Shown in pieces: positions 1-64,000 of a DNA stretch of 64,000 bases; position 1 is the stretch's first letter; each line of letters begins with the position of its first letter. The DNA is taken from the NCBI GenBank assembly GCA_963707025.1, contig CAVPOM010000008.1, forward strand, positions 1 to 64,000, given 5' to 3'. Source of the DNA: an uncultured Verrucomicrobiae bacterium (lineage in GTDB: Bacteria; Verrucomicrobiota; Verrucomicrobiia; Limisphaerales; Palsa-1400). The notes beneath the pieces were generated by a model, which searched no databases, was not told the origin of the DNA, and saw nothing but the letters and a program-made list of their open reading frames with translations. The translations under genes were made by a program, and so were the position numbers.

Positions 1-129
1 ACAACGACCAAGTGTCTCGACCAGCTTGGGCAGGTGATTAACGGCTTGCAGGACGCCGAATTAACTGACGCGTTCAACCGCGCTCGTGCTCCGCATCTGT
101 TCGAGTGGTTCGGAGTGAAGCGGTCATAA
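1..129 (+). CDS. 3' end of upstream CDS (possibly the McrB-like ATPase partner of the next gene)
   Basis: Open frame 1 (...ELTDAFNRARAPHLFEWFGVKRS*) ends 12 bp before the ATG at 142. Identity is inferred from context only. Confidence 0.35.
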   Translation, partial: TTTKCLDQLGQVINGLQDAELTDAFNRARAPHLFEWFGVKRS

Positions 130-362
130 CCAGACGTATTTATGGCCCAGGTGTTGCCTTATCCGTGGTCACTGCTCGCGCCGCCTGGCGATAAGGGAAT
201 GTCTTTGAGCTTGGAGCATTGCGAGCGGGCTGAACCTCTCAACGGCGAGAGTCTTACCTTCTTTGAGGTTGCTGACGAGCAGGCATTCGCGATTCGACAT
301 GCCGTCCGCTTTGCCGAAGGTGTGAAATTTAATCCCAAAACCGAAGCAGGTAGAGTCCGGGG

Positions 363-412
363 TGCCAAGGGCGAAGTCGAATGGATGCAAAACGGGCGGT
401 TTAGAATGGGAT
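363..412 (+). repeat. IS21 left inverted repeat
   Basis: tgccaagggcgaagtcgaatGGATGCAAAACGGGCGGTTtagaatgggat matches the reverse complement of 3991-4040. Confidence 0.88.
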
Positions 413-552
413 CTTCTTCCTGTGGATTTTCTTCGGAGGATTCGCTGAAAAATCTTCTTCCTTCTTCTCCCCTTTGATTTTTCTTGCGGCTGGATTTTCT
501 TCCGTTCTTCGGCTCCGTTTTCCGATACTGGTTCCTTTTGATTTTGGAACCG

Positions 553-1152
553 ATGAAGCCGCCGCAACCCCGACGCAAGTGCTTGCACTGCAACGAACTT
601 TTTCTTCCCGATTACCGGGGTGGACAACGCCAGTGCTATTGCCTCAAACCCGACTGCCGCAAGGCCAGAAAACGCGAGCTCATGCGGGCATGGCTGGCCA
701 AGCCGGAGAACGAAAATTACTTCCGGGATGAGGAGAACGCCCAGCGAGCCCGCGACTGGCAGAAGGAGCACCCGGGCTACTGGAAAAACACCGCTCGCTA
801 CCGGTGCCGTACCTTACAAGACGGCTGTTCGCAGCAAGTTCCTGCGCCACAAGAAGTTGCGAAAAATGCTCCCGACTGTACCTTACAAGACCTCTGTTCG
901 ATGCAAGTGCCTCTGTTTGTGGGGCTTATCTCCATGTTCGTCGGCAGTACCTTGCAAGACGACATCGCCACCAGTGCCCGGCGCTTGGTAAGCAAGGGAC
1001 ACGACATTCTGGGCATGGTGCCCGGCATGAACCTTGAAAGATTATTGCATGAAAAAACGTGTCCTCAATCCGGAGCGGCTCCGGAAAGTCCCGCCCCAGT
1101 TCAGCTGGATCGATCACCGGCTGGTGCGGGAAAACTACTTCCTCCGGTGTGA
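553..1152 (+). CDS. IS21-associated accessory protein with N-terminal Zn-finger-like motif
   Basis: CLHC...QCYCLKPDC motif, three TLQD repeats; lies inside the IRs upstream of istA. Confidence 0.7.
   Translation: MKPPQPRRKCLHCNELFLPDYRGGQRQCYCLKPDCRKARKRELMRAWLAKPENENYFRDEENAQRARDWQKEHPGYWKNTARYRCRTLQDGCSQQVPAPQEVAKNAPDCTLQDLCSMQVPLFVGLISMFVGSTLQDDIATSARRLVSKGHDILGMVPGMNLERLLHEKTCPQSGAAPESPAPVQLDRSPAGAGKLLPPV
809..960 (+). repeat. Three copies of GTACCTTRCAAGAC at exact 69-bp spacing
   Basis: Copies start at 809, 878 and 947. Confidence 0.85.
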
Positions 1153-1420
1153 TCACGCGGCTTGGGCGCTCTACCTGTTCCTGACCAGCGTGGCCAACGT
1201 CGAGGGACTGAGCTACTACTCCGACGCCTCGCTGATGCGGCGCTTGAAAATAGATCAGGTGGGTCTTTCGGCCAGCCGCCAGCAATTGGTCCAAGCCGGG
1301 CTGATTGCCTATGAAAAACCTCTTTACCAGGTCCTGAGCTTGGAACCCGTCAGCGGAGACCGGTCGGGCCCGGTCAGCGTGGGGGACATTTTGCGCAAGG
1401 CGCTGGGAGGTGCGGCATGA
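1049..1420 (+). CDS. Winged-helix (replication-initiator-like) accessory protein of IS21 element
   Basis: FSWIDHRLV...ALYLFL...GLSYYS...LVQAGLIAY pattern; ATGA overlap with istA. Confidence 0.7.
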   Translation: MKKRVLNPERLRKVPPQFSWIDHRLVRENYFLRCDHAAWALYLFLTSVANVEGLSYYSDASLMRRLKIDQVGLSASRQQLVQAGLIAYEKPLYQVLSLEPVSGDRSGPVSVGDILRKALGGAA

Positions 1421-2895
1421 TCGATTATCAAACCTATTGCCAGATTCGGCAGTTGTTCACCGAAAAGAAGCTGGGCCTGCGGCAGATCGCCCGCGAACTC
1501 AAACTGGGTTTGAACACCGTCCGCAAATGGGCCGGGCGGGAGAGTTTTAAGCCCGCCGCCATCCCTCAGCGCCCCAGCAAACTTGATCCGTTCAAGGGCA
1601 ACATCGTCCGCCTGTTGGAACAACATGCTTACTCGGCCCAGCAGATTTTCCAGCAACTCAAGGAGCGGGGCTTCCAGGGACGCTACACCATCCTCAAGGA
1701 GTTCGTGCGCCAGGTGCGCCCCAAACCGCGGCCGGCTTTCCTGACGCTCCACTTTGAACCCGGAGAGTGCGCCCAAGTGGACTGGGGATGCGCCGGTTCG
1801 GTCCCGGTGGGATCCACCCAGCGCCGCCTGTCCTTTTTTATCATGGTGCTGGCCTTCAGCCGCAAAATGTATCTGGAGTTCACGCTGGCCGAAACGATGG
1901 AGCATTTTCTGGCCTGCCACCAGCACGCCCTGGAATACTTCGGTGGGGTGGTGTGCCAGGTTTGGGTCGATAACTGCAAGGTCGCCGTCTTGAGCCGGGT
2001 CGGCACCTCGATCACGTTCAACCCGCGTTACTTGGATTTTGCCAACCATCACGGTTTTCAAATCAGAGCCTGTGGCCCATCTCAGCCCCAGGAAAAAGGG
2101 CGCGTCGAGAATGGCGTGGGATATGTCAAAAAGAACTTCCTCAACGGTCTGCAACTCTCGGATTTTCAAGCCGTTAATCCGGCGGCGCGCTATTGGTTGG
2201 ACACGGTGGCCAATATCCGGGTTCACGGTCAGACCCAAAAAACGCCCCAGGAACTCTTCACCCAGGAAAACCTCAAGCCCCTCCATCCGCTGCCTTATGA
2301 GGCGGCCGTCGTAGGCCCCGTCCGGGTCAACAGTCAGTTCCGCATCATCGTTGATGGCAACCGTTATTCGGTCCCCTGCCAGTATGCGTCGAGCCAGCTC
2401 ACCTTGAAACGGTTCGCCGACCGGCTCCTGGTTTATGACCAGGAGAAGCTGGTGGCCGAACATGTGCGCCGTTACGACCGCAACCAGGACTACGAGTTGC
2501 CCGACCATGTGGCGCCCTTGCTCTTGCACCGTAAAAAGGCACGCGAGCAAAAGCTCTACCTGCGCTTTTTGGCCCTGTGCCCCAAGGCCGACGATTACTA
2601 TCAGCAACTGGAACAGCGGCGTCTCAATCCCAAACATCACGTCCAGAAGATCGTCGCCTTGAGCGAGCTTTATGGCGTCGAAGCGGTCGCTCGCGCCATG
2701 GAAGACGCCTTCACCTATCAGGCTTTTTCCTGCGAATACATCGCCAACCTTTTACAGCAACGCCAGCATCCGCCCGAGGAACCCGGCGCGTTGCACCTGA
2801 CTCGGCAACAAGACCTGCTGGAGTTGGATCTGCCCGCGCCAGACCTCTCTCTTTACGACTCCAAGAACCAACCCGACTCTCCACCCAACCCATGA
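1417..2895 (+). CDS. istA: IS21 family transposase IstA
   Basis: N-terminal HTH; DDE motifs AQVDWG, VDN, KGRVE; C-terminal DGNRYSVP. Confidence 0.95.
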   Translation: MIDYQTYCQIRQLFTEKKLGLRQIARELKLGLNTVRKWAGRESFKPAAIPQRPSKLDPFKGNIVRLLEQHAYSAQQIFQQLKERGFQGRYTILKEFVRQVRPKPRPAFLTLHFEPGECAQVDWGCAGSVPVGSTQRRLSFFIMVLAFSRKMYLEFTLAETMEHFLACHQHALEYFGGVVCQVWVDNCKVAVLSRVGTSITFNPRYLDFANHHGFQIRACGPSQPQEKGRVENGVGYVKKNFLNGLQLSDFQAVNPAARYWLDTVANIRVHGQTQKTPQELFTQENLKPLHPLPYEAAVVGPVRVNSQFRIIVDGNRYSVPCQYASSQLTLKRFADRLLVYDQEKLVAEHVRRYDRNQDYELPDHVAPLLLHRKKAREQKLYLRFLALCPKADDYYQQLEQRRLNPKHHVQKIVALSELYGVEAVARAMEDAFTYQAFSCEYIANLLQQRQHPPEEPGALHLTRQQDLLELDLPAPDLSLYDSKNQPDSPPNP

Positions 2896-3634
2896 ACGAC
2901 GATCAACTTGTGACGCATTTGTTTTACCTCAAACTCTCCTATTTTCAGGAGCACCACCAAGCCCTGGCCCAAGAGGCGGCGGAGAAAAACTGGACGCAAC
3001 TGGACTTTCTAAGCCGCCTGGCCGAAGGCGAAGCCCTCCGGCGGAAGGACCGGGCGACCCAGCGCCGCATCCAGGCGGCGCGCTTTCCGGTCATTAAAAC
3101 CCTCGAACAGTTCAACTGGACTTGGCCCAAGAAAATCAATCGAACCCAAGTGCAAAATCTCTTCCGCCTCTCCTTCCTCAAGGCCAAGGCCAATGTCATT
3201 TTCATGGGCGGCGCCGGCCTCGGAAAGAGCCACTTGGCGACCGCGCTGGCCTATGAGGGCTGTCTGGCCGGCCACACGGTGCTGTTCACCACCGCCATCA
3301 ACATCGTCAACACTCTGGCGGCGGCCCAATCCACCCACCGCCTCAAAGCCGAACTCAAGAAATACATGACCCCAGCATAATTTGTATTGACGAGCTTGGA
3401 TATTTGCCGATCAATAAAACCGGCGCCGATTTGCTCTTCCAAGTCTTCAGCCAGCGTTACGAGACCGGTTCGACCATCGTCACGACCAACCAGCCCTATA
3501 AAAACTGGCCCAAAATCTTCAACAACGACAGCACCCTGACCAGCGCCGTGCTGGACCGGCTCCTGCACCACGCCGAAACGGTGATCGTGGAAGGCCGGAG
3601 TTACCGTATGAAGGATCAGATCGAAACACCCTAA
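2892..3634 (+). pseudogene. istB: IS21 helper ATPase IstB, frameshifted
   Basis: Walker A GGAGLGKS. Stop at 3378-3380, with Walker B (CIDELGYLP) and LDRLLHH in another frame. One extra C in the C run at about 3370 restores the frame. Confidence 0.9.
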
Positions 3635-3644
3635 CATCCCGCAC

Positions 3645-3959
3645 TCACGGCTCTTTCGGTGGGCTCATTTGCTTCCGCGCCGCCGGGATCGTCGCTTCGT
3701 AGTCCGCCAAATACTTCTCAATCGAGTGCGCCGTGCCAGTGACTCGAAGCTCGGCGTTCACTCGATCAATTAAAATGGGCGCGTTCCCTGCCAGCCTATC
3801 CCGCGTCTCGCCAGAGGCCAAGTATTTACGACTCTGGTAAAAGAAAACCCACCCGTAGGGTCGTTTGAGCGTGTCCTCTTTGACCACAATAGCCTGATCT
3901 CCCGTGACGATCCTAATCCAGGTCTCGGCCAACTCCAACGCTTGAGCAAACGTGAGCAT
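3645..3959 (-). CDS. YrhB-domain / Imm35-like immunity protein (IS cargo)
   Basis: YGWVFFYQSRKYL...LAGNAPILIDR...TGTAHSIE motif. Confidence 0.75.
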   Translation of the reverse strand: MLTFAQALELAETWIRIVTGDQAIVVKEDTLKRPYGWVFFYQSRKYLASGETRDRLAGNAPILIDRVNAELRVTGTAHSIEKYLADYEATIPAARKQMSPPKEP

Positions 3960-3990
3960 ATAATGTTACCCTTTTAATCATGCAACAACC

Positions 3991-4040
3991 GATCCGTTGT
4001 CAACCGCCCGTTTTGCATCCCGTCCTCGCCGCCGCCCACA
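3991..4040 (-). repeat. IS21 right inverted repeat
   Basis: Ends ...gccgcccaCA, followed by the TSD TCCGGGG. Confidence 0.88.
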
Positions 4041-4998
4041 TCCGGGGTACACTTTCAATACTCCCGTGGCCGCATGACGCTTCGAGCCAGTGGCGGTTCC
4101 ACGCCGCTAAATTTGATTACATCATCCTGATCCAAGGCACACTGCGCCGTTCCAGTGCATGGGAAGATTTGACCGAACACAACAAACCAGAGGTTTCGCT
4201 GCGGGACGCCATAGACTTGTTGAACCGTTACTTCAATGAAGCCATAGCACTGACTCGTGAAAAAGCCTCGTCCGAATATTCAGATTTTGCCGGGCGAACC
4301 ATTGTCAGGGTGGACTGGGCCGCGATTTGGGAACGCTGGAAGAAAGTTAGCACCACTGGTCAACCACGGATGGCTCGGGTCGTTGAAATTGCTCAGGACC
4401 ATCTGGTTTGCATCCGTGACGTGTGCGAGCGCCCACGGCGTATGTTGGTACGCCAGCGCGAACAAGTGCCCGTGGGCCGTGTCCAGGAACTCGACTCCAC
4501 CTGTTTGCGAGACCTGATCCAGCGCCCAGGCCGCACTGTCCTAGAGAAGGCTGGAGCCCGTCAACAAATCGTGGCCATCACTCGCCGCGAAACAGTGGAT
4601 ACGGCCGAGAACCGAGTCATTCGGGATTTTATCGGTCTCTGCCAACATCGTGCGAGTGCATACGTCCGCGAGAACAGTTCAGCCCAAAACCATCCAAGAG
4701 TGAAAATTGTGGCGGACTTGAGATACAATTGTGAACGACTCGAAAAGTGGTCGGCCATATCTGGAGCCAGCCGCATGGTTGGCATCCCGCGTCCCAACTA
4801 CGTGCTCCAAAAAGACCATCGCTATCATCCGTTGTGGGTACAGTATGAGAAGCTACGGAAAGAGGAAACCGCTGTGGACAATATCTGGAAATGGGGGCGA
4901 AGGCTCTGGGCGGAGTTTGTCCGCAGCGTGGTCATTGCGTTTTTAGCAAGTGCCGAAGGCAGAAGCTCTGGCTGGCAACCGGATGGCGAGTTGGTCGC

Positions 4999-5109
4999 GT
5001 ACCACAAGACGCGGCCGGGATGCTGGAGTTGAGTGTTGCGCTTCGAGCAGTAATAAGCGCCCTCTATCCCCAAGTGCAGTTCGTCCTTTAGCCCAAAGAG
5101 CAGTTCGCT
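4999..5109 (-). pseudogene. Short inverted fragment of a GNAT/PIN/PUA(ASCH)-type protein
   Basis: SELLFGLKDELHLGIEGAYYCS...PGRVLWY resembles the PUA-like region of such proteins. Confidence 0.35.
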
Positions 5110-5110
5110 C

Positions 5111-5470
5111 CCCAAGCCTGAGTTCCGACAAGACGGCGGGCAGTTCGTGATGACGCTATGGCGGGACTGGCTGACGGAGGCGCGATTGGATGAATTGGGA
5201 TTGAACGAGCGCCAGCGCAAGGCTGTGATCGAAGTCAAACGAACCAAGACCATCACCAACGCCGAGTATCAAAAGATTACTGGCGCCACCAAGAAGACGG
5301 CGTCGCGGGACTTGGAAGATTTAACACGCAAGCACGTCCTCAAGAAAATCGGTAAGACCGGCCGCGGTACTTTTTACACCATTGCCAATAATGGGGACAA
5401 AAAGGGGACAAAGGGGACATTATTACGTGCGCCAGCCAAAGGGGACAGAAAGGAGACAAACAGGACATGA
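5111..5470 (+). pseudogene. C-terminal fragment of RecG-like/AlbA ATP-binding transcriptional regulator (wHTH)
   Basis: PEFRQDGGQFVMTLWR...LNERQ...ITNAEYQ...TASRDLEDL...GKTGRGTFY; no N-terminus. Confidence 0.7.
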
Positions 5471-5534
5471 ATCCGAAGCCGAAGGAAATGCCTCGGAAAT
5501 GCCTCAATTGCCTCACACCGGAATCAACTGCTTT

Positions 5535-5852
5535 ATGAGCAACGCCACCATTAAACCTTGGGTCGAATCGGTCATCCTGCACCCGGATGTTTTGTCACCA
5601 AATTTTTCAGAGGACATTTTCGCCCTCGATTTGGGGCCACTAGCCGACGGCAACAAAAATGTTCCCGCCGTCTATCGTGACCCGGAGCAATTCTTCCGCG
5701 CCTCTTATCTGACGAGTGGTTTGAATTCGCTGTTGCAAGACGTGCTCTCGCGCCTGTCCGGCGGCGCGGGCAATCGGGTATTGAAACTGGTCACGCCTTT
5801 TGGCGGCGGTAAATCGCACACGCTCGCTGCGGTTTATCACGCCGCGCGCAAC
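5535..5852 (+). pseudogene. N-terminal fragment of DUF499 ATPase (BREX-related defence)
   Basis: KPW...HPDVL...FALDL...YRDPEQFFRASYLT...TPFGGGKSHTL; truncated just after Walker A. Confidence 0.8.
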
Positions 5853-5857
5853 AGTCC

Positions 5858-6184
5858 ATGCGCCCGGAACTATTCGCCCGTATCACGGAAAAACTGGTCT
5901 TCAATCGTCTGTCGTACGACATCCAGCTTGAAATCGCGAAATTGCTGCTCGACAACGAAATCGAATTTTTACGGGACAAGGGCCATGAGCTAACGCCCGA
6001 CAAAAATGTGCTCCCATTTCTGGTTCAACGAGGCTTCCATCCACGGCTTGGCGCCCGCCCGATGCGCGATGCTATTGAACGACTGGTTGGTGAAGCTGTT
6101 GTCGATAACATCTCATTTGGGAAAAAGGCTGCGGGGCTTCTGCTACCGGACTCTACCAAAGCAGCTTTGACAATTAGATCGTAA
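5858..6184 (+). pseudogene. C-terminal D2-small fragment of ClpA/ClpB-like AAA+ protein
   Basis: RPELFARITEKLVFNRL...GFHPRLGARPMRDAIER. Confidence 0.75.
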
Positions 6185-6230
6185 CCCTGTACCACAACGA
6201 CACGATGGTTGGATTCCATTCAGCCGATTA

Positions 6231-7342
6231 TTGAGTTCCGCATAAATAATGGATATATTTCCTGAACTGTGGCATAGTGGGGTTCGTGAGACCCGAAGGC
6301 ACTGCTCGACAACTACAGGCGCGGCGCACCAGGGCGGTGGCGCTTTTGAAAGACGGCCACTCCTATCAGGCGGTGGCCCGAATGGTCCAGTCTTCGTTAA
6401 GCTCGGTGGTCCGCTGGATGCAATCCTTCCGGCGCAAGGGCAAGTCTGGCTTGAAGCCTCGGCCCACGCCCGGCCGTCCGCCGGAAATGAAGGCTCGCCA
6501 GCAGAAAGAGTTGATCGTTCTGCTAAAGGCGGGAGCGCGGGCCGCCGGTTACTCCACCGAAATGTGGACGGCCAGGCGCGTGGCCGAGCAAATCCGCCGA
6601 CACTGGGGAATCCAGTATCATCCGGGGCATGTGTGGAAAGTGCTGGTGGGGTTGGGCTGGAGTTGCCAGAAACCCGAACGGCGGGCCCTGCAACGCGACG
6701 AGAGAAAAATCCGGCAGTGGAAGCAGACCCAATGGCCGCGTATAAAAAAAAGCCCGCGCGTCGCGGGCGCATCTGGTCTTCCTGGATGAGAGCGGGTTTT
6801 TGCTTATTCCACCGGTGCAGCGCACATGGGCCCCCAAAGGCAAAACCCCCGTCTTGCGGCACAGCTACCGGCGGGATCGCCTGTCGGTCATCGGAGGATT
6901 GACCATGTCGCCGAAGCGCCACCGTTTGGGACTGTATTTCCAGATTTATCCCTGGAACGTGACGGCCGTCGAATTGGTGCAGTATTTTACCGAGTTGCTG
7001 CGGCATCTGCGGGGAAAGGTGATCGTGCTGCTGGATGGCTGGGCCGTCCACAAGGACAGAAAAGTGGCCGCGTTTTGCCGCCGCCACCGCCGGTTGCATT
7101 TGGAAAGGTTTCCCGCCTACGCGCCCGAACTGAACCCGGAAGAATACGTCTGGACACAAAGCAAACGAGCCGTCAGCAACACCAGTCCGGAAAACCGCGA
7201 CGCCTTGCTGGACCTGGTGGTCAACGCGCTCTGCGATGTCCAGCAGTCGCAAACCCTTTTGGGCGCCTGTCTGGCCCAAGCCGCTAAATACGGACTGACG
7301 TGGAATGACTAATAGCATATCCATTATTTATGCGGAACTCAA
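6231..7342 (+). mobile_element. IS630 family element
   Basis: Perfect 26-bp IRs (TTGAGTTCCGCATAAATAATGGATAT) and TA TSD at 6229-6230 and 7343-7344. Confidence 0.93.
6277..7312 (+). CDS. IS630 transposase, two ORFs joined at an A8 slippery site (6744-6751)
   Basis: HTH ORF 6277-6789; DDE frame with FLDESG, LLDGW, YAPELNPEE. Confidence 0.88.
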
Positions 7343-7508
7343 TAATTGATCAAACGCTTGCGTAAAAGTGCAAGCAGGCTATGACCTTTCAGCGAGAAAA
7401 TAAATGATCAACACAATCTTTTTCAGCGTCTGATTTCGACTCTGCCGCCACGTCTCATTTTGTGCGCAGTATGCAGTTTACACGTCAACAGATGACATAA
7501 TTCATTTA

Positions 7509-8960
7509 TCACGTAGTGAAGTTTTGAGTCAGTGTGTTGCCGCAACATGAACTCAAATTCCCATAGGTCACGTTCGACTTCTCGTCCGTGATAAACATAT
7601 AATTGACATTCGGACACGCTCCTCCGGTCAGGTCTGATTGAATGCCTTGATTACACAATTGAGGTCCGTTGTTCACGGTGTAAGTGATAGTTCCCGCTCC
7701 CTTGGAAAAATTCGCCGTCGCGCCATTGTCCGACCCCACGACATTAACCTGGAACCCACGTATCGGGAGTTGAAACGCCGCAGGCACCTGCATGGTTTGG
7801 TTGGCATGGAGCAGCCCGCTCCCGCCGCCAAGGATAAAGTCTGCGCTGGTAATATTCCCGCTGGCGTTGGAATTGAGGGCGATAGTAAATATCTGTCCGG
7901 CGGAAATATTATTATTAAAGAGGTTGTTAAACTGGTATGTATAATTCGATTCCTGAAAGGTCTGGTTTGAACTCGCATCCCAGTATTGAATAGAAGTCCA
8001 TACGAAACCCCAACTAATGCCGAATACGTACTGCATCCAAATGGTAGGATTGGCGCCCGCGGGTGTAGGATCGTAAGCGTTGAGCTGGATAGAGAAGCCG
8101 GACGAATCCATTTCCGTTGTCACCTGCACAGAAGCAGTCAGCCCTACAATATTTTGGCAACCGGGTGCGAAGAGCATATAATTGGAACTGCCCGTCAGTT
8201 GACTGAGCGCGGGGATACAAGCGCCATTGCAACAGGAACTTCCGGCCGGGCAAGCATTGCCGCAACTTCCGCAATTATTCGGGTCTGTTTGAAAGCTACT
8301 AACGCAGCTTCCATTGCGACAGCAGCCAGTGGGGCAGACGTTCCCGCACCGTCCGCAATTACTTGGGTCTGTCTGATAATTCGGCGAAACACAAGCTCCC
8401 GCGTGACAGCAACCGGTGGAACAGACGTTCCCGCATTTCCCACAATTGTTTGGGTCGGTCTGGTAATTCGGCGAAACACAAGTTCCTGCGTGACAGCAGC
8501 CGGTGGAGCATTTATGGCCGCAACTCCCGCAATTATTGGGGTCTGTTTGCGAATTAGAGCACGTACCGTTGCAGTAAGAGAAACCCGAGGTGAAGCAAAC
8601 GCACTCGCCATTGACGCACTGGGCAACCGGCGTGCAGGCAGGATTACATAATTTTACGCATTTACCCAACTCACAAACAGAGCCCGTTGGGCATCCGCCA
8701 GGGCACGGCGGCGGGGGGACGATGCAGTTCCCGCCCACCAGCACTGCCGGAGGCTTGCACACCAGCGACGGGACACAGTGCCCATTATCACAAGTTTCTC
8801 CTGTCCCGCATTGACATTCTGATCCATTAAGACACTCAGGACCGCAGGACGTTTGCGCCTCGACGCCGCCTCCCGATTTGAATGAGCCGCCGGAAGACGC
8901 GCGGTAGATGTTCCTCGACACGTAGAGCGAGGCCTCAGCGGAAAACGTCGGTAAATTCAT
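7509..8960 (-). CDS. Cys-rich protein: leader (MNLPTFSAEASLY), EGF-like/STIG1-like repeats, C-terminal beta-rich domain
   Basis: 483-aa ORF, four QTDP(N/S)NCGxCG repeats, no hydrophobic signal peptide. Confidence 0.85.
   Translation of the reverse strand: MNLPTFSAEASLYVSRNIYRASSGGSFKSGGGVEAQTSCGPECLNGSECQCGTGETCDNGHCVPSLVCKPPAVLVGGNCIVPPPPCPGGCPTGSVCELGKCVKLCNPACTPVAQCVNGECVCFTSGFSYCNGTCSNSQTDPNNCGSCGHKCSTGCCHAGTCVSPNYQTDPNNCGKCGNVCSTGCCHAGACVSPNYQTDPSNCGRCGNVCPTGCCRNGSCVSSFQTDPNNCGSCGNACPAGSSCCNGACIPALSQLTGSSNYMLFAPGCQNIVGLTASVQVTTEMDSSGFSIQLNAYDPTPAGANPTIWMQYVFGISWGFVWTSIQYWDASSNQTFQESNYTYQFNNLFNNNISAGQIFTIALNSNASGNITSADFILGGGSGLLHANQTMQVPAAFQLPIRGFQVNVVGSDNGATANFSKGAGTITYTVNNGPQLCNQGIQSDLTGGACPNVNYMFITDEKSNVTYGNLSSCCGNTLTQNFTT
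8220..8560 (-). repeat. Intragenic tandem repeats of about 87 bp (29 aa, STIG1-like)
   Basis: QTDP codons at about 8281, 8365, 8452 and 8539. Confidence 0.85.
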
Positions 8961-8979
8961 AATAACCTTTTTTCAGGCA

Positions 8980-9996
8980 TCACCGGTCATAATAAGGCTG
9001 CATTTTTGTGACGAGGAATGGATACGGTTCCGTGACATCCACACGAACGAAATGCTTCGAAACGACGTCGGTTTTGCGATTCGTGAATTCGAAGATGACA
9101 TCCAGGATCTTCCGGCTGCCGCTGAGCCGGGACGGGCGCGCGCTCACGGATGTCCAGGATTCCCCCTTGGAGTGCGCCTCGTGAACCGCCTCGTAAACAC
9201 GAGGATACCGCAAAACGAGATAGTTCAGAGCGCGATGATCATCCTGGTTCCCGAAATTGTCGGTCATTTGCATGATTCGATCGAGGACCTCCTCCGTGGA
9301 AGCTTTAAACTCATCCGCATGGACGTCCTTGGGCTTAACCAAAGCTTCCACCAATGATTCCCGAGGAAAGGAATACATGTGGCTGAGGTGAAGCATCGGT
9401 ATCGTCAGCCCGTTGCAGAAGTCGGCGGGCGCGATGGGGCCTTTCATGCCGATGGCCACGTCCAGGTCGTTGTGCTGCGGCCGCGGGCGTTGCGTCTCGA
9501 TCAGCGAGCCGAGCTGGAACGGATCCCGCATCATGACGATGTAGGCGTCGAGGCCGTTGATGGTCATCACCCAGCAAACCTCGCTGGCAAGATAGCGGTT
9601 TTGCGGATCTGAGAACACTTTGTAAAAGGCTTCTTTGTCGGTGAGTCCCTTTCCCTCGGAGCGGCCCATTGCTTGGGCGAATTCCTTTTCGATGGAAGGC
9701 TTCGGGAAACGCGCCTCGAATCTGCCGATCGCGTAAATGTAGCGGCCGGAAGGCGGGCCGTCAGCGGCGGTGGTTGGCCGGCCCAGCAATACCGCCGGCG
9801 CTGCTTCGGCACCAGACGCCGCCGTTGTCCCGCAGGTGGCGCACGCCTGAGGAACGATGGCGGGTTGCGCAAGGCCGGTAAAGGGCGCCTGGGCCTCTGG
9901 CGCGTTCACGGCATTTCCTCGCGGCGTGCTGTCATGTTCCTCATTTACTGACGCTGAGGCCTTGTTTTGCTCTTCGATTGTTTCGGTGTTTTGCAT
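8980..9996 (-). CDS. Stand-alone PatA/PatG C-terminal domain protein (PatG_D/PatG_C-like)
   Basis: YIYAIGR...SIEKEFAQ...NRYLA...CNGL...DNFGNQDDHRALNYL...FVRVDVTEPYPFLVTKMQPYYDR. Confidence 0.9.
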   Translation of the reverse strand: MQNTETIEEQNKASASVNEEHDSTPRGNAVNAPEAQAPFTGLAQPAIVPQACATCGTTAASGAEAAPAVLLGRPTTAADGPPSGRYIYAIGRFEARFPKPSIEKEFAQAMGRSEGKGLTDKEAFYKVFSDPQNRYLASEVCWVMTINGLDAYIVMMRDPFQLGSLIETQRPRPQHNDLDVAIGMKGPIAPADFCNGLTIPMLHLSHMYSFPRESLVEALVKPKDVHADEFKASTEEVLDRIMQMTDNFGNQDDHRALNYLVLRYPRVYEAVHEAHSKGESWTSVSARPSRLSGSRKILDVIFEFTNRKTDVVSKHFVRVDVTEPYPFLVTKMQPYYDR

Positions 9997-10025
9997 ATAT
10001 GTCTCAGTTTGTAAGAATGATCAGG

Positions 10026-10238
10026 TTAACGTCTTGGTGAAAAAGTCATCCAATTGTTCAGAGTCGTAGCGCGCCTTTCGCAGCCGCTGCAAGGTTTTAT
10101 GCCCATCATGTAAGTCAGCTTTTTGATCGCGTCGCCCAGGCCAATTTCTTCGTCTAGAATGAAGCCGGGAAGCCGCACCTCGTGAGGTCGTGGGGCGATT
10201 TCCTGGTTATGGGGTGTTTCCTGGCTCGATTTTTTCAT
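10026..10238 (-). CDS. Small conserved CxxC protein
   Basis: VRLPGFI.DEEIGLGDAIK...GIKPCSGCERRA..LN; ATGA overlap with the protease gene. Confidence 0.75.
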   Translation of the reverse strand: MKKSSQETPHNQEIAPRPHEVRLPGFILDEEIGLGDAIKKLTYMMGIKPCSGCERRATTLNNWMTFSPRR

Positions 10239-11116
10239 AAATTCCCATGAACTGCATGAGGTTGGGCCAGCATTTGATGCGATGCCCAGGCGTCCAGGAG
10301 TGGCGGGACAATGGTCCGATTTTGCCGTACGCTCGAACTGCAAACGGCTGATCTCACCTCAGCCGCACTGGCCGCTGGGGATAACGACCAGAGGAGCGCG
10401 ATGGTGCCCGTGACGATGGCCGCGGCCAGACTCGAACCCGTCAGTTTCCTAGTCTGTTTGCCGGGGCCAAAGCTTGCGATATTCACGCCTGGCGCCGTCA
10501 AACCCCGGTTTCCAATCGAGTTGCCGAGATTGGACTGGCTCATCAGGCTTCCCTTCTCGTCGCAGGCCACGACTGGAATTACCCACGGATGACGGGTGAT
10601 GGCCGTGCTGCCGATCATGCCTTGATTTCCGGCCGCTGCCACACAGATTACCCCATGCCTCGCGGCATAATTCAAAGCCTCTTCCAGTTTCTGGCCGCCG
10701 GATGACGTTTGGCGAGTGAGTCCCACGCTCAAATTTAGCAGGTTCGCGCCGGCATCAACCGTGACGGTAATTGCGTCCGCCAGATTTTCGGGGGTGGCAC
10801 TGGGCACATTATCATTCTGTGCGCCGCTCTCTTCGGAGAAGATGGGATAGACCAGCAACGTGCAGCCGGGACAAATAGAGGGCGCAGCCGAACCTCGCTT
10901 TCCATGCAAGATTCCCGCGACAAACGTGCCATGATTGCAGGCGTTGCTGCCCACCCTCGAGCATGCGCCTCTGCCTGCCACCTCACGGATATTCGAAATA
11001 TCCAGACCTTCGTGTTCCATATCAACCGGGCCATCAATTAGCCCTATCTTTATCTCGGGCCTGCCAGAAGATAATTTCATTAAAGCTGGCAGCCTGATAA
11101 AATCGAACGTGCTCAC
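10235..11116 (-). CDS. S8 subtilisin-like protease, PatA/PatG protease-domain type
   Basis: Triad motifs IGLIDGP, NHGTFVAG, TGSSLAAA; oxyanion AAAGN; no signal peptide or propeptide. Confidence 0.92.
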   Translation of the reverse strand: MSTFDFIRLPALMKLSSGRPEIKIGLIDGPVDMEHEGLDISNIREVAGRGACSRVGSNACNHGTFVAGILHGKRGSAAPSICPGCTLLVYPIFSEESGAQNDNVPSATPENLADAITVTVDAGANLLNLSVGLTRQTSSGGQKLEEALNYAARHGVICVAAAGNQGMIGSTAITRHPWVIPVVACDEKGSLMSQSNLGNSIGNRGLTAPGVNIASFGPGKQTRKLTGSSLAAAIVTGTIALLWSLSPAASAAEVRSAVCSSSVRQNRTIVPPLLDAWASHQMLAQPHAVHGNL

Positions 11117-11150
11117 CTGACGTTATGTTCTGATGGATTTCCCTATTCAA

Positions 11151-11600
11151 CCCGGAATTTCCCATTTGATTTCTCGCCCACGAACAGCGTGGGCCTTTTT
11201 CGTGATTTTCCGCCTGCTCCACAGATTTGCAAGTCTTTTTTCGAGTCCGCTCCCCGCTTTTCTCTGGCGGAGGGGGTGTTCCGATGCTTTTTTGCCTCCA
11301 ATGCCCTTTTTCTCCAGGATGAGAAGACACCTCTTCCAAGGTTTCCTTTGTTTTCATGCGCGTCCTCTCACTTTTCCTTCATCCGGTTGCCGCTGCGGGC
11401 AGTCTCAGCCGCCCAATTCCTTCCAGAATCGCCCGGAACAACTCTCGCGGCACCGCCACCTCCGCCATCTGGAAGACGATCTTCCGGGAATGGCGCACGA
11501 CCTTCGCCCCGATCTTGATCAGTTTCTCCCGCAACGTCGTCAACGACCAGTGACGAACCGCTCTGGGCAGCACCGCCTGCCGCAGGAAGTTGCCCAGGTT
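11151..11600 (-). mobile_element. IS1380 family remnant (transposase 3' end and right end)
   Basis: NLGNFLRQAVLPRAVRHWSLTTLREKLIKIGAKVVRH; end motif atgggaaattccgg at about 11151-11165. Confidence 0.8.
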
Positions 11601-11725
11601 ACGGGAAGTTCCTTGCCATTGATTTCACATTCCTGGCGCGACGCGGCCGGACATCAAGTGAGGAAGTTCTGAACCTGCGGGCTGTCCTTGGCCCTTGCGA
11701 CGGCAGCCACCCATTTCTGTGCGTG

Positions 11726-11883
11726 GTAGCCAGTCAGTGAAGAGCAGCGAAACCAGCCGGGAGCGCGGGTACGACGCGGGCAGGGTCAACTGCGCAGGCG
11801 GCACATCCTGATGGACACGATGGGACCGTTGTTGATGGTCCTGGTCTTCTCCGCCAACGTGCAAGACCAGGACGGGGGTGCCG
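11726..11883 (+). mobile_element. Degenerate IS5-family transposase fragment
   Basis: SQSVKSSE...RGYDAG / RRHILMDTMG.LL.V.V.SANVQDQDG across a frameshift. Confidence 0.7.
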
Positions 11884-12030
11884 GTTGCCCATAATGAAGC
11901 AAAGCGAAATGATCCTCCCCGCCACTGATTTCTTCCAGCCGCGAAGGGTTCGGCGTGGCACCGGGACTGCGCGGGTTGCAATCGCCGTGCCATGCCGGCA
12001 TGGTGCTTATCTGTTTGGACAATCCGCAAA

Positions 12031-13053
12031 TTATTTCCGGTTGAATTTCCGTTCCCATTCCTGAAGGGTGTCGAGCACGGCTTCAAATTCAGGCGGTTCA
12101 ACAAAGAACATTTGCCGCATTTTAGCATAATCCTCCCGCAATGCCGCAATGCGTTGAGTTGGCGGGTATAAGTGCAAGGTTCCCTTGGCCGCTTCCTCAT
12201 ATCTCGCCCAGGATGATCTGAAAAACAGGCTTTTGTGTTTGGCAACCCGGTCCAGGAGGTCAAGCCGCTGGACGGCTTCCGGGGCGACGCCTTTGCGAAT
12301 CAACTCGCAAAAATCATAGTAATGGCGCGAAAACCGTTCGGGGATCGCCTTCTCTGCCGGACGATGGAACTCCGCGTGGAGAATGGTGGCCTTTTCCCAG
12401 AATGTACGCTCCGCTGAAAGGACCTTGATGGCGCAACTCGGCTCCCGGAATCCCTTCGGAAACTGCTCGGCAACATACGATGTGATGGTTTTTGTCTCGC
12501 ACGGCCAATGGTCCGACCGCGCCCCCATTTCAATTTTCACCGCCCGGCGAATGTAGCGGGATGTTTCCTGGGGGAAAGTCGTTGGATATTCAAACAACAA
12601 AGTCTGTTGATCGGGGTCATCGTTATCCTGGCGGAGCGCCCATTGCTGACCAAGGCCAATTCTCGCCCTGATGGCGGATTCCAAGCTGGGCTGGAGTTCG
12701 CCTGAGATTTTCTGCTGGCAGGAGGTGATAAGGGCCTGAATGCGTCGTTGTTTTTCCTTGTTGCTGGTGCCGGCCTCCGGCTCGTTGGCCCCTCCAAATC
12801 CGAGAAATCCCCGGTCAATCGAAATGTCAATATCCTCGGAAAACCGCTCAATGATTTTGAACACCTTGGACAACGAAGTGCCGCCTTTGAATATCAGATG
12901 CCCGCCAATGGTCGGCAACCGGAACAATTCCTGCAAAGTCCAGCAAACCCAAAAGTCCTTCTCAACGATTTGGGCCTGGATGTTCCGCGCGGTGGCTGTG
13001 CCCTCGAAATAGATCCTCCGCTCCTCCGGTTTCAACTTTGCAAAATCATCCAT
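12031..13053 (-). CDS. abiEii: AbiEii/AbiGii nucleotidyltransferase toxin
   Basis: VEKDFW, FKGGTSLSK, RFSEDID, ERTFWEK, RHYYD. Confidence 0.92.
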   Translation of the reverse strand: MDDFAKLKPEERRIYFEGTATARNIQAQIVEKDFWVCWTLQELFRLPTIGGHLIFKGGTSLSKVFKIIERFSEDIDISIDRGFLGFGGANEPEAGTSNKEKQRRIQALITSCQQKISGELQPSLESAIRARIGLGQQWALRQDNDDPDQQTLLFEYPTTFPQETSRYIRRAVKIEMGARSDHWPCETKTITSYVAEQFPKGFREPSCAIKVLSAERTFWEKATILHAEFHRPAEKAIPERFSRHYYDFCELIRKGVAPEAVQRLDLLDRVAKHKSLFFRSSWARYEEAAKGTLHLYPPTQRIAALREDYAKMRQMFFVEPPEFEAVLDTLQEWERKFNRK

Positions 13054-13056
13054 GTA

Positions 13057-13668
13057 TCAAGTTCCAGCGGCCAGACGCCGCATGATGCCGGCAATCCAAG
13101 CCGGCGCAAAGGCAGCGTCTGCCAATAATCGTTTGCGGTCGGTGGGAGCCAGTCTGAAATCAAGCCGCTTAATGGTGGCATCGTTGACATGAGCCTTGCC
13201 AAGATAACGCAGCGCGTGGATTACCAAACCACTGATGCTTCCTGCCGTCGCCATGAGGCGTGGAGAAGTTTGTTTCAGTGATATATCGAGCTTTCCAAGC
13301 CGGACACGCTTGCTGCGTCCATCCGTCAAAAAGACCACTTTGGCCGGAACCTGATCTGACAAACCCAGCAGATTGGCGGCATACGCGCCGGTGGGCTGCA
13401 ATCGTGTCCCGGTTTTGCCCGCCAGAGCCTTGGCCACGTTGTCAATTTCGGGTGCGGTCAATCCAACAATCGGGTGTTGGTGGGGGACATCATACAAACC
13501 GCGCGCCACCCGGCGGACAGTTTTTGCCGTCGCCATTCGTGAAAGCGCCTTGTCCACGGCAGGCCGAGAGCCAAGATCAAGAAAGTCGGAAGCCGAGAAA
13601 ACCCAGCCGTGCCCGCGCTTTTTAATCCGCGCAAGCATCGCTTGTTCTATTGGATTTGACACGTTCAT
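13057..13668 (-). CDS. abiEi: DUF6088 / AbiEi antitoxin
   Basis: FSASDFLDLGSRPAVDKALSR...RRVARGLY...GAYAANLLGLSDQVP; directly upstream of the toxin. Confidence 0.88.
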   Translation of the reverse strand: MNVSNPIEQAMLARIKKRGHGWVFSASDFLDLGSRPAVDKALSRMATAKTVRRVARGLYDVPHQHPIVGLTAPEIDNVAKALAGKTGTRLQPTGAYAANLLGLSDQVPAKVVFLTDGRSKRVRLGKLDISLKQTSPRLMATAGSISGLVIHALRYLGKAHVNDATIKRLDFRLAPTDRKRLLADAAFAPAWIAGIMRRLAAGT

Positions 13669-13679
13669 TTGATATCCAT

Positions 13680-13709
13680 TGTCAGAAATATGTATATGAT
13701 TATCTGACA
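13680..13709. promoter_or_regulatory. Inverted repeat TGTCAGA-N16-TCTGACA, probable AbiEi operator
   Basis: Perfect 7-bp arms in AT-rich DNA 11 bp upstream of the antitoxin start. Confidence 0.6.
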
Positions 13710-14030
13710 TAAAGCCAGCCCTTTTTGGTTCCACGAACGAAAAAAAGAGGGCAACCCTTTCCGATCACCCAATCGCCATTGCGAGAAGTTGAAATACATA
13801 TCCGCGTTTTGGCCCCGAAAATCAAGCCCTGTTTAGTAATTGTTGGGAGTGACCTGCAAAGCTGCTTAAAAAATCACCGCAGCCATGCGATGGCGGGGGA
13901 GGGAAGAGATTCCCAACCCGCTGGACGCTCTTTCTGCGCCAAGGGACACCCCCCGAGTTGGTTTCGCGAGAAGGGGAATGCTGGCCTGAACAAAGGCCGC
14001 CGCCGCGAGATTGCTGGCAAACCAAAAGGC

Positions 14031-14879
14031 ATGAACAAGCAAACCCGGAAAACAAAACTTATCGATGACGGATTTATGACCGCTCCGGGCTATCCGTTTT
14101 CGGCCCGCGACATCTTCGGCGATTTGCGCTCCAGGCTTGCCGCGGAGCACCGGCGCCCGATGAGCTTCGAGCGATTGGCCAAAATGCTCGGCCGCTCCAA
14201 GAGCACCACTTACAACTGGTTCGACATCTTTCACCACCCGCAGGTGCTTGGCTTTTTATGCCTGTTGGAGCGATTGCCGCCGGCAGAACGCCAATCTTTC
14301 ATCGAGGCCCACTGTCGGGCTTACCCGACTTTGGATGACCCGCGCCTGGCCCATGCCCACGGAAAAACAGGCAAATTGCCGGAGTTGCTGGATCAGAAGG
14401 CGGGTCTGACCATCATCACCGGCGGCACGGATTTCTCACGCACCTTCGTGTTTACCGCTCTGGCCCATGCCGCCAGCCGGGCGGGCGGAAAGCTTCCCGC
14501 GGCGGCGGGAATCGATCTCCATCGCTCCAACCTTTTCGTTCCGGTGGAATCGCTGATTTACATCAATGGAGATCTGGGCCCGGATCATGCCCGCCGACTC
14601 ACTCATAAAATATGGCCGCGGGTTCTGACTTCGGGGGCGCCACGTTTGTTTTTTAACCGGGTGTGGTCCTCCGTGCCGGAGGTTCGCGAGGATCTGTTGC
14701 GCTGCGCCGGGTTCAAGCACGTCGTCATTGCCGAAGAGGGGGTGTCGGACGTGGGTGACCTGAAGACCAGGGTCTCCACCCCTATTCATGTATTGACGCT
14801 TTCAACCGCCAAATCGGTTCCGGAGGGGATTTTGGTGAATTGCCGGTGCGTGCAGCGCGCCAAACGCCCGGGGAATTGA
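14031..14879 (+). CDS. HTH protein with degenerate P-loop-like domain
   Basis: MSFERLAKMLGRSKSTTYNW HTH; GLTIITGGTDFSRT lacks GK[ST]. Start uncertain. Confidence 0.55.
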   Translation: MNKQTRKTKLIDDGFMTAPGYPFSARDIFGDLRSRLAAEHRRPMSFERLAKMLGRSKSTTYNWFDIFHHPQVLGFLCLLERLPPAERQSFIEAHCRAYPTLDDPRLAHAHGKTGKLPELLDQKAGLTIITGGTDFSRTFVFTALAHAASRAGGKLPAAAGIDLHRSNLFVPVESLIYINGDLGPDHARRLTHKIWPRVLTSGAPRLFFNRVWSSVPEVREDLLRCAGFKHVVIAEEGVSDVGDLKTRVSTPIHVLTLSTAKSVPEGILVNCRCVQRAKRPGN

Positions 14880-14897
14880 GGTTTTGGAAAAAAGGTC

Positions 14898-14913
14898 GTC
14901 CAATGGATTGGAC
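14898..14913. promoter_or_regulatory. Palindrome GTCCAAT-GG-ATTGGAC
   Basis: Perfect 7-bp arms in the intergenic region. Confidence 0.4.
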
Positions 14914-15010
14914 ATTTCTGGCCTTGGCGTCAAGGACGAAGCACCGTGACGGCGTTATGTGCCAGATTTAGAGGCCCAGCTTGAGAAATAATTTGGTCCG
15001 CACGTAATCC

Positions 15011-15910
15011 ATGCACCCCAACAAAATCATAGCCGTCCTTCGGGAACATGGTTTTGCCGAGGGACGATTGATCGCGAATTCAAAAAGCGGCTATTACAAG
15101 CGGCACCGCAGCCACTTTGTTGTGTTCAACGCACAGGTTTGCAGCGTTGACGACCGGCTGCTCAAACAGGCCGACCTGGACCTGACGTTGGACGGGGAGA
15201 AGCTCACGCAGGCCGCGCGCGCGGCGGGAGAGAACTTCTACGTGCTCTACGAGAACGATCCGAGTCCATTTTGGAAACCCGGTTCGATACCGATGTCCCG
15301 GGTCCTGCGGGACGCGGTCTGGTGGACGCGGATCCATCGGGAGGACGAGGACCTCTTCCTCCCCATGAATTCTGGTCCCCTGAAGAGAAAGCGGGTTCGA
15401 TTGCGTTGCAGCCTGGGCCGTTGGCAAAATCGGCCAGGCTACTCTGTGGATTTGTGGGACAAACCGGCCTGGGGGATCGGTCGCAACATGTCCGGCGCGA
15501 CCGTTCAGGTGCTGGGACACCCGCCCAGGGGTCTCAGGCCGACGGAGAAAGATGAGGTTTTCACGGCTGAAATCTCCAAAACCCGGGGGCGCCCTGTGCG
15601 TCCTGTGTTTTACTACCGCGTCGGATTGCTGGACTATGTTTGGTTCAGTCACGGCGCCGCCGTCCCGGCGGTCTTGTATGACCACACCGTCCGACGGTTG
15701 GATTCGGTCAGGTTCACATGGCACAAGGACAGTGCGGCCATCCATTTGCGTCAGGCGGGCGGAGTGGTGGGCCTGTTTTGGCCATGCCGCATTTCTGCGC
15801 CGGAAGTTGTTGCCAAGGCGCGGCGGCGGTTGTTCCGACGCTTTGCAAAAACCACAGCCCCGAAGGGGAGCCGAATGCTCTACGAACTGGAATCGGGGGA
15901 GCCTTCTTGA
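15011..15910 (+). CDS. Hypothetical protein
   Basis: 299-aa ATG ORF; the N-terminal region (GRLIANSKSGY...VVFNA...DLDLT...YVLYE) looks like a conserved domain. Confidence 0.6.
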   Translation: MHPNKIIAVLREHGFAEGRLIANSKSGYYKRHRSHFVVFNAQVCSVDDRLLKQADLDLTLDGEKLTQAARAAGENFYVLYENDPSPFWKPGSIPMSRVLRDAVWWTRIHREDEDLFLPMNSGPLKRKRVRLRCSLGRWQNRPGYSVDLWDKPAWGIGRNMSGATVQVLGHPPRGLRPTEKDEVFTAEISKTRGRPVRPVFYYRVGLLDYVWFSHGAAVPAVLYDHTVRRLDSVRFTWHKDSAAIHLRQAGGVVGLFWPCRISAPEVVAKARRRLFRRFAKTTAPKGSRMLYELESGEPS

Positions 15911-15913
15911 CGC

Positions 15914-16117
15914 ATGAAAATAATTGTCCTCTTGCCGTTCATTCTATTGGTGCGGGTGACCGCCCATTTCGATCCCCACCTGTTTCGATATTGGGATGTT
16001 CATTCGCTGGACCACTGGCGCCTTTGGGGCACCACCTGGAAAGGCTATGCCATCGGTCTGGCCGGGTGGGCGATCTTGCTGGGTGGCCTGTATTCCCTCG
16101 TCGTTTGGCTATGGTGA
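15914..16117 (+). CDS. Small membrane protein
   Basis: Two hydrophobic segments; 3 bp after the previous stop. Confidence 0.45.
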   Translation: MKIIVLLPFILLVRVTAHFDPHLFRYWDVHSLDHWRLWGTTWKGYAIGLAGWAILLGGLYSLVVWLW

Positions 16118-16239
16118 AAATAGAAAAACGTGAGGCAATTCCCGAGGCTGATAATCGGTTGGCCAGGGCCATGTCCAGGGGAATCACCGCGCGCCGAAAT
16201 CTGATGGAAGCAGATGGGGGAACCCGATATATTTGACGT

Positions 16240-16689
16240 ATGGCCGAGAACATTTTTGAAAACGAGCGACATTTGCCCAAAATTGACCTGCTCGAATACC
16301 ACGGCGCGGGCTTAATTGTGCCCTGCAAATCGGGGGTGTGGATTTACAACCAAGTTGGCGGTCATGCGTGCAATGATCATGGCCTGGAGGGGGTGTTTGT
16401 CCCAATACGGTGGAGCACAGAATGTCTTGAACGCCACTTCACCGGGCCGAAGTGGGGTGGCTGGTGTGATAGCGAGATAGACGCTGAAACGGCCGATTTG
16501 ATCGAAGCCTGGGTCAGCGATGCATGCAGAAATCGGCGCCAAGGAGTTCCATTCAAAATGAATCGGGATCGAATGCAACAAAGCCAGGAGGCGTGGATAT
16601 GGATGACCTTGACCGGCCCCACGTACCTGTGTTTGGGTATAGCTGGCTTCCAGGGCGACGTTTTGCTTACTTGGCGGAACAGCGATTGA
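16240..16689 (+). CDS. DUF6210-like hypothetical protein
   Basis: SGV..YNQVGGHAC....EGVFVP...EAWI...LTWRNSD. Confidence 0.6.
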   Translation: MAENIFENERHLPKIDLLEYHGAGLIVPCKSGVWIYNQVGGHACNDHGLEGVFVPIRWSTECLERHFTGPKWGGWCDSEIDAETADLIEAWVSDACRNRRQGVPFKMNRDRMQQSQEAWIWMTLTGPTYLCLGIAGFQGDVLLTWRNSD

Positions 16690-16761
16690 TTGTCGTGCTT
16701 ATGGTGGACGGAATTAATTTAGGTTGGATGACGACGAATTAGATTTCCCGATGGATGCCGA

Positions 16762-17127
16762 ATGAAGCGTCGAACACTCAAGCGACACCGCCCCGGCCAA
16801 CTGCCGGAGCACCATCACAATGTTTACGTCGTGCTGCTTGAGCGGGCGGTCGGCAAAATCCGAAAGGTTCGTGCCGAAAACCCGAAGCGCAATCCCAAGA
16901 AACCCTGCCTCTACGTTGGGATGACAGGGCTGACCCCGGAGGAACGTTTCGCCAACCATAAGGCGGGAACCAAAGCAGCCGCGGTGGTCAAACTCTACGG
17001 CCTCCGCCTTTTGCCGGAATTGTATGAGCACCTGAACCCGATGCCGTATGAGGCCGCCGCCCAGATGGAAAAGGATTTGGCGGAGGATTTGCGCCGGGCC
17101 GGTTACACGGTCACGGGTGGGCATTAG
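16762..17127 (+). CDS. Small GIY-YIG-like nuclease family protein
   Basis: NVYVVLL...CLYVGMTG...ERFANHK...E..LAEDLR. Confidence 0.7.
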   Translation: MKRRTLKRHRPGQLPEHHHNVYVVLLERAVGKIRKVRAENPKRNPKKPCLYVGMTGLTPEERFANHKAGTKAAAVVKLYGLRLLPELYEHLNPMPYEAAAQMEKDLAEDLRRAGYTVTGGH

Positions 17128-17310
17128 CCCGGCGCGAGCAATCGCGCCAGCAGCCCTGAGAACCGATTTTCCGTCCGGTTATTTCGCACCGCCATCCCCA
17201 GCGCCTTTCGCTGCCCGATGAGCACGACCAGCTTCTTGCCCCGGGTAATGCCCGTGTAAACCAGATTCCGCTGCAACAGCAAGTACTGCTGCATGGCCAG
17301 TACTGGGGAC
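17124..17310 (-). pseudogene. C-terminal fragment of RecD2-like helicase
   Basis: LLQRNLVYTGITRGKKLVVLIG (UvrD_C_2 motif VI) only. Confidence 0.75.
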
Positions 17311-17358
17311 GTGTTCTGCGCCGGCGCACTCATTTTGGCACCTGTGGTTCAACGGTAT

Positions 17359-17838
17359 TCATGTTACCGAAACGACGTGGTATTTCACAACGGAACCGCC
17401 CAGTTTGGCTGTCCAACGCTGGCCCGCTTTCTTGCCCATCAGGTTCTGGCCCAAGGGAGATTGAGGAGTAATCACCGTGATCTCTTTCCGCTTGTGTTCG
17501 ATTTCCAGGCCGCCATTCTTCGGAGCGATGAAATAAAGGGATCGCGTGCCGCCGGCATCCAATTCCACCAGGGAGGTCAAATCAATTGGTTCATCAGCGG
17601 CGAATTCCTTGGCCGTCAGGGCTTCGTAGATCTCAATCGAGTCCAGGATCTCCTTTGCCTGCCTGGCCTGACCGCCGGCCAGATAAGCCGCTTCGAGTCC
17701 GCGCGTGTCGTATTTGCTTTCCGCCTTGCTGCTCTCGTGCGTGGCTTCCGCATGAGACGCCCGGGCGGCCTTTTCCAAAACACCCAGGCTTTGGCTCAGG
17801 CTGGCAACGATTTGTTTTATCAACCGGGATTTGTCCAT
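17359..17838 (-). CDS. GreA/GreB family transcription elongation factor
   Basis: AESKYDTRGLEAAYLA, VITPQSPLG. Confidence 0.88.
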   Translation of the reverse strand: MDKSRLIKQIVASLSQSLGVLEKAARASHAEATHESSKAESKYDTRGLEAAYLAGGQARQAKEILDSIEIYEALTAKEFAADEPIDLTSLVELDAGGTRSLYFIAPKNGGLEIEHKRKEITVITPQSPLGQNLMGKKAGQRWTAKLGGSVVKYHVVSVT

Positions 17839-17909
17839 TTCGTGATCTGTTCGTTGAGCATGGAAGACAACTTTTTTAGCCGCGGCGCGCGTGCGCTGAC
17901 ACCTCACGA

Positions 17910-18686
17910 TCAAAGTCGGGCGACGGCTGGAAGCCTCGTTCGTGCCAGCGCGGGGTTGGAGGCCTTCCTTCCACCAAACAGGGCCAACTCGAAGACCTTG
18001 AAAAAGCAGTCCACGTCCTGAAATCCTGTCTGGCGAAGCCATTGGCATTGCACCTCCAGCGGCGCAAGAATGTTTTCCTTTTTGTCAGGACGATTGTAGT
18101 AGGTCGCTTCGATTTCTTGCCGGGGTGTGCCGGGTTTCGCGCTCTTGTGGAAACGAATCAGATGATCAACAAACAGGCCGTCAAACAGATCCTCGCCTGC
18201 GCGCGTTGCCGAGGCGACGTGCTCAAGGTTCAGGAAGACGCCTCCCGGAGCGAGAATGCCATGAATCTCGGCATAAAGCGCCTTCTTGCGGCCATCTGCC
18301 TGATGGTGGATGGCGAACCCCGAAACCACGACATCGAAGGGGCCTTTGTCCGCCACGGCGTCCAACCAGGAAGGATCTGAGAAATCTGCCTTGAGGACAG
18401 TCGCTCTCGATGAGTTTGCGAGCTTGGCCCGAACTGCCGCGAGCATGGGGTCCGAAAAGTCAGTGAAGGTCACACGAACGCTTGGGAACTTCTCCAGCAA
18501 CATGCGACCCAGAATGCCGTCGCCACACCCAACATCGAGGATTCGTGAAGGCCGGGGGATCCACAGTTCCACGATCTTCCCCATGACCTCCAGTTGAAGG
18601 TCGGCCCCCGGAATGGCACCACGCACCCCCTGAAGAAAAGCTGTGGCCAGTTCTTCTGTCTGCCATTGGCTCTTTGATTCAGTCAT
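17910..18686 (-). CDS. Class I SAM-dependent methyltransferase (CmoA-like)
   Basis: ILDVGCGDG, DVVVSGFAIHH, PGGVFLNLE. Confidence 0.9.
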   Translation of the reverse strand: MTESKSQWQTEELATAFLQGVRGAIPGADLQLEVMGKIVELWIPRPSRILDVGCGDGILGRMLLEKFPSVRVTFTDFSDPMLAAVRAKLANSSRATVLKADFSDPSWLDAVADKGPFDVVVSGFAIHHQADGRKKALYAEIHGILAPGGVFLNLEHVASATRAGEDLFDGLFVDHLIRFHKSAKPGTPRQEIEATYYNRPDKKENILAPLEVQCQWLRQTGFQDVDCFFKVFELALFGGRKASNPALARTRLPAVARL

Positions 18687-18844
18687 TCTGTGTCTTCAAC
18701 AATTACCCGAGTCGGCAATGTTGTCGCGTTCTTTCGAGTGAAGCCATTGGAGCCGCCGCCCGAGCAACCATAACGAAGGCGGCCCTGCTCACTCGATTCG
18801 CTCCGGGATGATCGGCGAAGAAAACCCGCAGATAGAACCAGCCC

Positions 18845-19126
18845 TTATTTCTTCACATGCCCGGAGACCAGCTTCGTCATCTCAAACATGCTGACCTGCT
18901 TCTTGCCGTTGAACACGGCTTTCAGCGCCTCGTCAGCATTGATGAGGGTCTTCTTTTTTGCATCCTGCAACCCGTTCTTGCGGATGTAAGCCCAAAGCTT
19001 TTTCGTCAACTCCGTCCGTGGAAGGGATTTGTCGCCAATTATTTTGGCGAGGGCCTCGTCCGGCGTGACCGGTTTCATGAATGCCGCGTTCGGTGTTCTT
19101 TTTGCCTTTTTTAGTGTTTTAGCCAT
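18845..19126 (-). CDS. Stand-alone SWIB/MDM2 domain protein
   Basis: PRTELTKKLWAYIRKNGLQD...INADEAL...VSMFEM. Confidence 0.92.
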   Translation of the reverse strand: MAKTLKKAKRTPNAAFMKPVTPDEALAKIIGDKSLPRTELTKKLWAYIRKNGLQDAKKKTLINADEALKAVFNGKKQVSMFEMTKLVSGHVKK

Positions 19127-19263
19127 GCCTTCATCTGCCCGGTTGATGCGCGGAAGGCAATCTTAATATTCTGGTACCAGGGAGAAGCAAAAGCATTATC
19201 CGCCTTTGGAAATCCAACTTCGCCTTCGCCCAAACTCAGTCTTGGTGCTAATGTTGATCCGCC

Positions 19264-19700
19264 ATGAACATTCATTCCAGCAGCCGTCCGCATTTATTTG
19301 AGCCGATGACCATCAAATCCGTCACGTTGCGCAACTGCATCGGCGTGTCGCCCATGTGCGAGTACCTCTTCGGTGGACGGCGCGGCGACGGATTGGCACC
19401 TGGTGCATCTGGGATCGCGCGCGGTGGGTGGGGCGGGGTCGGTCGTGGCCGAAGCCAGCGCGGTTTCGCCGGAAGGCCGGATCACACCGGGCGATGCCGG
19501 CATCTGGGCGGAAAAGCACGTCGAGCCGGTGGCCCGCATCAATCGTTTTCTGAAAGAGCATGGGGCGGTGCCGGGGATTCAGATCGCGCACGCGGGCCGC
19601 AAAGCCTCCGCCGCGCGCCCATGGGAAGGGGGCGCCCATCTGGCGGACCAGGACGGCGGCTGGCCAATCATTGCCCCCAGCCCGCTGGCCTTTGGCGGTG
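19264..19700 (+). pseudogene. NADH:flavin oxidoreductase (NamA/OYE), frameshifted and truncated
   Basis: LRN.IGVSPMCEY; extra C at 19366; IQIAHAGRKAS; homology is lost after APSPLAF. Confidence 0.85.
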
Positions 19701-20011
19701 ACTCCGCGCGGGGACTGGCGGGCCCGAGCGACGCGGAAGCGCGCACGTGGCTGGATGAAGCTGGGAGTGTACCAGAATAAAGGGGCGCCGCCGCCATCCT
19801 CCGGGATGAGATCCGCGGCCGGGATGGCGGCCCTCTTCAAGGCTGGACGCTGCACAGGGGGGATTATTGCAGCAGTGGACCAATCGCTCTTCCCAGCCCT
19901 TCGGCAGCACCATCGTGCCTAGCCGAAGAATTCCGTCGCGCGCCCAGATAAAATTTGCTCCGCAAAATTCAATTGATGAAAAAGGGGGAAAGCTGTAATT
20001 TGGAGATGAAG

Positions 20012-20614
20012 ATGACATTAGAGACAATTAATGATGAGGAATTAGCTGCGAAACGCGCCGAACCCGCCCCTGCTCGGGCTTTACTGCCTCGTATTGCAGG
20101 ACAGCATTTGTCATCCTTGCGCCGGAAAATTCTAAAATTGTCCGGCGATCAACCGGCCTCGGCCTGCCTCAGGCAGCTGGCGGTAAACCGCGGGTGCCGA
20201 CATTACGAAAGCACGTTTGAGCCGCCTTCCTTTTTGCCAACGGGCCTGGCAACCCTGACGAATGAGGAGTTGGCTGTTGCCCTCTGTTTAATAGATAACG
20301 ACAACTATCCCTTAAACGTCAGAATTGCAGCTCAATTAATAGGAGCAAAGGGCGTGTCGGCAGAGAAACTTGCGCTGTTGGCCGAAAAAGAGCGCTGCAC
20401 CCCGGTAATCGCGCATATAGCCAATGCCGGTAAGAAAGTGGAGCCAACAAATCCTTTTTGGTCGGATGTCCTAAAGCACTTGCCCAAAAGAAATCTCAGT
20501 TTTCCTCCACGGCTGCCCCATTGGACCCGATTTGTCAGCATGACAGGAATCACAAGACAGGGGGGCAATCACACAGAATGGTTACGCCCAACGTTTTCAT
20601 CCAAATCAAATTAA
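20012..20614 (+). CDS. Conserved hypothetical protein
   Basis: GGAG RBS; NEELAVAL...EPTNPFW...LPHWTRFVSMTG motif. Confidence 0.65.
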   Translation: MTLETINDEELAAKRAEPAPARALLPRIAGQHLSSLRRKILKLSGDQPASACLRQLAVNRGCRHYESTFEPPSFLPTGLATLTNEELAVALCLIDNDNYPLNVRIAAQLIGAKGVSAEKLALLAEKERCTPVIAHIANAGKKVEPTNPFWSDVLKHLPKRNLSFPPRLPHWTRFVSMTGITRQGGNHTEWLRPTFSSKSN

Positions 20615-21451
20615 CAGAGCTTCCTGCTCCAACCCAGCGTTGTGACGATCAATCAGTTCGACGACTTGGCGAACTGCAGGCAATTCCGATCGGCGCAGTC
20701 GAGCGAGCATGGCCTGGCTGTTGATTCGATTGAGCAATTTGCTATTGGAAAAGCGGGCAAAGCGCAACTCTAAATCGGCGGGCAAATGGAGGGCAATGCG
20801 TTGCCCCAACTCCGAGTGCAGCCGCTGAAATTCGGACAAGCCGGCCGGGTCATAATCCGGCAGATGCAGCACCCTAAAGTTGAGATCGGTTGTGGCAACC
20901 AGCCACCGCAAGGCGCGATTGGAAATCCTCCCGTGACCGTAAATCACCGCGTCCGCGACGAGATTGAGTCGCTCGGCAGATGCGAACATTGCCGGGTTTT
21001 CCACCAGTATGCACGGGCCGCTCAACCGATACGGACTGTCCGGCGTCAGGACAAAGGAGAAAACGCCATGTGCGGCGGTGGCCGCGGCCGCGCCGACAGG
21101 CCTGCCAGCCTTCAATAATGCCTCATCCCGCCACACGCGCAGTGAGATAATCTCATTTCCGGTGTTCGCCATTGCCTTCGAATCTCGGAATCAACCCACG
21201 CTCATGACACGGCTTTCGATACCGGCTGGCAGCGCAACCTCCGGGAAGCGCTGGCGGCAAAAGTCACTCAGTGCGCCGGCATCGTTGACGACAAGCCGAC
21301 GCCCCGCGCCACTGCGCTTCCAAGCCAGCACTGCCGCATCGAAAAGCGGCGCCAGGAGCTTTAAGAATGCCCTGCCGCATTGGCTCGCGGGCAATGCCCC
21401 GTTTTTCATCAACTCGCGCAGCCTGATTTGTGCCTGAGCTTGGAGTTTCAT
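20606..21451 (-). pseudogene. jetD: JetD/MksG-like TOPRIM nuclease with in-frame TGA at 21191-21193
   Basis: VG*FRDSK read-through joins the two ORFs; ILVEN, YGHG, HLPDYDPAGL TOPRIM motifs; ATGA overlap with the SMC gene. Confidence 0.8.
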
Positions 21452-24189
21452 TGCTTGGCGGCGGGGGACATGCGTTTGACGCTCACGCGATGCTTGTGGC
21501 GCAGAACGATCCGACCCTTTTGTGGCTGAAGGAAGTACAACGTATCCACTTCGCTGACGGCTTCAGGCGCAGCGGTTATGGCTATGAAACCAAGTTGCCG
21601 GGCGGTGCGCAGAATGGCCTCGCGATTGGCCGGATCCAGCGTTTGAATTTCATCAAGGAAAAAGGGCACGGCACAATCATCACGCCGCAATTGATCTTTC
21701 AACAAAAGGAGGTTGAAGAGCACTTTGATCGCCATGGTCGTGCCATCCGACTCGATTTGCCGGAAGTTGTGGTAGGTGTGGCGCTGGTCGTCCGCACCGG
21801 TCACAGTAAAACCGAGGGTGAACAGATCGGCGAACCGGATCACCGGGTTGTCCTGAATCTTTCGGCGGAAATTGGCGATGGCTGATTCCTGTTGCGGATC
21901 GTTATCGAACAGACCGCCCGGTTCAAATGCCGCCAAGCGTTTGATCCAACTCACCATGTCGTTTTGCTCCTCGACTTCCAGCTTGACGGCTTTAAGGTTG
22001 GACACCTGAACCTTGGCGAAAGCCCGATTTAGATTTGTGGCCGCGCTACGGACGTGGTCGAGGCTCCTTAACACCAGGGCGAAAGTTGCCTTCAGCCCGT
22101 GAATATGAGCATTCCAATCCCGCGCGAGCGCGTCCTCTTTTTCGGCTAATGCCTCGAATTCCGCCTGCAAGGCCCCGACGCTCTCGGATTCGTTTTCACC
22201 ACGAAACTCGTCTCCGAACCACTGTTCGGTCTGAATCAGCAAATTTGCGATTTCGGTGGATAAATCCGTCTGCAAATCCTGCTGCCTGACGAACAACGCG
22301 ATGGCAGCGTCGAAGTCGTCCGGAATGCCCTCCGCCACCCGGGTTTTGACCGCGAATTCCGGGAAGATACATTGATTGAAATTTCCCATGACTTTGTTGA
22401 AATCGTCCTCCCGCCTCCTGATTGCGTTTTCCTCCCCCGCTTGGGCTTTCTTAGCATCGTCCAGTTGCGCCCCGAGCTTGGCGATGCGTTCATTTGCCGC
22501 GGTAATGCTGTCTTCAATCTTCTTCAACTCGGCGCGCTGGCGCGGTTCATCGGCTTTTTTTCTTTGATATTCCTCGAAGCGAAACAGTCTTCGCTCCTTT
22601 CCCTCAACAAGAACCTGGCCGTCGTTTCCGGTCTTGCCTTCAACCTCCTCACGCCGTGACTTGAGCTGGTCCTCAAGAGTTTTGCGTTGTTCGATAGCGG
22701 TGAGGATTTCTTTCCAGCGCTTGAGCGTGGTTTGATATTCGGCCAGTTGCTCGCGAGCGGTATCCAAGTTCTCGAGGCCCGCCAGCGGTTCGCCACCCTT
22801 GGGCAATGGAAATGAAATGGCGGCGTCCCCATAGATTCCGTCTCGCATTCTCCCCAGCAGGCCCCGCAAGGTGGCGATTATTTCCTCCCGTCGCGAAATA
22901 ACGGCACCATTCTTGCCCAGCGGCATCTCCAATAGATCGCGATTAAGGACGCGAAAAACAAGGTTGAGTTCGTCGTCGCTGAAATGCTTGCGAAGCTCGG
23001 TGACGGCAAGGTGATCAAATCGTGCGATGACCTGCTCCTTTTGCTTCACGAAGCCGCCGAAGACATTGACGTTGCGCCTGGCCTTGTCGAGCGATTCGCT
23101 CTCGGCGTTATCAAGCCGAATTTCCAGCTTGCGGATTTCCTGCTTGAGGTTGGCAATCGCAGTCCGTTCCAATTCGTCTGGAAATGCGGCGAATTCCTTG
23201 TCGAGCGCCTTCAAATCGTCGAGCGGCTTTTCCAACTTGCCCTTCTCAACTGAGAAGTCGTTCACATCTTTCCGCCGATCGGTCAGTTCCTCATCGAGTT
23301 CTTTGACCTTCCGCTCACACGATGTTTTTTCCTCATGGAGCTTGGCGACAATCTCCTCGTGCTCCCTTTCAAACGTCTGCCGCTTCGTGCGCAGGTCTGT
23401 CCAACGCCAAACCAATTCTCCACGGGCCGTTTCGCGTTCGGCAAACTTGTTCACGAGCCGTTCCACAAGTGACTGGTGCTTTTTGAATTTCAATAACTGG
23501 TCGCGACGCGCGCGGATGCGGTCGTAATCTTCGCCGAATAATTCCCGCGCGTCGAATGCCGCTCGAGCGGTCGGGATGTCCGCCAGCATCAGCAGGCGAT
23601 CGCGCATCTGCTCTTGAGTGATGGCGCTCAACGTGAGCAGGTTTTTCAATGTCTCGCGGAAATGATGATATTTGTCGCTGTCGCGCAACGCCACGATGCC
23701 GAGGCCGCGCCCATCGCCGTTGACAGCGGGCAGAAGCAACTCCCTTTGCTCCTGCGCGTTTTTGATGACGCGGAATTGTTTTAGCGCCAAACCAGCGTTC
23801 ACGTCGCGCGGCTCGCGGACCTGATTTTTCGCGTCGAGAAAATCGGCGGCGACAAATGGACCGGCGTAAAAAAATCGCTCCGGGTCGCCGCCGCAGGTTT
23901 TACTTTGGCCGCGCCAACCGACGACGCACTGGCCGGTCGCACTGAGGCACTCGAAGAGGATGTAGCTGTATTGGCTTGGAAAGTAGAAATCCCGCGTTTG
24001 CTCCGCAGTGTAAGACCCGAAGTCCATGTGCCGGCGGTCATCGAGGTAGAGAAACTGGAGTGTGTTGATCAGCGTGGTTTTACCGGTGTTATTTGGACCG
24101 ACAATTTGCAGCGCCCCCGCCAACTCCACTTCGGCGTATTCATAACGGCCAGAGCGGATGAGTATGAGTCTTTGGGGGCCAGTGGACAT
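21448..24189 (-). CDS. mksB: SMC-like ATPase (MksB/JetC)
   Basis: GPNNTGKT Walker A, long coiled coils, ESDGTT signature, FFLDE Walker B. Confidence 0.9.
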   Translation of the reverse strand: MSTGPQRLILIRSGRYEYAEVELAGALQIVGPNNTGKTTLINTLQFLYLDDRRHMDFGSYTAEQTRDFYFPSQYSYILFECLSATGQCVVGWRGQSKTCGGDPERFFYAGPFVAADFLDAKNQVREPRDVNAGLALKQFRVIKNAQEQRELLLPAVNGDGRGLGIVALRDSDKYHHFRETLKNLLTLSAITQEQMRDRLLMLADIPTARAAFDARELFGEDYDRIRARRDQLLKFKKHQSLVERLVNKFAERETARGELVWRWTDLRTKRQTFEREHEEIVAKLHEEKTSCERKVKELDEELTDRRKDVNDFSVEKGKLEKPLDDLKALDKEFAAFPDELERTAIANLKQEIRKLEIRLDNAESESLDKARRNVNVFGGFVKQKEQVIARFDHLAVTELRKHFSDDELNLVFRVLNRDLLEMPLGKNGAVISRREEIIATLRGLLGRMRDGIYGDAAISFPLPKGGEPLAGLENLDTAREQLAEYQTTLKRWKEILTAIEQRKTLEDQLKSRREEVEGKTGNDGQVLVEGKERRLFRFEEYQRKKADEPRQRAELKKIEDSITAANERIAKLGAQLDDAKKAQAGEENAIRRREDDFNKVMGNFNQCIFPEFAVKTRVAEGIPDDFDAAIALFVRQQDLQTDLSTEIANLLIQTEQWFGDEFRGENESESVGALQAEFEALAEKEDALARDWNAHIHGLKATFALVLRSLDHVRSAATNLNRAFAKVQVSNLKAVKLEVEEQNDMVSWIKRLAAFEPGGLFDNDPQQESAIANFRRKIQDNPVIRFADLFTLGFTVTGADDQRHTYHNFRQIESDGTTMAIKVLFNLLLLKDQLRRDDCAVPFFLDEIQTLDPANREAILRTARQLGFIAITAAPEAVSEVDTLYFLQPQKGRIVLRHKHRVSVKRMSPAAKQ

Positions 24190-24191
24190 GA

Positions 24192-24791
24192 TTATGCGTT
24201 CGTAACCGTGGGAGCGGCAAAGCTGCGATTGTCCGCAGCGGAAGGATCGTGAGATTCGGCGCCGCCGCCGACACCGCCCTGTGCGGCGTGCGCGACCTCA
24301 AGACACTTCGAGAATACCCGGTGAAATGGGCGGAGAAAGCGAAATTCATCTTCGCCCAGAAATTTGACCCAACCGATGCGTTCCATGTGCTTGAGCAACG
24401 TTTTCAAATCCGGCATGTCATGAACTTCCACCTGCCGGAGCAACGCAGTATAGCGGTCCAGAGTGAAATGCGGCAGCGCCGCGACCAGAAAGTTCGGGCC
24501 AAAGATGAATTCCTCCATCGGCCGGCCTTGGTTGGCGGCGTAGTCAATAATGATGTAGGAGAACACGGCGATGCGCGGCAGAGTTTCAGGCACCGTCTCC
24601 GGGTTCTCCGGCTCGAAATAAAAGAATTCCCGCTCGTGACGAACGAGCACCAGGCCGATCGCGGCAAAGTAGCTGGCATATTCATCAAACCGCGCGCACA
24701 ACACGGAAAATTCCGGCTCATCGTCCGGACCGAGATGATATCCCCGTTTCAGGCGGTCAAAAAGGGTCGTTAGATGAGGAAGTTCGTTCAT
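24192..24791 (-). CDS. mksE: KITE subunit (MksE/JetB)
   Basis: LFDRLKRGYHL...YF..IGL.L......FFYF...FRFLRPFHR; operon position. Confidence 0.82.
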   Translation of the reverse strand: MNELPHLTTLFDRLKRGYHLGPDDEPEFSVLCARFDEYASYFAAIGLVLVRHEREFFYFEPENPETVPETLPRIAVFSYIIIDYAANQGRPMEEFIFGPNFLVAALPHFTLDRYTALLRQVEVHDMPDLKTLLKHMERIGWVKFLGEDEFRFLRPFHRVFSKCLEVAHAAQGGVGGGAESHDPSAADNRSFAAPTVTNA

Positions 24792-26011
24792 GTGGAAGTC
24801 AACGTGAGGGGCGACGCTTTAATTTCGCCGTCCCGAGTTTGGTAAACGCGCGGTGTTTGCTCGGTGAAAGCGGCGCGAAAGTCTCGATGAAACACCAACC
24901 CGCCAAACCCCGCCAGCACGTCCGACGTGTCCCGATCAGGTTGCTTGGTCACCAGCCAGTTCAGCAAATCCTCCACCGGCAAATCAGCGCGCACCAGGTC
25001 GGGCAGCGAATCCAGCCACATCAGCCTGAGCAGTGCGCCGGGGTCTTCCTCCTCAGTGGAGAATTCCAAAACGGGCGGCGGCTCGGGCGGGTGTTCGATG
25101 ACACGGCGCAAGGCTGATAAAATTGCCGCGTCGCCCGGCACATTTTGGAAACGCGACACGGCTATGCTGATTAGATACTCATTGCCCCACTTCGACAATC
25201 CGTCCGTTTGGAGCTTTTCCAACGCGCGGGCCGCGCCTTCGGCGATAAAGCTCGATCGGCGCAACGATTCATAAAGAGGCTGAATCTCCTTGCGGCATTG
25301 GGTGAAGACCCTCAGTCCGTGCGAAGCCAATAGGCGCAGAAAACGCAGATTGCGGGTGAGTGCGGGATGGTCGTTGAATAAAGCCTCTTCCCTCGCGCGG
25401 TGCAGCAGCCTTTCGGTCTCGTCAAAGGTGGCGCGCAACGGCCCATCGGCCCGCACGATCTCAATCATTGGCTCTACATAACGTTCCATCCAGTGAACAA
25501 TGCGCTGATACTTCTCCCGCACCGAAACCCGGGCGCGCTCGGTCTTATAGCGCGCGACTTCGCCAAGAATTGCGTGTTGCGTCTCGTCCAGATCCGCATG
25601 GATGCGGCGCAATGTCTGGCTGATTTCTTCGAAGGCGAGCTTGACGTGTTGAACGTCTTCCTCATCCAGGGCGCGGGCCAGGCGCTTGCCGGTCGTCTCC
25701 AGCGACAGGACATAGCCGCGGATCATCTCCGGAGTCGCAGGGTTCGCCTCGTTGAACAGGTACATCAGCAGCCGCGCCACCGGATCAGCCATGAAGAGCA
25801 TTTCACTGCCCGGTTCGGTCGGAACGAGAATTTGCAGCTCTCGCAAACGCCGCCACGCCGTTTCCGGCAATTCCTCTCCGACGCCGGGATTTGCGCGGAT
25901 CAATCTCATTGCCTCCGCTTCGGAAATCTCTCCACCGCGTTCGGCCAGCGCACGCAACAACGACGCGTGGTTGGCGCAGAAACCGAAGAAACTCTGCGGA
26001 TTGATTTTCAT
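24788..26011 (-). CDS. mksF: Kleisin subunit (MksF/JetA)
   Basis: 407 aa, helical; SVREKYQRI..W.E.YVEPM motif; first gene of the four-gene operon. Confidence 0.8.
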   Translation of the reverse strand: MKINPQSFFGFCANHASLLRALAERGGEISEAEAMRLIRANPGVGEELPETAWRRLRELQILVPTEPGSEMLFMADPVARLLMYLFNEANPATPEMIRGYVLSLETTGKRLARALDEEDVQHVKLAFEEISQTLRRIHADLDETQHAILGEVARYKTERARVSVREKYQRIVHWMERYVEPMIEIVRADGPLRATFDETERLLHRAREEALFNDHPALTRNLRFLRLLASHGLRVFTQCRKEIQPLYESLRRSSFIAEGAARALEKLQTDGLSKWGNEYLISIAVSRFQNVPGDAAILSALRRVIEHPPEPPPVLEFSTEEEDPGALLRLMWLDSLPDLVRADLPVEDLLNWLVTKQPDRDTSDVLAGFGGLVFHRDFRAAFTEQTPRVYQTRDGEIKASPLTLTST

Positions 26012-26536
26012 GCATGGCAGGGCGACCTCTTTTCATGGTCACGATGCCTGTATGAATTCTGCCCATTTCTCACTGAATTGGAAAGCCTGCAAAAAGAATG
26101 GTCAGCAATGCCGACACACCGCGATACTTGACCTTGCTGCAAACCAGAGGTGAACAAAGTGCTGCAAGCGGCCGAGGGATATGGAGGGTACCCCAGCGAA
26201 CCGTGCAAGAGCGTTGATCCGAAGATGGTGATCGAACTGTAGTTCTCTCCCGTTGCACCGCAAGCGTCTGGACCATCATGCGCTACAGCCAGATCGCTGG
26301 CTCGATTTTGGAATTGGCTTCCCCGTCTGCCGCACCCCGATGCCCCAGTGGAAATGCGGACACGTCAACTTCTCGGTCAAATCTTCTGCATACCAACGAT
26401 CAAACATATTCATATTCAGACGCGGAATCTAAAGTCCACTTCAGAGATGGTTTTTCAGCAGATTTCGTGGAGGCAGAATCTGCGCTCCGTGCGAAAAAGC
26501 GCGCCAGAAACCATCAGCGCAAAAATATGGGCTGGT

Positions 26537-27613
26537 CTATGCCACCTTGGGGATTTCGGTTTCCATTTCGAGCGTGAGAATTTTGCCGCTCTTCTCCGCC
26601 CGGCGCGTTGCCTCCTCATATTCCTCCAGCGACGGCAATTGCTTCTGGGCCTTCTTGGCGTAGGCGCGGTGGACCATTTTCGAATTCTGCCCGAGCACGC
26701 GCTGGGCGTAGCGTTCGGGGTAACCGTTGTCGGCGGAGCGCTCGGCCCAGGCATACCGGTAGGAGTGCAGCGTCACGCCGGTGATGCCCAACCCCTCGCA
26801 ACGCTGTTTGAATTCCGTGGAGCGGTGTCCCTCCCGAATGTTAATGAGATAGGGAAACAGCGGACCCTGGCGCGGTCGGCGCAGGATGACCTTCCAGGCC
26901 TTGGGGCCGATGCGGCAGCCGCTCAGACTGGATGTTTTCAGGCGCTCGTAGGAAAAGCCGCGCCGCTTGTAATCCAAATCCCCGGCCTGCAACGAGGCGA
27001 TGTCTGATTGTGATCCGCCGAAATACCAGCACAGTTCATAAAAATCCCGGCGCTCGGGATTGCTTTCCCGCTCCAGGATCCGCTGGTGTTCGTCCCGGGA
27101 GATGCCCCGCTGGTCTTTGTATGCAACCTTGGGGAACAACCGCTTGGGCAAGACCCGCTTGGGCAGCCAATCCATGTCCACCGCGTAATTCTGAAAACGG
27201 CGGAGGTACATGTTTGTGCTGACCGTTCCGGCGCGCAGCACTTCCAGGAAATCCGCCGCCTGGGTCTCGACCAGCACCTTGCCTTCGATCAGCTTGTAGG
27301 CGGGGTCCTTGAGGGCGGTCAGGTAACGTTTGAGGGTGGGGCCTTCCTTGTCCTTGATGATATCGTCCATGACGAACCGCCATGTGCGGGTGGCCACGCC
27401 GGGGTCGGTGGCGGACAGGTAAACCATGCCCATGCGGCGGTTGATTTGAGGCTGGCGGACCGCTTCGTTTTTGGCGTGGACCAGGCGCCCGGCCTCAGCC
27501 TCGTCCTTGGTGCGGAGGCTCTTGCGCTCTCCGGTGTTGGTGTCCTCGCAGTAAAAGGTGCCGCCGCGGCTGCCCACCTTCACGCTTCTGAATCTGTTTT
27601 TCACAACTGTCAT
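26537..27613 (-). CDS. Tyrosine recombinase / integrase
   Basis: TLHSYRYAWAER...LGQNSKMVHRAY catalytic region; N-terminal arm-binding-like domain; adjacent to an att site. Confidence 0.88.
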   Translation of the reverse strand: MTVVKNRFRSVKVGSRGGTFYCEDTNTGERKSLRTKDEAEAGRLVHAKNEAVRQPQINRRMGMVYLSATDPGVATRTWRFVMDDIIKDKEGPTLKRYLTALKDPAYKLIEGKVLVETQAADFLEVLRAGTVSTNMYLRRFQNYAVDMDWLPKRVLPKRLFPKVAYKDQRGISRDEHQRILERESNPERRDFYELCWYFGGSQSDIASLQAGDLDYKRRGFSYERLKTSSLSGCRIGPKAWKVILRRPRQGPLFPYLINIREGHRSTEFKQRCEGLGITGVTLHSYRYAWAERSADNGYPERYAQRVLGQNSKMVHRAYAKKAQKQLPSLEEYEEATRRAEKSGKILTLEMETEIPKVA

Positions 27614-27709
27614 GCTCCTATCAGCATAACAGCCCTAATTCCAACGACATAACAGGCAGTGGGCGCCTACGCGCCCAGAGGTTGCGTCTTCACCCTGAGT
27701 AGCTCCTCA

Positions 27710-27731
27710 GGTATGCGTTTTGGTGTGCGTT
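27710..27731 (+). repeat. GGT(A/G)TGCGTT x2, 12-bp period, putative arm-type site
   Basis: Copies at 27710-27719 and 27722-27731. Confidence 0.45.
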
Positions 27732-27789
27732 GGGCCATTTTGGCCCCCCTCGCCGCCGAATCTCCGAGGGTCCCAGAGGGAAATCGGAA

Positions 27790-27810
27790 TGGAGGCGGGG
27801 GTCGGAATTG
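27790..27810 (-). other. att core: duplicated 3' end of tRNA-Cys
   Basis: Minus strand CAATTCCGACCCCCGCCTCCA gives the T-arm 3' half, acceptor strand, U73 and CCA. No 5' tRNA half upstream. Confidence 0.75.
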
Positions 27811-27911
27811 CACGGTTTTCCCCCCGTGGCCTGATTTCGCTAACGCCAGAACTCCCGTATAACACCCGCATACATGTTCCAAACTATGCTTGTACTCAAC
27901 TTGTACTAACT

Positions 27912-27955
27912 TGCTGGCATTTTTGCTGGCACTTCTGCTGGCACCTTTGCTGGCA
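27912..27955 (+). repeat. TGCTGGCA x4, 12-bp period, putative integrase arm-type sites
   Basis: Copies at 27912, 27924, 27936 and 27948, about 100 bp from the att core. Confidence 0.7.
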
Positions 27956-28369
27956 GTTCCAGGGGCAGGAAGGTGTTCTGCCGCATCAATAGAATTCATC
28001 CGTGTCACTGAAAAGATGACGCCGTTGAGTATCGTTCCGGGGCCGGATTGTTCCGATTTCACCGGGGCGGCGGCGGGGAGGCGCTCAAGATTCTCGACGC
28101 TCATGCTCTGTAAATAAGAGCTACGATGATGGGCATTTCGTGGATTGGATGTTTTGGCTGATCTTCTCACACCAATGCCGCTTAAGCATTTCATCGAGAA
28201 CAAACGGCGTCGAGATGGAAGAGCCTATTGGTTGCCGGGAGGTGTGGGGTTGAGTTTCACCCGGAACCACAGGATACGGATAGCTGTGGCGGCGAGTCCC
28301 CCAGAGTGGGCGTTTCTCGCTCCAGCAATGGAAACGGACATGGAGGGGGTGGAGGAGGTTTTGCCCAGT

Positions 28370-29346
28370 CAGGAAAGCACATGGGGTCCCGGGCGGTGGT
28401 GATCGTCTGCCGCGACGAGGATGCCGCGCGCAAAAACTTCGGTGTGACCGGGGAGGGCATCGGCATTTGCCACACGCGCACCGGACGGAGGTTTTTTGAC
28501 AGCGCCGCCGTGGAAGCGGAATTCCTTGCGCACGTTCACGCCGCCGTCACGGCCGCCGGGTTTTGGGAAGAGTTCAAGACCGATTGGCTTTGCCTTGATT
28601 GCGAACTCATGCCGTGGTCGGCCAAAGCGCAGGAGCTGTTGAAGCAGCAATATGCCGCGGTTGGAGCATCCGGGCGGGCCACTCTGGCGGACGAAATTGC
28701 CGTGCTCCAGCAGGCTGCGGCGCGCGGCCTCGACGTGAGCGAATTGCTGGCGCGGACGACAACGCGCCGCCAAATGATGAACGATTATATTGCGGCATAC
28801 CGGCGGTATTGCTGGCCTGTGAACTCCGTGGCCGACCTGAAGCTCGCGCCGTTTCATTTGCTGGCCACGGAAGGGAAGGTCCATGTGGACCAGCCACACG
28901 ACTGGCACATGCAGACTTTGGCGCGTTTGGCGGGTGGCATCATCGTCGCCACCCCCTTCCGTATCATTGACGTGACCACTCCTGAGAGCGAAGCCGAAGG
29001 CGTCCAGTGGTGGGAGGTACTGACTGGACGCGGCGGCGAGGGCATGGTTGTGAAACCGCTGGAATTCATTGCCAAAAATCGGCGGGGGTTGGTTCAGCCA
29101 GCCGTGAAATGCCGTGGTCGCGAATATCTGCGCATCATCTACGGCCCGGAATACACGGCAGCAGAAAATCTCGAACGCCTTCGTGCGCGCGGGCTTTCCA
29201 CCAAACGCTCGCTGGCGCTTCGTGAATTTGCCCTCGGAATCGAAGCCCTTGAACGATTCGTGCGCAAAGAGCCGTTGCGCCGCGTGCATGAAGCCGTTTT
29301 CGGCGTGCTGGCACTGGAAAGCGAGCCGGTTAACCCGCGGCTCTAA
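28370..29346 (+). pseudogene. C-terminal ligase domain of bacterial Pnkp (5'-truncated)
   Basis: KHMGSRAVV, DCELMPWS, GGEGMVVKP, KCRGREYLRIIYG, ALESEPVNPRL; kinase and phosphatase domains absent. Confidence 0.85.
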
Positions 29347-29636
29347 TCGTCGCTCCGCTTGGGGTTGTTTCGCCATGAAAACACACCAAGGAAAACGGAA
29401 ATCGAATGTTGACTTTATGATGGTTGAGTGCCTCTTATTCCAAGGAGAAAAGTGTTTGGAGCAAACTAGGGCAGTGGAAAATTGCATTCCGCTGGCGGGA
29501 GTGCAAGTGCGGAGCTTGCGCCTTAATTGGGAGCACTTTTGGCAAATTGGATTCGCGTGAACCGCCGCAGGTTTTGGGTAGTCCGACGTGACAGGCCAAT
29601 GACCCGAGTCGCGCAAAATTCTGAGGATTACTTTGC

Positions 29637-30497
29637 TTGAGCAACCTAACACACATCGAGAGGCAAAAGTTGGAACGAGAGCTTCGCATGACAGGAGGCT
29701 ACGTGCTCAATTTTTCGAATCGCACTTTTGAAGAGTTTTTTCGAGAGATAGTAGGGGTCCAGATTTATGACTCACGTTACGACCACGGCTCAGGGTCGAA
29801 GGCAAACCGGATTAGGGCATTTTGGGATGTCGCCACGGAGAAGCAAATTCGTTCATTTCTCTGTGGACTCCTTGAAGGGTGGTCTATTTATTCGGACTCT
29901 CCTATATCCAATTCCGCCCAGGCGCTTTGCCAACAGATTTTGCAAAGGCTGGGCGGTGGTCCTTCTCCTGCTGAGCCGCACCAAAGCCGTAAAGCCTCCC
30001 CTCACATCGGGGAGGACACATGTCAGAAACTCCAATCTCAATTAATAGCGATCAGCGGTCTACCGCCTCAGAAGCGGGGACTCGAATTCGAGAAATTTCT
30101 CCAAGACTTGTTTGATGCCCAGGGTCTTTCCAGCCGTGCATCTTTTCGCCTCACAGGAGAGCAAATTGATGGCAGCTTTGTGATGCATGACGAGACATAT
30201 TTACTAGAGGCCAAGTGGCAGAACTCTCTAATTGGGGCACAAGACCTTCACACGTTTCAGGGGAAACTCGGAGAGAAGGCCTCATGGTCCAGAGGTCTGT
30301 TTGTCAGCATTAGCGGATTCTCCGAAGAAGGACTCCTGGCATTTGGGAGAGGCAAGAGCCTTATATGCATGGATGGTTTCGATTTATCGGAAATGCTACG
30401 CCGAAGATTGTCTATTGTTGATGTCCTTGCGGCGAAGGTGAGACGAGCGGCGGAGACAGGAAGCCCTTTTATGCGTGTGCGAGACCTTATACCATGA
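29637..30497 (+). CDS. Restriction endonuclease-like protein (Abi-associated N-terminal domain + Mrr-like PD-(D/E)xK)
   Basis: GGYVLNFSNRTF...SKANR; RGLEFE...EQIDG...LLEAKW. Confidence 0.85.
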   Translation: MSNLTHIERQKLERELRMTGGYVLNFSNRTFEEFFREIVGVQIYDSRYDHGSGSKANRIRAFWDVATEKQIRSFLCGLLEGWSIYSDSPISNSAQALCQQILQRLGGGPSPAEPHQSRKASPHIGEDTCQKLQSQLIAISGLPPQKRGLEFEKFLQDLFDAQGLSSRASFRLTGEQIDGSFVMHDETYLLEAKWQNSLIGAQDLHTFQGKLGEKASWSRGLFVSISGFSEEGLLAFGRGKSLICMDGFDLSEMLRRRLSIVDVLAAKVRRAAETGSPFMRVRDLIP

Positions 30498-30571
30498 TGA
30501 CATTCTGGAGCTATTGGCACGCGGTCGCGGATCTGGATAGTCGTGCCCAGCAGAAAACTTGGCTTTGAGAT

Positions 30572-31390
30572 ATGCCGTTTCCGAGCGACATAAAGGCAGA
30601 TGTTTTGGTAGCGTGCGGTAGGTGCTGCAGCATTTGTCACAGCTTTTGTGGGATGAAGATCGAGGTGCATCACATTCGCGAGGAGTCTGAAGGGGGTGAC
30701 GACACTTTCGACAATGCGATCGCCCTTTGTTTTGACTGTCATGGAGACATGCGTTCCTATGACCATAAGCATCCAAAGGGCAACAAGTATTCAGAGTCGG
30801 AACTGAAACGTCATAGAGATAACTGGTATGAGAAGATCAAGGGGAATATCGGTGTTGCGGACCGTCCAACGGTAGTCGCAACCGATAAAAATGTTTACGA
30901 GGTTCTGGTCTCGGTCCTTCCATGGGACGGAAGCATGAGCTTCGTAAGGCACAACAATTTCGCGGGGTTCTCGTTCGAGTTGGCGCGATTGAATAATCTT
31001 TACGAGTTTGAGCACCGTTGCGAGGATCCTGCCTTCGAATTCATTGACCCCGATCTGGAGGCTCTTCGGGCAAAGCTGTCGGAGTCCATTGATGAATTCA
31101 CGTCAATTATCGGCATTGAGACCTTCCCCACGCATCAACTGGGGTGGAATTCCGTTCCCGAGGGATGGGAGGTCGAGCAACCTGAGCGATTCCGCGATGT
31201 GGTTTCGAAGCTGCATGGAACGGCGGAGCGAGTGGTTGACACATATGACACTCTCGTGAGAACTGCGACCCGAAAGCTTGGCATACTTCCGCCGCAAATG
31301 GCGCGGCAAGCGGCTGTAGTCAACACCCGACCGGCTTCAGGATTGCCGATGTCATCCCTAAAGTCAGCGACAGATTCGAACGTCCAATGA
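30572..31390 (+). CDS. HNH endonuclease
   Basis: CSICH...EVHHI...DNAIALCFDCH. Confidence 0.88.
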   Translation: MPFPSDIKADVLVACGRCCSICHSFCGMKIEVHHIREESEGGDDTFDNAIALCFDCHGDMRSYDHKHPKGNKYSESELKRHRDNWYEKIKGNIGVADRPTVVATDKNVYEVLVSVLPWDGSMSFVRHNNFAGFSFELARLNNLYEFEHRCEDPAFEFIDPDLEALRAKLSESIDEFTSIIGIETFPTHQLGWNSVPEGWEVEQPERFRDVVSKLHGTAERVVDTYDTLVRTATRKLGILPPQMARQAAVVNTRPASGLPMSSLKSATDSNVQ

Positions 31391-32148
31391 ACGATTTTAA
31401 GTTTTCACGCCAAGTTCGCGACCAACTGAAACACTACGTTTATCGGTTGATTGACCCACGCAATGGAGAGACTTTTTACGTCGGAATGGGGAAAGGAAAT
31501 CGCGTTTTCAAGCACGTCAAGGACGAACTCGGGGCGGAGGCTGACGAATTGACGGACAAACTCGAACGGATTCGGCAAATTCGCACGGCACGCTTCGAGG
31601 TGTCGCATGTAATTCACAGGCATGGCATGGATAAAGAAACAGCCGAGCACGTTGAGGCAGCGCTGATAGAAGCCTACCCGGGAATCTTGAATGAGATTAA
31701 CGGCCACGGCTCGGCTGGAGTTGCAGGGCTAGGGGTAATGCACGCCGACCAGATTATTGTGCGATATGGAGCCCCTCAAGCGGTATTCAAGCCAAAAGAC
31801 AAAGTCATGCTGATTTGTGTCAATCAGTCCATTGAAGAACGCCCCTCTCCCTACGACGCGGTCCGTTACACTTGGAAGGTTGACCCGGGCCGAGCCAAAA
31901 AAGCAGAAATCGTCCTAGCTGTCTTACACGGGTTGATCATTGGAGCTTTCGTTCCGAAGAAATGGCTTCCAACTACTCTCGAAAACATCAACTATTTTCC
32001 GGGTATTACACCGAAAGCGAAGAACCGGTGGGGCTTTATCGGGGACTCCGCACATGGCCAAATCGGCAAGAAATACGTCAACCATCGCGTGCCTGACGAA
32101 TTTAGGAAACGCGGAGCCGCCAATCCCATAAAATATACCTACAAGTAG
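31387..32148 (+). CDS. LEM-3-like GIY-YIG nuclease
   Basis: YVYRLIDPRNGETFYVGMGKGNRVFKH...EAALI...N...GH. Confidence 0.88.
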   Translation: MNDFKFSRQVRDQLKHYVYRLIDPRNGETFYVGMGKGNRVFKHVKDELGAEADELTDKLERIRQIRTARFEVSHVIHRHGMDKETAEHVEAALIEAYPGILNEINGHGSAGVAGLGVMHADQIIVRYGAPQAVFKPKDKVMLICVNQSIEERPSPYDAVRYTWKVDPGRAKKAEIVLAVLHGLIIGAFVPKKWLPTTLENINYFPGITPKAKNRWGFIGDSAHGQIGKKYVNHRVPDEFRKRGAANPIKYTYK

Positions 32149-32164
32149 ATTCCAAAAGGCCAGG

Positions 32165-33457
32165 ATGCTGTTCTACAAATATCAACGGCCGGATAATTTG
32201 GCGTTTAGCATGCTCCGCAAGGGCGAAGTCTACTTCGCTTCCGTGGGTGAGCTGAACGATGCGAGCGAGTGCCGGCCGAGATTTATTTTCAAGGGTAGCG
32301 AAGAGCTCTGGCAACGCTTGACCCACTACATTCTTCTGGAGGCATGCTGCTCCTCAGACTATTTGCAGCCCGACAGATTAGACGCGGTAAAACCGATTCT
32401 GAATCTCAGCGATCACATTGGTAGCAGTTTAAAGAAAGCGGCAGGCAACCGGGATCTGGGATTTGAAAGCTTCAGCAAAGTGTTTCGAGACGCGCTGGAA
32501 CACCATTTGCCGAGCGAGATTCCACATATTAACCGCGGTTTCTATCTCCATCTGGTTCAGACGTTCATCGAACAAGATCTGCCAAGAGTGATCGCCGATG
32601 ACAAGTATATTGCCTCCTTTTCGCGGAACGCTACGAATCCCACGATGTGGGGGCATTACGCCGACGCCGAGCGAGGATTCGTGATCGTGTATGAAACAAC
32701 GAATGGCTACATTCACGTTCACTCGCCCATTAATCTGCTGCACGGACACAGGCCATCAAAGCATTTTGAAGGAGTCACGGAAATTGGGATATACAGGGAC
32801 GAGCATCTGGAATTGAAAGAAGTCAGGTATGGCAAACGACCACCGAAGGCAAACGCCTTCCATCGTTTGATACACAAATTCCCCTATTCCGAGATGGAAG
32901 ATCATTACGACGTGCCGCTTAATCTCGCTGGCGACGCGGAATCGAAAGAAGAAGAGCTTGTTGGTTTAGTGAAGTATTCCGATTGGCGCTACGAGAAAGA
33001 GGTCAGGGCGTTCTTCCCGGCCTTCGATACAATCCTTCCGGATGCTCGCGTTCTCCAAATCGGACTGCCCAATCTGAAAGGTGTGATTTTTGGACCTCGA
33101 ATGTCGTTTGAAAACAAGGCGCGGACCGTTCTGTGCTGCCATCTGCTGGTCGAATCTCGCAACCAACTGTCGGAGACCCGCGGAGAGTTCCAGTTTTTCC
33201 AAGCCCGGCAGTCGTTTGATCGCTTTGATTTTCAGATGTTGCCGGTGGGAATTCTCGATGAGCACTATTTTGCTCGTCACCTACCAGTGAAGCCGATGGA
33301 GAAATTGGATGGGGAGACTCTGGAGAGGCTACGAGCGGTGGCAGCATCAATTGCTGCCTCTAGTTCGACGAGGGCTTACACCGCGAAAATTGACAAACAA
33401 GACCCTGCACCCAATAGCGGCCCACCCTCTCTATCGCCGACGTTGCAGGAAATTTAG
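32165..33457 (+). CDS. DUF2971 domain protein
   Basis: LND..EC, SFS....NPTMWGHYAD..RGF, KYSDWRYEKEVR. Confidence 0.85.
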   Translation: MLFYKYQRPDNLAFSMLRKGEVYFASVGELNDASECRPRFIFKGSEELWQRLTHYILLEACCSSDYLQPDRLDAVKPILNLSDHIGSSLKKAAGNRDLGFESFSKVFRDALEHHLPSEIPHINRGFYLHLVQTFIEQDLPRVIADDKYIASFSRNATNPTMWGHYADAERGFVIVYETTNGYIHVHSPINLLHGHRPSKHFEGVTEIGIYRDEHLELKEVRYGKRPPKANAFHRLIHKFPYSEMEDHYDVPLNLAGDAESKEEELVGLVKYSDWRYEKEVRAFFPAFDTILPDARVLQIGLPNLKGVIFGPRMSFENKARTVLCCHLLVESRNQLSETRGEFQFFQARQSFDRFDFQMLPVGILDEHYFARHLPVKPMEKLDGETLERLRAVAASIAASSSTRAYTAKIDKQDPAPNSGPPSLSPTLQEI

Positions 33458-33524
33458 TCGCTCGATTCACAGCGGAGGTCACCTTCGGCGGCAGTCGCAG
33501 GCGGCGGAGCTGAGTTCGTTAGGC
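33392..33524 (+). other. attC-like site
   Basis: Imperfect R'' GACAAAC with CCCTGCACCCAA; ends GAGCTGAGTTC-GTTAGGC (R'), 14 bp before the next ATG. Confidence 0.6.
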
Positions 33525-33538
33525 CACTCGACCTCACC

Positions 33539-33850
33539 ATGAAATATCAGCTTGTCCTTCAGTTCCGTGGCGATTCACTCGCCGATTACGACGCGATGAT
33601 TGCCTTAGAAGACCGGCTGATTGATGATTTGGGGCATTCAGCCAAGGTTGATGGGCATGATTGCGGCTCAGGCGAGACGAACATTTTTATTCACACTTTC
33701 GACCCGGCTGCTACTTTTTTGAGAGTGCGGCATACTTTGGAGCGAGAGGGCCGCTTGGAAACGGTCAGAGCAGCTTACCGTGATGTTCAGGGCGAGAATT
33801 TTACGGTGCTTTGGCCGGAAGGTTCGCGAGAAGATTTTAGAGTAATATGA
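33539..33850 (+). CDS. Hypothetical cassette protein
   Basis: MKYQLVLQF...VDGHDCGSGETNIFI; starts just after the attC-like site. Confidence 0.75.
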   Translation: MKYQLVLQFRGDSLADYDAMIALEDRLIDDLGHSAKVDGHDCGSGETNIFIHTFDPAATFLRVRHTLEREGRLETVRAAYRDVQGENFTVLWPEGSREDFRVI

Positions 33851-33857
33851 GACACGA

Positions 33858-34373
33858 ATGGCGCTCATGAAAGCCGGAACTAATCGACGAGACGCTGCCG
33901 CTGTAGGTAAAAAAGCCGGGACCTACTTGGCGCTAGGAGCCGCTTTGCTCGGGATGATGAGCGTTGTGTGGGTTGCGCAGGGAGACCGTTCGGAAAATTG
34001 GCCCGTTCGCGCTTGGGTTCTCTTTTGGGCCCTAATTGCGGCGGGACTGCTCAGTATAGTCGCAGGCATTCTGGCTACGGGGACCACGCTCGAGGAGCGG
34101 TTGCGCGCTCTGCCTAAAACCGGACTGAAGATGCTGCTCGGCCTCGGCGCCCTGGCGATATTGTTTGGATGGGTGAAAGTTATCCATTTCATTTTCCCCT
34201 CGCTTGATGCGGCTGGCCTCAAGTTCGTGGTAAAGCTTTCCGTGGCGGTTGTCCCAATCTTGCTGGTCATTGGGGCAATATTGGTTTTCAAAGTGCGGTC
34301 AAAAAAAGTTAAGAAGAGAATAGACCGGGCAATGAGGAATGCTTGTGATAGCAAAGAAACAACTCGGGGATAG
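33858..34373 (+). CDS. Four-TM membrane protein
   Basis: Four hydrophobic segments, followed by attC. Confidence 0.65.
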   Translation: MALMKAGTNRRDAAAVGKKAGTYLALGAALLGMMSVVWVAQGDRSENWPVRAWVLFWALIAAGLLSIVAGILATGTTLEERLRALPKTGLKMLLGLGALAILFGWVKVIHFIFPSLDAAGLKFVVKLSVAVVPILLVIGAILVFKVRSKKVKKRIDRAMRNACDSKETTRG

Positions 34374-34385
34374 AGCGATAGGCTG

Positions 34386-34481
34386 CGCTAACTCTTCGCG
34401 GGAGCAAATGGCTGGCCCGGAGTGGTCTTGGCTATTCGGAAATCGCGAAAGGGCCAGCCATCGCCCACCTCCACGTTAGCC
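34386..34481 (+). other. attC site
   Basis: CGCTAAC...GTTAGCC ends; internal stem ATGGCTGGCCC / GGGCCAGCCAT; 7 bp before the next ATG. Confidence 0.72.
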
Positions 34482-34488
34482 GCGCGAC

Positions 34489-35124
34489 ATGATCCACGCA
34501 CTTCCAGGAATGGGCGCTGATCGGCGCATGTATCCGTCACCTTGGGGGACGCTTCCTGATTTCATGGCACATGATTGGGTCCGGCACCACGGCGAGAAGT
34601 GCCTGGCCGAGGTCGCTCAGTCCATGTGCATCGCTCGAGGCATCCAGGATGGCGACATCCTCATCGGCTCCTCCTTGGGCGGCATGGTTGCATGCGAGAT
34701 CACGAAAATCCGCAGAATCCCCAGGCTGTATCTGGTGGGAAGTGCGACCAGAAAAGAGGAGGTGAGCCGCCTCTTGGCCGCCCTTCATCCCCTTGCGCGA
34801 GTGGCGCCGCTGGATTGGCTGCGTCTCTCGGCTGGTAGTATTCCAATCGAGCTTGCCCAGATGTTCACGACGATTGAGGCCTCGTTTGTGCGGGCGATGT
34901 GCTCGGCGATCTTTGAGTGGGAGGGATTGGGGACTCCAGCTACGCGAGTGTTTCGGATCCATGGGCGGCGCGACCTTTTGATTCCCCCACCTGAGGAAGT
35001 GCATTTACTGCTCGATGGCGGGCACTTAATCTCAGTTTCGCACGCCAAAGATTGCGCGGAGTTTATCGGGGCAAACGAGAGCAAGCAGCGGACTGGAGGC
35101 AGCCGTTCCGCTCGGACCGTGTGA
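34489..35124 (+). CDS. Alpha/beta hydrolase
   Basis: LPGMGAD, GSSLGG nucleophile elbow, IHG..D, GGH. Confidence 0.85.
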   Translation: MIHALPGMGADRRMYPSPWGTLPDFMAHDWVRHHGEKCLAEVAQSMCIARGIQDGDILIGSSLGGMVACEITKIRRIPRLYLVGSATRKEEVSRLLAALHPLARVAPLDWLRLSAGSIPIELAQMFTTIEASFVRAMCSAIFEWEGLGTPATRVFRIHGRRDLLIPPPEEVHLLLDGGHLISVSHAKDCAEFIGANESKQRTGGSRSARTV

Positions 35125-35130
35125 GTCAGA

Positions 35131-35748
35131 TCAGAGAGTCACGCCGGGGCTTTTTTCGTAGGCTGCGCCCATGTGACAAAGTTCATCGAGCGTTTCGGAA
35201 AACAGGTCATACAATAGTTTCAGCCGGTCCACATCCTTGATGACGCCGGTCACTCGGAAATACAATTCGTCCACGTCCGACGGGAAGTTCCGCCCACCCC
35301 AGAACCGGTCCTCGTCATCCTTCACGCAAAAATGGATCGTCGGCTGGGCGCTGATGAGCTCGCGCAGCTTGGCATCGGCAAAGAGGCGTCTCACCTTGGC
35401 CTCGTCATTCCCCTTGATGATGAAGTCCTCGTCGAATTGCGGATCGCCCACCTCCACGTCCTGCATCCCCAGCCATTTGCCGATGTCGCTGAAAATGCCG
35501 CGCCGATAGATGGTGAACTGAAATCCTTCCGGGTTGACATAGGGCGCGCGCATCCGGGTGTAGGTGACGGAGGATTTGCCGGTGGAGACGGTATAAGTGT
35601 CCAGCGTGATGATCCACTGGCCATGCGCGGCCTCCACCTTGCTGCGGCCCCAAAAACCGCCTTCGGTCATATTGCCACCGACGGCAGCGGCGAATTGCTG
35701 CCAGATTTCGTCGCGGCTGGGACCAAATAAATCGCGGAGAATGCTCAT
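35131..35748 (-). CDS. DUF3137-like conserved protein
   Basis: 205-aa ATG ORF; GMQDVEVGDPQFDEDFIIKG. Confidence 0.7.
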   Translation of the reverse strand: MSILRDLFGPSRDEIWQQFAAAVGGNMTEGGFWGRSKVEAAHGQWIITLDTYTVSTGKSSVTYTRMRAPYVNPEGFQFTIYRRGIFSDIGKWLGMQDVEVGDPQFDEDFIIKGNDEAKVRRLFADAKLRELISAQPTIHFCVKDDEDRFWGGRNFPSDVDELYFRVTGVIKDVDRLKLLYDLFSETLDELCHMGAAYEKSPGVTL

Positions 35749-36526
35749 CTGTTGGAGGCGACTTTAGGTCTGATGTTCCCAGCCGTCCATTATAAATGGG
35801 AAGGCGAATTGGAATCCAAAGGGGTGATGACATCCATCGGACTGCCGGTTGTTCGCGTCGAGGAACGGAACAACGGCACACACTGACCCACTAACAGCCC
35901 GTTAAACCAAACTGCCGAGCCGCTTGGTTAGAGGGGATATCCTTGCCCAGCGGGCCGTTCAGCACATTGACGATCTCTTCTCGGAATGGCACATTCACGG
36001 CAATGGACCCCAATCCGACAATCGAGCAGTTCATTTTCAATTTCATTCAGGAGCGGACCGCGGCTTTGAAAATGGTGTTGGAAAGTCGCCAGGCTTACCG
36101 GCGGTGTTTTTACGATAGCGAATGTCTTTGGGACAGCCGCCGCGGGGGTGTCGAGCTGAGTGAAGGGGAAAAGATTGTCACCGTATCGCCGTTGGAAGTG
36201 GGGTTTGTGGTCTTGACGAGCGGGTCCCACCCCAACCATCGGTCACGTTACCATGTGAGGCCGTCCGGTGATAGTTGGCTGATTGACGAAGTTGATACGG
36301 AATGTCTTCACTGCCGTTTGTCTGGCACATCGTTTGCATGTCCTGAATGCGGCGGGATGGGATGGAGAAAGTGGAAAGATCGGTCGGAACTCCAATAGCA
36401 ACGCACTGTGCCCCCAGCGAGACACGCCGTAATTGAAGAATTGGAAGGAGGTTTGCATAGTGACCTGGCCGTCGAACGATTTATGACCGACCATTTTCGA
36501 GAGCGGACTGATGCACTAAAAAAAGA

Positions 36527-37977
36527 CACAGCCATCCCACAGGAAATTGGAAAAAAGTGTTGGCTTGACCATTTGAACCTGCCACAAGGCAGGCATGAAA
36601 AACAAAAAAATCAAACCGACACGGTCCCGGTTTAACGTTTTGCGCCAGATTTGCAATCTCATTCCTGCGCATGAAGTCTCCAAAATAGCGCGGGAGACCG
36701 GGGCTCTGGATAAGTCGCGCACCTTCAGTCCGTGGAGTCACACGGTCAGTTTGCTGGACGCGCAACTCACCCATTGCATCGGACTCAACGATCTGTGCGA
36801 CTCGCTGCAATTGCATTCCGGGCCGCTGTCCACTTTGCGCGGCGCCAGCGCCCCCAGCCGCAACGGCCTCTCCCACGCCAACCGGGAGCGTCCGGCCCAG
36901 ATGGCCGAACAACTCTTCTGGCGGGTCCTGGAGCATTTGAAAGCACAGACGCCCGGCTTTGCCGCGGGCCAGCGCCGTGGCCCCGCCTTCCGTTTCAAGA
37001 TGCCCATCCATGTGATTGATAGCACGACCATGGAACTGGTGGCCAACTGCCTGGACTGGGCCAAGCACCGCCCGCGCAAGGCCGCCGCCAAAACCCATAT
37101 GCGGTTGAATCTGCAGAATCTTTTGCCCGGTTTTGTCATTGTGGACACTGCCGCCGAGCACGACAACCGACGGGCGCGGGAACTGTGCGCCGACTTGAAG
37201 AGCGGCGAAATCGCCTTGTTCGACAAGGGTTATGTGGACTTCGGCCACTTGCGGGATTTGGACGGGCGCGGGGTCTTTTGGGTGACGCGGGCCAAGGAGA
37301 ACATGGGCTATGAGGTGGTGCGGAAAATGCCCGCCTCCAGAGACCCGAAGATTTTGCGCGACGAAGTGATCGTCCTGAGCAACGAGAACAAACCCGCGCC
37401 GGAGTTGATGCGCCGGGTGGTGGCGCTGGTCGAGATTGATGGAGAGGAACGGGAAATGACCTTCCTGACCAACAACCTGGAGTGGAGTCCGCGCAGCGTG
37501 GCCGACCTTTACCGCTGCCGCTGGCAGATCGAAGTCTTCTTCAAACAAATCAAGCAGACCTTGCAGTTGGCGGATTTTCTGGGCCACAACGCCAACGCCG
37601 TGCGCTGGCAGGTGTGGACGGCGCTGTTGACCTACGTGCTGTTGCGCTACCTCAGTCACCTCTCCAACTGGGCGCACAGCTTCACCCGGCTGTTCACGAT
37701 TTTGCGGGCGGCGCTCTGGGAGAAATATGATCTGCTCAATTTGCTGGCGTGCTATGGGACAGCAGGCGGCAGCTTTCGCCACTTGGCGCGGCCCGAGCAG
37801 GCGTATTTCCCCGGCTTCCAATAAAGCTATGGGACAGCACACGCGCCCAAACAGGCGCATACCAAACCCAAAAGCCAAACTCGGAAAAATCAAAATCTCA
37901 TTTTACCCCGAAGACCAATTAAACCCTTGCAAATGAACAGGTCAGCACCAGACTTTTCCCCTTATGAGACGGGTGTG
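36527..37977 (+). mobile_element. IS4 family element
   Basis: Imperfect IRs CACAGCCATCCCA / TGAGACGGGTGTG; 9-bp TSD AAAAAAAGA at 36518-36526 and 37978-37986. Confidence 0.9.
36595..37824 (+). CDS. IS4 family transposase (DUF4372 + DDE_Tnp_1)
   Basis: IDSTT, FDKGY, YRCRWQIEVFFK (YREK motif). Confidence 0.93.
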   Translation: MKNKKIKPTRSRFNVLRQICNLIPAHEVSKIARETGALDKSRTFSPWSHTVSLLDAQLTHCIGLNDLCDSLQLHSGPLSTLRGASAPSRNGLSHANRERPAQMAEQLFWRVLEHLKAQTPGFAAGQRRGPAFRFKMPIHVIDSTTMELVANCLDWAKHRPRKAAAKTHMRLNLQNLLPGFVIVDTAAEHDNRRARELCADLKSGEIALFDKGYVDFGHLRDLDGRGVFWVTRAKENMGYEVVRKMPASRDPKILRDEVIVLSNENKPAPELMRRVVALVEIDGEEREMTFLTNNLEWSPRSVADLYRCRWQIEVFFKQIKQTLQLADFLGHNANAVRWQVWTALLTYVLLRYLSHLSNWAHSFTRLFTILRAALWEKYDLLNLLACYGTAGGSFRHLARPEQAYFPGFQ

Positions 37978-38361
37978 AAAAAAAGAAATGGAAATTTTCG
38001 CTGACTACGCCAGGGGATTTTACAGTCCGGAATGCGATTGGACCCGATGGGTGGTGTCTGTCCAAGCAAGCGAAGCGGAGAGGATTGTGAACATTGCTCC
38101 TGGTGAAAAGAGGGCAAACGTCATCACAAACGGTTTCAGCCCAATGCTTTTGCGATACCATCTGCGGCGGGAAGGACAAGGTTGGCTAATATGCGATGTG
38201 GATACCGTGCCCTGTCTGCTATCAGAGGGGCAGAAGCGCCGATTGCTTTTGGTGTGGAGGAACAATATGGGAGCACAAGAAGACCCAGGGCGGGTTTACG
38301 CGTGGCAAACCGCCAGGGCAAGGACCTCCAGATGAAAACCCGCGGTTTCAGCCCTAAAAAT

Positions 38362-39351
38362 ATGAAAATGCTGTTTTACATTTGTTTGGTTTCTCTTTTC
38401 GCGGAAGTCGCGTGGAGTCAGGAACCGATGACTTTGGAACAGTTCAAGAAACTTGTTGATACGCCGGGGGACACCAACGCTTTGCGTCCTGAATTGGCAT
38501 CACTTCCATTCTGGAGGAATGCGAGGTGCAGTATAAGTCTCAAATATCAAGACGGCAGGGTTTTTAAGGAAGAGTGTGCGCGGACCGCCAAGACGGTTGG
38601 CGGCAAGTATATCGTATTCAGCACGGATTCCCAGTATTACAAGCAGACGATGCATGCCATTGCGGGATACGACGAGAATGCTTCGGCAAACCGGCAATGG
38701 GGGCTTTTTGGAGACACGCTTACGGAAGCAACGATGATTTTTGACCCAGAAAGGAAAACCAGTGCCTCGACGGCGACCTACGCCGGTGGTTTCATAGAAA
38801 TTTCTGTAGGAAGCCATTCGGAAAAGGAAATGTCAGACCACACACTCGTGTATAAAGACGGTGTGCTGTTCATGACTCGAGATGTCAAGACGTGGCCAAT
38901 AGTCGCGCCGACAAAAGCCGATCAAACCGGTGCAACGAACGGAGGTTTACCGGCTGACGTTGTGCGGAAAACAATCCAGACCTACCAGATCGGCGTCACC
39001 ACCTTCACCGACTTCAAAAAGGACGCTAATCTGGAGGAAATGAAACCAGTTTCGGACAAACCGACGACTCACCAATATCTGGATCCGCAGTTGGGCTCCA
39101 TGGATTCAAAAATCCCCGGTGCTTTGCCCATTTACACAACTGGCGAGAACAGCCCTTGGAAAATACTCGAGCAAGGCGCGGAATCGAGTTCTGAATCCCG
39201 CACCACATCAGGCATTATGCTCGGCAAACCAAGTTCCTCATCCAGCCAGACAAGCAAATCGAAATTCGTCGTGGGCGATCCCAAAGGCCCGGTTTGCATC
39301 CTCATATTTGACGGCGCAGGAAAACTTACCGAACTCAAGCCTTTGCCATAA
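38362..39351 (+). CDS. Secreted hypothetical protein, probable chimera of two cassette genes
   Basis: Signal-like N-terminus; attC-left-arm-like DNA at about 38915-38950. Confidence 0.55.
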   Translation: MKMLFYICLVSLFAEVAWSQEPMTLEQFKKLVDTPGDTNALRPELASLPFWRNARCSISLKYQDGRVFKEECARTAKTVGGKYIVFSTDSQYYKQTMHAIAGYDENASANRQWGLFGDTLTEATMIFDPERKTSASTATYAGGFIEISVGSHSEKEMSDHTLVYKDGVLFMTRDVKTWPIVAPTKADQTGATNGGLPADVVRKTIQTYQIGVTTFTDFKKDANLEEMKPVSDKPTTHQYLDPQLGSMDSKIPGALPIYTTGENSPWKILEQGAESSSESRTTSGIMLGKPSSSSSQTSKSKFVVGDPKGPVCILIFDGAGKLTELKPLP

Positions 39352-39569
39352 GCAGATCCAGATCACCAGTCTCGCCTGTCCAACGACAATGAATGCCAGT
39401 ATCAATCCAGTTTCGAATCAGACGCCTGGCCAAAACGCGCATCCACGGCTCACTTCGAAAGCGGCCGCCCGTCAGCCGTACCGATTCATGGCGCAGACGT
39501 GTGCTTCGATGCACTTAGAGGAGCGCGAGCTGCTGACCACTCGGCTCGAATAGAATAGCAACAACCTGA

Positions 39570-40355
39570 TTAGCCTCCGGCGGAGGACTCGGGAACCCAG
39601 GCACCGAAACCTCCCCTGCCTGAACGTCTCAGGCCGATGCCGGCAAGCACTCGCTGGAACATCGCGCCATACCAGGATGGCCGGGCGACTTCAAAAGATT
39701 CCGGTTGCGAAGGGAGATCAAGCCTCAATCGTTCGAGTTTTATCCCGCCATCCTGCCAACGGCGAAGCGAGTGCGCCAGGTCTGGCTGCGGCTCGTTCCT
39801 GTCTCTTTGAACCAGCATCACGCGTTGGATTCCGCGCGAAGCGAGGAAGTTAGCCGACGGAAAATCCGTAGTGAAAGAGACCGAACGATTGTCAAACTCC
39901 TCCGGCTGCATCGTCCGGCCGGTGCCACGCCTGTTGGCGTCGAGGAGGAAAACGGGCGGTGCATCAAATGGCAGTTTTGTTCGGACGAGTTGTGCAGCGC
40001 CCTCTCTCAGAGCGCTGAGGATTGGCAAAACGTCAACTGCCGCCACCGCTTTGCTGGTGAGCGGGTCGAGGAGAAGTTCGCTGTATGGCAGGGGCACGGC
40101 ATTGTAGAGCGGGACGGGTTGATAGCCCCGCCCCGCAAGTGCAACTCCGGTCAGAACGCCTTCTGCGCCCGGGAGGTCGAGCACCAGCGCCGTGTTTGCA
40201 CCTGGCGGCGGAGCCCAGCTCACATCACCCGCCACCTCCGTAGTGGGGATTGGTGACATCTCCGAATCGAGGTGCGCGAACAAAACCGGCTTGGCCCAGC
40301 GCGACCAGGGCGAGTCGTCCAGCGCCCAAATTGAAAGGATTTCTTCTTTATTCAT
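39570..40355 (-). CDS. Conserved hypothetical protein
   Basis: WSRWAKPVLF...PVPLYN...FDNRSVSFTTDFPSA; overlaps the upstream gene. Confidence 0.75.
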   Translation of the reverse strand: MNKEEILSIWALDDSPWSRWAKPVLFAHLDSEMSPIPTTEVAGDVSWAPPPGANTALVLDLPGAEGVLTGVALAGRGYQPVPLYNAVPLPYSELLLDPLTSKAVAAVDVLPILSALREGAAQLVRTKLPFDAPPVFLLDANRRGTGRTMQPEEFDNRSVSFTTDFPSANFLASRGIQRVMLVQRDRNEPQPDLAHSLRRWQDGGIKLERLRLDLPSQPESFEVARPSWYGAMFQRVLAGIGLRRSGRGGFGAWVPESSAGG

Positions 40356-41625
40356 CGTCTTCGAGGAGCAGCGCAATATCCGCCGCCGCAAAATCAATCA
40401 CAGGTTGTTTGGAGCAACGCGCATAGGCGCCTGCGGTTCGTCCGTTCACGGTATATACCCCCACGCACACATGTCGCAGCCCGAGCGGCGTGGACACGGG
40501 CACGGACTCGAAACGCCGTTGAGCCACCCAATTGCCGGGTGAGAGTCCCACGGCCAGCCGCGTCCGCAGCCAGTCCCCAGGCCGCATCAACTCGCGGACG
40601 CTGACGGTATCACCTGTATTGCACAGCGCGGTCTTCAGCAACCAACCGTCATCGCGAGGCCATGGCGCATCCTGCGGGGCGCGTGTTTCAGGAAGCAAGC
40701 CTCGCCAGGTGGGTACCCGAGTGGAAAGTTTATCCCAGACGAGCGGAAAGCGTTTGCTTTCCGAAATGACAGCCAGCGCCGGATTGGCCACGCGCGTTCT
40801 CCCGCCTCGAAAGAAGTATTCCCAGCCGGATTTTTCCGGCAGCCGTGAAAACCACTCGGCCTGGTAAAACCGAACAATCGCATCCAGCGGCCCGCGATGC
40901 CATGCGGTCACAAGATAAGCCAAGCCCTCGCGCCAAAACACCTGTTCCGGCTTGGCCAGATGCGGGTGGCATCCGCGTTCACGCAGCCGCGCTGCCAGAT
41001 ACGCGATGACCTGATGATCCTCCATGTAACCAGGTGCCGATAATAGAGCGACCACGCCGGACGGCCCCGCGGCTGCGGCAAGCGCGTCGCTCCAAACGTT
41101 ACCGGGATTTCCAGTGGGTCGGAGATGCGGAAAGTGTTGCGCCATCAGAGTGGTGAAACAGGACGCTTCCGTGAATCCGCCCGGCACATCGCTGTTGGCT
41201 TCAGAGATTCGCCAGCCCTGGGTGGTGTAATGGAAATCAAACCGCATCACGCGGCCTGCTGCGGGCGTCAGCGGCGCTTTCCCTGCCAAGACTCGACACA
41301 ATGAACGCGGCAACCCCAAAGGACTGAGCAATTCCGGCCGCCGCGAAATCTCTTCCTCTGCGGCAATTGCTTCGGAGGTGAGTTGTTCAGCCTGGGAAGC
41401 GATTTGTCTCCAGGCGCTCGATTTTAACACAAGCGGAAACGGGGTCAGGGTGTCTTCGTCGCCGACTTGCGGGTCCCATTTGCACCCCTCCAACACAGCG
41501 CGCCGACGGAGAGCGGAGAACGGCTCTGCATTAACCGCCTCTTCGGCCCGCAAGTCATGAGGGTTCTCCACCGTTCGTGGAGGGGACTCAGGTTCGCGCC
41601 ATCGTGTCGTGAGAGAAGTTGTCAT
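40348..41625 (-). CDS. Glutathionylspermidine synthase-like ATP-grasp ligase
   Basis: MRFDF...ISEANSDVPGG..E, RFYQAEW, SESK, WVAQRRF. Confidence 0.82.
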   Translation of the reverse strand: MTTSLTTRWREPESPPRTVENPHDLRAEEAVNAEPFSALRRRAVLEGCKWDPQVGDEDTLTPFPLVLKSSAWRQIASQAEQLTSEAIAAEEEISRRPELLSPLGLPRSLCRVLAGKAPLTPAAGRVMRFDFHYTTQGWRISEANSDVPGGFTEASCFTTLMAQHFPHLRPTGNPGNVWSDALAAAAGPSGVVALLSAPGYMEDHQVIAYLAARLRERGCHPHLAKPEQVFWREGLAYLVTAWHRGPLDAIVRFYQAEWFSRLPEKSGWEYFFRGGRTRVANPALAVISESKRFPLVWDKLSTRVPTWRGLLPETRAPQDAPWPRDDGWLLKTALCNTGDTVSVRELMRPGDWLRTRLAVGLSPGNWVAQRRFESVPVSTPLGLRHVCVGVYTVNGRTAGAYARCSKQPVIDFAAADIALLLEDDE

Positions 41626-42332
41626 TTGGGCATCCCTTCCCAAGGGCCAAGATGCCACACCCAGGTTGCGCCAAACACAAGATAAAGCAGAGCCGGAAGC
41701 ACTCCGTATCCCGGCCACGCCGGAAATGGACGGTGCCGACTCGGCCGGGCGAATCTCTCGATGAACAACGCGATCGCGAATAAGACAGCCGCCGGCCAGC
41801 CATCGTGAATAAAATCGCGGATTGTCGCACCCTCCGAATGCCAGTCCCCGGCCACGGCGCGCCCCAGCATCAGCCCGATCGCCAGCAGGAAACCGCCCAG
41901 CCTCAGACCGGAAGCCAGGTCGCGTTCTTCTGCGATGGACCTGGAGACTCTCGCTCCAACCTCGAGCAGTATCCAGAACACGAGCAAACCTGCTGTCCCA
42001 AGTCCCGCAGAGAAAATGTTGTTCCAATACGAAGGTCCTTCCCCGATGCTGCCGCCGGCATAGATGAAGGATACACCGATGATCGCACCACAAAGAGCGA
42101 CCAGGGCCGCCATATTCTTTCGCTCCGTGACATCGTCGCGAAGACTTAAACCGAGCCAGGAAAAAAGCAAGGTCGCAAGGATGAGCCAAACTGTTCCCAT
42201 GGCCGTAAGATAAAACACCTCGCCGGCATCGGCCCGGATCTCTGCCGCACCCCACAGATGCAGCGCCACGGCGACCATGATCAGGCTCCCCGCGACACAG
42301 AGGCCGAACGCCCAGCGCAGGCTACTTTTCAT
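41622..42332 (-). CDS. DUF350-like membrane protein
   Basis: ERKNMAALV / EERDLASGL repeated TM motif; ATGA overlap. Confidence 0.7.
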   Translation of the reverse strand: MKSSLRWAFGLCVAGSLIMVAVALHLWGAAEIRADAGEVFYLTAMGTVWLILATLLFSWLGLSLRDDVTERKNMAALVALCGAIIGVSFIYAGGSIGEGPSYWNNIFSAGLGTAGLLVFWILLEVGARVSRSIAEERDLASGLRLGGFLLAIGLMLGRAVAGDWHSEGATIRDFIHDGWPAAVLFAIALFIERFARPSRHRPFPAWPGYGVLPALLYLVFGATWVWHLGPWEGMPK

Positions 42333-42429
42333 AACGGATCTGTGATGATTGTTGAGGTTTCAGCATCGCCAGATAAGCGAGCTTGCCCTCCACTTTCGCG
42401 CGGGCGCCATCTGTGACCTCGCTCTTGCT

Positions 42430-42736
42430 TTTGTGGGACACCTCGCCAAACCGGGCCAACGGCATGGATCAGATGCCGTGCCTTCAGATTGCCGCCCGTC
42501 GTGATGACCGCGTCCCCAATGGGACAACCCCCTATTTTCCGGCACTCTTCATAAATTTTTGTCCCGCCCTTTGTGTGGATGCTTCCATCCGTGCCCGACC
42601 CTTTGTTGAGCCGCCAGTGTGCAGCCGTCACGACGGCATCGGTATCCTGTTCGGCGATGTCACCCGTTACCAAGCGCAGGATGGTCTTTCCAATTTTTGT
42701 TTCAGTCGGCATGGTGCGATGATCGCTGTTCGCCAC
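42430..42736 (-). pseudogene. Macro domain protein (YmdB-like), 3'-truncated
   Basis: GDI...TDAVV.AA...GDAVITTGGNL....IHAVGPVW, then homology is lost. Confidence 0.8.
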
Positions 42737-42850
42737 CGAATTCTTTCACCGGTGAAGATATTCTCCCTGCCAACGGAATTTGTCGAGGGCGCCGTGTTCC
42801 TTGGAAATGGGTTCCGGTTTCGGCCACAATTTTGCCTGTGAATCAACGGA

Positions 42851-43558
42851 CTAAAGCATTTTCCCTCCGAGGAGAGATGTGGCGCATCCGAAAAAATGAC
42901 TCCTGACCGAGACTTTCAGGCCAAGATCACGAAAGACTGTGGCGACTCTTTCGCATGAGCCGAAGGCTTTGGTGTAAACGCCAAGCGTGCGGTAGCATTC
43001 TATATCGCCAAGGCAAATCTTCCCGATGAGAGGGATGATGGAAGCGACATACCAGCGATAGAGCCAACCCAAACACCAGTCTTCGGCGCACGAAATCTCC
43101 AGCAGGGAAAAATGCCCGTTTGGCTTGAGAATGCGCCGAATCTCGCTGCCAAAGCGCACCAGGCCATCGTCCCCCAGCGTCTTCAATCCAAACGCGCTGA
43201 CCACGAAATCCACCGATTCTGGCGGAATGGATGTGGCCACGGCATTCTCGCAACGCACGTCTATTGGCAAACCCTTCGACAAGCGGCGCAGCTTCTGACG
43301 TTCGGTCATCACTTGTGAGAAATCTATGGAGATTACGGGATTCGCCCCCCGGCGAAGAATGTGGGACCAACACTCGCCGGTTCCTGCCATCATGTCGCAA
43401 ACGAAAGCCCTCGGCGTGATTGGCAGGTTGGCCACGCATTGGCGGCGCCAGAACGCGGAAAAACCGAACGAAGAGACCAAATTCACGAGATCGTAGGTCC
43501 GTCCCATGCGATCAAAAAGCGCCTGCACATAAATGTCGTCATACCGAGGCTGAATCAT
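42851..43558 (-). CDS. UbiE/COQ5-like SAM methyltransferase
   Basis: YDLVN.VSSFG...WR, DMMAGTGE, AFGLK, RILKPNG. Confidence 0.85.
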   Translation of the reverse strand: MIQPRYDDIYVQALFDRMGRTYDLVNLVSSFGFSAFWRRQCVANLPITPRAFVCDMMAGTGECWSHILRRGANPVISIDFSQVMTERQKLRRLSKGLPIDVRCENAVATSIPPESVDFVVSAFGLKTLGDDGLVRFGSEIRRILKPNGHFSLLEISCAEDWCLGWLYRWYVASIIPLIGKICLGDIECYRTLGVYTKAFGSCERVATVFRDLGLKVSVRSHFFGCATSLLGGKML

Positions 43559-43632
43559 GGCAGACCTTATCATATCTGGGCGGTTCGAGAATGCCCAAAA
43601 AAACGCGTTTGACAAACCGGCAGATTTGTGCG

Positions 43633-43652
43633 ATTTCTGTATTAACAGAAAT
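43633..43652. promoter_or_regulatory. Palindrome ATTTCTGT-ATTA-ACAGAAAT, putative GbsR-family operator
   Basis: 8-bp arms between divergent genes; second copy at 44206. Confidence 0.65.
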
Positions 43653-43661
43653 GAAAGAATT

Positions 43662-44180
43662 ATGAAACTCAGCGCGGTACAGCAAAAATTCATTCTCCAT
43701 TGGGGCGAGATGGGGACCCGCTGGGGCATCAACCGCACCGTCGCGCAAATTCATGCGCTGCTTTATCTTTCGCCGCACCCGTTGAACGCGGAGGAAATTG
43801 CGGAGGTCCTGGATGTCGCCCGCTCCAACGTGAGCAACAGCCTCAAGGAGTTGCAGGCGTGGCGGATTGTCAAACTCGTCCATGTGTTGGGCGACAAGCG
43901 GGATCACTTTGAAAGCATGAGCGACGTCTGGGAAATGTTCCGGCTGGTGCTGGACGAGCGGAAGCGCCGCGAGGTTGATCCCACGCTGGCCATGCTCCAG
44001 GAGTGCCTGGCGGACGCGGAAAAAGGCGCCGACAAACATACCGAGAACCGCCTGCGCGAACTGCATCGTTTCTTTACGACGACGAGTGCCTGGTATTCGC
44101 AACTGGCCAAGTGGCCCACCTCGGCCTTGGCCAAAATGAGCAACTTGGGGGAAAAGGCATTAAAGGTCCTGAGCGGATAG
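43662..44180 (+). CDS. GbsR/MarR family transcriptional regulator
   Basis: FILHWGEMGTRWGINRTVAQIHALL...ARSNVSNSLKEL. Confidence 0.92.
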   Translation: MKLSAVQQKFILHWGEMGTRWGINRTVAQIHALLYLSPHPLNAEEIAEVLDVARSNVSNSLKELQAWRIVKLVHVLGDKRDHFESMSDVWEMFRLVLDERKRREVDPTLAMLQECLADAEKGADKHTENRLRELHRFFTTTSAWYSQLAKWPTSALAKMSNLGEKALKVLSG

Positions 44181-44205
44181 AGCGGATATTTTTTAAACTA
44201 TGAAA

Positions 44206-44221
44206 TTCTGTGACTACAGAA
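44206..44221. promoter_or_regulatory. Second operator copy TTCTGT-GACT-ACAGAA
   Basis: Same TTCTGT-N4-ACAGAA motif upstream of the MBOAT gene. Confidence 0.6.
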
Positions 44222-44239
44222 ATTACAGAACGAAAGAGA

Positions 44240-45136
44240 ATGGATAAGCCGGCTTTTGCGCCGGCGCCGCACGGCCGCGTGGCGCTGAAGTGGCTTCCCG
44301 CCGTTCTGCCGGTTGCGTTGTGCGCCGCAGTCGCCCGGCATCTCCCCGGCTGGATCTATATGTGGCTCCTCGCCGCCTCAATCTTCGCCGGCGCAAAATG
44401 GGTCACAATCGTGGATGCGCTGCCCCGGAGGGATGTGTCATTGAGACGCATGGCCGCTTACTTGTTCCTGTGGCCGGGACTGGATTTTCGCGGCTTTCAA
44501 AAGGACAGACGCCCGGAAGCGCCGACCGTGGCCGAATCGATCTGGGCGTGCGCAAAAACCCTTTTCGGTGCCGCTCTTGTCTGGGGAGTGCTTCGCTCCC
44601 TTCCATCCGCGCATCCGATTTTGATCGGTTGGATGGGAATGCTTGGAATCGTCTTTGTCCTGCATTTTGGACTTTTCCACATTTTGTCGAATGTTTGGCG
44701 GGCCGTCGGCTTCAACGCTCCACCGCTGATGACAAATCCAATTCGAGCGACTTCGCTTGCCGGATTTTGGGGTGGGCAATGGAACAAAGCGTTCCTCGAC
44801 CTGATGGCCCCTCATATCTTCGCGCCGCTCGCCAGGGCATTTGGAGCGACCAAGGCCGCATTCGCTGTTTTTCTATTCTCAGGATTGCTGCACGAAATGG
44901 TGATATCACTGCCGGCCCGGGGTGGTTTTGGGTTGCCGACTCTTTATTTCACAGTCCAGGGCGCCGGACTTCTAGGGGAGCGCAGCCGCTTGGGCCGAAA
45001 ACTTGGCTTGGGACGGGGATTTCGGGGTTGGCTGTTTACTGCGGTTGTCACCGGCGGTCCCGCCTACTGGCTTTTTCACCCGATCTTCGTCCGCCACGTC
45101 ATATTGCCGATGCTGCGGGCCATCGGCGCAATATAG
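44240..45136 (+). CDS. MBOAT (wax-synthase-type) acyltransferase
   Basis: P..ATSL..FWG..WN, FLFSGLLHE. Confidence 0.88.
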   Translation: MDKPAFAPAPHGRVALKWLPAVLPVALCAAVARHLPGWIYMWLLAASIFAGAKWVTIVDALPRRDVSLRRMAAYLFLWPGLDFRGFQKDRRPEAPTVAESIWACAKTLFGAALVWGVLRSLPSAHPILIGWMGMLGIVFVLHFGLFHILSNVWRAVGFNAPPLMTNPIRATSLAGFWGGQWNKAFLDLMAPHIFAPLARAFGATKAAFAVFLFSGLLHEMVISLPARGGFGLPTLYFTVQGAGLLGERSRLGRKLGLGRGFRGWLFTAVVTGGPAYWLFHPIFVRHVILPMLRAIGAI

Positions 45137-45146
45137 AAGAATAACC

Positions 45147-45572
45147 ATGAAAACGAACACCATGATCGTGCTTCTGCAAATTGCCGGAGTTCTGCATCTC
45201 GGATTGATCGCGGCGGGCCTTCTCATGCCCCGCGCGGTGAAGCTGCGATCCCATCTCGCGGCATTGCCGCCATTCATTCGGCGGCTGTATTGGGTTTACT
45301 ATTCGTTCATCGGTTTGTGCTTGGTGGGTTTTGGCTCGCTCAGCTTTGGCCTGGCGGGCGCTCTGGCGGCAGGCGGCCCGTTGCCCCGCGCCATCTGCGC
45401 CTTTCTGGCGGCCTTTTGGACTCTACGGCTAATAGCGGCAATCTTCATTTTTGATGTCCGCCCTTATTTGACATCCTCGTCACTGCGCCTCGGCTATCAC
45501 GCGACAAACATTGCCTTTGTTTATCTTCCCGTGGTTTACGCGCTCGCGGCTTGGCAGGGAGGCACGCCGTGA
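45147..45572 (+). CDS. Four-TM membrane protein
   Basis: Hydrophobic; FW.LRL motif; GTGA overlap with the next gene. Confidence 0.75.
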   Translation: MKTNTMIVLLQIAGVLHLGLIAAGLLMPRAVKLRSHLAALPPFIRRLYWVYYSFIGLCLVGFGSLSFGLAGALAAGGPLPRAICAFLAAFWTLRLIAAIFIFDVRPYLTSSSLRLGYHATNIAFVYLPVVYALAAWQGGTP

Positions 45573-46558
45573 AAATCGCGATCACTGGCGGAACGGGTTT
45601 TGTCGGACGCAATGCCGCCCGGTCCTTGGCCGGGGAAGGGCATGAGGTCGTATTGATCGCGCGCGGAATGGACCGGACCGATCCCGGAATCCGCCAATTA
45701 GGCCGGTCGCAATTTGTGGGAATAGGATTGGACGACGTTGACAGTCTGGCGCGCGCATTTGCGGGAGCCAAGGTGGTTGTGCATTGCGCCGGGATCAATC
45801 GCGAAACCGGCGCTCAGACCTTTCAACGCGTTCATGTTGAGGGAACCCGCCATGTGGTCGAGGCGGCGCGACGGGCAGGCGTGGATAAAATCATCTTGAT
45901 AAGCTTTCTCCGCGCGCGGCCCGACTGCGGTTCGGGCTATCATGAATCCAAGTGGGCGGCTGAAGAGATCGTGCGCGGGAGTGGACTCGATTATACCGTG
46001 CTAAAATGCGGGGTGATTTACGGCAAGGGGGACCACATGCTCGACCATCTCAGTCACGGCTTTTACACTTTCCCCATTTTTGCGTTTGTGGGCTTTCGGG
46101 ACAAACCCATCCGGCCAAACGCGGTGGAGGACATCGTGCGCATCATCAAAACTGCGGCCTTGAACGGCGCTCTTTCCCGGCGGACCGTGGCGGTGCTCGG
46201 TCCGGAGGAGATGACGTTGCGGCAGGCCGTCCGCCGCGTCGCCCGGGTTGTGGGCAAGCATCCGCTCATGTTCCCGATGCCCGTCTGGTTTCATTATATC
46301 CTTGGCTGGTTTGTGGAAAGGCTGATGGCCGTGCCCCTGGTTTCCACCGCGCAGGTGCGGATGCTTTCCGAAGGCCTGGCCGAGCCAGCCCCAGCTTGTG
46401 ACCTGGTCCCGGCCGATCTCGCTCCCCGAATCCCCTTCAACGACGAGCAAATTCGCAAGGGATTGCCGCCGCCAGGGCCTTTCGGCTGGCGAGACCTGCG
46501 CTGCTGCCATCGTTCGACCGCTGCGCACACAACGATTGTTTTTCTCGAAATGCCCTGA
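45569..46558 (+). CDS. NDUFA9-like atypical SDR oxidoreductase
   Basis: ITGGTGFVG, HCAG, YHESK. Confidence 0.88.
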   Translation: MKIAITGGTGFVGRNAARSLAGEGHEVVLIARGMDRTDPGIRQLGRSQFVGIGLDDVDSLARAFAGAKVVVHCAGINRETGAQTFQRVHVEGTRHVVEAARRAGVDKIILISFLRARPDCGSGYHESKWAAEEIVRGSGLDYTVLKCGVIYGKGDHMLDHLSHGFYTFPIFAFVGFRDKPIRPNAVEDIVRIIKTAALNGALSRRTVAVLGPEEMTLRQAVRRVARVVGKHPLMFPMPVWFHYILGWFVERLMAVPLVSTAQVRMLSEGLAEPAPACDLVPADLAPRIPFNDEQIRKGLPPPGPFGWRDLRCCHRSTAAHTTIVFLEMP

Positions 46559-46562
46559 ACGC

Positions 46563-47378
46563 ATGACCAAGCCGTCTCAATTGCAAACTGTGGAATGGCG
46601 CGACCTCGTGACGCTAACGCCAGCGGAAAAGGCTTGGGAACTGACGTTGAGCCTTCCGTGGCTTCTGGTCTCACTCTGGTGCTATGGTCAAGGCTGGTGG
46701 CGGACCGGCCTGGCCTGTTCGTTTTATTTTTTTCTAACCGGTTTGCGACAGTCCCACAATGCGCAGCATTACGCGCTTGGCCTGCCGCGAGCCGTTCAAG
46801 ACAGCGTGCTTTTCGTCCTGAGCGTGTTGATGCTCGCCTCGATGCATGGGGTCCAAGTGACCCATCTTCATCACCATCGCCATTGTCTGGAGGACGACGA
46901 TGGGGAGGGCGCGACCGCGCGGTTGTGCTGGTGGCGGGCGTTGCTGATCGGACCGCTTTTTTTCACAAGATTGCACGTATCGGCATGGCGGCTGGCAACC
47001 GCATCGAAACAGCGGTGGATCGCACTGGAATTGTGCGCAGTCGCCTCAGTTGTGGCATTTGCCGCTTTTCCCTCAGTGCCGTTGGCGCTACGGTGGCACA
47101 CGGCGACCATGTTGACCGGAGAGTGCCTGACGGGATTCTTTGCCGTTTGGACCGTGCATCACGGGTGCAACTCTCACGAGCCGGGGCGCACGCAACGTGG
47201 ACGCTGGTTAAACATGGTCTCGTATTCGATGTTCCTCCATGCGGAGCACCATCTCTTTCCTGCGGTGCCGACAACGCACCTGAAGGAACTCGCCCGCAGA
47301 ATAGACGCGGCGATGCCTGGACGGAATCAACAAGAAGTGCTCCGCTTTGGCGGTGGCGCGCAAAACACAATGATATGA
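46563..47378 (+). CDS. Fatty acid desaturase family protein
   Basis: His boxes HNAQH, HLHHH, HH, HAEHHLFP. Confidence 0.88.
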   Translation: MTKPSQLQTVEWRDLVTLTPAEKAWELTLSLPWLLVSLWCYGQGWWRTGLACSFYFFLTGLRQSHNAQHYALGLPRAVQDSVLFVLSVLMLASMHGVQVTHLHHHRHCLEDDDGEGATARLCWWRALLIGPLFFTRLHVSAWRLATASKQRWIALELCAVASVVAFAAFPSVPLALRWHTATMLTGECLTGFFAVWTVHHGCNSHEPGRTQRGRWLNMVSYSMFLHAEHHLFPAVPTTHLKELARRIDAAMPGRNQQEVLRFGGGAQNTMI

Positions 47379-48317
47379 AGCATCGTCTTATTCTGGCCGG
47401 CGGTTCGGGTTTTCTTGGACAGGCGCTTGCCGCTCATTTCCACAGCGCCAATTGGGAGGTCGTCGTTTTGACTCGTTCTCCCAAGACCAGGAGCGATGGC
47501 GTTGTAGAAGTTCAATGGGACGCTGGCACCCTGGGCCGATGGGCAGAACAACTCGAAGGCGCGGACGCGGTGGTGAACTTGACGGGTAGATCGGTGAATT
47601 GCCGATACAACGCCCGCAATCGAAAGGAAATCCTGGAATCGCGCGTTCGGTTCAACGCGTGTCCTCGGTGAAGCGATTGGCCGGTGCGCCACCCCGCCTC
47701 CTGTTTGGCTGAATGCCAGCACGGCGACCGTTTATAAGCACACATTTGGTGAGCCTTGGGACGAAACGGGTGCGATGGAGCCCGCAGCGGAAGCAAAAGA
47801 CGCATTTTCCGTCGAAGTCGCAAAAGCCTGGGAAGCCGCTTTGGAGGAAGCGCCGACGCCCAGGACGCGCAAAGTTGCCATGCGCATGGCGCTGGTTCTG
47901 GGCACGGGCAGGAACAGCGTTTTCCCGGTGCTGCGGCGTTTGGTACGGCTTGGACTTGGAGGAAAGATGGGAAGCGGCAAGCAATATGTCTCCTGGATCC
48001 ACGTTGCGGATTACTGCCGGGCTGTCGAGTGGATAATCGCCCACCACGAGCTTTCCGGACCCGTTAACGTGACGGCGCCAAATCCTGTTCCCAATCGAGA
48101 AATGATGCGACTTCTGAGGAAGGCTTGCGGCGTGCATTTGGGTTTGCCTGCTACCAACTGGATGCTGGAAATCGGAGCGTTCTTTCTCAGGACCGAAACT
48201 GAACTGATTATCAAGAGCCGCCGTGTCATTCCAGGTCGCTTGTTGAAATCGGGGTTTTGCTTTGAATTTCCGATTCTCGACGCAACTTTTGAAAATCTCG
48301 TGGACCAGCCAAATTGA
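47375..48317 (+). pseudogene. TIGR01777 family epimerase, +1 frameshift at about 47651
   Basis: AGGSGFLG, VVNLTGRSVNCRY; continues in another frame as STRVLGEAI...SWIH...GPVNVTAPNP. Confidence 0.85.
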
Positions 48318-48369
48318 ATGGCCGCCTTTGGTCCTGCCGGCGAGGCAAACCGAGCGGATGCGCTGGCGC

Positions 48370-49917
48370 TTAATGTCTTCCTTCGGCGCGGACGCCTTGT
48401 TGCGAGTTGTCTTTATCGCCATCGGACTCTTTTTCTTCGGTGGCGCATTTCTTTCGCCTTGGGATAAGCAGGGCGGCGAGCAACAGGGCGAGGCCAAACA
48501 AATTGCGTCCTAAACAGGTCGCGGCAATGGCACCAATGATCAATCCGGCCCAAACCAGACATTGGAACATCGGCGTGGACACAATTGGCTCTGGCTCTCG
48601 CAACGATGCCCTGAAGACTTTGATGGCTGCGACCATTCGCCAGATCCCGAACAGCAGCGCCCCCATGAGGACGACATACACAAACGGTGGGATACTGCCC
48701 CCTGTTCTAACTGGAAAGCCTTTTTGAGGTTGAACGCTTAAGAACCAAAGGATCGCTGCTTCTCCAAGCATTGGCGCATCACTTAAATTGGAGAGAATGC
48801 GCGGCATCGCCAGCGTCCCGTCCGGCAATTCCCAGACTGTGGCCAACATCTCGGTTGATAAGGGGTAGGCCAGGTCGAAGCGGCCGTTCTTCCGAGCCGC
48901 GCCAACCCCGAAGGAGTCGGCCGCCACGCCGAAGCCGGCGATAACGGGGCCTGCGTCCACGTCGATGGTCCAATCGGTATTCGGAACATCGCTCGAAAAC
49001 TCGCGGAAGCCGGCGAAACCGAGCCGCTGCTGCCAAAAGTATTTCTCGTAAAGTTGAAACCACGTTTTGGCGGGACCAGGCCACAGTTCCGGTGCCGTCA
49101 AACAAAAGTAGGAATTCCCGCAACCACGGGACTCTGAGAGCGGCGCTCCGGTCTCCGCCTCCGCGCTATAAGGCGGCAATTTGAGGCGCGTGCTTCTCGG
49201 TCCAATGAAGGCCCGCAGCGACCGGTTGATGAACTCGGAATGATCCGTGCCGAGAACAGCATCGGCGCGACGGATGCACATGATGGCGGCCATCACGTCG
49301 CCCGGATAACATTCGCCCGGATAGTCATTCAGCAATCCGCTTTTGGAATCGTTCAGTTCCTTGGAAAAAGTTTCAACCTGGTCGCGTAACAGATCGAGAT
49401 GAGCGCCATCGTGGAGAAGATTTTCGCGGCTCGTCAGCGCCGCAATGACCAGCATGCGGTAAAAGACGTTTTCGCGGTGCAGGTAGTTCGTCCCCCAATG
49501 CTTTTCGACCCAACTCGCGTGCTTGGGATCAATCACGAGGTCTGAAGCCGCCATGATTGCGTCTTTGCAGAAGATCTTCGGCTCCACGGCAGAGGTGTGG
49601 TCTCCCGCTTCCCAGGCGGTTTGCAGATTTTCAATTGCCCACAGGTAAAAGACAGAACCGAAGAGCGGCCATTCGGTGCCTGAGATGTCGTGCGTTGAAA
49701 GTCCTTCGGCTCGTCCGCCCGCCACCCGCTCTTGCGCCCACGCAGCATTGCGCGGCGTCAAGTTGCGCTCTAACCGCCACGCGAATTTGGGAATTCCTGG
49801 TCCTTTCAACGCCGGATCTTGGATGCTCAGAATAGCGCGCGAGGCTGGATACACCAAAAGCGCCGCCGCCAGCGAAGCGGCGATGATCGAATTGGCCAGG
49901 ATGATTTTCCGGATCAT
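48370..49917 (-). CDS. Membrane-anchored (alpha/alpha)-barrel protein, linalool dehydratase/isomerase-like
   Basis: EW, LFY-like, LLNDYPGECYPGD, GFREF, DVDAGPV motifs; N- and C-terminal TMs. Confidence 0.6.
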   Translation of the reverse strand: MIRKIILANSIIAASLAAALLVYPASRAILSIQDPALKGPGIPKFAWRLERNLTPRNAAWAQERVAGGRAEGLSTHDISGTEWPLFGSVFYLWAIENLQTAWEAGDHTSAVEPKIFCKDAIMAASDLVIDPKHASWVEKHWGTNYLHRENVFYRMLVIAALTSRENLLHDGAHLDLLRDQVETFSKELNDSKSGLLNDYPGECYPGDVMAAIMCIRRADAVLGTDHSEFINRSLRAFIGPRSTRLKLPPYSAEAETGAPLSESRGCGNSYFCLTAPELWPGPAKTWFQLYEKYFWQQRLGFAGFREFSSDVPNTDWTIDVDAGPVIAGFGVAADSFGVGAARKNGRFDLAYPLSTEMLATVWELPDGTLAMPRILSNLSDAPMLGEAAILWFLSVQPQKGFPVRTGGSIPPFVYVVLMGALLFGIWRMVAAIKVFRASLREPEPIVSTPMFQCLVWAGLIIGAIAATCLGRNLFGLALLLAALLIPRRKKCATEEKESDGDKDNSQQGVRAEGRH

Positions 49918-50462
49918 GGTGGCGGGCGGTTTGATCCGCCGTATCGTTGATCGTATCCGGATCGCTCCAATTCGCGCGCCCAGCGCAGGCATAACCACAA
50001 TGGCACTGCCCCGAAAACGCCAAAGGAACAGTCAATCAGACGCCATCCCAACGGTATCTGGCGGATAGGGCCGCAAATCAGCGCCAAAGGAACCACGAGA
50101 GCGCAGGCAACAAGACCAGCCTGAAGAACCCAAACATTGCGCACCGGCTTCACAAAGGCGCCGATGAAGAACACAGCCATGACGATGTGCGCGAACGCCA
50201 GCCAATCCGTGCCGTAGGCGATCCAGGGATGCTTCGCATACATTTCCTCAAGACCATCGCGAACGGTGAGAAGCCATGTATCCAATCCATTATGGACATC
50301 CGCCGGGTGCAACTGCGCGATCCCGCGCGCGGAGCACACCATCGCCAGTTCCCGATCCAGTGGAAAGGCAGTGAGACCGCTCAACACAAGGGCAATCATG
50401 AAAAACCCAAGCACGATGCGGAATTTGCGCACGAGAGCGGCGTTCGAAAACTCAGGCGGCAT
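49914..50462 (-). CDS. Membrane protein
   Basis: LSGLTAFP...YGTDWLAFAH...WRLIDCSFGV. Confidence 0.75.
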   Translation of the reverse strand: MPPEFSNAALVRKFRIVLGFFMIALVLSGLTAFPLDRELAMVCSARGIAQLHPADVHNGLDTWLLTVRDGLEEMYAKHPWIAYGTDWLAFAHIVMAVFFIGAFVKPVRNVWVLQAGLVACALVVPLALICGPIRQIPLGWRLIDCSFGVFGAVPLWLCLRWARELERSGYDQRYGGSNRPPP

Positions 50463-50871
50463 CAGACCTCCCTTGCGGTTTTGTATACCGTGAGAAATAC
50501 AATATCCCCACGCCGCCAACAAAGCAGGCCGCTGTATCGCCATAAAACGGGAACGGCGGCAGCGAGAGGCGAATGCCGTGGAAAAGCAGGACGCATCCTT
50601 CCACCAGCATCAATGCTCCGAACCAGGGGATGGCAGCCGCGAACTTCTGCGGCCAAATCATGAGCACCAAATACCATGCCCCGATCAAGGCGTACGCGCC
50701 CGAAGCCATCCTCAGCCAATAATCGAGCATGGGATCGTAAGCAATTGGCCGTGCGCCCAATCCACCCAAGGCCTCCTCGGCGGCGGACCAGGAGAGAAAC
50801 ACTCCCACAATCGAAATTCCCCAGGCAAATGCCGCAAATCCCAGGAACAGTCTCAAGAGTCGAAGATGCAT
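50452..50871 (-). CDS. Membrane protein
   Basis: Four TMs; DYWLRM motif; overlapping operon arrangement. Confidence 0.7.
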   Translation of the reverse strand: MHLRLLRLFLGFAAFAWGISIVGVFLSWSAAEEALGGLGARPIAYDPMLDYWLRMASGAYALIGAWYLVLMIWPQKFAAAIPWFGALMLVEGCVLLFHGIRLSLPPFPFYGDTAACFVGGVGILYFSRYTKPQGRSDAA

Positions 50872-50872
50872 A

Positions 50873-51223
50873 TTACTGGTTGGGTTCGATTGGGTGCTGT
50901 TGCCTGGCGCGAGCCGGAACTTCGCACTCCGGCTTCCAACGATTCCATGCCGCGAGCAGGCCCGCTGTGATCAGCAAGATCGGAACCAGTAGAATGAAAG
51001 CAAAGTAGAGCAGCAAATGGATCAGGCCAAGAGTTGAGGCAGTGTGCCAGCTCATATTGACGTTGGGAGATGTCCCGCTGAGAAACGTGGTGTATTCTTG
51101 AAGCCCCGCGGCACACGAAGCCGCATAAAGCGCAGCCAGAATGGCAGCGCGCACCAAAAACGCGGCCGGAGAAAAGGCTTCGGCCTTCCACAAGCGTCGC
51201 AATAGTCCGAAGGTCGTTTTCAT
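50873..51223 (-). CDS. Two-TM membrane protein
   Basis: GLQEYTTFLSGT; ATGA overlap with the upstream gene. Confidence 0.7.
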   Translation of the reverse strand: MKTTFGLLRRLWKAEAFSPAAFLVRAAILAALYAASCAAGLQEYTTFLSGTSPNVNMSWHTASTLGLIHLLLYFAFILLVPILLITAGLLAAWNRWKPECEVPARARQQHPIEPNQ

Positions 51224-52410
51224 GGTTTGCGAATGCCGTCCCAAAGTGGTCCGAGAACCGACGCGTAAAGGAGCGCGGCGTCGCCAACCTGGTTGCTGGC
51301 GCAGTATTTCAAGCGGCCGTTTTGGCATGAAGGGAATGCCGCCATGTCGAGGGTCGCGACCAAAGACTGGAGAAAATTCCAATCGTGGAAGCTGGATGCC
51401 GCGATGAAGGCCATCCCGCTGGATCCCGCGCTCACTCCCAGCCCCGGGACTACCATTCCAGAATCAACATCCATTGGTCCCTGCCACGACGCAGGCCATT
51501 CCAGACCGTAACCAAAACCGAGAGTGATCCGCCCCAGTTCCTTTCGAGACCGCTCATACTGGTCGCGCGCAAACGGTTCGTCCACCGCTTGCAGACAATG
51601 GGCCACCATCCAAATGGTCGAGCCCTCCGGGCCATATATCGGCTCCCCATTTATCTGATAACTCGACAGGAGCAGCCCGGTCTTCTTATCCACCAAGTGT
51701 TCCTTGGCCACGGCCACCCATTGTCGGCAGAGAGCGGTGTGATCCGTGCCGTCGAGGCGATCTGCGACTTTGAACGCAACCAGGGCAACGGCGTCATCGT
51801 AGGTCCAGCACTCATCGGGATAGCTCTCCATCGCCATCAGCGGATTTGAGCGCATCCGTTGCTCGATGACGTTAAGCCGCTCCGTCATCGGTTGTTTGTA
51901 CCCGGGTTCCTCCTGAAGTATTCGCCGGGCTCCCATCATCAGCGCAATCTCTCCGTCCAGGAACAAACTCCGCGCAGGACTGACTTGGTAGGGGCGCGCT
52001 TTGGCGTAGGGCATGAGGAATGCGTAGATCCCGTCCTGTTTTTCGATTTTGACGGTTTCCTGGATGATCTGGTCAATGACGGGAAGATATTCGCCCTTCA
52101 TCCCCGGTTCACGCAGTCCCATGTTTACCAGTGACCAAACGAGAAAGGTGCGGCCCATGAAATCCCATTCCGCGTTGCTGGCGCGCATTTTCTGAAGCTC
52201 GATCTGCCGGAGTGTAGGCTCTGTCCAGAGTTGCAGGTGCCGGGCAGCCAATTGGCGCGCTTTCGGGGAGACGCCCTTTTCCTGATAAAACTCGGTCAAG
52301 GGTGCGCGAAAGAACAGGTGCAAGCAGGGGAGCCATATAACCGTTGCCAACGTGAACGCGGCAAGGGCGAGACTTGCTTTCTTCACCCACTCCTTCAAGT
52401 TGGATTTCAT
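51220..52410 (-). CDS. Second linalool dehydratase/isomerase-like protein
   Basis: NAEWDFM.R.F, ESYPDECWTYD, EGS, DVDSG, NQVGDA; paralog of 48370-49917. Confidence 0.6.
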   Translation of the reverse strand: MKSNLKEWVKKASLALAAFTLATVIWLPCLHLFFRAPLTEFYQEKGVSPKARQLAARHLQLWTEPTLRQIELQKMRASNAEWDFMGRTFLVWSLVNMGLREPGMKGEYLPVIDQIIQETVKIEKQDGIYAFLMPYAKARPYQVSPARSLFLDGEIALMMGARRILQEEPGYKQPMTERLNVIEQRMRSNPLMAMESYPDECWTYDDAVALVAFKVADRLDGTDHTALCRQWVAVAKEHLVDKKTGLLLSSYQINGEPIYGPEGSTIWMVAHCLQAVDEPFARDQYERSRKELGRITLGFGYGLEWPASWQGPMDVDSGMVVPGLGVSAGSSGMAFIAASSFHDWNFLQSLVATLDMAAFPSCQNGRLKYCASNQVGDAALLYASVLGPLWDGIRKP

Positions 52411-52413
52411 AAA

Positions 52414-54036
52414 TCAAACCTCGGCAATTTCTTCGAGAGCCACAGGATCACGCGCAGGATGGCCACGATGATCGCTGCCTGCCTCGGACCCGTCAAGGGC
52501 AAGATCAGCGGGCCGATTTGGCCTCGTTGCCCAGGCGCCTTTGAGAAATTCCGCCAGTGTTGGACCGTGGCGGGTTCGACGATCGTAAAAGAGCCAGTGC
52601 GCAATTTCATACGGCCAGACGCGCCGGCCAATGTTGGAATACCAGCGCATTCCGTTGCGGAAGAGCGGCTCGGGATGCAGCAAAAGCCTCCAGAGCGATT
52701 TCGGCCGCAGTTGGCAGACCGCCTCGATCAGCTTCACCCACAGGAGTACCCGCCAATTGGGAACCTGCGTGCTCTCCAGGACTTGGTGTTTGTAATCCCA
52801 GCGGCTCAGGTCGGTTTGAACCACGCGATGTTGGGCTTCCTGGAGCGCGAAAGGAGTCCAACTATGCGGCGTGGCATACAGCGCCTGAATCTGATCGGGA
52901 TCATACGAAAGGAGTTGCCGCAAAGTGCGCCAATAATCGCTGTCCTTCTCCTGCACGAAACCGGCCACCCACGCGGCCATGGAAATGATGCCATGTTTTC
53001 TCATCAGCCGGATCGCCTCGCGGTCAATCGCCTTGGTGCTTCCTTTGTGAATGGCCTGGAGCGTGGCGTCATCCGTGCTCTCCAGTCCGAGCAGAAACCG
53101 GGCGACGCCCGCCTGTTTGTAAAGGTGCAGGATGTCGGCGTCCCGGACGATGTCGCTCGCCCGGGTGGTGCCGATCAGGATTAAAGGAACGTGGTGGGAG
53201 ATGAGCGCTTCCAGAAACGCCTGCCAAGCCGGGCGGGAGGCCGTGGGGTTTTCATCGGCAAAGTTGACCAGTTCCACTCCGTGCTTGTGGTGCAATCGTG
53301 CCAGTTCGGCGGCAAATCTCACAGGATCGCGATGCCGCCACGCCCGCCAAAAGCTATGTTGTCCGCAATAGTGGCAGCGATGGGGGCAGCCGCGGGAGAA
53401 TTGCACGACCACAGCCCGGCGTTTTCCATAATAGGTATAACGGCGATGGTCGATCAGTTCCCATCCGACGCGACAGCCATCAAGATCACGAATCACCGGC
53501 GCCGGCAAATTCGCTTTAACCTCAGCCAGCAAAGAAAGCGCGTCGCTTGAGCGTCTTTGGCCTGGAACCGTGCCCGCACGAAACACGATCCCAGGCACCT
53601 TTTCCAGACATTGCTGCTTTTCCAGAGCGGTCAACAGGCGGACGATCGTTTCCTCGCCTTCGCCGCGCACGATGAAATCAATTCCAGGCTCCTGATGCAT
53701 GATCTGCGCCCAGTGATACGTCGGGAACACCCCACCATAAACGATCCACGCATGTGGGAACGCATTCCGTAGTGCTTGCACAATCCGACGGGCGGACGGG
53801 TGGCCCGAGGTGGAACCCGAGTGGCCCAAGAGAACCGCGTCCGGGCCATAGTCACTGGTTTTCGAGACGATTTGGTCAAGACTCATGGGACCGAACTCCG
53901 CATCCAGCAGCTTCACCCTGTGGCCGGCATCCAGCAGCGGACCTCCAAGAGCGAGCAAACCGAGCGGAGGCAGGTGCTCACGAAGAATGCGACTGCCAAT
54001 GGAAGGATGCGGCGGATTGACGAGCAGAATTCTCAT
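52414..54036 (-). CDS. B12-binding radical SAM enzyme, BchE-like
   Basis: PPLGL, GGVFPT, GEGE, FSRGCPHRCHYC, ADENPT, WDYKHQV. Confidence 0.9.
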   Translation of the reverse strand: MRILLVNPPHPSIGSRILREHLPPLGLLALGGPLLDAGHRVKLLDAEFGPMSLDQIVSKTSDYGPDAVLLGHSGSTSGHPSARRIVQALRNAFPHAWIVYGGVFPTYHWAQIMHQEPGIDFIVRGEGEETIVRLLTALEKQQCLEKVPGIVFRAGTVPGQRRSSDALSLLAEVKANLPAPVIRDLDGCRVGWELIDHRRYTYYGKRRAVVVQFSRGCPHRCHYCGQHSFWRAWRHRDPVRFAAELARLHHKHGVELVNFADENPTASRPAWQAFLEALISHHVPLILIGTTRASDIVRDADILHLYKQAGVARFLLGLESTDDATLQAIHKGSTKAIDREAIRLMRKHGIISMAAWVAGFVQEKDSDYWRTLRQLLSYDPDQIQALYATPHSWTPFALQEAQHRVVQTDLSRWDYKHQVLESTQVPNWRVLLWVKLIEAVCQLRPKSLWRLLLHPEPLFRNGMRWYSNIGRRVWPYEIAHWLFYDRRTRHGPTLAEFLKGAWATRPNRPADLALDGSEAGSDHRGHPARDPVALEEIAEV

Positions 54037-54106
54037 AAATACTCAACCGTTGATCGCTGCTTCGATGTCGGCAGTGGCGCTTCTCCTGGTTTGTTCGGCA
54101 TCATGC

Positions 54107-54123
54107 ACTTTGCATCACAAAGT
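54107..54123. promoter_or_regulatory. Palindrome ACTTTG-N5-CAAAGT
   Basis: Upstream of the radical SAM operon; second copy at 54360. Confidence 0.6.
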
Positions 54124-54359
54124 ATATGATGCCATTTGTGCCGTTTTCGTTCAAAACTCGCTCGGAAAATCACTATACAGGCGTTGCCTCCGGCTTTCCG
54201 CGCCAGATGGCTCGCGGGGTTTTTAGCAATCGGGCAGCGTGCCTCGCCCGAAATTTAATTTCTGTCCTCGGCACGCACGGCGCATTGGAGACTGCTGATG
54301 GCAACCCCGGCAAGCATCTCAACAACAAAGAATGAACATATCTCCAGTTATAGGGTCAG

Positions 54360-54376
54360 ACTTTGTAATGCAAAGC
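54360..54376. promoter_or_regulatory. Palindrome ACTTTG-N5-CAAAGC
   Basis: Immediately upstream of the ATG at 54379. Confidence 0.6.
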
Positions 54377-54378
54377 GC

Positions 54379-55110
54379 ATGGAAACCGTTATGATATCCG
54401 ACTCCTTCACCTTTGATCTGCGTCATGCTGGCACGCTCCTGCGAGGGGAGTCGGAGGAGATGGCGGGTTGGATAGACCGGGGGGAGACCAAACAGCTTTG
54501 GTATTGCCTGGCGATTGTCTTTGCCGGCGCCGGCCTGTTCGGCGCGGCCCTCGGCGCATGGCGCAGCCCCTTGCAGGCGCTTTACGGTGGAATCAAGTTT
54601 CCACTTGTCATTTTGTTAACAACGACCGGAACCGCTCTGCTGAACGGCATGCTGGCGCCACTCCTTGGTTTGAACATAAATTTCCGCCAGTCTCTGCTCA
54701 TCATCCTGTTCAGCTACACCATCGCCGCCATTATCCTGGGAGGATTCAGCCCAATCCTCCTTTTCGTCGTTTGCAACGCGCCGCCTGTCCAATCCTCATC
54801 CTCGGCGTCGTGGGCCGGCCACAGCATCGTGCTGCTTGTTGAAGTGGGCTTGATCGCCTTCGCCGGGATCGTAGCCAATGTTCGCCTACGGCAACTGCTC
54901 GACCGCCTGAGCGGCAGCTTGCCTGTTTCGAGGCGCATCATGCTTGCCTGGCTGGCGGCCAATCTTTTCTTTGGGGCGCAAATTTCCTGGTTGTTGCGGC
55001 CGTTCGTTGGCTCGCCGGGACTGCCGGTGGAATTCCTGCGCGTCAACGCCTTGCACGGCAATTTCTATGAAAGCGTTTCCCATGCTCTAAAGAACCTGCT
55101 CAATTTCTGA
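54379..55110 (+). CDS. Yip1-like multi-TM protein
   Basis: IKFPL...FSPI...QISWLLRPFVGSP. Confidence 0.75.
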   Translation: METVMISDSFTFDLRHAGTLLRGESEEMAGWIDRGETKQLWYCLAIVFAGAGLFGAALGAWRSPLQALYGGIKFPLVILLTTTGTALLNGMLAPLLGLNINFRQSLLIILFSYTIAAIILGGFSPILLFVVCNAPPVQSSSSASWAGHSIVLLVEVGLIAFAGIVANVRLRQLLDRLSGSLPVSRRIMLAWLAANLFFGAQISWLLRPFVGSPGLPVEFLRVNALHGNFYESVSHALKNLLNF

Positions 55111-55138
55111 ACCATACTCGTCTCAAAAAAGGCCCTCT

Positions 55139-55882
55139 ATGAATGAATCATCCAGCATCCCGCCAGTAATAAATCCGACAATTGCCGGCATAAGCTGCGG
55201 GTCTCATCAACCCGATCCGCCTCTGGGCGAGGTGGAGAGCGACCGCCAGCCCATAGCCAGCTTGATTACGGCCATCGAAGCGGTCCTACGCGAACCGCGC
55301 CGCCTCTTATTTCAATTGACCCAGCAGAATCAAGGCCACTTGGTGCGCAATCTCTTGTTCGTTTCACTGCTGTCCGCCTTCATTTACGGCTTGGTCGTCG
55401 GTACTTTCTCCGGCAGGGAGCAACTCCTGGCCGCGCCCCTCAAGATCGCCGGCGGCCTGCTCTTGTCCGCCGTTATCTGCCTCCCCAGTCTTTATATTTT
55501 TACCTGCCTGAGCGGAGCCCGGGCGCGTTTGGGCGAGGTCTGCGGTTTGCTCACTGCTTTCCTTGCTCTGATGACGATACTGCTCATTGGCTTCGCGCCC
55601 GTCGCCTGGGTGTTCTCGCAATCCACCGCCTCCATCGCCGCGATGGGAGGCCTCCATTTGCTTTTCTGGTTCATTGCCACCGGTTTCGGCCTTCGTTTGC
55701 TGGAGCGCGGCTTCCGTCACCACGGCGCTCAAGGCGGCATGATGCGGATATGGACGATCATATTCCTCCTCGTGGCCTTGCAGATGACCACCGCGCTGCG
55801 CCCGCTCGTCGGCACGGCTCCGACCTTACTGCCAGTGACGAAACAATTCTTCGTCGCTCATTGGATGGAGTCTTTCCAATAA
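55139..55882 (+). CDS. Paralogous Yip1-like multi-TM protein
   Basis: LK...CLPSLY...FAPVAW.F...QM...LRPLVG. Confidence 0.75.
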   Translation: MNESSSIPPVINPTIAGISCGSHQPDPPLGEVESDRQPIASLITAIEAVLREPRRLLFQLTQQNQGHLVRNLLFVSLLSAFIYGLVVGTFSGREQLLAAPLKIAGGLLLSAVICLPSLYIFTCLSGARARLGEVCGLLTAFLALMTILLIGFAPVAWVFSQSTASIAAMGGLHLLFWFIATGFGLRLLERGFRHHGAQGGMMRIWTIIFLLVALQMTTALRPLVGTAPTLLPVTKQFFVAHWMESFQ

Positions 55883-55914
55883 CGGTATGAACTGGTATCG
55901 AGGAATGATCTTTC

Positions 55915-56211
55915 ATGATGTGCAAAATCCTTCCCGCCCTCGCGCTTGATTTGAGTGGCGGGTGGGCGCGCGAGGAATTTCCCACAACGTTGGATGGGCT
56001 TTCGCCGCTGTTCTTTGGCAAACTTCCACCCGATTTTATCAATGACCAGCCAATGCAATTGCGGCGCACGAATGACGGGCCTTTCCTGCTCTACTCCGTT
56101 GGCTGGAATGGAACGGATGATGGCGGGATCATCGTCCGCAAGGCCTATCCGAACAGTGCCGTTCTCGATATGGAGAATGGCGATTGGGTCTGGGCGGATT
56201 CAGCGAAGTGA
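55915..56211 (+). pseudogene. C-terminal fragment of a hypothetical protein
   Basis: P..LD.L.P......P.D...LLYSVGWNGTDDGG...GDWVW, usually a C-terminal motif. Confidence 0.5.
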
Positions 56212-56289
56212 TGGCTCTGCAGAACCGACGCCCCTTAATTTATTGACGCTTTCGAGAATAGGGGTTCTCCTGTGAAGAGGACGGATTCC

Positions 56290-57768
56290 ATGAGATTCAC
56301 ATCATTCATGCCGTTGACGGCACTTTTTGTCCTCTTTGCCGGGGGGTGCATTTTTCCCAAAGGCGCGCCACCGGATCGTTCGCGTGCGGAATTCGCAAGG
56401 GCTTTGGCAAGAATCAAGGAGAACACGCCTCAGAGCGAGGTGCTTGCCATGCTCTGCCAACCGGACGATGTCCGCACACAATTCGATCCGGGCGGAATCA
56501 GCCGGGTACAGACAAAAGAAGTCTGGTGTTACGGCACCACAGGCCATTTATGTTTTCCCACTCTCGGTTGTGTTTACATTGACGGGAGTGGGCGAACCCA
56601 GGAGGTGATCGGTGGCCAAGGCCGGCCACCGAAATCCGGTCTATTCACTGAGGATGAACTCCGGAATCTTCTTCGCTTGTTGGACACCACGCCAAAGTTG
56701 GAGGGTGATTCCTACGACCCGCTTCCGGTGATTCAAATCGTCAATACGCTGCAATCTCTTGGGAGAGAGAAGGCGCTGGCAGCCATTGGGGAGTATCTCC
56801 GTGTTTCCGAGCCTTGGTCGGACAGGGGATCATCCCTCGTTTTCCGGGTTTTGTTTGATCTTCCGGACGACATTGACCGGACGAAGGGTTGGATCATCGG
56901 GGTCCCCGAACCGCCTGGGCCAAAGAACCCCCATCAGATACCCCGCTTCCCAATCGTTCTGGTGGATGACGTTCCGTTGATGTTGGTGGAAGGTTATACG
57001 ATTGGTAGCTATTTGTCCCTGAAGGGTAACCCAACACCAGTCGAAAGGGATTTGGAATTCTTTCGGCGCAACGGCCATTTTCGTTCCAAGGCACTGGTGC
57101 CCAGCAATGATCCCCTCGGAGCCCTGATGCATTTGGTGGAGTCCACGCAATGGATTTATGCGGACTCAAAACTGGCAGAACCGGGCGTGTTTTCATTCGG
57201 GGATACGGAGACCAACAAACGGGAAAAATCCATGCTCATGGAGCAGCTGCTCAGGTTGATTGACTCCGTGTACCGCCTGCCCACCGACGCGTACGGTGAC
57301 AGGTTGCCCAGTGGAGCATCCCTGGAACCTGCCTGGAAAAAGATCGTCGCCAACGTCTCCTCTCTCAAAATTGAATGGGATCTGCAGAAGAACATCTTCG
57401 TCTTTCAGGATGGCTCACAACTGCCCAAGCTGACCAGCAAGATTCACCAACGCGATATCTGGCGGCTCATCGGCATGGGGTTCGAGGACGCGGAACTCAT
57501 AATCGAGCGGAAGAGTGACGATTGGGTGGATGTCATGGTGACGCGGGTCGAGAAGGCGGGAGCCAAACTTAGACCTGCCACCTTAATTCTCTTTACTGGC
57601 GACGAAAATCAAGCGTCGTTGCTGACATTCACATTTACCGATAAGGTGGCAATCGGAGGAGGTGGTTCGGAGACGCGAACAGTCGCCCTGAAGGCGGATA
57701 CCGAAATCAGGGCGAGATTGGAAATCGCCGGCTACCGCACCAACACCAGCTTCATTTTCAAACCTTAG
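56290..57768 (+). CDS. Hypothetical lipoprotein
   Basis: Signal with FAGGC lipobox-like motif; long ORF. Confidence 0.7.
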   Translation: MRFTSFMPLTALFVLFAGGCIFPKGAPPDRSRAEFARALARIKENTPQSEVLAMLCQPDDVRTQFDPGGISRVQTKEVWCYGTTGHLCFPTLGCVYIDGSGRTQEVIGGQGRPPKSGLFTEDELRNLLRLLDTTPKLEGDSYDPLPVIQIVNTLQSLGREKALAAIGEYLRVSEPWSDRGSSLVFRVLFDLPDDIDRTKGWIIGVPEPPGPKNPHQIPRFPIVLVDDVPLMLVEGYTIGSYLSLKGNPTPVERDLEFFRRNGHFRSKALVPSNDPLGALMHLVESTQWIYADSKLAEPGVFSFGDTETNKREKSMLMEQLLRLIDSVYRLPTDAYGDRLPSGASLEPAWKKIVANVSSLKIEWDLQKNIFVFQDGSQLPKLTSKIHQRDIWRLIGMGFEDAELIIERKSDDWVDVMVTRVEKAGAKLRPATLILFTGDENQASLLTFTFTDKVAIGGGGSETRTVALKADTEIRARLEIAGYRTNTSFIFKP

Positions 57769-57788
57769 CCACGAGAATAGAACGCGAA

Positions 57789-59711
57789 ATGAGCCTGCTT
57801 GTTCCAGTCGAAGAGTTCGATAATTTTCGGCTTATGCGGGTGGTGGATGCGGCCTCCATCACGCCGGGACTGCGCAGCGTTGTCCGCTCTCTTGATGAAC
57901 GCGAGGAAATGGAACCCTTTTTGCGGATTATCCTGGCCGACGACGCCCAGACTCCGCATGGACCGGCGGAAATTGTGGACATCTTCACCCACAAATTGAC
58001 GCGTAAAGGAACCCACGGCATGGCCGCATTTATTTTAAAGGGCAAGTCGTTTAAGACGGTTCGTCATAGCGACGTCGCGCACCAAATATACCGGCTGGAA
58101 AAGATTGAAGGACTCCGTTTTGCCATATTCGCTACACCGGGAGTTGTCCTCGACGCGGCCAAAGAGCATTTCTGCGCAACCTGTGAACGCATGAAGGTCA
58201 ATTACGGCTTTTTGGATGCGACCGATCTGGCGCGGTTATTTGTTGCTGCGGGCTTTTTTTGCCCGAGGGATGCCTCCCGGATTTCAGCCGGCAGATGCAA
58301 ATGCGGGTACTCGCCCCAGCATCAATTTCTCAATATCCTTCAGCAGGACGCACTAAAGAGTCTGCTGGATGCCCACGCAATAGGGCAAAAAACCGGACTT
58401 GTGGTATTGCCACCGGGCAGTGGCAAAACTCGGATCGCGGCAGAGGACTCCAAGCGATTTAATGCACAGAGGATACTTTACGTCGCCCACACTCAAGAAA
58501 TACTTGACGTTGCGGATTCCGAGTTTCAAGCGATTTTTGGTTCTAAGGAAGTTGGGCGTATTGAACGGCCTTTCCGGGCTACGTCCACAAAACGTGTCAA
58601 TCTTGCCACCATCCAGTTGTTCGCCCGGCACCTTGCCAACTTCGGAAAGGATAAATTCGACTACGTGGTGGTGGACGAATTCCACCACGCAGCCGCAGCG
58701 TCATATCGGAAGCTCATTGCCCACCTGTCGCCCCAATTCCTACTCGGTCTGACCGCCACGCCTTTTCGAGGAGACCGTCAGGACATCTGGAAACTTTGTG
58801 GAGAAAACACTATTGTGAGTTATGAGCTCCGAGGGGGAATCGAGACCGGAGTTCTGGTGCCTTACCACTACTATGGCTGCTTCGATGACTTGGACTACAC
58901 GAAAATTCAAACACATGGAACCACCTACTCCATCCAGGACTTGGAGCGTGCATTAACCGTCCCAGAAAGGGATCATGCGATCATAAAAAAGTGGCGGGAA
59001 ATGGCCGAGAGTCGCCCGACGCTAGCCTTCTGCTGCTCCATCATCCACGCTGATCGTGTCGCCGCGCACTTTGTTAAGGCAGGCGTTTCTTCGGCTGCCT
59101 ATACGTCCTCGCAATCATGGGAGGAACGAAAACGACGGTTGGAACAGTTTAAGAATGGGGCACTTAAAGTCCTTGCTGTCGTTGACGTGTTCAACGAGGG
59201 TGCTGACTTGCCATTTCTTGAGTGCCTCCTGTTTTTGCGCCCAACCGATTCGAAGCGCATTTTCTTCCAGCAACTTGGACGCGGACTTCGTCGCTATCCC
59301 GGCAAAGCACAATGTCTTGTGATTGATTTCATCGGCAACTTCAAGAACGCCTATCGCATTGTCGAATATCAAGGCTTGCTGCCAGTGGAGGAAGACGATG
59401 GGTTCGTCGGACGGCGCGGTCCAAAAACCGCCAAGGAATTTCTGAACCTGCCGCTCGGTTGCGAGGTGCATTTTGATGATAGGGTTATCAACCTTTTCGC
59501 CAGTCAGGCATTTAACCCTGCGAACGCCAACCGTCACAACATCGGAAGAATCTTGATCTACCTGTATCAACGCCTGGAGAGAAGACTCGGTCGCCCGCCG
59601 AGGAGGGTTGAGGTGGACAGACATTCCAGGCTCTCCAGTGATTTCTACAGCCTGGTCTTTGGGAGTTGGAGAGCATTCGAACAATTGATGGCCTCATTTG
59701 GAACAAGGTGA
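57789..59711 (+). CDS. SF2 (ResIII-type) helicase with N-terminal nuclease-like and C-terminal HNH-associated-repeat-like domains
   Basis: PPGSGKT, DEFHH, LTATP, FNEGADLP, QQLGRGLR. Confidence 0.88.
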   Translation: MSLLVPVEEFDNFRLMRVVDAASITPGLRSVVRSLDEREEMEPFLRIILADDAQTPHGPAEIVDIFTHKLTRKGTHGMAAFILKGKSFKTVRHSDVAHQIYRLEKIEGLRFAIFATPGVVLDAAKEHFCATCERMKVNYGFLDATDLARLFVAAGFFCPRDASRISAGRCKCGYSPQHQFLNILQQDALKSLLDAHAIGQKTGLVVLPPGSGKTRIAAEDSKRFNAQRILYVAHTQEILDVADSEFQAIFGSKEVGRIERPFRATSTKRVNLATIQLFARHLANFGKDKFDYVVVDEFHHAAAASYRKLIAHLSPQFLLGLTATPFRGDRQDIWKLCGENTIVSYELRGGIETGVLVPYHYYGCFDDLDYTKIQTHGTTYSIQDLERALTVPERDHAIIKKWREMAESRPTLAFCCSIIHADRVAAHFVKAGVSSAAYTSSQSWEERKRRLEQFKNGALKVLAVVDVFNEGADLPFLECLLFLRPTDSKRIFFQQLGRGLRRYPGKAQCLVIDFIGNFKNAYRIVEYQGLLPVEEDDGFVGRRGPKTAKEFLNLPLGCEVHFDDRVINLFASQAFNPANANRHNIGRILIYLYQRLERRLGRPPRRVEVDRHSRLSSDFYSLVFGSWRAFEQLMASFGTR

Positions 59712-59919
59712 ATGTGTCACCGAGTGTCTCAAAATCATCTACGCGCTGGCAGCCAATCGGACCAACGAATCTGTCAAAACGCTGAAATCACTTCTGAAAG
59801 ACGATGACGAGAAAATCCGAGCGACGACAAGAAAGGCGATTCGAACCGCCTATTTGTATCGGGGCATTTGGCGCGGCACGCCACTCAGGCCGGAGGATTT
59901 TGATGAAACGTTCCGGTAA
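59698..59919 (+). pseudogene. Short HEAT-like ORF or fragment
   Basis: LKSLLKDDDEKIRA motif; no clear start. Confidence 0.35.
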
Positions 59920-60087
59920 CCCGGACCACCGTGATGAAACCTCTTCGGATTCCTGCACGCACGGATATTTCGTGGATGAGATCTAGACCGCCTGGAGGCG
60001 TGAGATGAGCTTTGCGCTTTGCAAAAGCAACTATCGGCAATAGGGCTGGGCTAGGAATTTCATGCGCAGGAAGTCGTTACCAGACCA

Positions 60088-60411
60088 TCACCCCTTCCGG
60101 TGGTAATCAATGGCAACGCTACGGCTGTCCAGTTCAATGACCGAATAGCCCCAGGGCAAGTAGCGGCTGGGTCCCTGACGTTCGGGATGCTCGACTCGCC
60201 AGGCGATGACCTCCCACCCATTCCCGGATTTTAAGACCTCCCATTCGGCCTGGTCGGCCCAATCCTCCTTTTGCTCCAACAACCGTTGCGCCGCCGCGAT
60301 CTGGTCTCGGTAGTGGACCTGCGGATCCTCGGGGTGTTCCATGCGGGCGGTTTTGCCGCCGCATCCGGTGAGCAACGCGAAAAAAAGGGCGATAATCCAG
60401 TTTCTGGCCAT
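60088..60411 (-). CDS. Small lipoprotein
   Basis: LLTGC lipobox. Confidence 0.7.
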   Translation of the reverse strand: MARNWIIALFFALLTGCGGKTARMEHPEDPQVHYRDQIAAAQRLLEQKEDWADQAEWEVLKSGNGWEVIAWRVEHPERQGPSRYLPWGYSVIELDSRSVAIDYHRKG

Positions 60412-60497
60412 CCCCGTCATATCGGCAGTACGCCGTTCGGCTGAAACGATATGGCGATAAAACTCGCTTAATCGAAATCAAAGCCGCAGGATGGGCC

Positions 60498-60716
60498 ATG
60501 AATAAAACCACCTCTCCCCGCCTCGTTCGCCAACCACCTTTGGCCGCCGGTCAACTATGGCGCATGGCGGACGGGAATCTTCAAGTCGGCATGGTTGGCA
60601 AATTGCTGGTCCATTATAAATTGGGCAAGCCCAATGCCGTTCGCGTCCCCAATTCCTGCAACTGCATCAAAACCATTGAGAAATATCTGAAAACGAAGAA
60701 GGCCGTCCTGGTTTAG
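60498..60716 (+). CDS. Small basic hypothetical protein
   Basis: LAAGQLWRM...VGKLLVHYK...YLK...AVLV; AGGA RBS. Confidence 0.65.
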   Translation: MNKTTSPRLVRQPPLAAGQLWRMADGNLQVGMVGKLLVHYKLGKPNAVRVPNSCNCIKTIEKYLKTKKAVLV

Positions 60717-60725
60717 TTACGATTT

Positions 60726-61919
60726 ATGCGCTCAAGCCTTGCATCCTTGCTCCCTTCGCTGGCGCTGGCCGTGACCGTTGGCGTCAGCGCGTCGCAAGCC
60801 GCTTCCGGCAACCCTTACGCCCGCTGGCAATACGGGCCGGCGCGCGATGAAAACTCTTTCCCCATTGCCGTCTGGTTGCAACCTCCCGCCAAGGCGCGGC
60901 AATATCTGGACGCCGGGTTCAACACTTACGTCGGCCTCTGGGAGGGGCCGACCGAAGAACAACTCGCCGCCCTGAAGCAGGCCGGGATGAGGGTGATTTG
61001 CGAGCAGAACGCGGTTTCGCTGAAGCACCTCAACGATCCCACCCTCATCGGCTGGATGCATGGCGACGAGCCGGACAACGCGCAGGAACTGGGCGCCGGC
61101 AAGGGCTACGGGCCGCCGATTCCTCCGGCCACGATCATCGCCGAATATCAGCGTATTCGCGCCGCGGATTCTACCCGGCCGGTCATGGTGAATTTGGGCC
61201 AGGGTGTGGCATGGGACGATTACATCGGCCGCGGCGTTCGCCGAAATCACCCCGAGGATTACGCCGAATACGTCAAAGGCAGCGACATCGCGTCCTTCGA
61301 CATCTACCCGGTGGCGCATGACAGTCCGGTGGTGGCGGGCAAACTTTGGTTCGTTCCGCAAGGGGTTGAGCGGCTGATTAAATGGGCCGGGCCGGATCGC
61401 ATCGTTTGGAACTGCATCGAATGCACGCGCATTGAAAATCCGGACCATAAAGCCACGCCGCGCCAGGTTCGCTGCGAAGTCTGGATGTCTCTCATTCACG
61501 GTTCGCGCGGGCTGATCTATTTCGTCCACGAATGGAAACCGCGTTTCAACGAGTCCGCCCTGCTGGGCGATCCGGAAATGCTCGCCGCTGTGACAGCGCT
61601 CAACCTGCAGATCGCCCGTCTGGCACCGGTTTTGAACAGTCCCACGGTAACGAACGCGGTGGCGGTAGTGTCGGAGAACCGCGAGATTCCCATCGCTGTG
61701 ATGGCCAAACGGTTCGGCGACGCGCTGTATCTTTTTGCGGTCGGGATGCGCGACGGCAAGACCACGGCGGCGTTTACCATGCGCGGTCTGACGGGCGCGC
61801 CGAACGTGGAAGTGCTCGACGAGAACCGCACGCTGAAAACGCAGGACGATGTTTTTCATGACGATTTCCAGCCGTGGGACGCGCATGTTTACCGGATTGC
61901 GGCCACGCACGGTCGTTGA
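60726..61919 (+). CDS. Secreted glycoside hydrolase-like (clan A TIM barrel) protein
   Basis: Signal peptide; GDEPD, SFDIYP, CIE, IHGSRGLIYF. Confidence 0.75.
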   Translation: MRSSLASLLPSLALAVTVGVSASQAASGNPYARWQYGPARDENSFPIAVWLQPPAKARQYLDAGFNTYVGLWEGPTEEQLAALKQAGMRVICEQNAVSLKHLNDPTLIGWMHGDEPDNAQELGAGKGYGPPIPPATIIAEYQRIRAADSTRPVMVNLGQGVAWDDYIGRGVRRNHPEDYAEYVKGSDIASFDIYPVAHDSPVVAGKLWFVPQGVERLIKWAGPDRIVWNCIECTRIENPDHKATPRQVRCEVWMSLIHGSRGLIYFVHEWKPRFNESALLGDPEMLAAVTALNLQIARLAPVLNSPTVTNAVAVVSENREIPIAVMAKRFGDALYLFAVGMRDGKTTAAFTMRGLTGAPNVEVLDENRTLKTQDDVFHDDFQPWDAHVYRIAATHGR

Positions 61920-62133
61920 TCGAGGCTGCCCGAATGCTGCCGACTTCGAGCCTCCAAAACTGGGCAGAGGCTGATCCGTGATCGCGTGGAGCGCAACTTT
62001 CCAGAATTCATCTCCCGGGTGTCCGCAGATTATTGACCGAAGTTGGACTGAAGCGACATTACAAGACTCCGGAGGTGGTTAAATTGCTGCGGACTGCCCC
62101 GAAATGTTAAAGGGACCATGCAAGGCGTGTTTC

Positions 62134-63216
62134 TCAATGGCTGATCAGCAGCACGGGCTTGATGGTGCTGCCACGCTTCGAGTCGGCAATGGCCCGGTTG
62201 ATCTTGGTAAAATCATAGAATTTCACCAATCGGTCGAAGGGAAACCGCCCATCCTCGTACAGTTTGATCAGTTTCGGAATGAACTTCTGGGGCACCGCGT
62301 CGCCTTGGATGACGCTGTGGACTTGGCGCTCTCCCGGCAGCCTGCCCAAGGCGCTCGCTCCGCTAAGCAGCGCTGCTTTTCCGCCTGGATTCAGTAGCTC
62401 TGCCGCGAACTGTTCCATCTCATGATCCGCCGTGCTCTCCACAATGTAATCAACGTCGCGGCCCGTTATGGCCTTGATGCGCGCGGCGAGGTCACTTCGC
62501 CGGTTGTTGATCGAGTGGGTCGCCCCTAATTCGCAGGCGAGTGTTAGACGGCGAGGGTTGAGGTCCACCGCGATGATCGTTTTGGCTTTGACTATGCGGG
62601 CGGCCATCACCGCCGCCAGCCCAACCGAGCCGGTGCCAAAAACGGCGATGCTTGATCCGGCGCGAACCGCCAGTGAGTTCATCACCGTGCCGGCGCCCGT
62701 TTGCATACCGCAACCCAACGGAGCAAGCATTTCCAGCGGAAGCGGCTTGGGCACCTTCACCAGATTGCGCATGGTCGCGAGAGCATGGGTGGCGAATGAG
62801 GATTGGCCAAAGAAGTGGCCACGCACGCCGCCGCGCAGCGCATTGGTCCCGTCCAAGCGGGCGAAGCTAAAGTTCGCCTCCCAGAACCGCTGGCAGTCCG
62901 CCGGGTGTCCGCGCCTGCAAGGCCGGCAGCGCCCGCAGGATTGGTAGGAGAGCACCACATGGTCGCCGGGCTTGATTCCCTTCACCGCCTCGCCGATTCG
63001 TTCCACCACCCCGGAGCCTTCGTGGCCCAGCACGACCGGGCCGGAAGCGCCGCCATCGCAGAAATCAATGTCGGTATGGCAAACTCCGCTGGCCACCATG
63101 CGCACCAGCACTTCGTCATCGCGCGGACCTTCCATTTCCAGGCGCTCGATCTTCAGTGGGCGGCCCGGCGTCCGCAATACGGCGGCTCGGATTGGGATGG
63201 TAGGCGGGTCGGGCAT
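62134..63216 (-). CDS. Zn-dependent (aryl-)alcohol dehydrogenase
   Basis: GVCHTD, GHEGSG, CGRCRPC...C, GTGSVG. Confidence 0.93.
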   Translation of the reverse strand: MPDPPTIPIRAAVLRTPGRPLKIERLEMEGPRDDEVLVRMVASGVCHTDIDFCDGGASGPVVLGHEGSGVVERIGEAVKGIKPGDHVVLSYQSCGRCRPCRRGHPADCQRFWEANFSFARLDGTNALRGGVRGHFFGQSSFATHALATMRNLVKVPKPLPLEMLAPLGCGMQTGAGTVMNSLAVRAGSSIAVFGTGSVGLAAVMAARIVKAKTIIAVDLNPRRLTLACELGATHSINNRRSDLAARIKAITGRDVDYIVESTADHEMEQFAAELLNPGGKAALLSGASALGRLPGERQVHSVIQGDAVPQKFIPKLIKLYEDGRFPFDRLVKFYDFTKINRAIADSKRGSTIKPVLLISH

Positions 63217-63237
63217 TTCGAGTTCAGGCCTCTTAAT

Positions 63238-64000
63238 TCAAAGGAGCGCGAGTTGCTGTCCGCTCGGCTCGCGCAAACTGCTGACGCCCAGACCTAGCAA
63301 CCGCAACGGGCGCGAAACCAGTTTGTCCCGGCCCAGCAGGAAACAACCCAGCCGGTAAACGTCAGCCGCCTCGGTGATCGGTTCCTCGACTGAAATCTGG
63401 CGCGTGAGGGTGGTGAAATCACTATAGCGTACTTTTACCTGGACCGTGTGCGCTCCCAATCGCCTGTGTTTGAGCCGTGCCGAAATATCTGTCGCCTGTT
63501 CTCTCAGGCAGGCACGAAGCACTTTTCGGTCGTCGGTGTCTTTGAGAAACGTTTCTTCTCCGCTGATGCTCTTGATCTCGTCTCCGATTTCCAGCGGGCG
63601 GTCGTCTTCACCGAATGCAAACTGCTTCAATTTCGGCCCGAACGAGCCGACCAAGGCACGCAGATCCCCAGCATAATCCTGCAAGTCCCCAACGGTTACG
63701 ATGCCCGCCTGGCCCAATGTCTGTTCGGTGACTTTCCCGACCCCGTAAATCACACGCACCGGCAGCGGCCGCAAAAATGAAACCTTCTCCTGGTCGGAAA
63801 TGACCGTCAGTCCGTCAGGTTTTTTGTGGTCGCTGGCGATTTTAGCGAGCAGTTTGTTGGAGGCAATACCGATGGTGGCAGTCAACCTGCGCTCCGATAG
63901 AATTCGCTGTTTCAAATCCCGTGCCAACGGCAATGCCTTGAGCAGCGATGCGTCGAGGTCCTCCGCCTGAGTGATGGGGGACACGTCGAGATACGCCTCG
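63238..64000 (-). CDS. dinB: DNA polymerase IV (5' part outside the window)
   Basis: EAYLDV, NKLLAKIASD..KPDG, GVG, KSIS.E.TF, RLLG. Confidence 0.93.
   Translation of the reverse strand, partial: EAYLDVSPITQAEDLDASLLKALPLARDLKQRILSERRLTATIGIASNKLLAKIASDHKKPDGLTVISDQEKVSFLRPLPVRVIYGVGKVTEQTLGQAGIVTVGDLQDYAGDLRALVGSFGPKLKQFAFGEDDRPLEIGDEIKSISGEETFLKDTDDRKVLRACLREQATDISARLKHRRLGAHTVQVKVRYSDFTTLTRQISVEEPITEAADVYRLGCFLLGRDKLVSRPLRLLGLGVSSLREPSGQQLALL

Follow-up and report, generated by a model that had tools for sequence, protein, structure and literature searches.

A split PatA-related gene cassette that probably matures leader-tagged, disulfide-rich proteins

Introduction

The C-terminal domain shared by the cyanobactin proteases PatA and PatG has had a structure, but no function, since 2014, as stated in the available part of that article (PMC4259220), and in the accessible text of a 2025 paper it is still named a domain whose function is unknown (DUF; PMC12639078). 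In the DNA analysed here (the window, 64,000 nt from an uncultured Verrucomicrobiae bacterium) this DUF is encoded by a gene of its own, between a small CxxC protein gene and a gene for a large Cys-rich protein, in an operon headed by an S8 protease. What does a PatG DUF do outside a cyanobactin protease, and what does such an operon process?

Results and Discussion

Organisation and distribution of the locus

The initial annotation described four linked minus-strand genes, and all four were found in place with intact frames, an ATGA overlap coupling the first two and intergenic gaps of 29 nt (CxxC gene to DUF gene) and 19 nt (DUF gene to cargo gene). The features of the locus are as follows.

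10235..11116, minus strand: PatA-type S8 protease (GTG start, 293 aa; PF00082, E 1e-25)
10026..10238, minus strand: CxxC accessory protein (70 aa; ATG start overlapping the stop codon of the S8 gene, ATGA)
8980..9996, minus strand: stand-alone PatG/PatA DUF, PatG_D + PatG_C (338 aa; PF18047, E 2e-25, and PF18065, E 3e-29)
7509..8960, minus strand: cargo precursor (483 aa, 48 Cys; Stig1-like repeats, E 2e-9)
8853..8960, minus strand: cargo leader, residues 1-36 (leader alignment A2)
8217..8846, minus strand: cargo Cys-rich stalk, residues 39-248, 43 Cys (PF04885)
7512..8213, minus strand: cargo C-terminal domain, residues 250-483 (no named family)
6227..7346, plus strand: IS630-family element, downstream flank outside the cassette (HTH_33 + DDE_3)
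11152..11600 (11600 edge approximate), minus strand: IS1380-family remnant, flank (PF13701 C-terminal piece at 11379-11573)

The gene order is beyond chance: dozens of loci show it again, and the one gene matched by the leader profile in the host genome adjoins the DUF gene. A promoter and terminator search at the operon returned counts at chance level. The IS630 element has 30-nt perfect inverted repeats, while the IS1380 remnant ends near 11152, about 35 nt before the S8 start, and its ends have related copies elsewhere in the genome (76-92% identity). As the two flanking elements belong to different families, rather than being two copies of the same IS, and the IS630 element is single-copy in the genome, a composite transposon was rejected. 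The flanking elements had been taken as a sign of mobility; they are indeed present, but mobility of the cassette rests on its patchy distribution and plasmid copies instead. It is absent from 60 relatives (0/60) and from 250 genomes of the phylum (0/250), is found in both Streptomyces and rhizobia, and has copies on plasmids. A scan of a genome collection with one query sequence gave 3 loci, and no DUF was found in the viral contigs searched. The CxxC protein was not found in 350 further genomes of the phylum of genome G251, and gave 1 strong and 1 weak match in 300 further genomes of the phylum of G253.

As initially stated, a heterocyclase is lacking: no YcaO protein (PF02624) was found in the 88%-complete host genome or among 87 flank ORFs. 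Clustering 1909 ORFs all-against-all and inspecting the 87 flank ORFs from 37 loci revealed no tailoring enzyme, exporter, thioredoxin or Dsb protein recurring beside the cassette. No description of the cassette was found in the literature searched, mostly non-subscription; decRiPPter, in the portion of the article available, lists TIGR03895 as a domain only (PMC7794033). The cassette is apparently a widespread, unnamed microbial system.

A PatA-type protease and a stand-alone PatG DUF

The protease has neither signal peptide nor pro-domain and carries a subtilase triad (D28, H62, S229) with oxyanion N164, all invariant across the 38 cassette S8s, which places it with PatA-type S8 domains; Cys 52, 60, 82 and 85 are also conserved. 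Its best solved relatives are the cyanobactin N-terminal-type proteases 4h6v, 3zxx and 4h6w (E ~1e-28), with 4h6v aligned from residue 17, whereas PatG chains reach only 1e-15 and align only from query residue 61. The PatG macrocyclase has a capping insertion between its catalytic Asp and His. The cassette S8s do not show it, this spacing being short (33-36 residues in 37 of 38 rows, those in which both motifs were found), as in PatA-type 4h6v. One cassette S8 per locus is the rule, and the host genome encodes one cassette-type S8 and one PatG_C, in contrast to the two proteases, A and G, of cyanobactin clusters (available part of PMC4663559). The S8-DUF fusion model TIGR03895 scores 116 bits for the S8 and 25 bits for the DUF, encoded here by separate genes, under a cut-off of 421; a fusion of the two was seen in a single locus (L063).

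The DUF matches PF18047 and PF18065 above their cut-offs and adopts the fold of the PatG DUF structure 4uvq (Foldseek 4e-11; VIA Z 16.0, rmsd 4.1, 233 aligned), and is thus homologous to it by both profile and fold. It differs from 4uvq in standing alone, in an N-terminal arm of 83 aa, modelled at low confidence, that contains V-x-P-Q followed by CxxC, and in R263 and Y264 of its predicted pocket (see below), which are not conserved in 4uvq. Homologues numbered 5741 among the 8000 scored candidates. Beyond 4uvq, matches are at OB-fold level only (Z <= 7.4; OB-like N-terminal half, Z 6-7) and were not taken as evidence of function.

The cassette hence has a signal-less subtilase and a DUF fold in common with PatA/PagA (TIGR03895; 4h6v, 3zxx, 4h6w, 3zxy), from which it differs by the separation of S8 and DUF, the added CxxC protein, another leader and long, Cys-paired cores, and it does without the G protease, follower, heterocyclase and prenyltransferase of cyanobactin systems.

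A leader family followed by hypervariable, Cys-rich cores

The initial annotation expected that variable genes downstream of such operons would share a leader, and this was borne out. Of 70 related loci with at least 300 bp of downstream sequence, 69 carry a gene with a leader of about 36 aa (P-x-F-x-A-E-x-S-L ... V-x-P-Q/A), which in 59 lies no more than 300 bp from the DUF stop, as counted with a profile trained on these same loci, several metagenome ones being near-duplicates. Leader genes lie on the DUF strand in 191 of 194 cases, and where at least 1.5 kb of upstream sequence was available the S8 accompanied the DUF in 41 and the CxxC protein in 44 of 45 loci. These linkage counts leave out the locus under study (L004), a distant DUF-only locus (L089) and one whose DUF is split by a stop (L062); alignments A2-A5 exclude near-duplicate and plasmid loci. 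In the 7-Mb host genome the leader profile finds one gene, the DUF neighbour (E 6e-7; next best 0.24), making the cargo the only leader-bearing gene found there. In a genus sample of 201 Streptomyces genomes, leader matches lay at the locus in 5 of the 13 DUF-bearing genomes, against 1 weak match (E 0.003) in the 188 DUF-less ones. Altogether the profile matches 5304 clusters at 50% identity.

In the cargo leader the front motif occupies residues 3-12, followed by Tyr19 and a predicted cut after V-E-A-Q, in which the Pro is missing. It is non-hydrophobic, as initially noted (best 12-aa Kyte-Doolittle mean 0.79). Across the family, Sec- and Tat-type leaders were rejected, with hydrophobicity above 1.8 in 4 of 145 leaders and a twin-arginine in 0 of 148. 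The cut motif occurs in 100 of 148 precursors (strict V-x-P-Q/A/S being absent from the other 48) against 4 of 89 background windows, and sits where the PatA site does, given as G(L/V)E(A/P)S in the accessible text of PMC10885120; the cassette protease is accordingly predicted to cut, like PatA, after a short motif at the leader/core junction. A follower-type [AS]YD was found in 2 of 148 precursors. PatE-type precursors have a short core between RSII and a C-terminal follower, an arrangement from which this family departs.

Precursors have a median length of 87 aa, with 6 of 148 above 200 aa, and their cores run to the stop codon; as many as 7 short precursors can stand in an array. Since typical cargo is of about 87 aa, the 483-aa protein is an outlier of the system, and the initial view of a large cargo with no short precursor holds for this copy but not for the family. 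Cores are hypervariable (142 cores in 115 families) and none of 35 representative precursors matched any NCBIfam model. The family shares with RiPPs in the broad sense a conserved leader and a hypervariable core linked to a dedicated protease; post-translational modification of the core, also a RiPP trait, would here consist of the disulfides suggested by the Cys counts. Cores contain 12.5% Cys, most commonly 6 residues (32 cases; 4 in 24 and 8 in 27, locus set). An even number of Cys is found in 122 of 138 cores (p 2e-21; precursors cut by a contig end omitted), compared with 50-60% for seven control residues, and in 128 of 134 cores of a nearly independent set. Such parity points to disulfide pairing, and the disulfide-rich cargo initially proposed thus gains support at the level of sequence.

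Predicted recognition of the leader by the DUF

The co-fold gave a score of 0.67 against 0.09 for the best control, in which the DUF was replaced. Of 157 solved pairs 116 attain the mark passed, as do 2 of 215 mismatched pairs, a calibration only roughly valid for our own alignments, in which the proteins of this copy were the first sequences. Runs agree in at least 78% of contacts, with partner pLDDT of at least 48 and an uncertain leader fold. In the models the leader front motif docks on near-invariant DUF residues, in a predicted pocket comprising Y208, F210, R263, Y264, F327, L328 and K331. For the 13 DUF residues whose contacts have the lowest error, conservation averages 0.92 (p 0.007 vs the rest), a measure that is not fully independent because alignment-built models tend to favour conserved surfaces. 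Contacts with the S8 active site were seen only in the best of three runs (146 contacts vs 56 and 45).

These models suggest that the DUF reads the leader tag, and so lend support to the initial idea that the orphan DUF has a role other than in macrocyclisation. RiPP leader-recognition elements (RRE/PqqD-like) recognise a conserved motif of the leader and bring the precursor to an enzyme. The DUF would resemble them in this proposed role but differs in fold, its strong match being to 4uvq alone. PatG-DUF itself, according to the available part of PMC4259220, showed no PatE' binding by NMR, although two residues of the predicted pocket, R263 and Y264, are not conserved in 4uvq.

The CxxC protein and the cargo domains

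The CxxC protein is modelled (pLDDT 77) as a strand with an L-P-G-F motif followed by a helical hairpin with C50-x-x-C53. L23, P24, F26, G35, C50, C53 and R56 are invariant (n=59), L-P-x-F occurs in 59/59 sequences and a longer leader-like pattern in 49/59. No Pfam family was matched and, with regard to the B and C accessory genes of cyanobactin clusters, no NCBIfam model at E 0.1 either; phrog_32048 is a match at E 1e-6. The model has no match above Z 2.3 among solved structures, and its only other fold matches, to uncharacterised small proteins of phages, are weak (E >= 0.027). Among 120 longer homologues listed, 67 have the CxxC protein inserted between the domains of thioredoxin-fold proteins that are ResA/MauD-like (NF002854, TIGR02661; all under family cut-offs) and carry an N-terminal hydrophobic helix. 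This is the likeness to ResA/TlpA/MauD oxidoreductases, from which the cassette protein differs in having no thioredoxin domain; such fusions were found neither in the host genome nor beside the examined loci. According to the available text, MauD helps methylamine dehydrogenase to form its six disulfides (bioRxiv 10.64898/2026.03.05.709764).

The cargo stalk contains Stig1/MXAN_6577-like tandem repeats of 84-87 nt at 8242-8561 (NF041328, E 3e-8, below cut-off). Such repeats (PF04885, NF041328) are shared with two other large cargos and here stand behind the cassette leader. The C-terminal domain has 7 matches including its own; one homologue (P0395) also bears the leader, and others are joined to ricin-B, hemopexin or FG-GAP modules, partner domains to which weak lectin matches were attributed. 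No sequence match to this domain was found in the PDB. Atlas look-ups made in this study gave unnamed clusters only among the top matches. Six sequences share an invariant Q-x-N, Q and T-x-E at thermopsin-like spacing, and thermopsin (A5) has conserved Gln109, Asn111, Gln128 and Glu305 (PMC3842238); the Gln/Asn/Gln...Glu pattern may serve as a lead only, thermopsin PF05317 giving no HMM match to the domain.

A proposed mechanism and its alternatives

We propose, with a probability of about 0.6, that the locus encodes a PatA-related maturation system, split over separate genes, whose substrates are disulfide-rich mini-proteins, along with some larger proteins, that bear the leader tag. The stand-alone DUF would bind the leader front motif in its conserved pocket, as modelled; the V-x-P-Q/A motif, some 25 residues further on, would be presented to the S8, whose cut would free a linear core. 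To judge from the even Cys counts, the core would then be closed by disulfides without a heterocyclase, macrocyclase or other tailoring enzyme. Most speculatively, the CxxC protein might dock in the same kind of pocket through L-P-G-F and act as a thiol-disulfide relay or adaptor. In this copy the cargo is of unusual size and has a beta-rich domain borne on a Cys-rich stalk.

Leaders that are neither hydrophobic nor twin-arginine in front of cores that look disulfide-bonded also fit a leader acting mainly as an export tag, with the DUF as a secretion chaperone to unlinked host machinery, the protease removing the tag and disulfides forming outside the cytoplasm through host Dsb/VKOR. The host does encode a VKOR, and also in line with this reading are the ricin-B, hemopexin and FG-GAP fusions of the cargo C-terminal domain, the hydrophobic helix of the thioredoxin fusions and distant Photobacterium DUF-only genes near a tail-collar gene. 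We nevertheless hold it to be quite unlikely, given the lack of any recurrent transporter family in the clustered and flanking ORFs, the occurrence of the cassette in both Streptomyces and rhizobia, whose envelopes differ, and the location of the host's one C39 domain on another contig. If the protease instead macrocyclised or transamidated the core, in what would be a pared-down cyanobactin pathway, the homology of S8 and DUF to PatA/PatG would be accounted for, and heterocycle-free disulfide members, the piricyclamides, do exist (available part of PMC4663559). The single PatA-like protease with short Asp-His spacing, the near absence of followers, the TIGR03895 score far under its cut-off and cores of up to hundreds of residues, against 6-20 for cyanobactins in the text accessible, make this reading highly improbable. 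Metal- or Fe-S-binding, metallothionein-like cores, with the machinery CxxC motifs as metal-handling sites, would suit the Cys content, the conserved CxxC motifs in all three machinery proteins and the Zn bound by 4uvq; pairing, however, fits better with a commonest count of 6 and rare odd counts, extreme core diversification is unexpected for metal storage, and no metal genes recur among the 87 flank ORFs, so that we regard this too as very improbable.

Compatible with the maturation reading for the family is that this copy is a decaying relic no longer processing its cargo. Its DUF, with 25 of 136 near-invariant columns changed (others median 3, max 20), is the most drifted of 118, and its S8 has 8 of 95 such columns changed (others median 2, max 10), three of them beside the catalytic Ser. 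The GTG start, an IS1380 end that may have displaced the promoter, the lack of a promoter-like site upstream above chance and the absence from 60 relatives also fit decay. On the other hand, the four frames are intact, the triad, CxxC motifs and predicted pocket residues are kept, a 58%-identical DUF (P0003) is consistent with a divergent subfamily, and the co-fold that passed used the proteins of this copy as first sequences; decay thus seems unlikely.

Implications

For the PatA/PatG DUF, the maturation cassette offers a concrete candidate ligand, a predicted pocket and named residues, which would reduce the question of its function to a simple binding experiment. Marked by the leader, at least 5304 clusters (50% identity) make up an extensive microbial repertoire of disulfide-rich mini-proteins, so far unexplored, the sampled sequences being mostly small, with even Cys counts and no NCBIfam family. 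A bolder view, which we advance only tentatively and think rather doubtful, sees in the PatG DUF a leader-recognition fold of a new type. Together with a PatA-type protease and a CxxC mini-protein it would make up a three-gene machine, complete in itself, for the oxidative folding, trimming and passing on for release of disulfide-rich mini- and larger proteins, thousands of them and unrelated to each other, with neither a Sec/Tat signal nor a dedicated transporter. The system would be a microbial counterpart of the disulfide-peptide libraries of animals and plants, owing its diversity to recombination where DUF and leader genes join, and cyanobactin PatA would be a fused offshoot. If three small genes do fold and trim cargo of ~25 to ~450 residues, they would also serve as a means of producing disulfide peptides, and would point to a route to disulfides or export beyond the usual signals.

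The operon in the window

The initial annotation described a minus-strand operon of four genes, all of which were confirmed at their positions, including the ATGA coupling, with intergenic gaps of 29 and 19 nt:

10235-11116, minus strand: S8 protease, GTG start
10026-10238, minus strand: 70-aa CxxC protein, ATGA-coupled
8980-9996, minus strand: stand-alone PatG_D + PatG_C protein (DUF)
7509-8960, minus strand: cargo protein, 483 aa with 48 Cys

Among solved structures, the S8 protease is closest to cyanobactin N-terminal-type proteases (E ~1e-28, vs 1e-15 for PatG chains), and its catalytic triad and oxyanion Asn are invariant among 38 cassette homologues. The sole strong fold match of the DUF model is the PatG DUF structure 4uvq (Foldseek 4e-11; VIA Z 16.0, rmsd 4.1, 233 aligned), and a single PatG_C was found in the host genome (88% complete). 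All operon frames are open, and the window copy retains the catalytic triad and the predicted pocket residues. The DUF is changed at 25/136 near-invariant columns (others: median 3, maximum 20) and the S8 protease at 8/95 (others: median 2, maximum 10). In the cargo, the predicted cut motif reads V-E-A-Q, and the end of an IS1380 element is located ~35 nt ahead of the S8 GTG start. This copy may represent a divergent subfamily or a decaying one.

The flanking IS630 and IS1380 elements had been read as a sign of mobility. The two do not form a transposon, and IS630, bounded by perfect 30-nt ends, is present as a single copy. Upstream of the operon lies a DUF6088 + AbiEii pair resembling a type IV toxin-antitoxin system (12031-13734). 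Downstream is island debris (2577-6184) comprising IstB (IS21), a DUF2357 piece and a ClpB D2-small fragment interrupted by IS630, together with an orphan Imm35 gene (3645-3959).

Distribution and anatomy of the cassette

Of 8000 scored candidates with lengths of 185-592 aa, 5741 were DUF homologues. The locus set drew on genomes (3 loci), metagenomes (the best 80 of 518 confirmed stretches), plasmids or chromids (6 records) and a Streptomyces genus sample (12 loci), where 13/201 genomes had DUF matches. The cassette is widespread yet patchy. Sinorhizobium, Mesorhizobium, Streptomyces and a Terriglobia bin are among its named carriers; it was not found in 60 host relatives or in the 250 genomes of the host phylum searched, and the DUF matched no viral contig. 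Where at least 1.5 kb of upstream sequence was available, the S8 gene was present in 41/45 loci and the CxxC gene in 44/45, which establishes the anatomy of the cassette; most Streptomyces loci have the order CxxC, DUF, precursors, S8. At one locus (L063:180-1985), a natural 602-aa S8-DUF fusion precedes a normal precursor with no CxxC gene, a PatA-like architecture inside the cassette family.

Clustering of 1909 locus ORFs yielded no fourth component, only cassette genes and shadow frames recurring widely; beyond the cassette genes it gave two large proteins (about 1000 and 1330-1420 aa) that adjoin the cassette in four Streptomyces loci (L088, L095, L096 and L097). The L088 copies had no match in a Pfam search, and L088 has lost both S8 and a recognisable leader. 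In Photobacterium GJ3 (L089:7800-13209), two very distant DUF-only genes in tandem are followed by an 834-aa protein and a phage tail-collar protein; a cassette-type S8, CxxC protein and leader were looked for there and none was found. The Vibrio aquimaris record L102 may be a similar case.

The claimed absence of a heterocyclase held: no YcaO was detected in the host genome (88% complete), and Pfam found no YcaO, exporter, Dsb or thioredoxin in 87 flank ORFs from 37 loci, these being longest frames of which some are probably wrong-frame. A radical SAM protein was found once among these ORFs, in a single locus.

A shared leader marks variable precursors

Genes downstream of the DUF had been predicted to vary while sharing a leader, and this is what we observed. 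A plain pattern (107 matches in 89 loci) was used to build an HMM, which identified 195 genes at E < 0.02. Of 70 loci whose downstream sequence spans at least 300 bp, 69 contain a leader gene, and in 59 it lies no farther than 300 bp from the DUF stop. Leader genes share the DUF strand in 191/194 cases and number up to 7 per locus; in L085, a Sinorhizobium plasmid locus close to the consensus, four short precursors are present. The linkage counts leave out the window locus (L004), L062 (DUF split by a stop) and L089; some of the contigs counted are near-duplicates, and the HMM had been trained on these very loci. Controls from beyond the training set are in agreement with this linkage. The HMM gave one match in the host genome. 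In the Streptomyces sample, a leader match was found at the locus in 5/13 genomes with a DUF vs one weak match in the 188 without, and the HMM places leader-like genes next to the DUF in 10 of 11 full-length Streptomyces loci (best E in each locus between 1e-10 and 0.04), with the eleventh recognised by eye. In three plasmids searched whole, every leader match is at the cassette; a fourth plasmid, lacking S8, had none. Both the linkage and the specificity of the leader are thereby established. The leader profile matches 5304 clusters at 50% identity, and 0/35 of the sequences tested match any NCBIfam model.

In an alignment of 73 leaders selected for presence of both motifs (A2), P4 and F6 never vary, and A8, E/D9, S11, L12 and Y19 come next. 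The later motif, V/I/L-x-P-Q/A/S, occurs in 100/148 unselected non-redundant precursors vs 4/89 background windows, nearly always ending at positions 32-41. It sits where PatA cuts in cyanobactin precursors, at G(L/V)E(A/P)S (PMC10885120), and V-x-P-Q/A would be the cleavage site. The leaders are neither hydrophobic nor twin-arginine.

BLAST groups the 142 cores into 115 families. Among cores with at least two Cys, the Cys number is even in 122/138 (p 2e-21); for seven other residues the even share is 50-60%. The best 150 leader-profile matches, 2 of them shared with the locus set, have even Cys numbers in 128/134. These even numbers suggest that cores form disulfides. Twin C-x3-C motifs occur in 55/142 cores and net charge is mixed. 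Not all cargo is Cys-rich: a few ~210-aa frames that bear the leader (L076:1236-1871, L030:5192-5824), some possibly frameshifted or chimeric, have 0-4 Cys.

A large protein had been proposed as the substrate of the system, a feature of the window copy rather than of the system: precursors have a median length of 87 aa, and 6/148 exceed 200 aa, making the 483-aa cargo an outlier. It consists of a 43-Cys Stig1-like stalk and a C-terminal domain for which six homologues were found. One of these also bears the leader, and the others have ricin-B, hemopexin, FG-GAP or unnamed partners. The invariant Gln, Asn, Gln and Glu of this domain resemble conserved residues of thermopsin (PMC3842238); PF05317 (thermopsin) did not match it, and the possible kinship is best treated as a lead.

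Pieces of the DUF 3' end were found apart from the main DUF gene in 14 cases, two being contig-edge pieces that are possibly whole second genes. Eleven of the 14 have a leader gene no more than 150 bp away, and most are 75-96% identical to the DUF end of their own locus. Remnants directly preceding internal precursor genes are:

L009:8348-8458 and 8897-8995
L017:2365-2445
L030:1782-2030
L032:2290-2463
L036:3184-3351
L039:8365-8739
L048:3316-3471
L067:5395-5538
L070:591-701

Their position suggests that new precursors enter the arrays through recombination or duplication where DUF and leader meet.

Candidate roles of the DUF and the CxxC protein

The initial annotation proposed a function of the DUF outside cyclisation, for which a joint structure model now provides support, in the form of leader docking. 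Co-folding the window S8, DUF residues 40-338 and the leader as three chains scored 0.67 vs 0.09 for the best control, in which the DUF was replaced. The mark used was reached by 116/157 solved complexes and 2/215 mismatched pairs, counts only roughly valid for our own alignments and three chains. Runs agreed in at least 78% of contacts, and leader pLDDT was 48 or higher. In the contacts with the least error, leader residues 3-12 meet DUF Y208, F210, Y259, R263, Y264, F327, L328, V329 and K331, which are 97-100% conserved across the family; the 13 top contact residues have a mean conservation of 0.92 (p 0.007 vs the rest). In the best run the leader is in the interface up to residue 38, and the S8 side includes 28, 62, 161-164 and 225-232, the active site; other runs had far fewer contacts. 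The model thus favours the DUF as a leader receptor. PatG-DUF itself showed no PatE' binding by NMR in the work of Mann et al. (PMC4259220). Since R263 and Y264 are replaced in 4uvq and F210 is Trp, the cyanobacterial domain may have a different ligand or none. The N-terminal arm of the window DUF (9826-9850, residues ~49-56) carries V-x-P-Q ahead of a CxxC, the same as the predicted cargo cut motif. P-Q/A precedes CxxC in this arm in 42/75 DUFs, and the protease may trim the DUF there.

The CxxC protein, modelled as a strand and helical hairpin, belongs to no Pfam or NCBIfam family. All 59 copies contain L-P-x-F, and 49/59 the longer leader-like pattern. Because the cut motif is missing, it may occupy the predicted leader pocket of the DUF as a permanent ligand. 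Among 120 longer homologues listed (of 196), 67 carry the module inside ResA/MauD-like thioredoxin-domain proteins; in six fusion sequences inspected, a hydrophobic helix stands at the N-terminus and the module lies between thioredoxin domains. MauD takes part in forming the disulfides of methylamine dehydrogenase (bioRxiv 10.64898/2026.03.05.709764). The fusions point to thiol chemistry, and the CxxC protein would have a redox or adaptor role. The host genome has VKOR, with no DsbB and no thioredoxin-CxxC fusion found in it. P0145-P0240 form a large family of ~420 aa with a hydrophobic N-terminal helix, two or three thioredoxin domains and the CxxC module placed between these domains, and FHA-domain fusions also occur. 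Small phage proteins, themselves uncharacterised, are similar to the helical hairpin and CxxC of the window protein (10026-10238): phrog_32048 matched at E 1e-6, and matches in BFVD were weak.

No description of this cassette system was found in the literature searched, most subscription papers lying outside its reach. We rejected its identification as a cyanobactin cluster: unlike the cyanobactin pathway, the cassette lacks a G protease, a follower, a short core and a heterocyclase, a cyanobactin-type follower being found in 2/148 precursors. Taken together, our analysis suggests that the cassette works like the leader-removal half of the cyanobactin pathway, in which the S8 protease would carry out the predicted cleavage.
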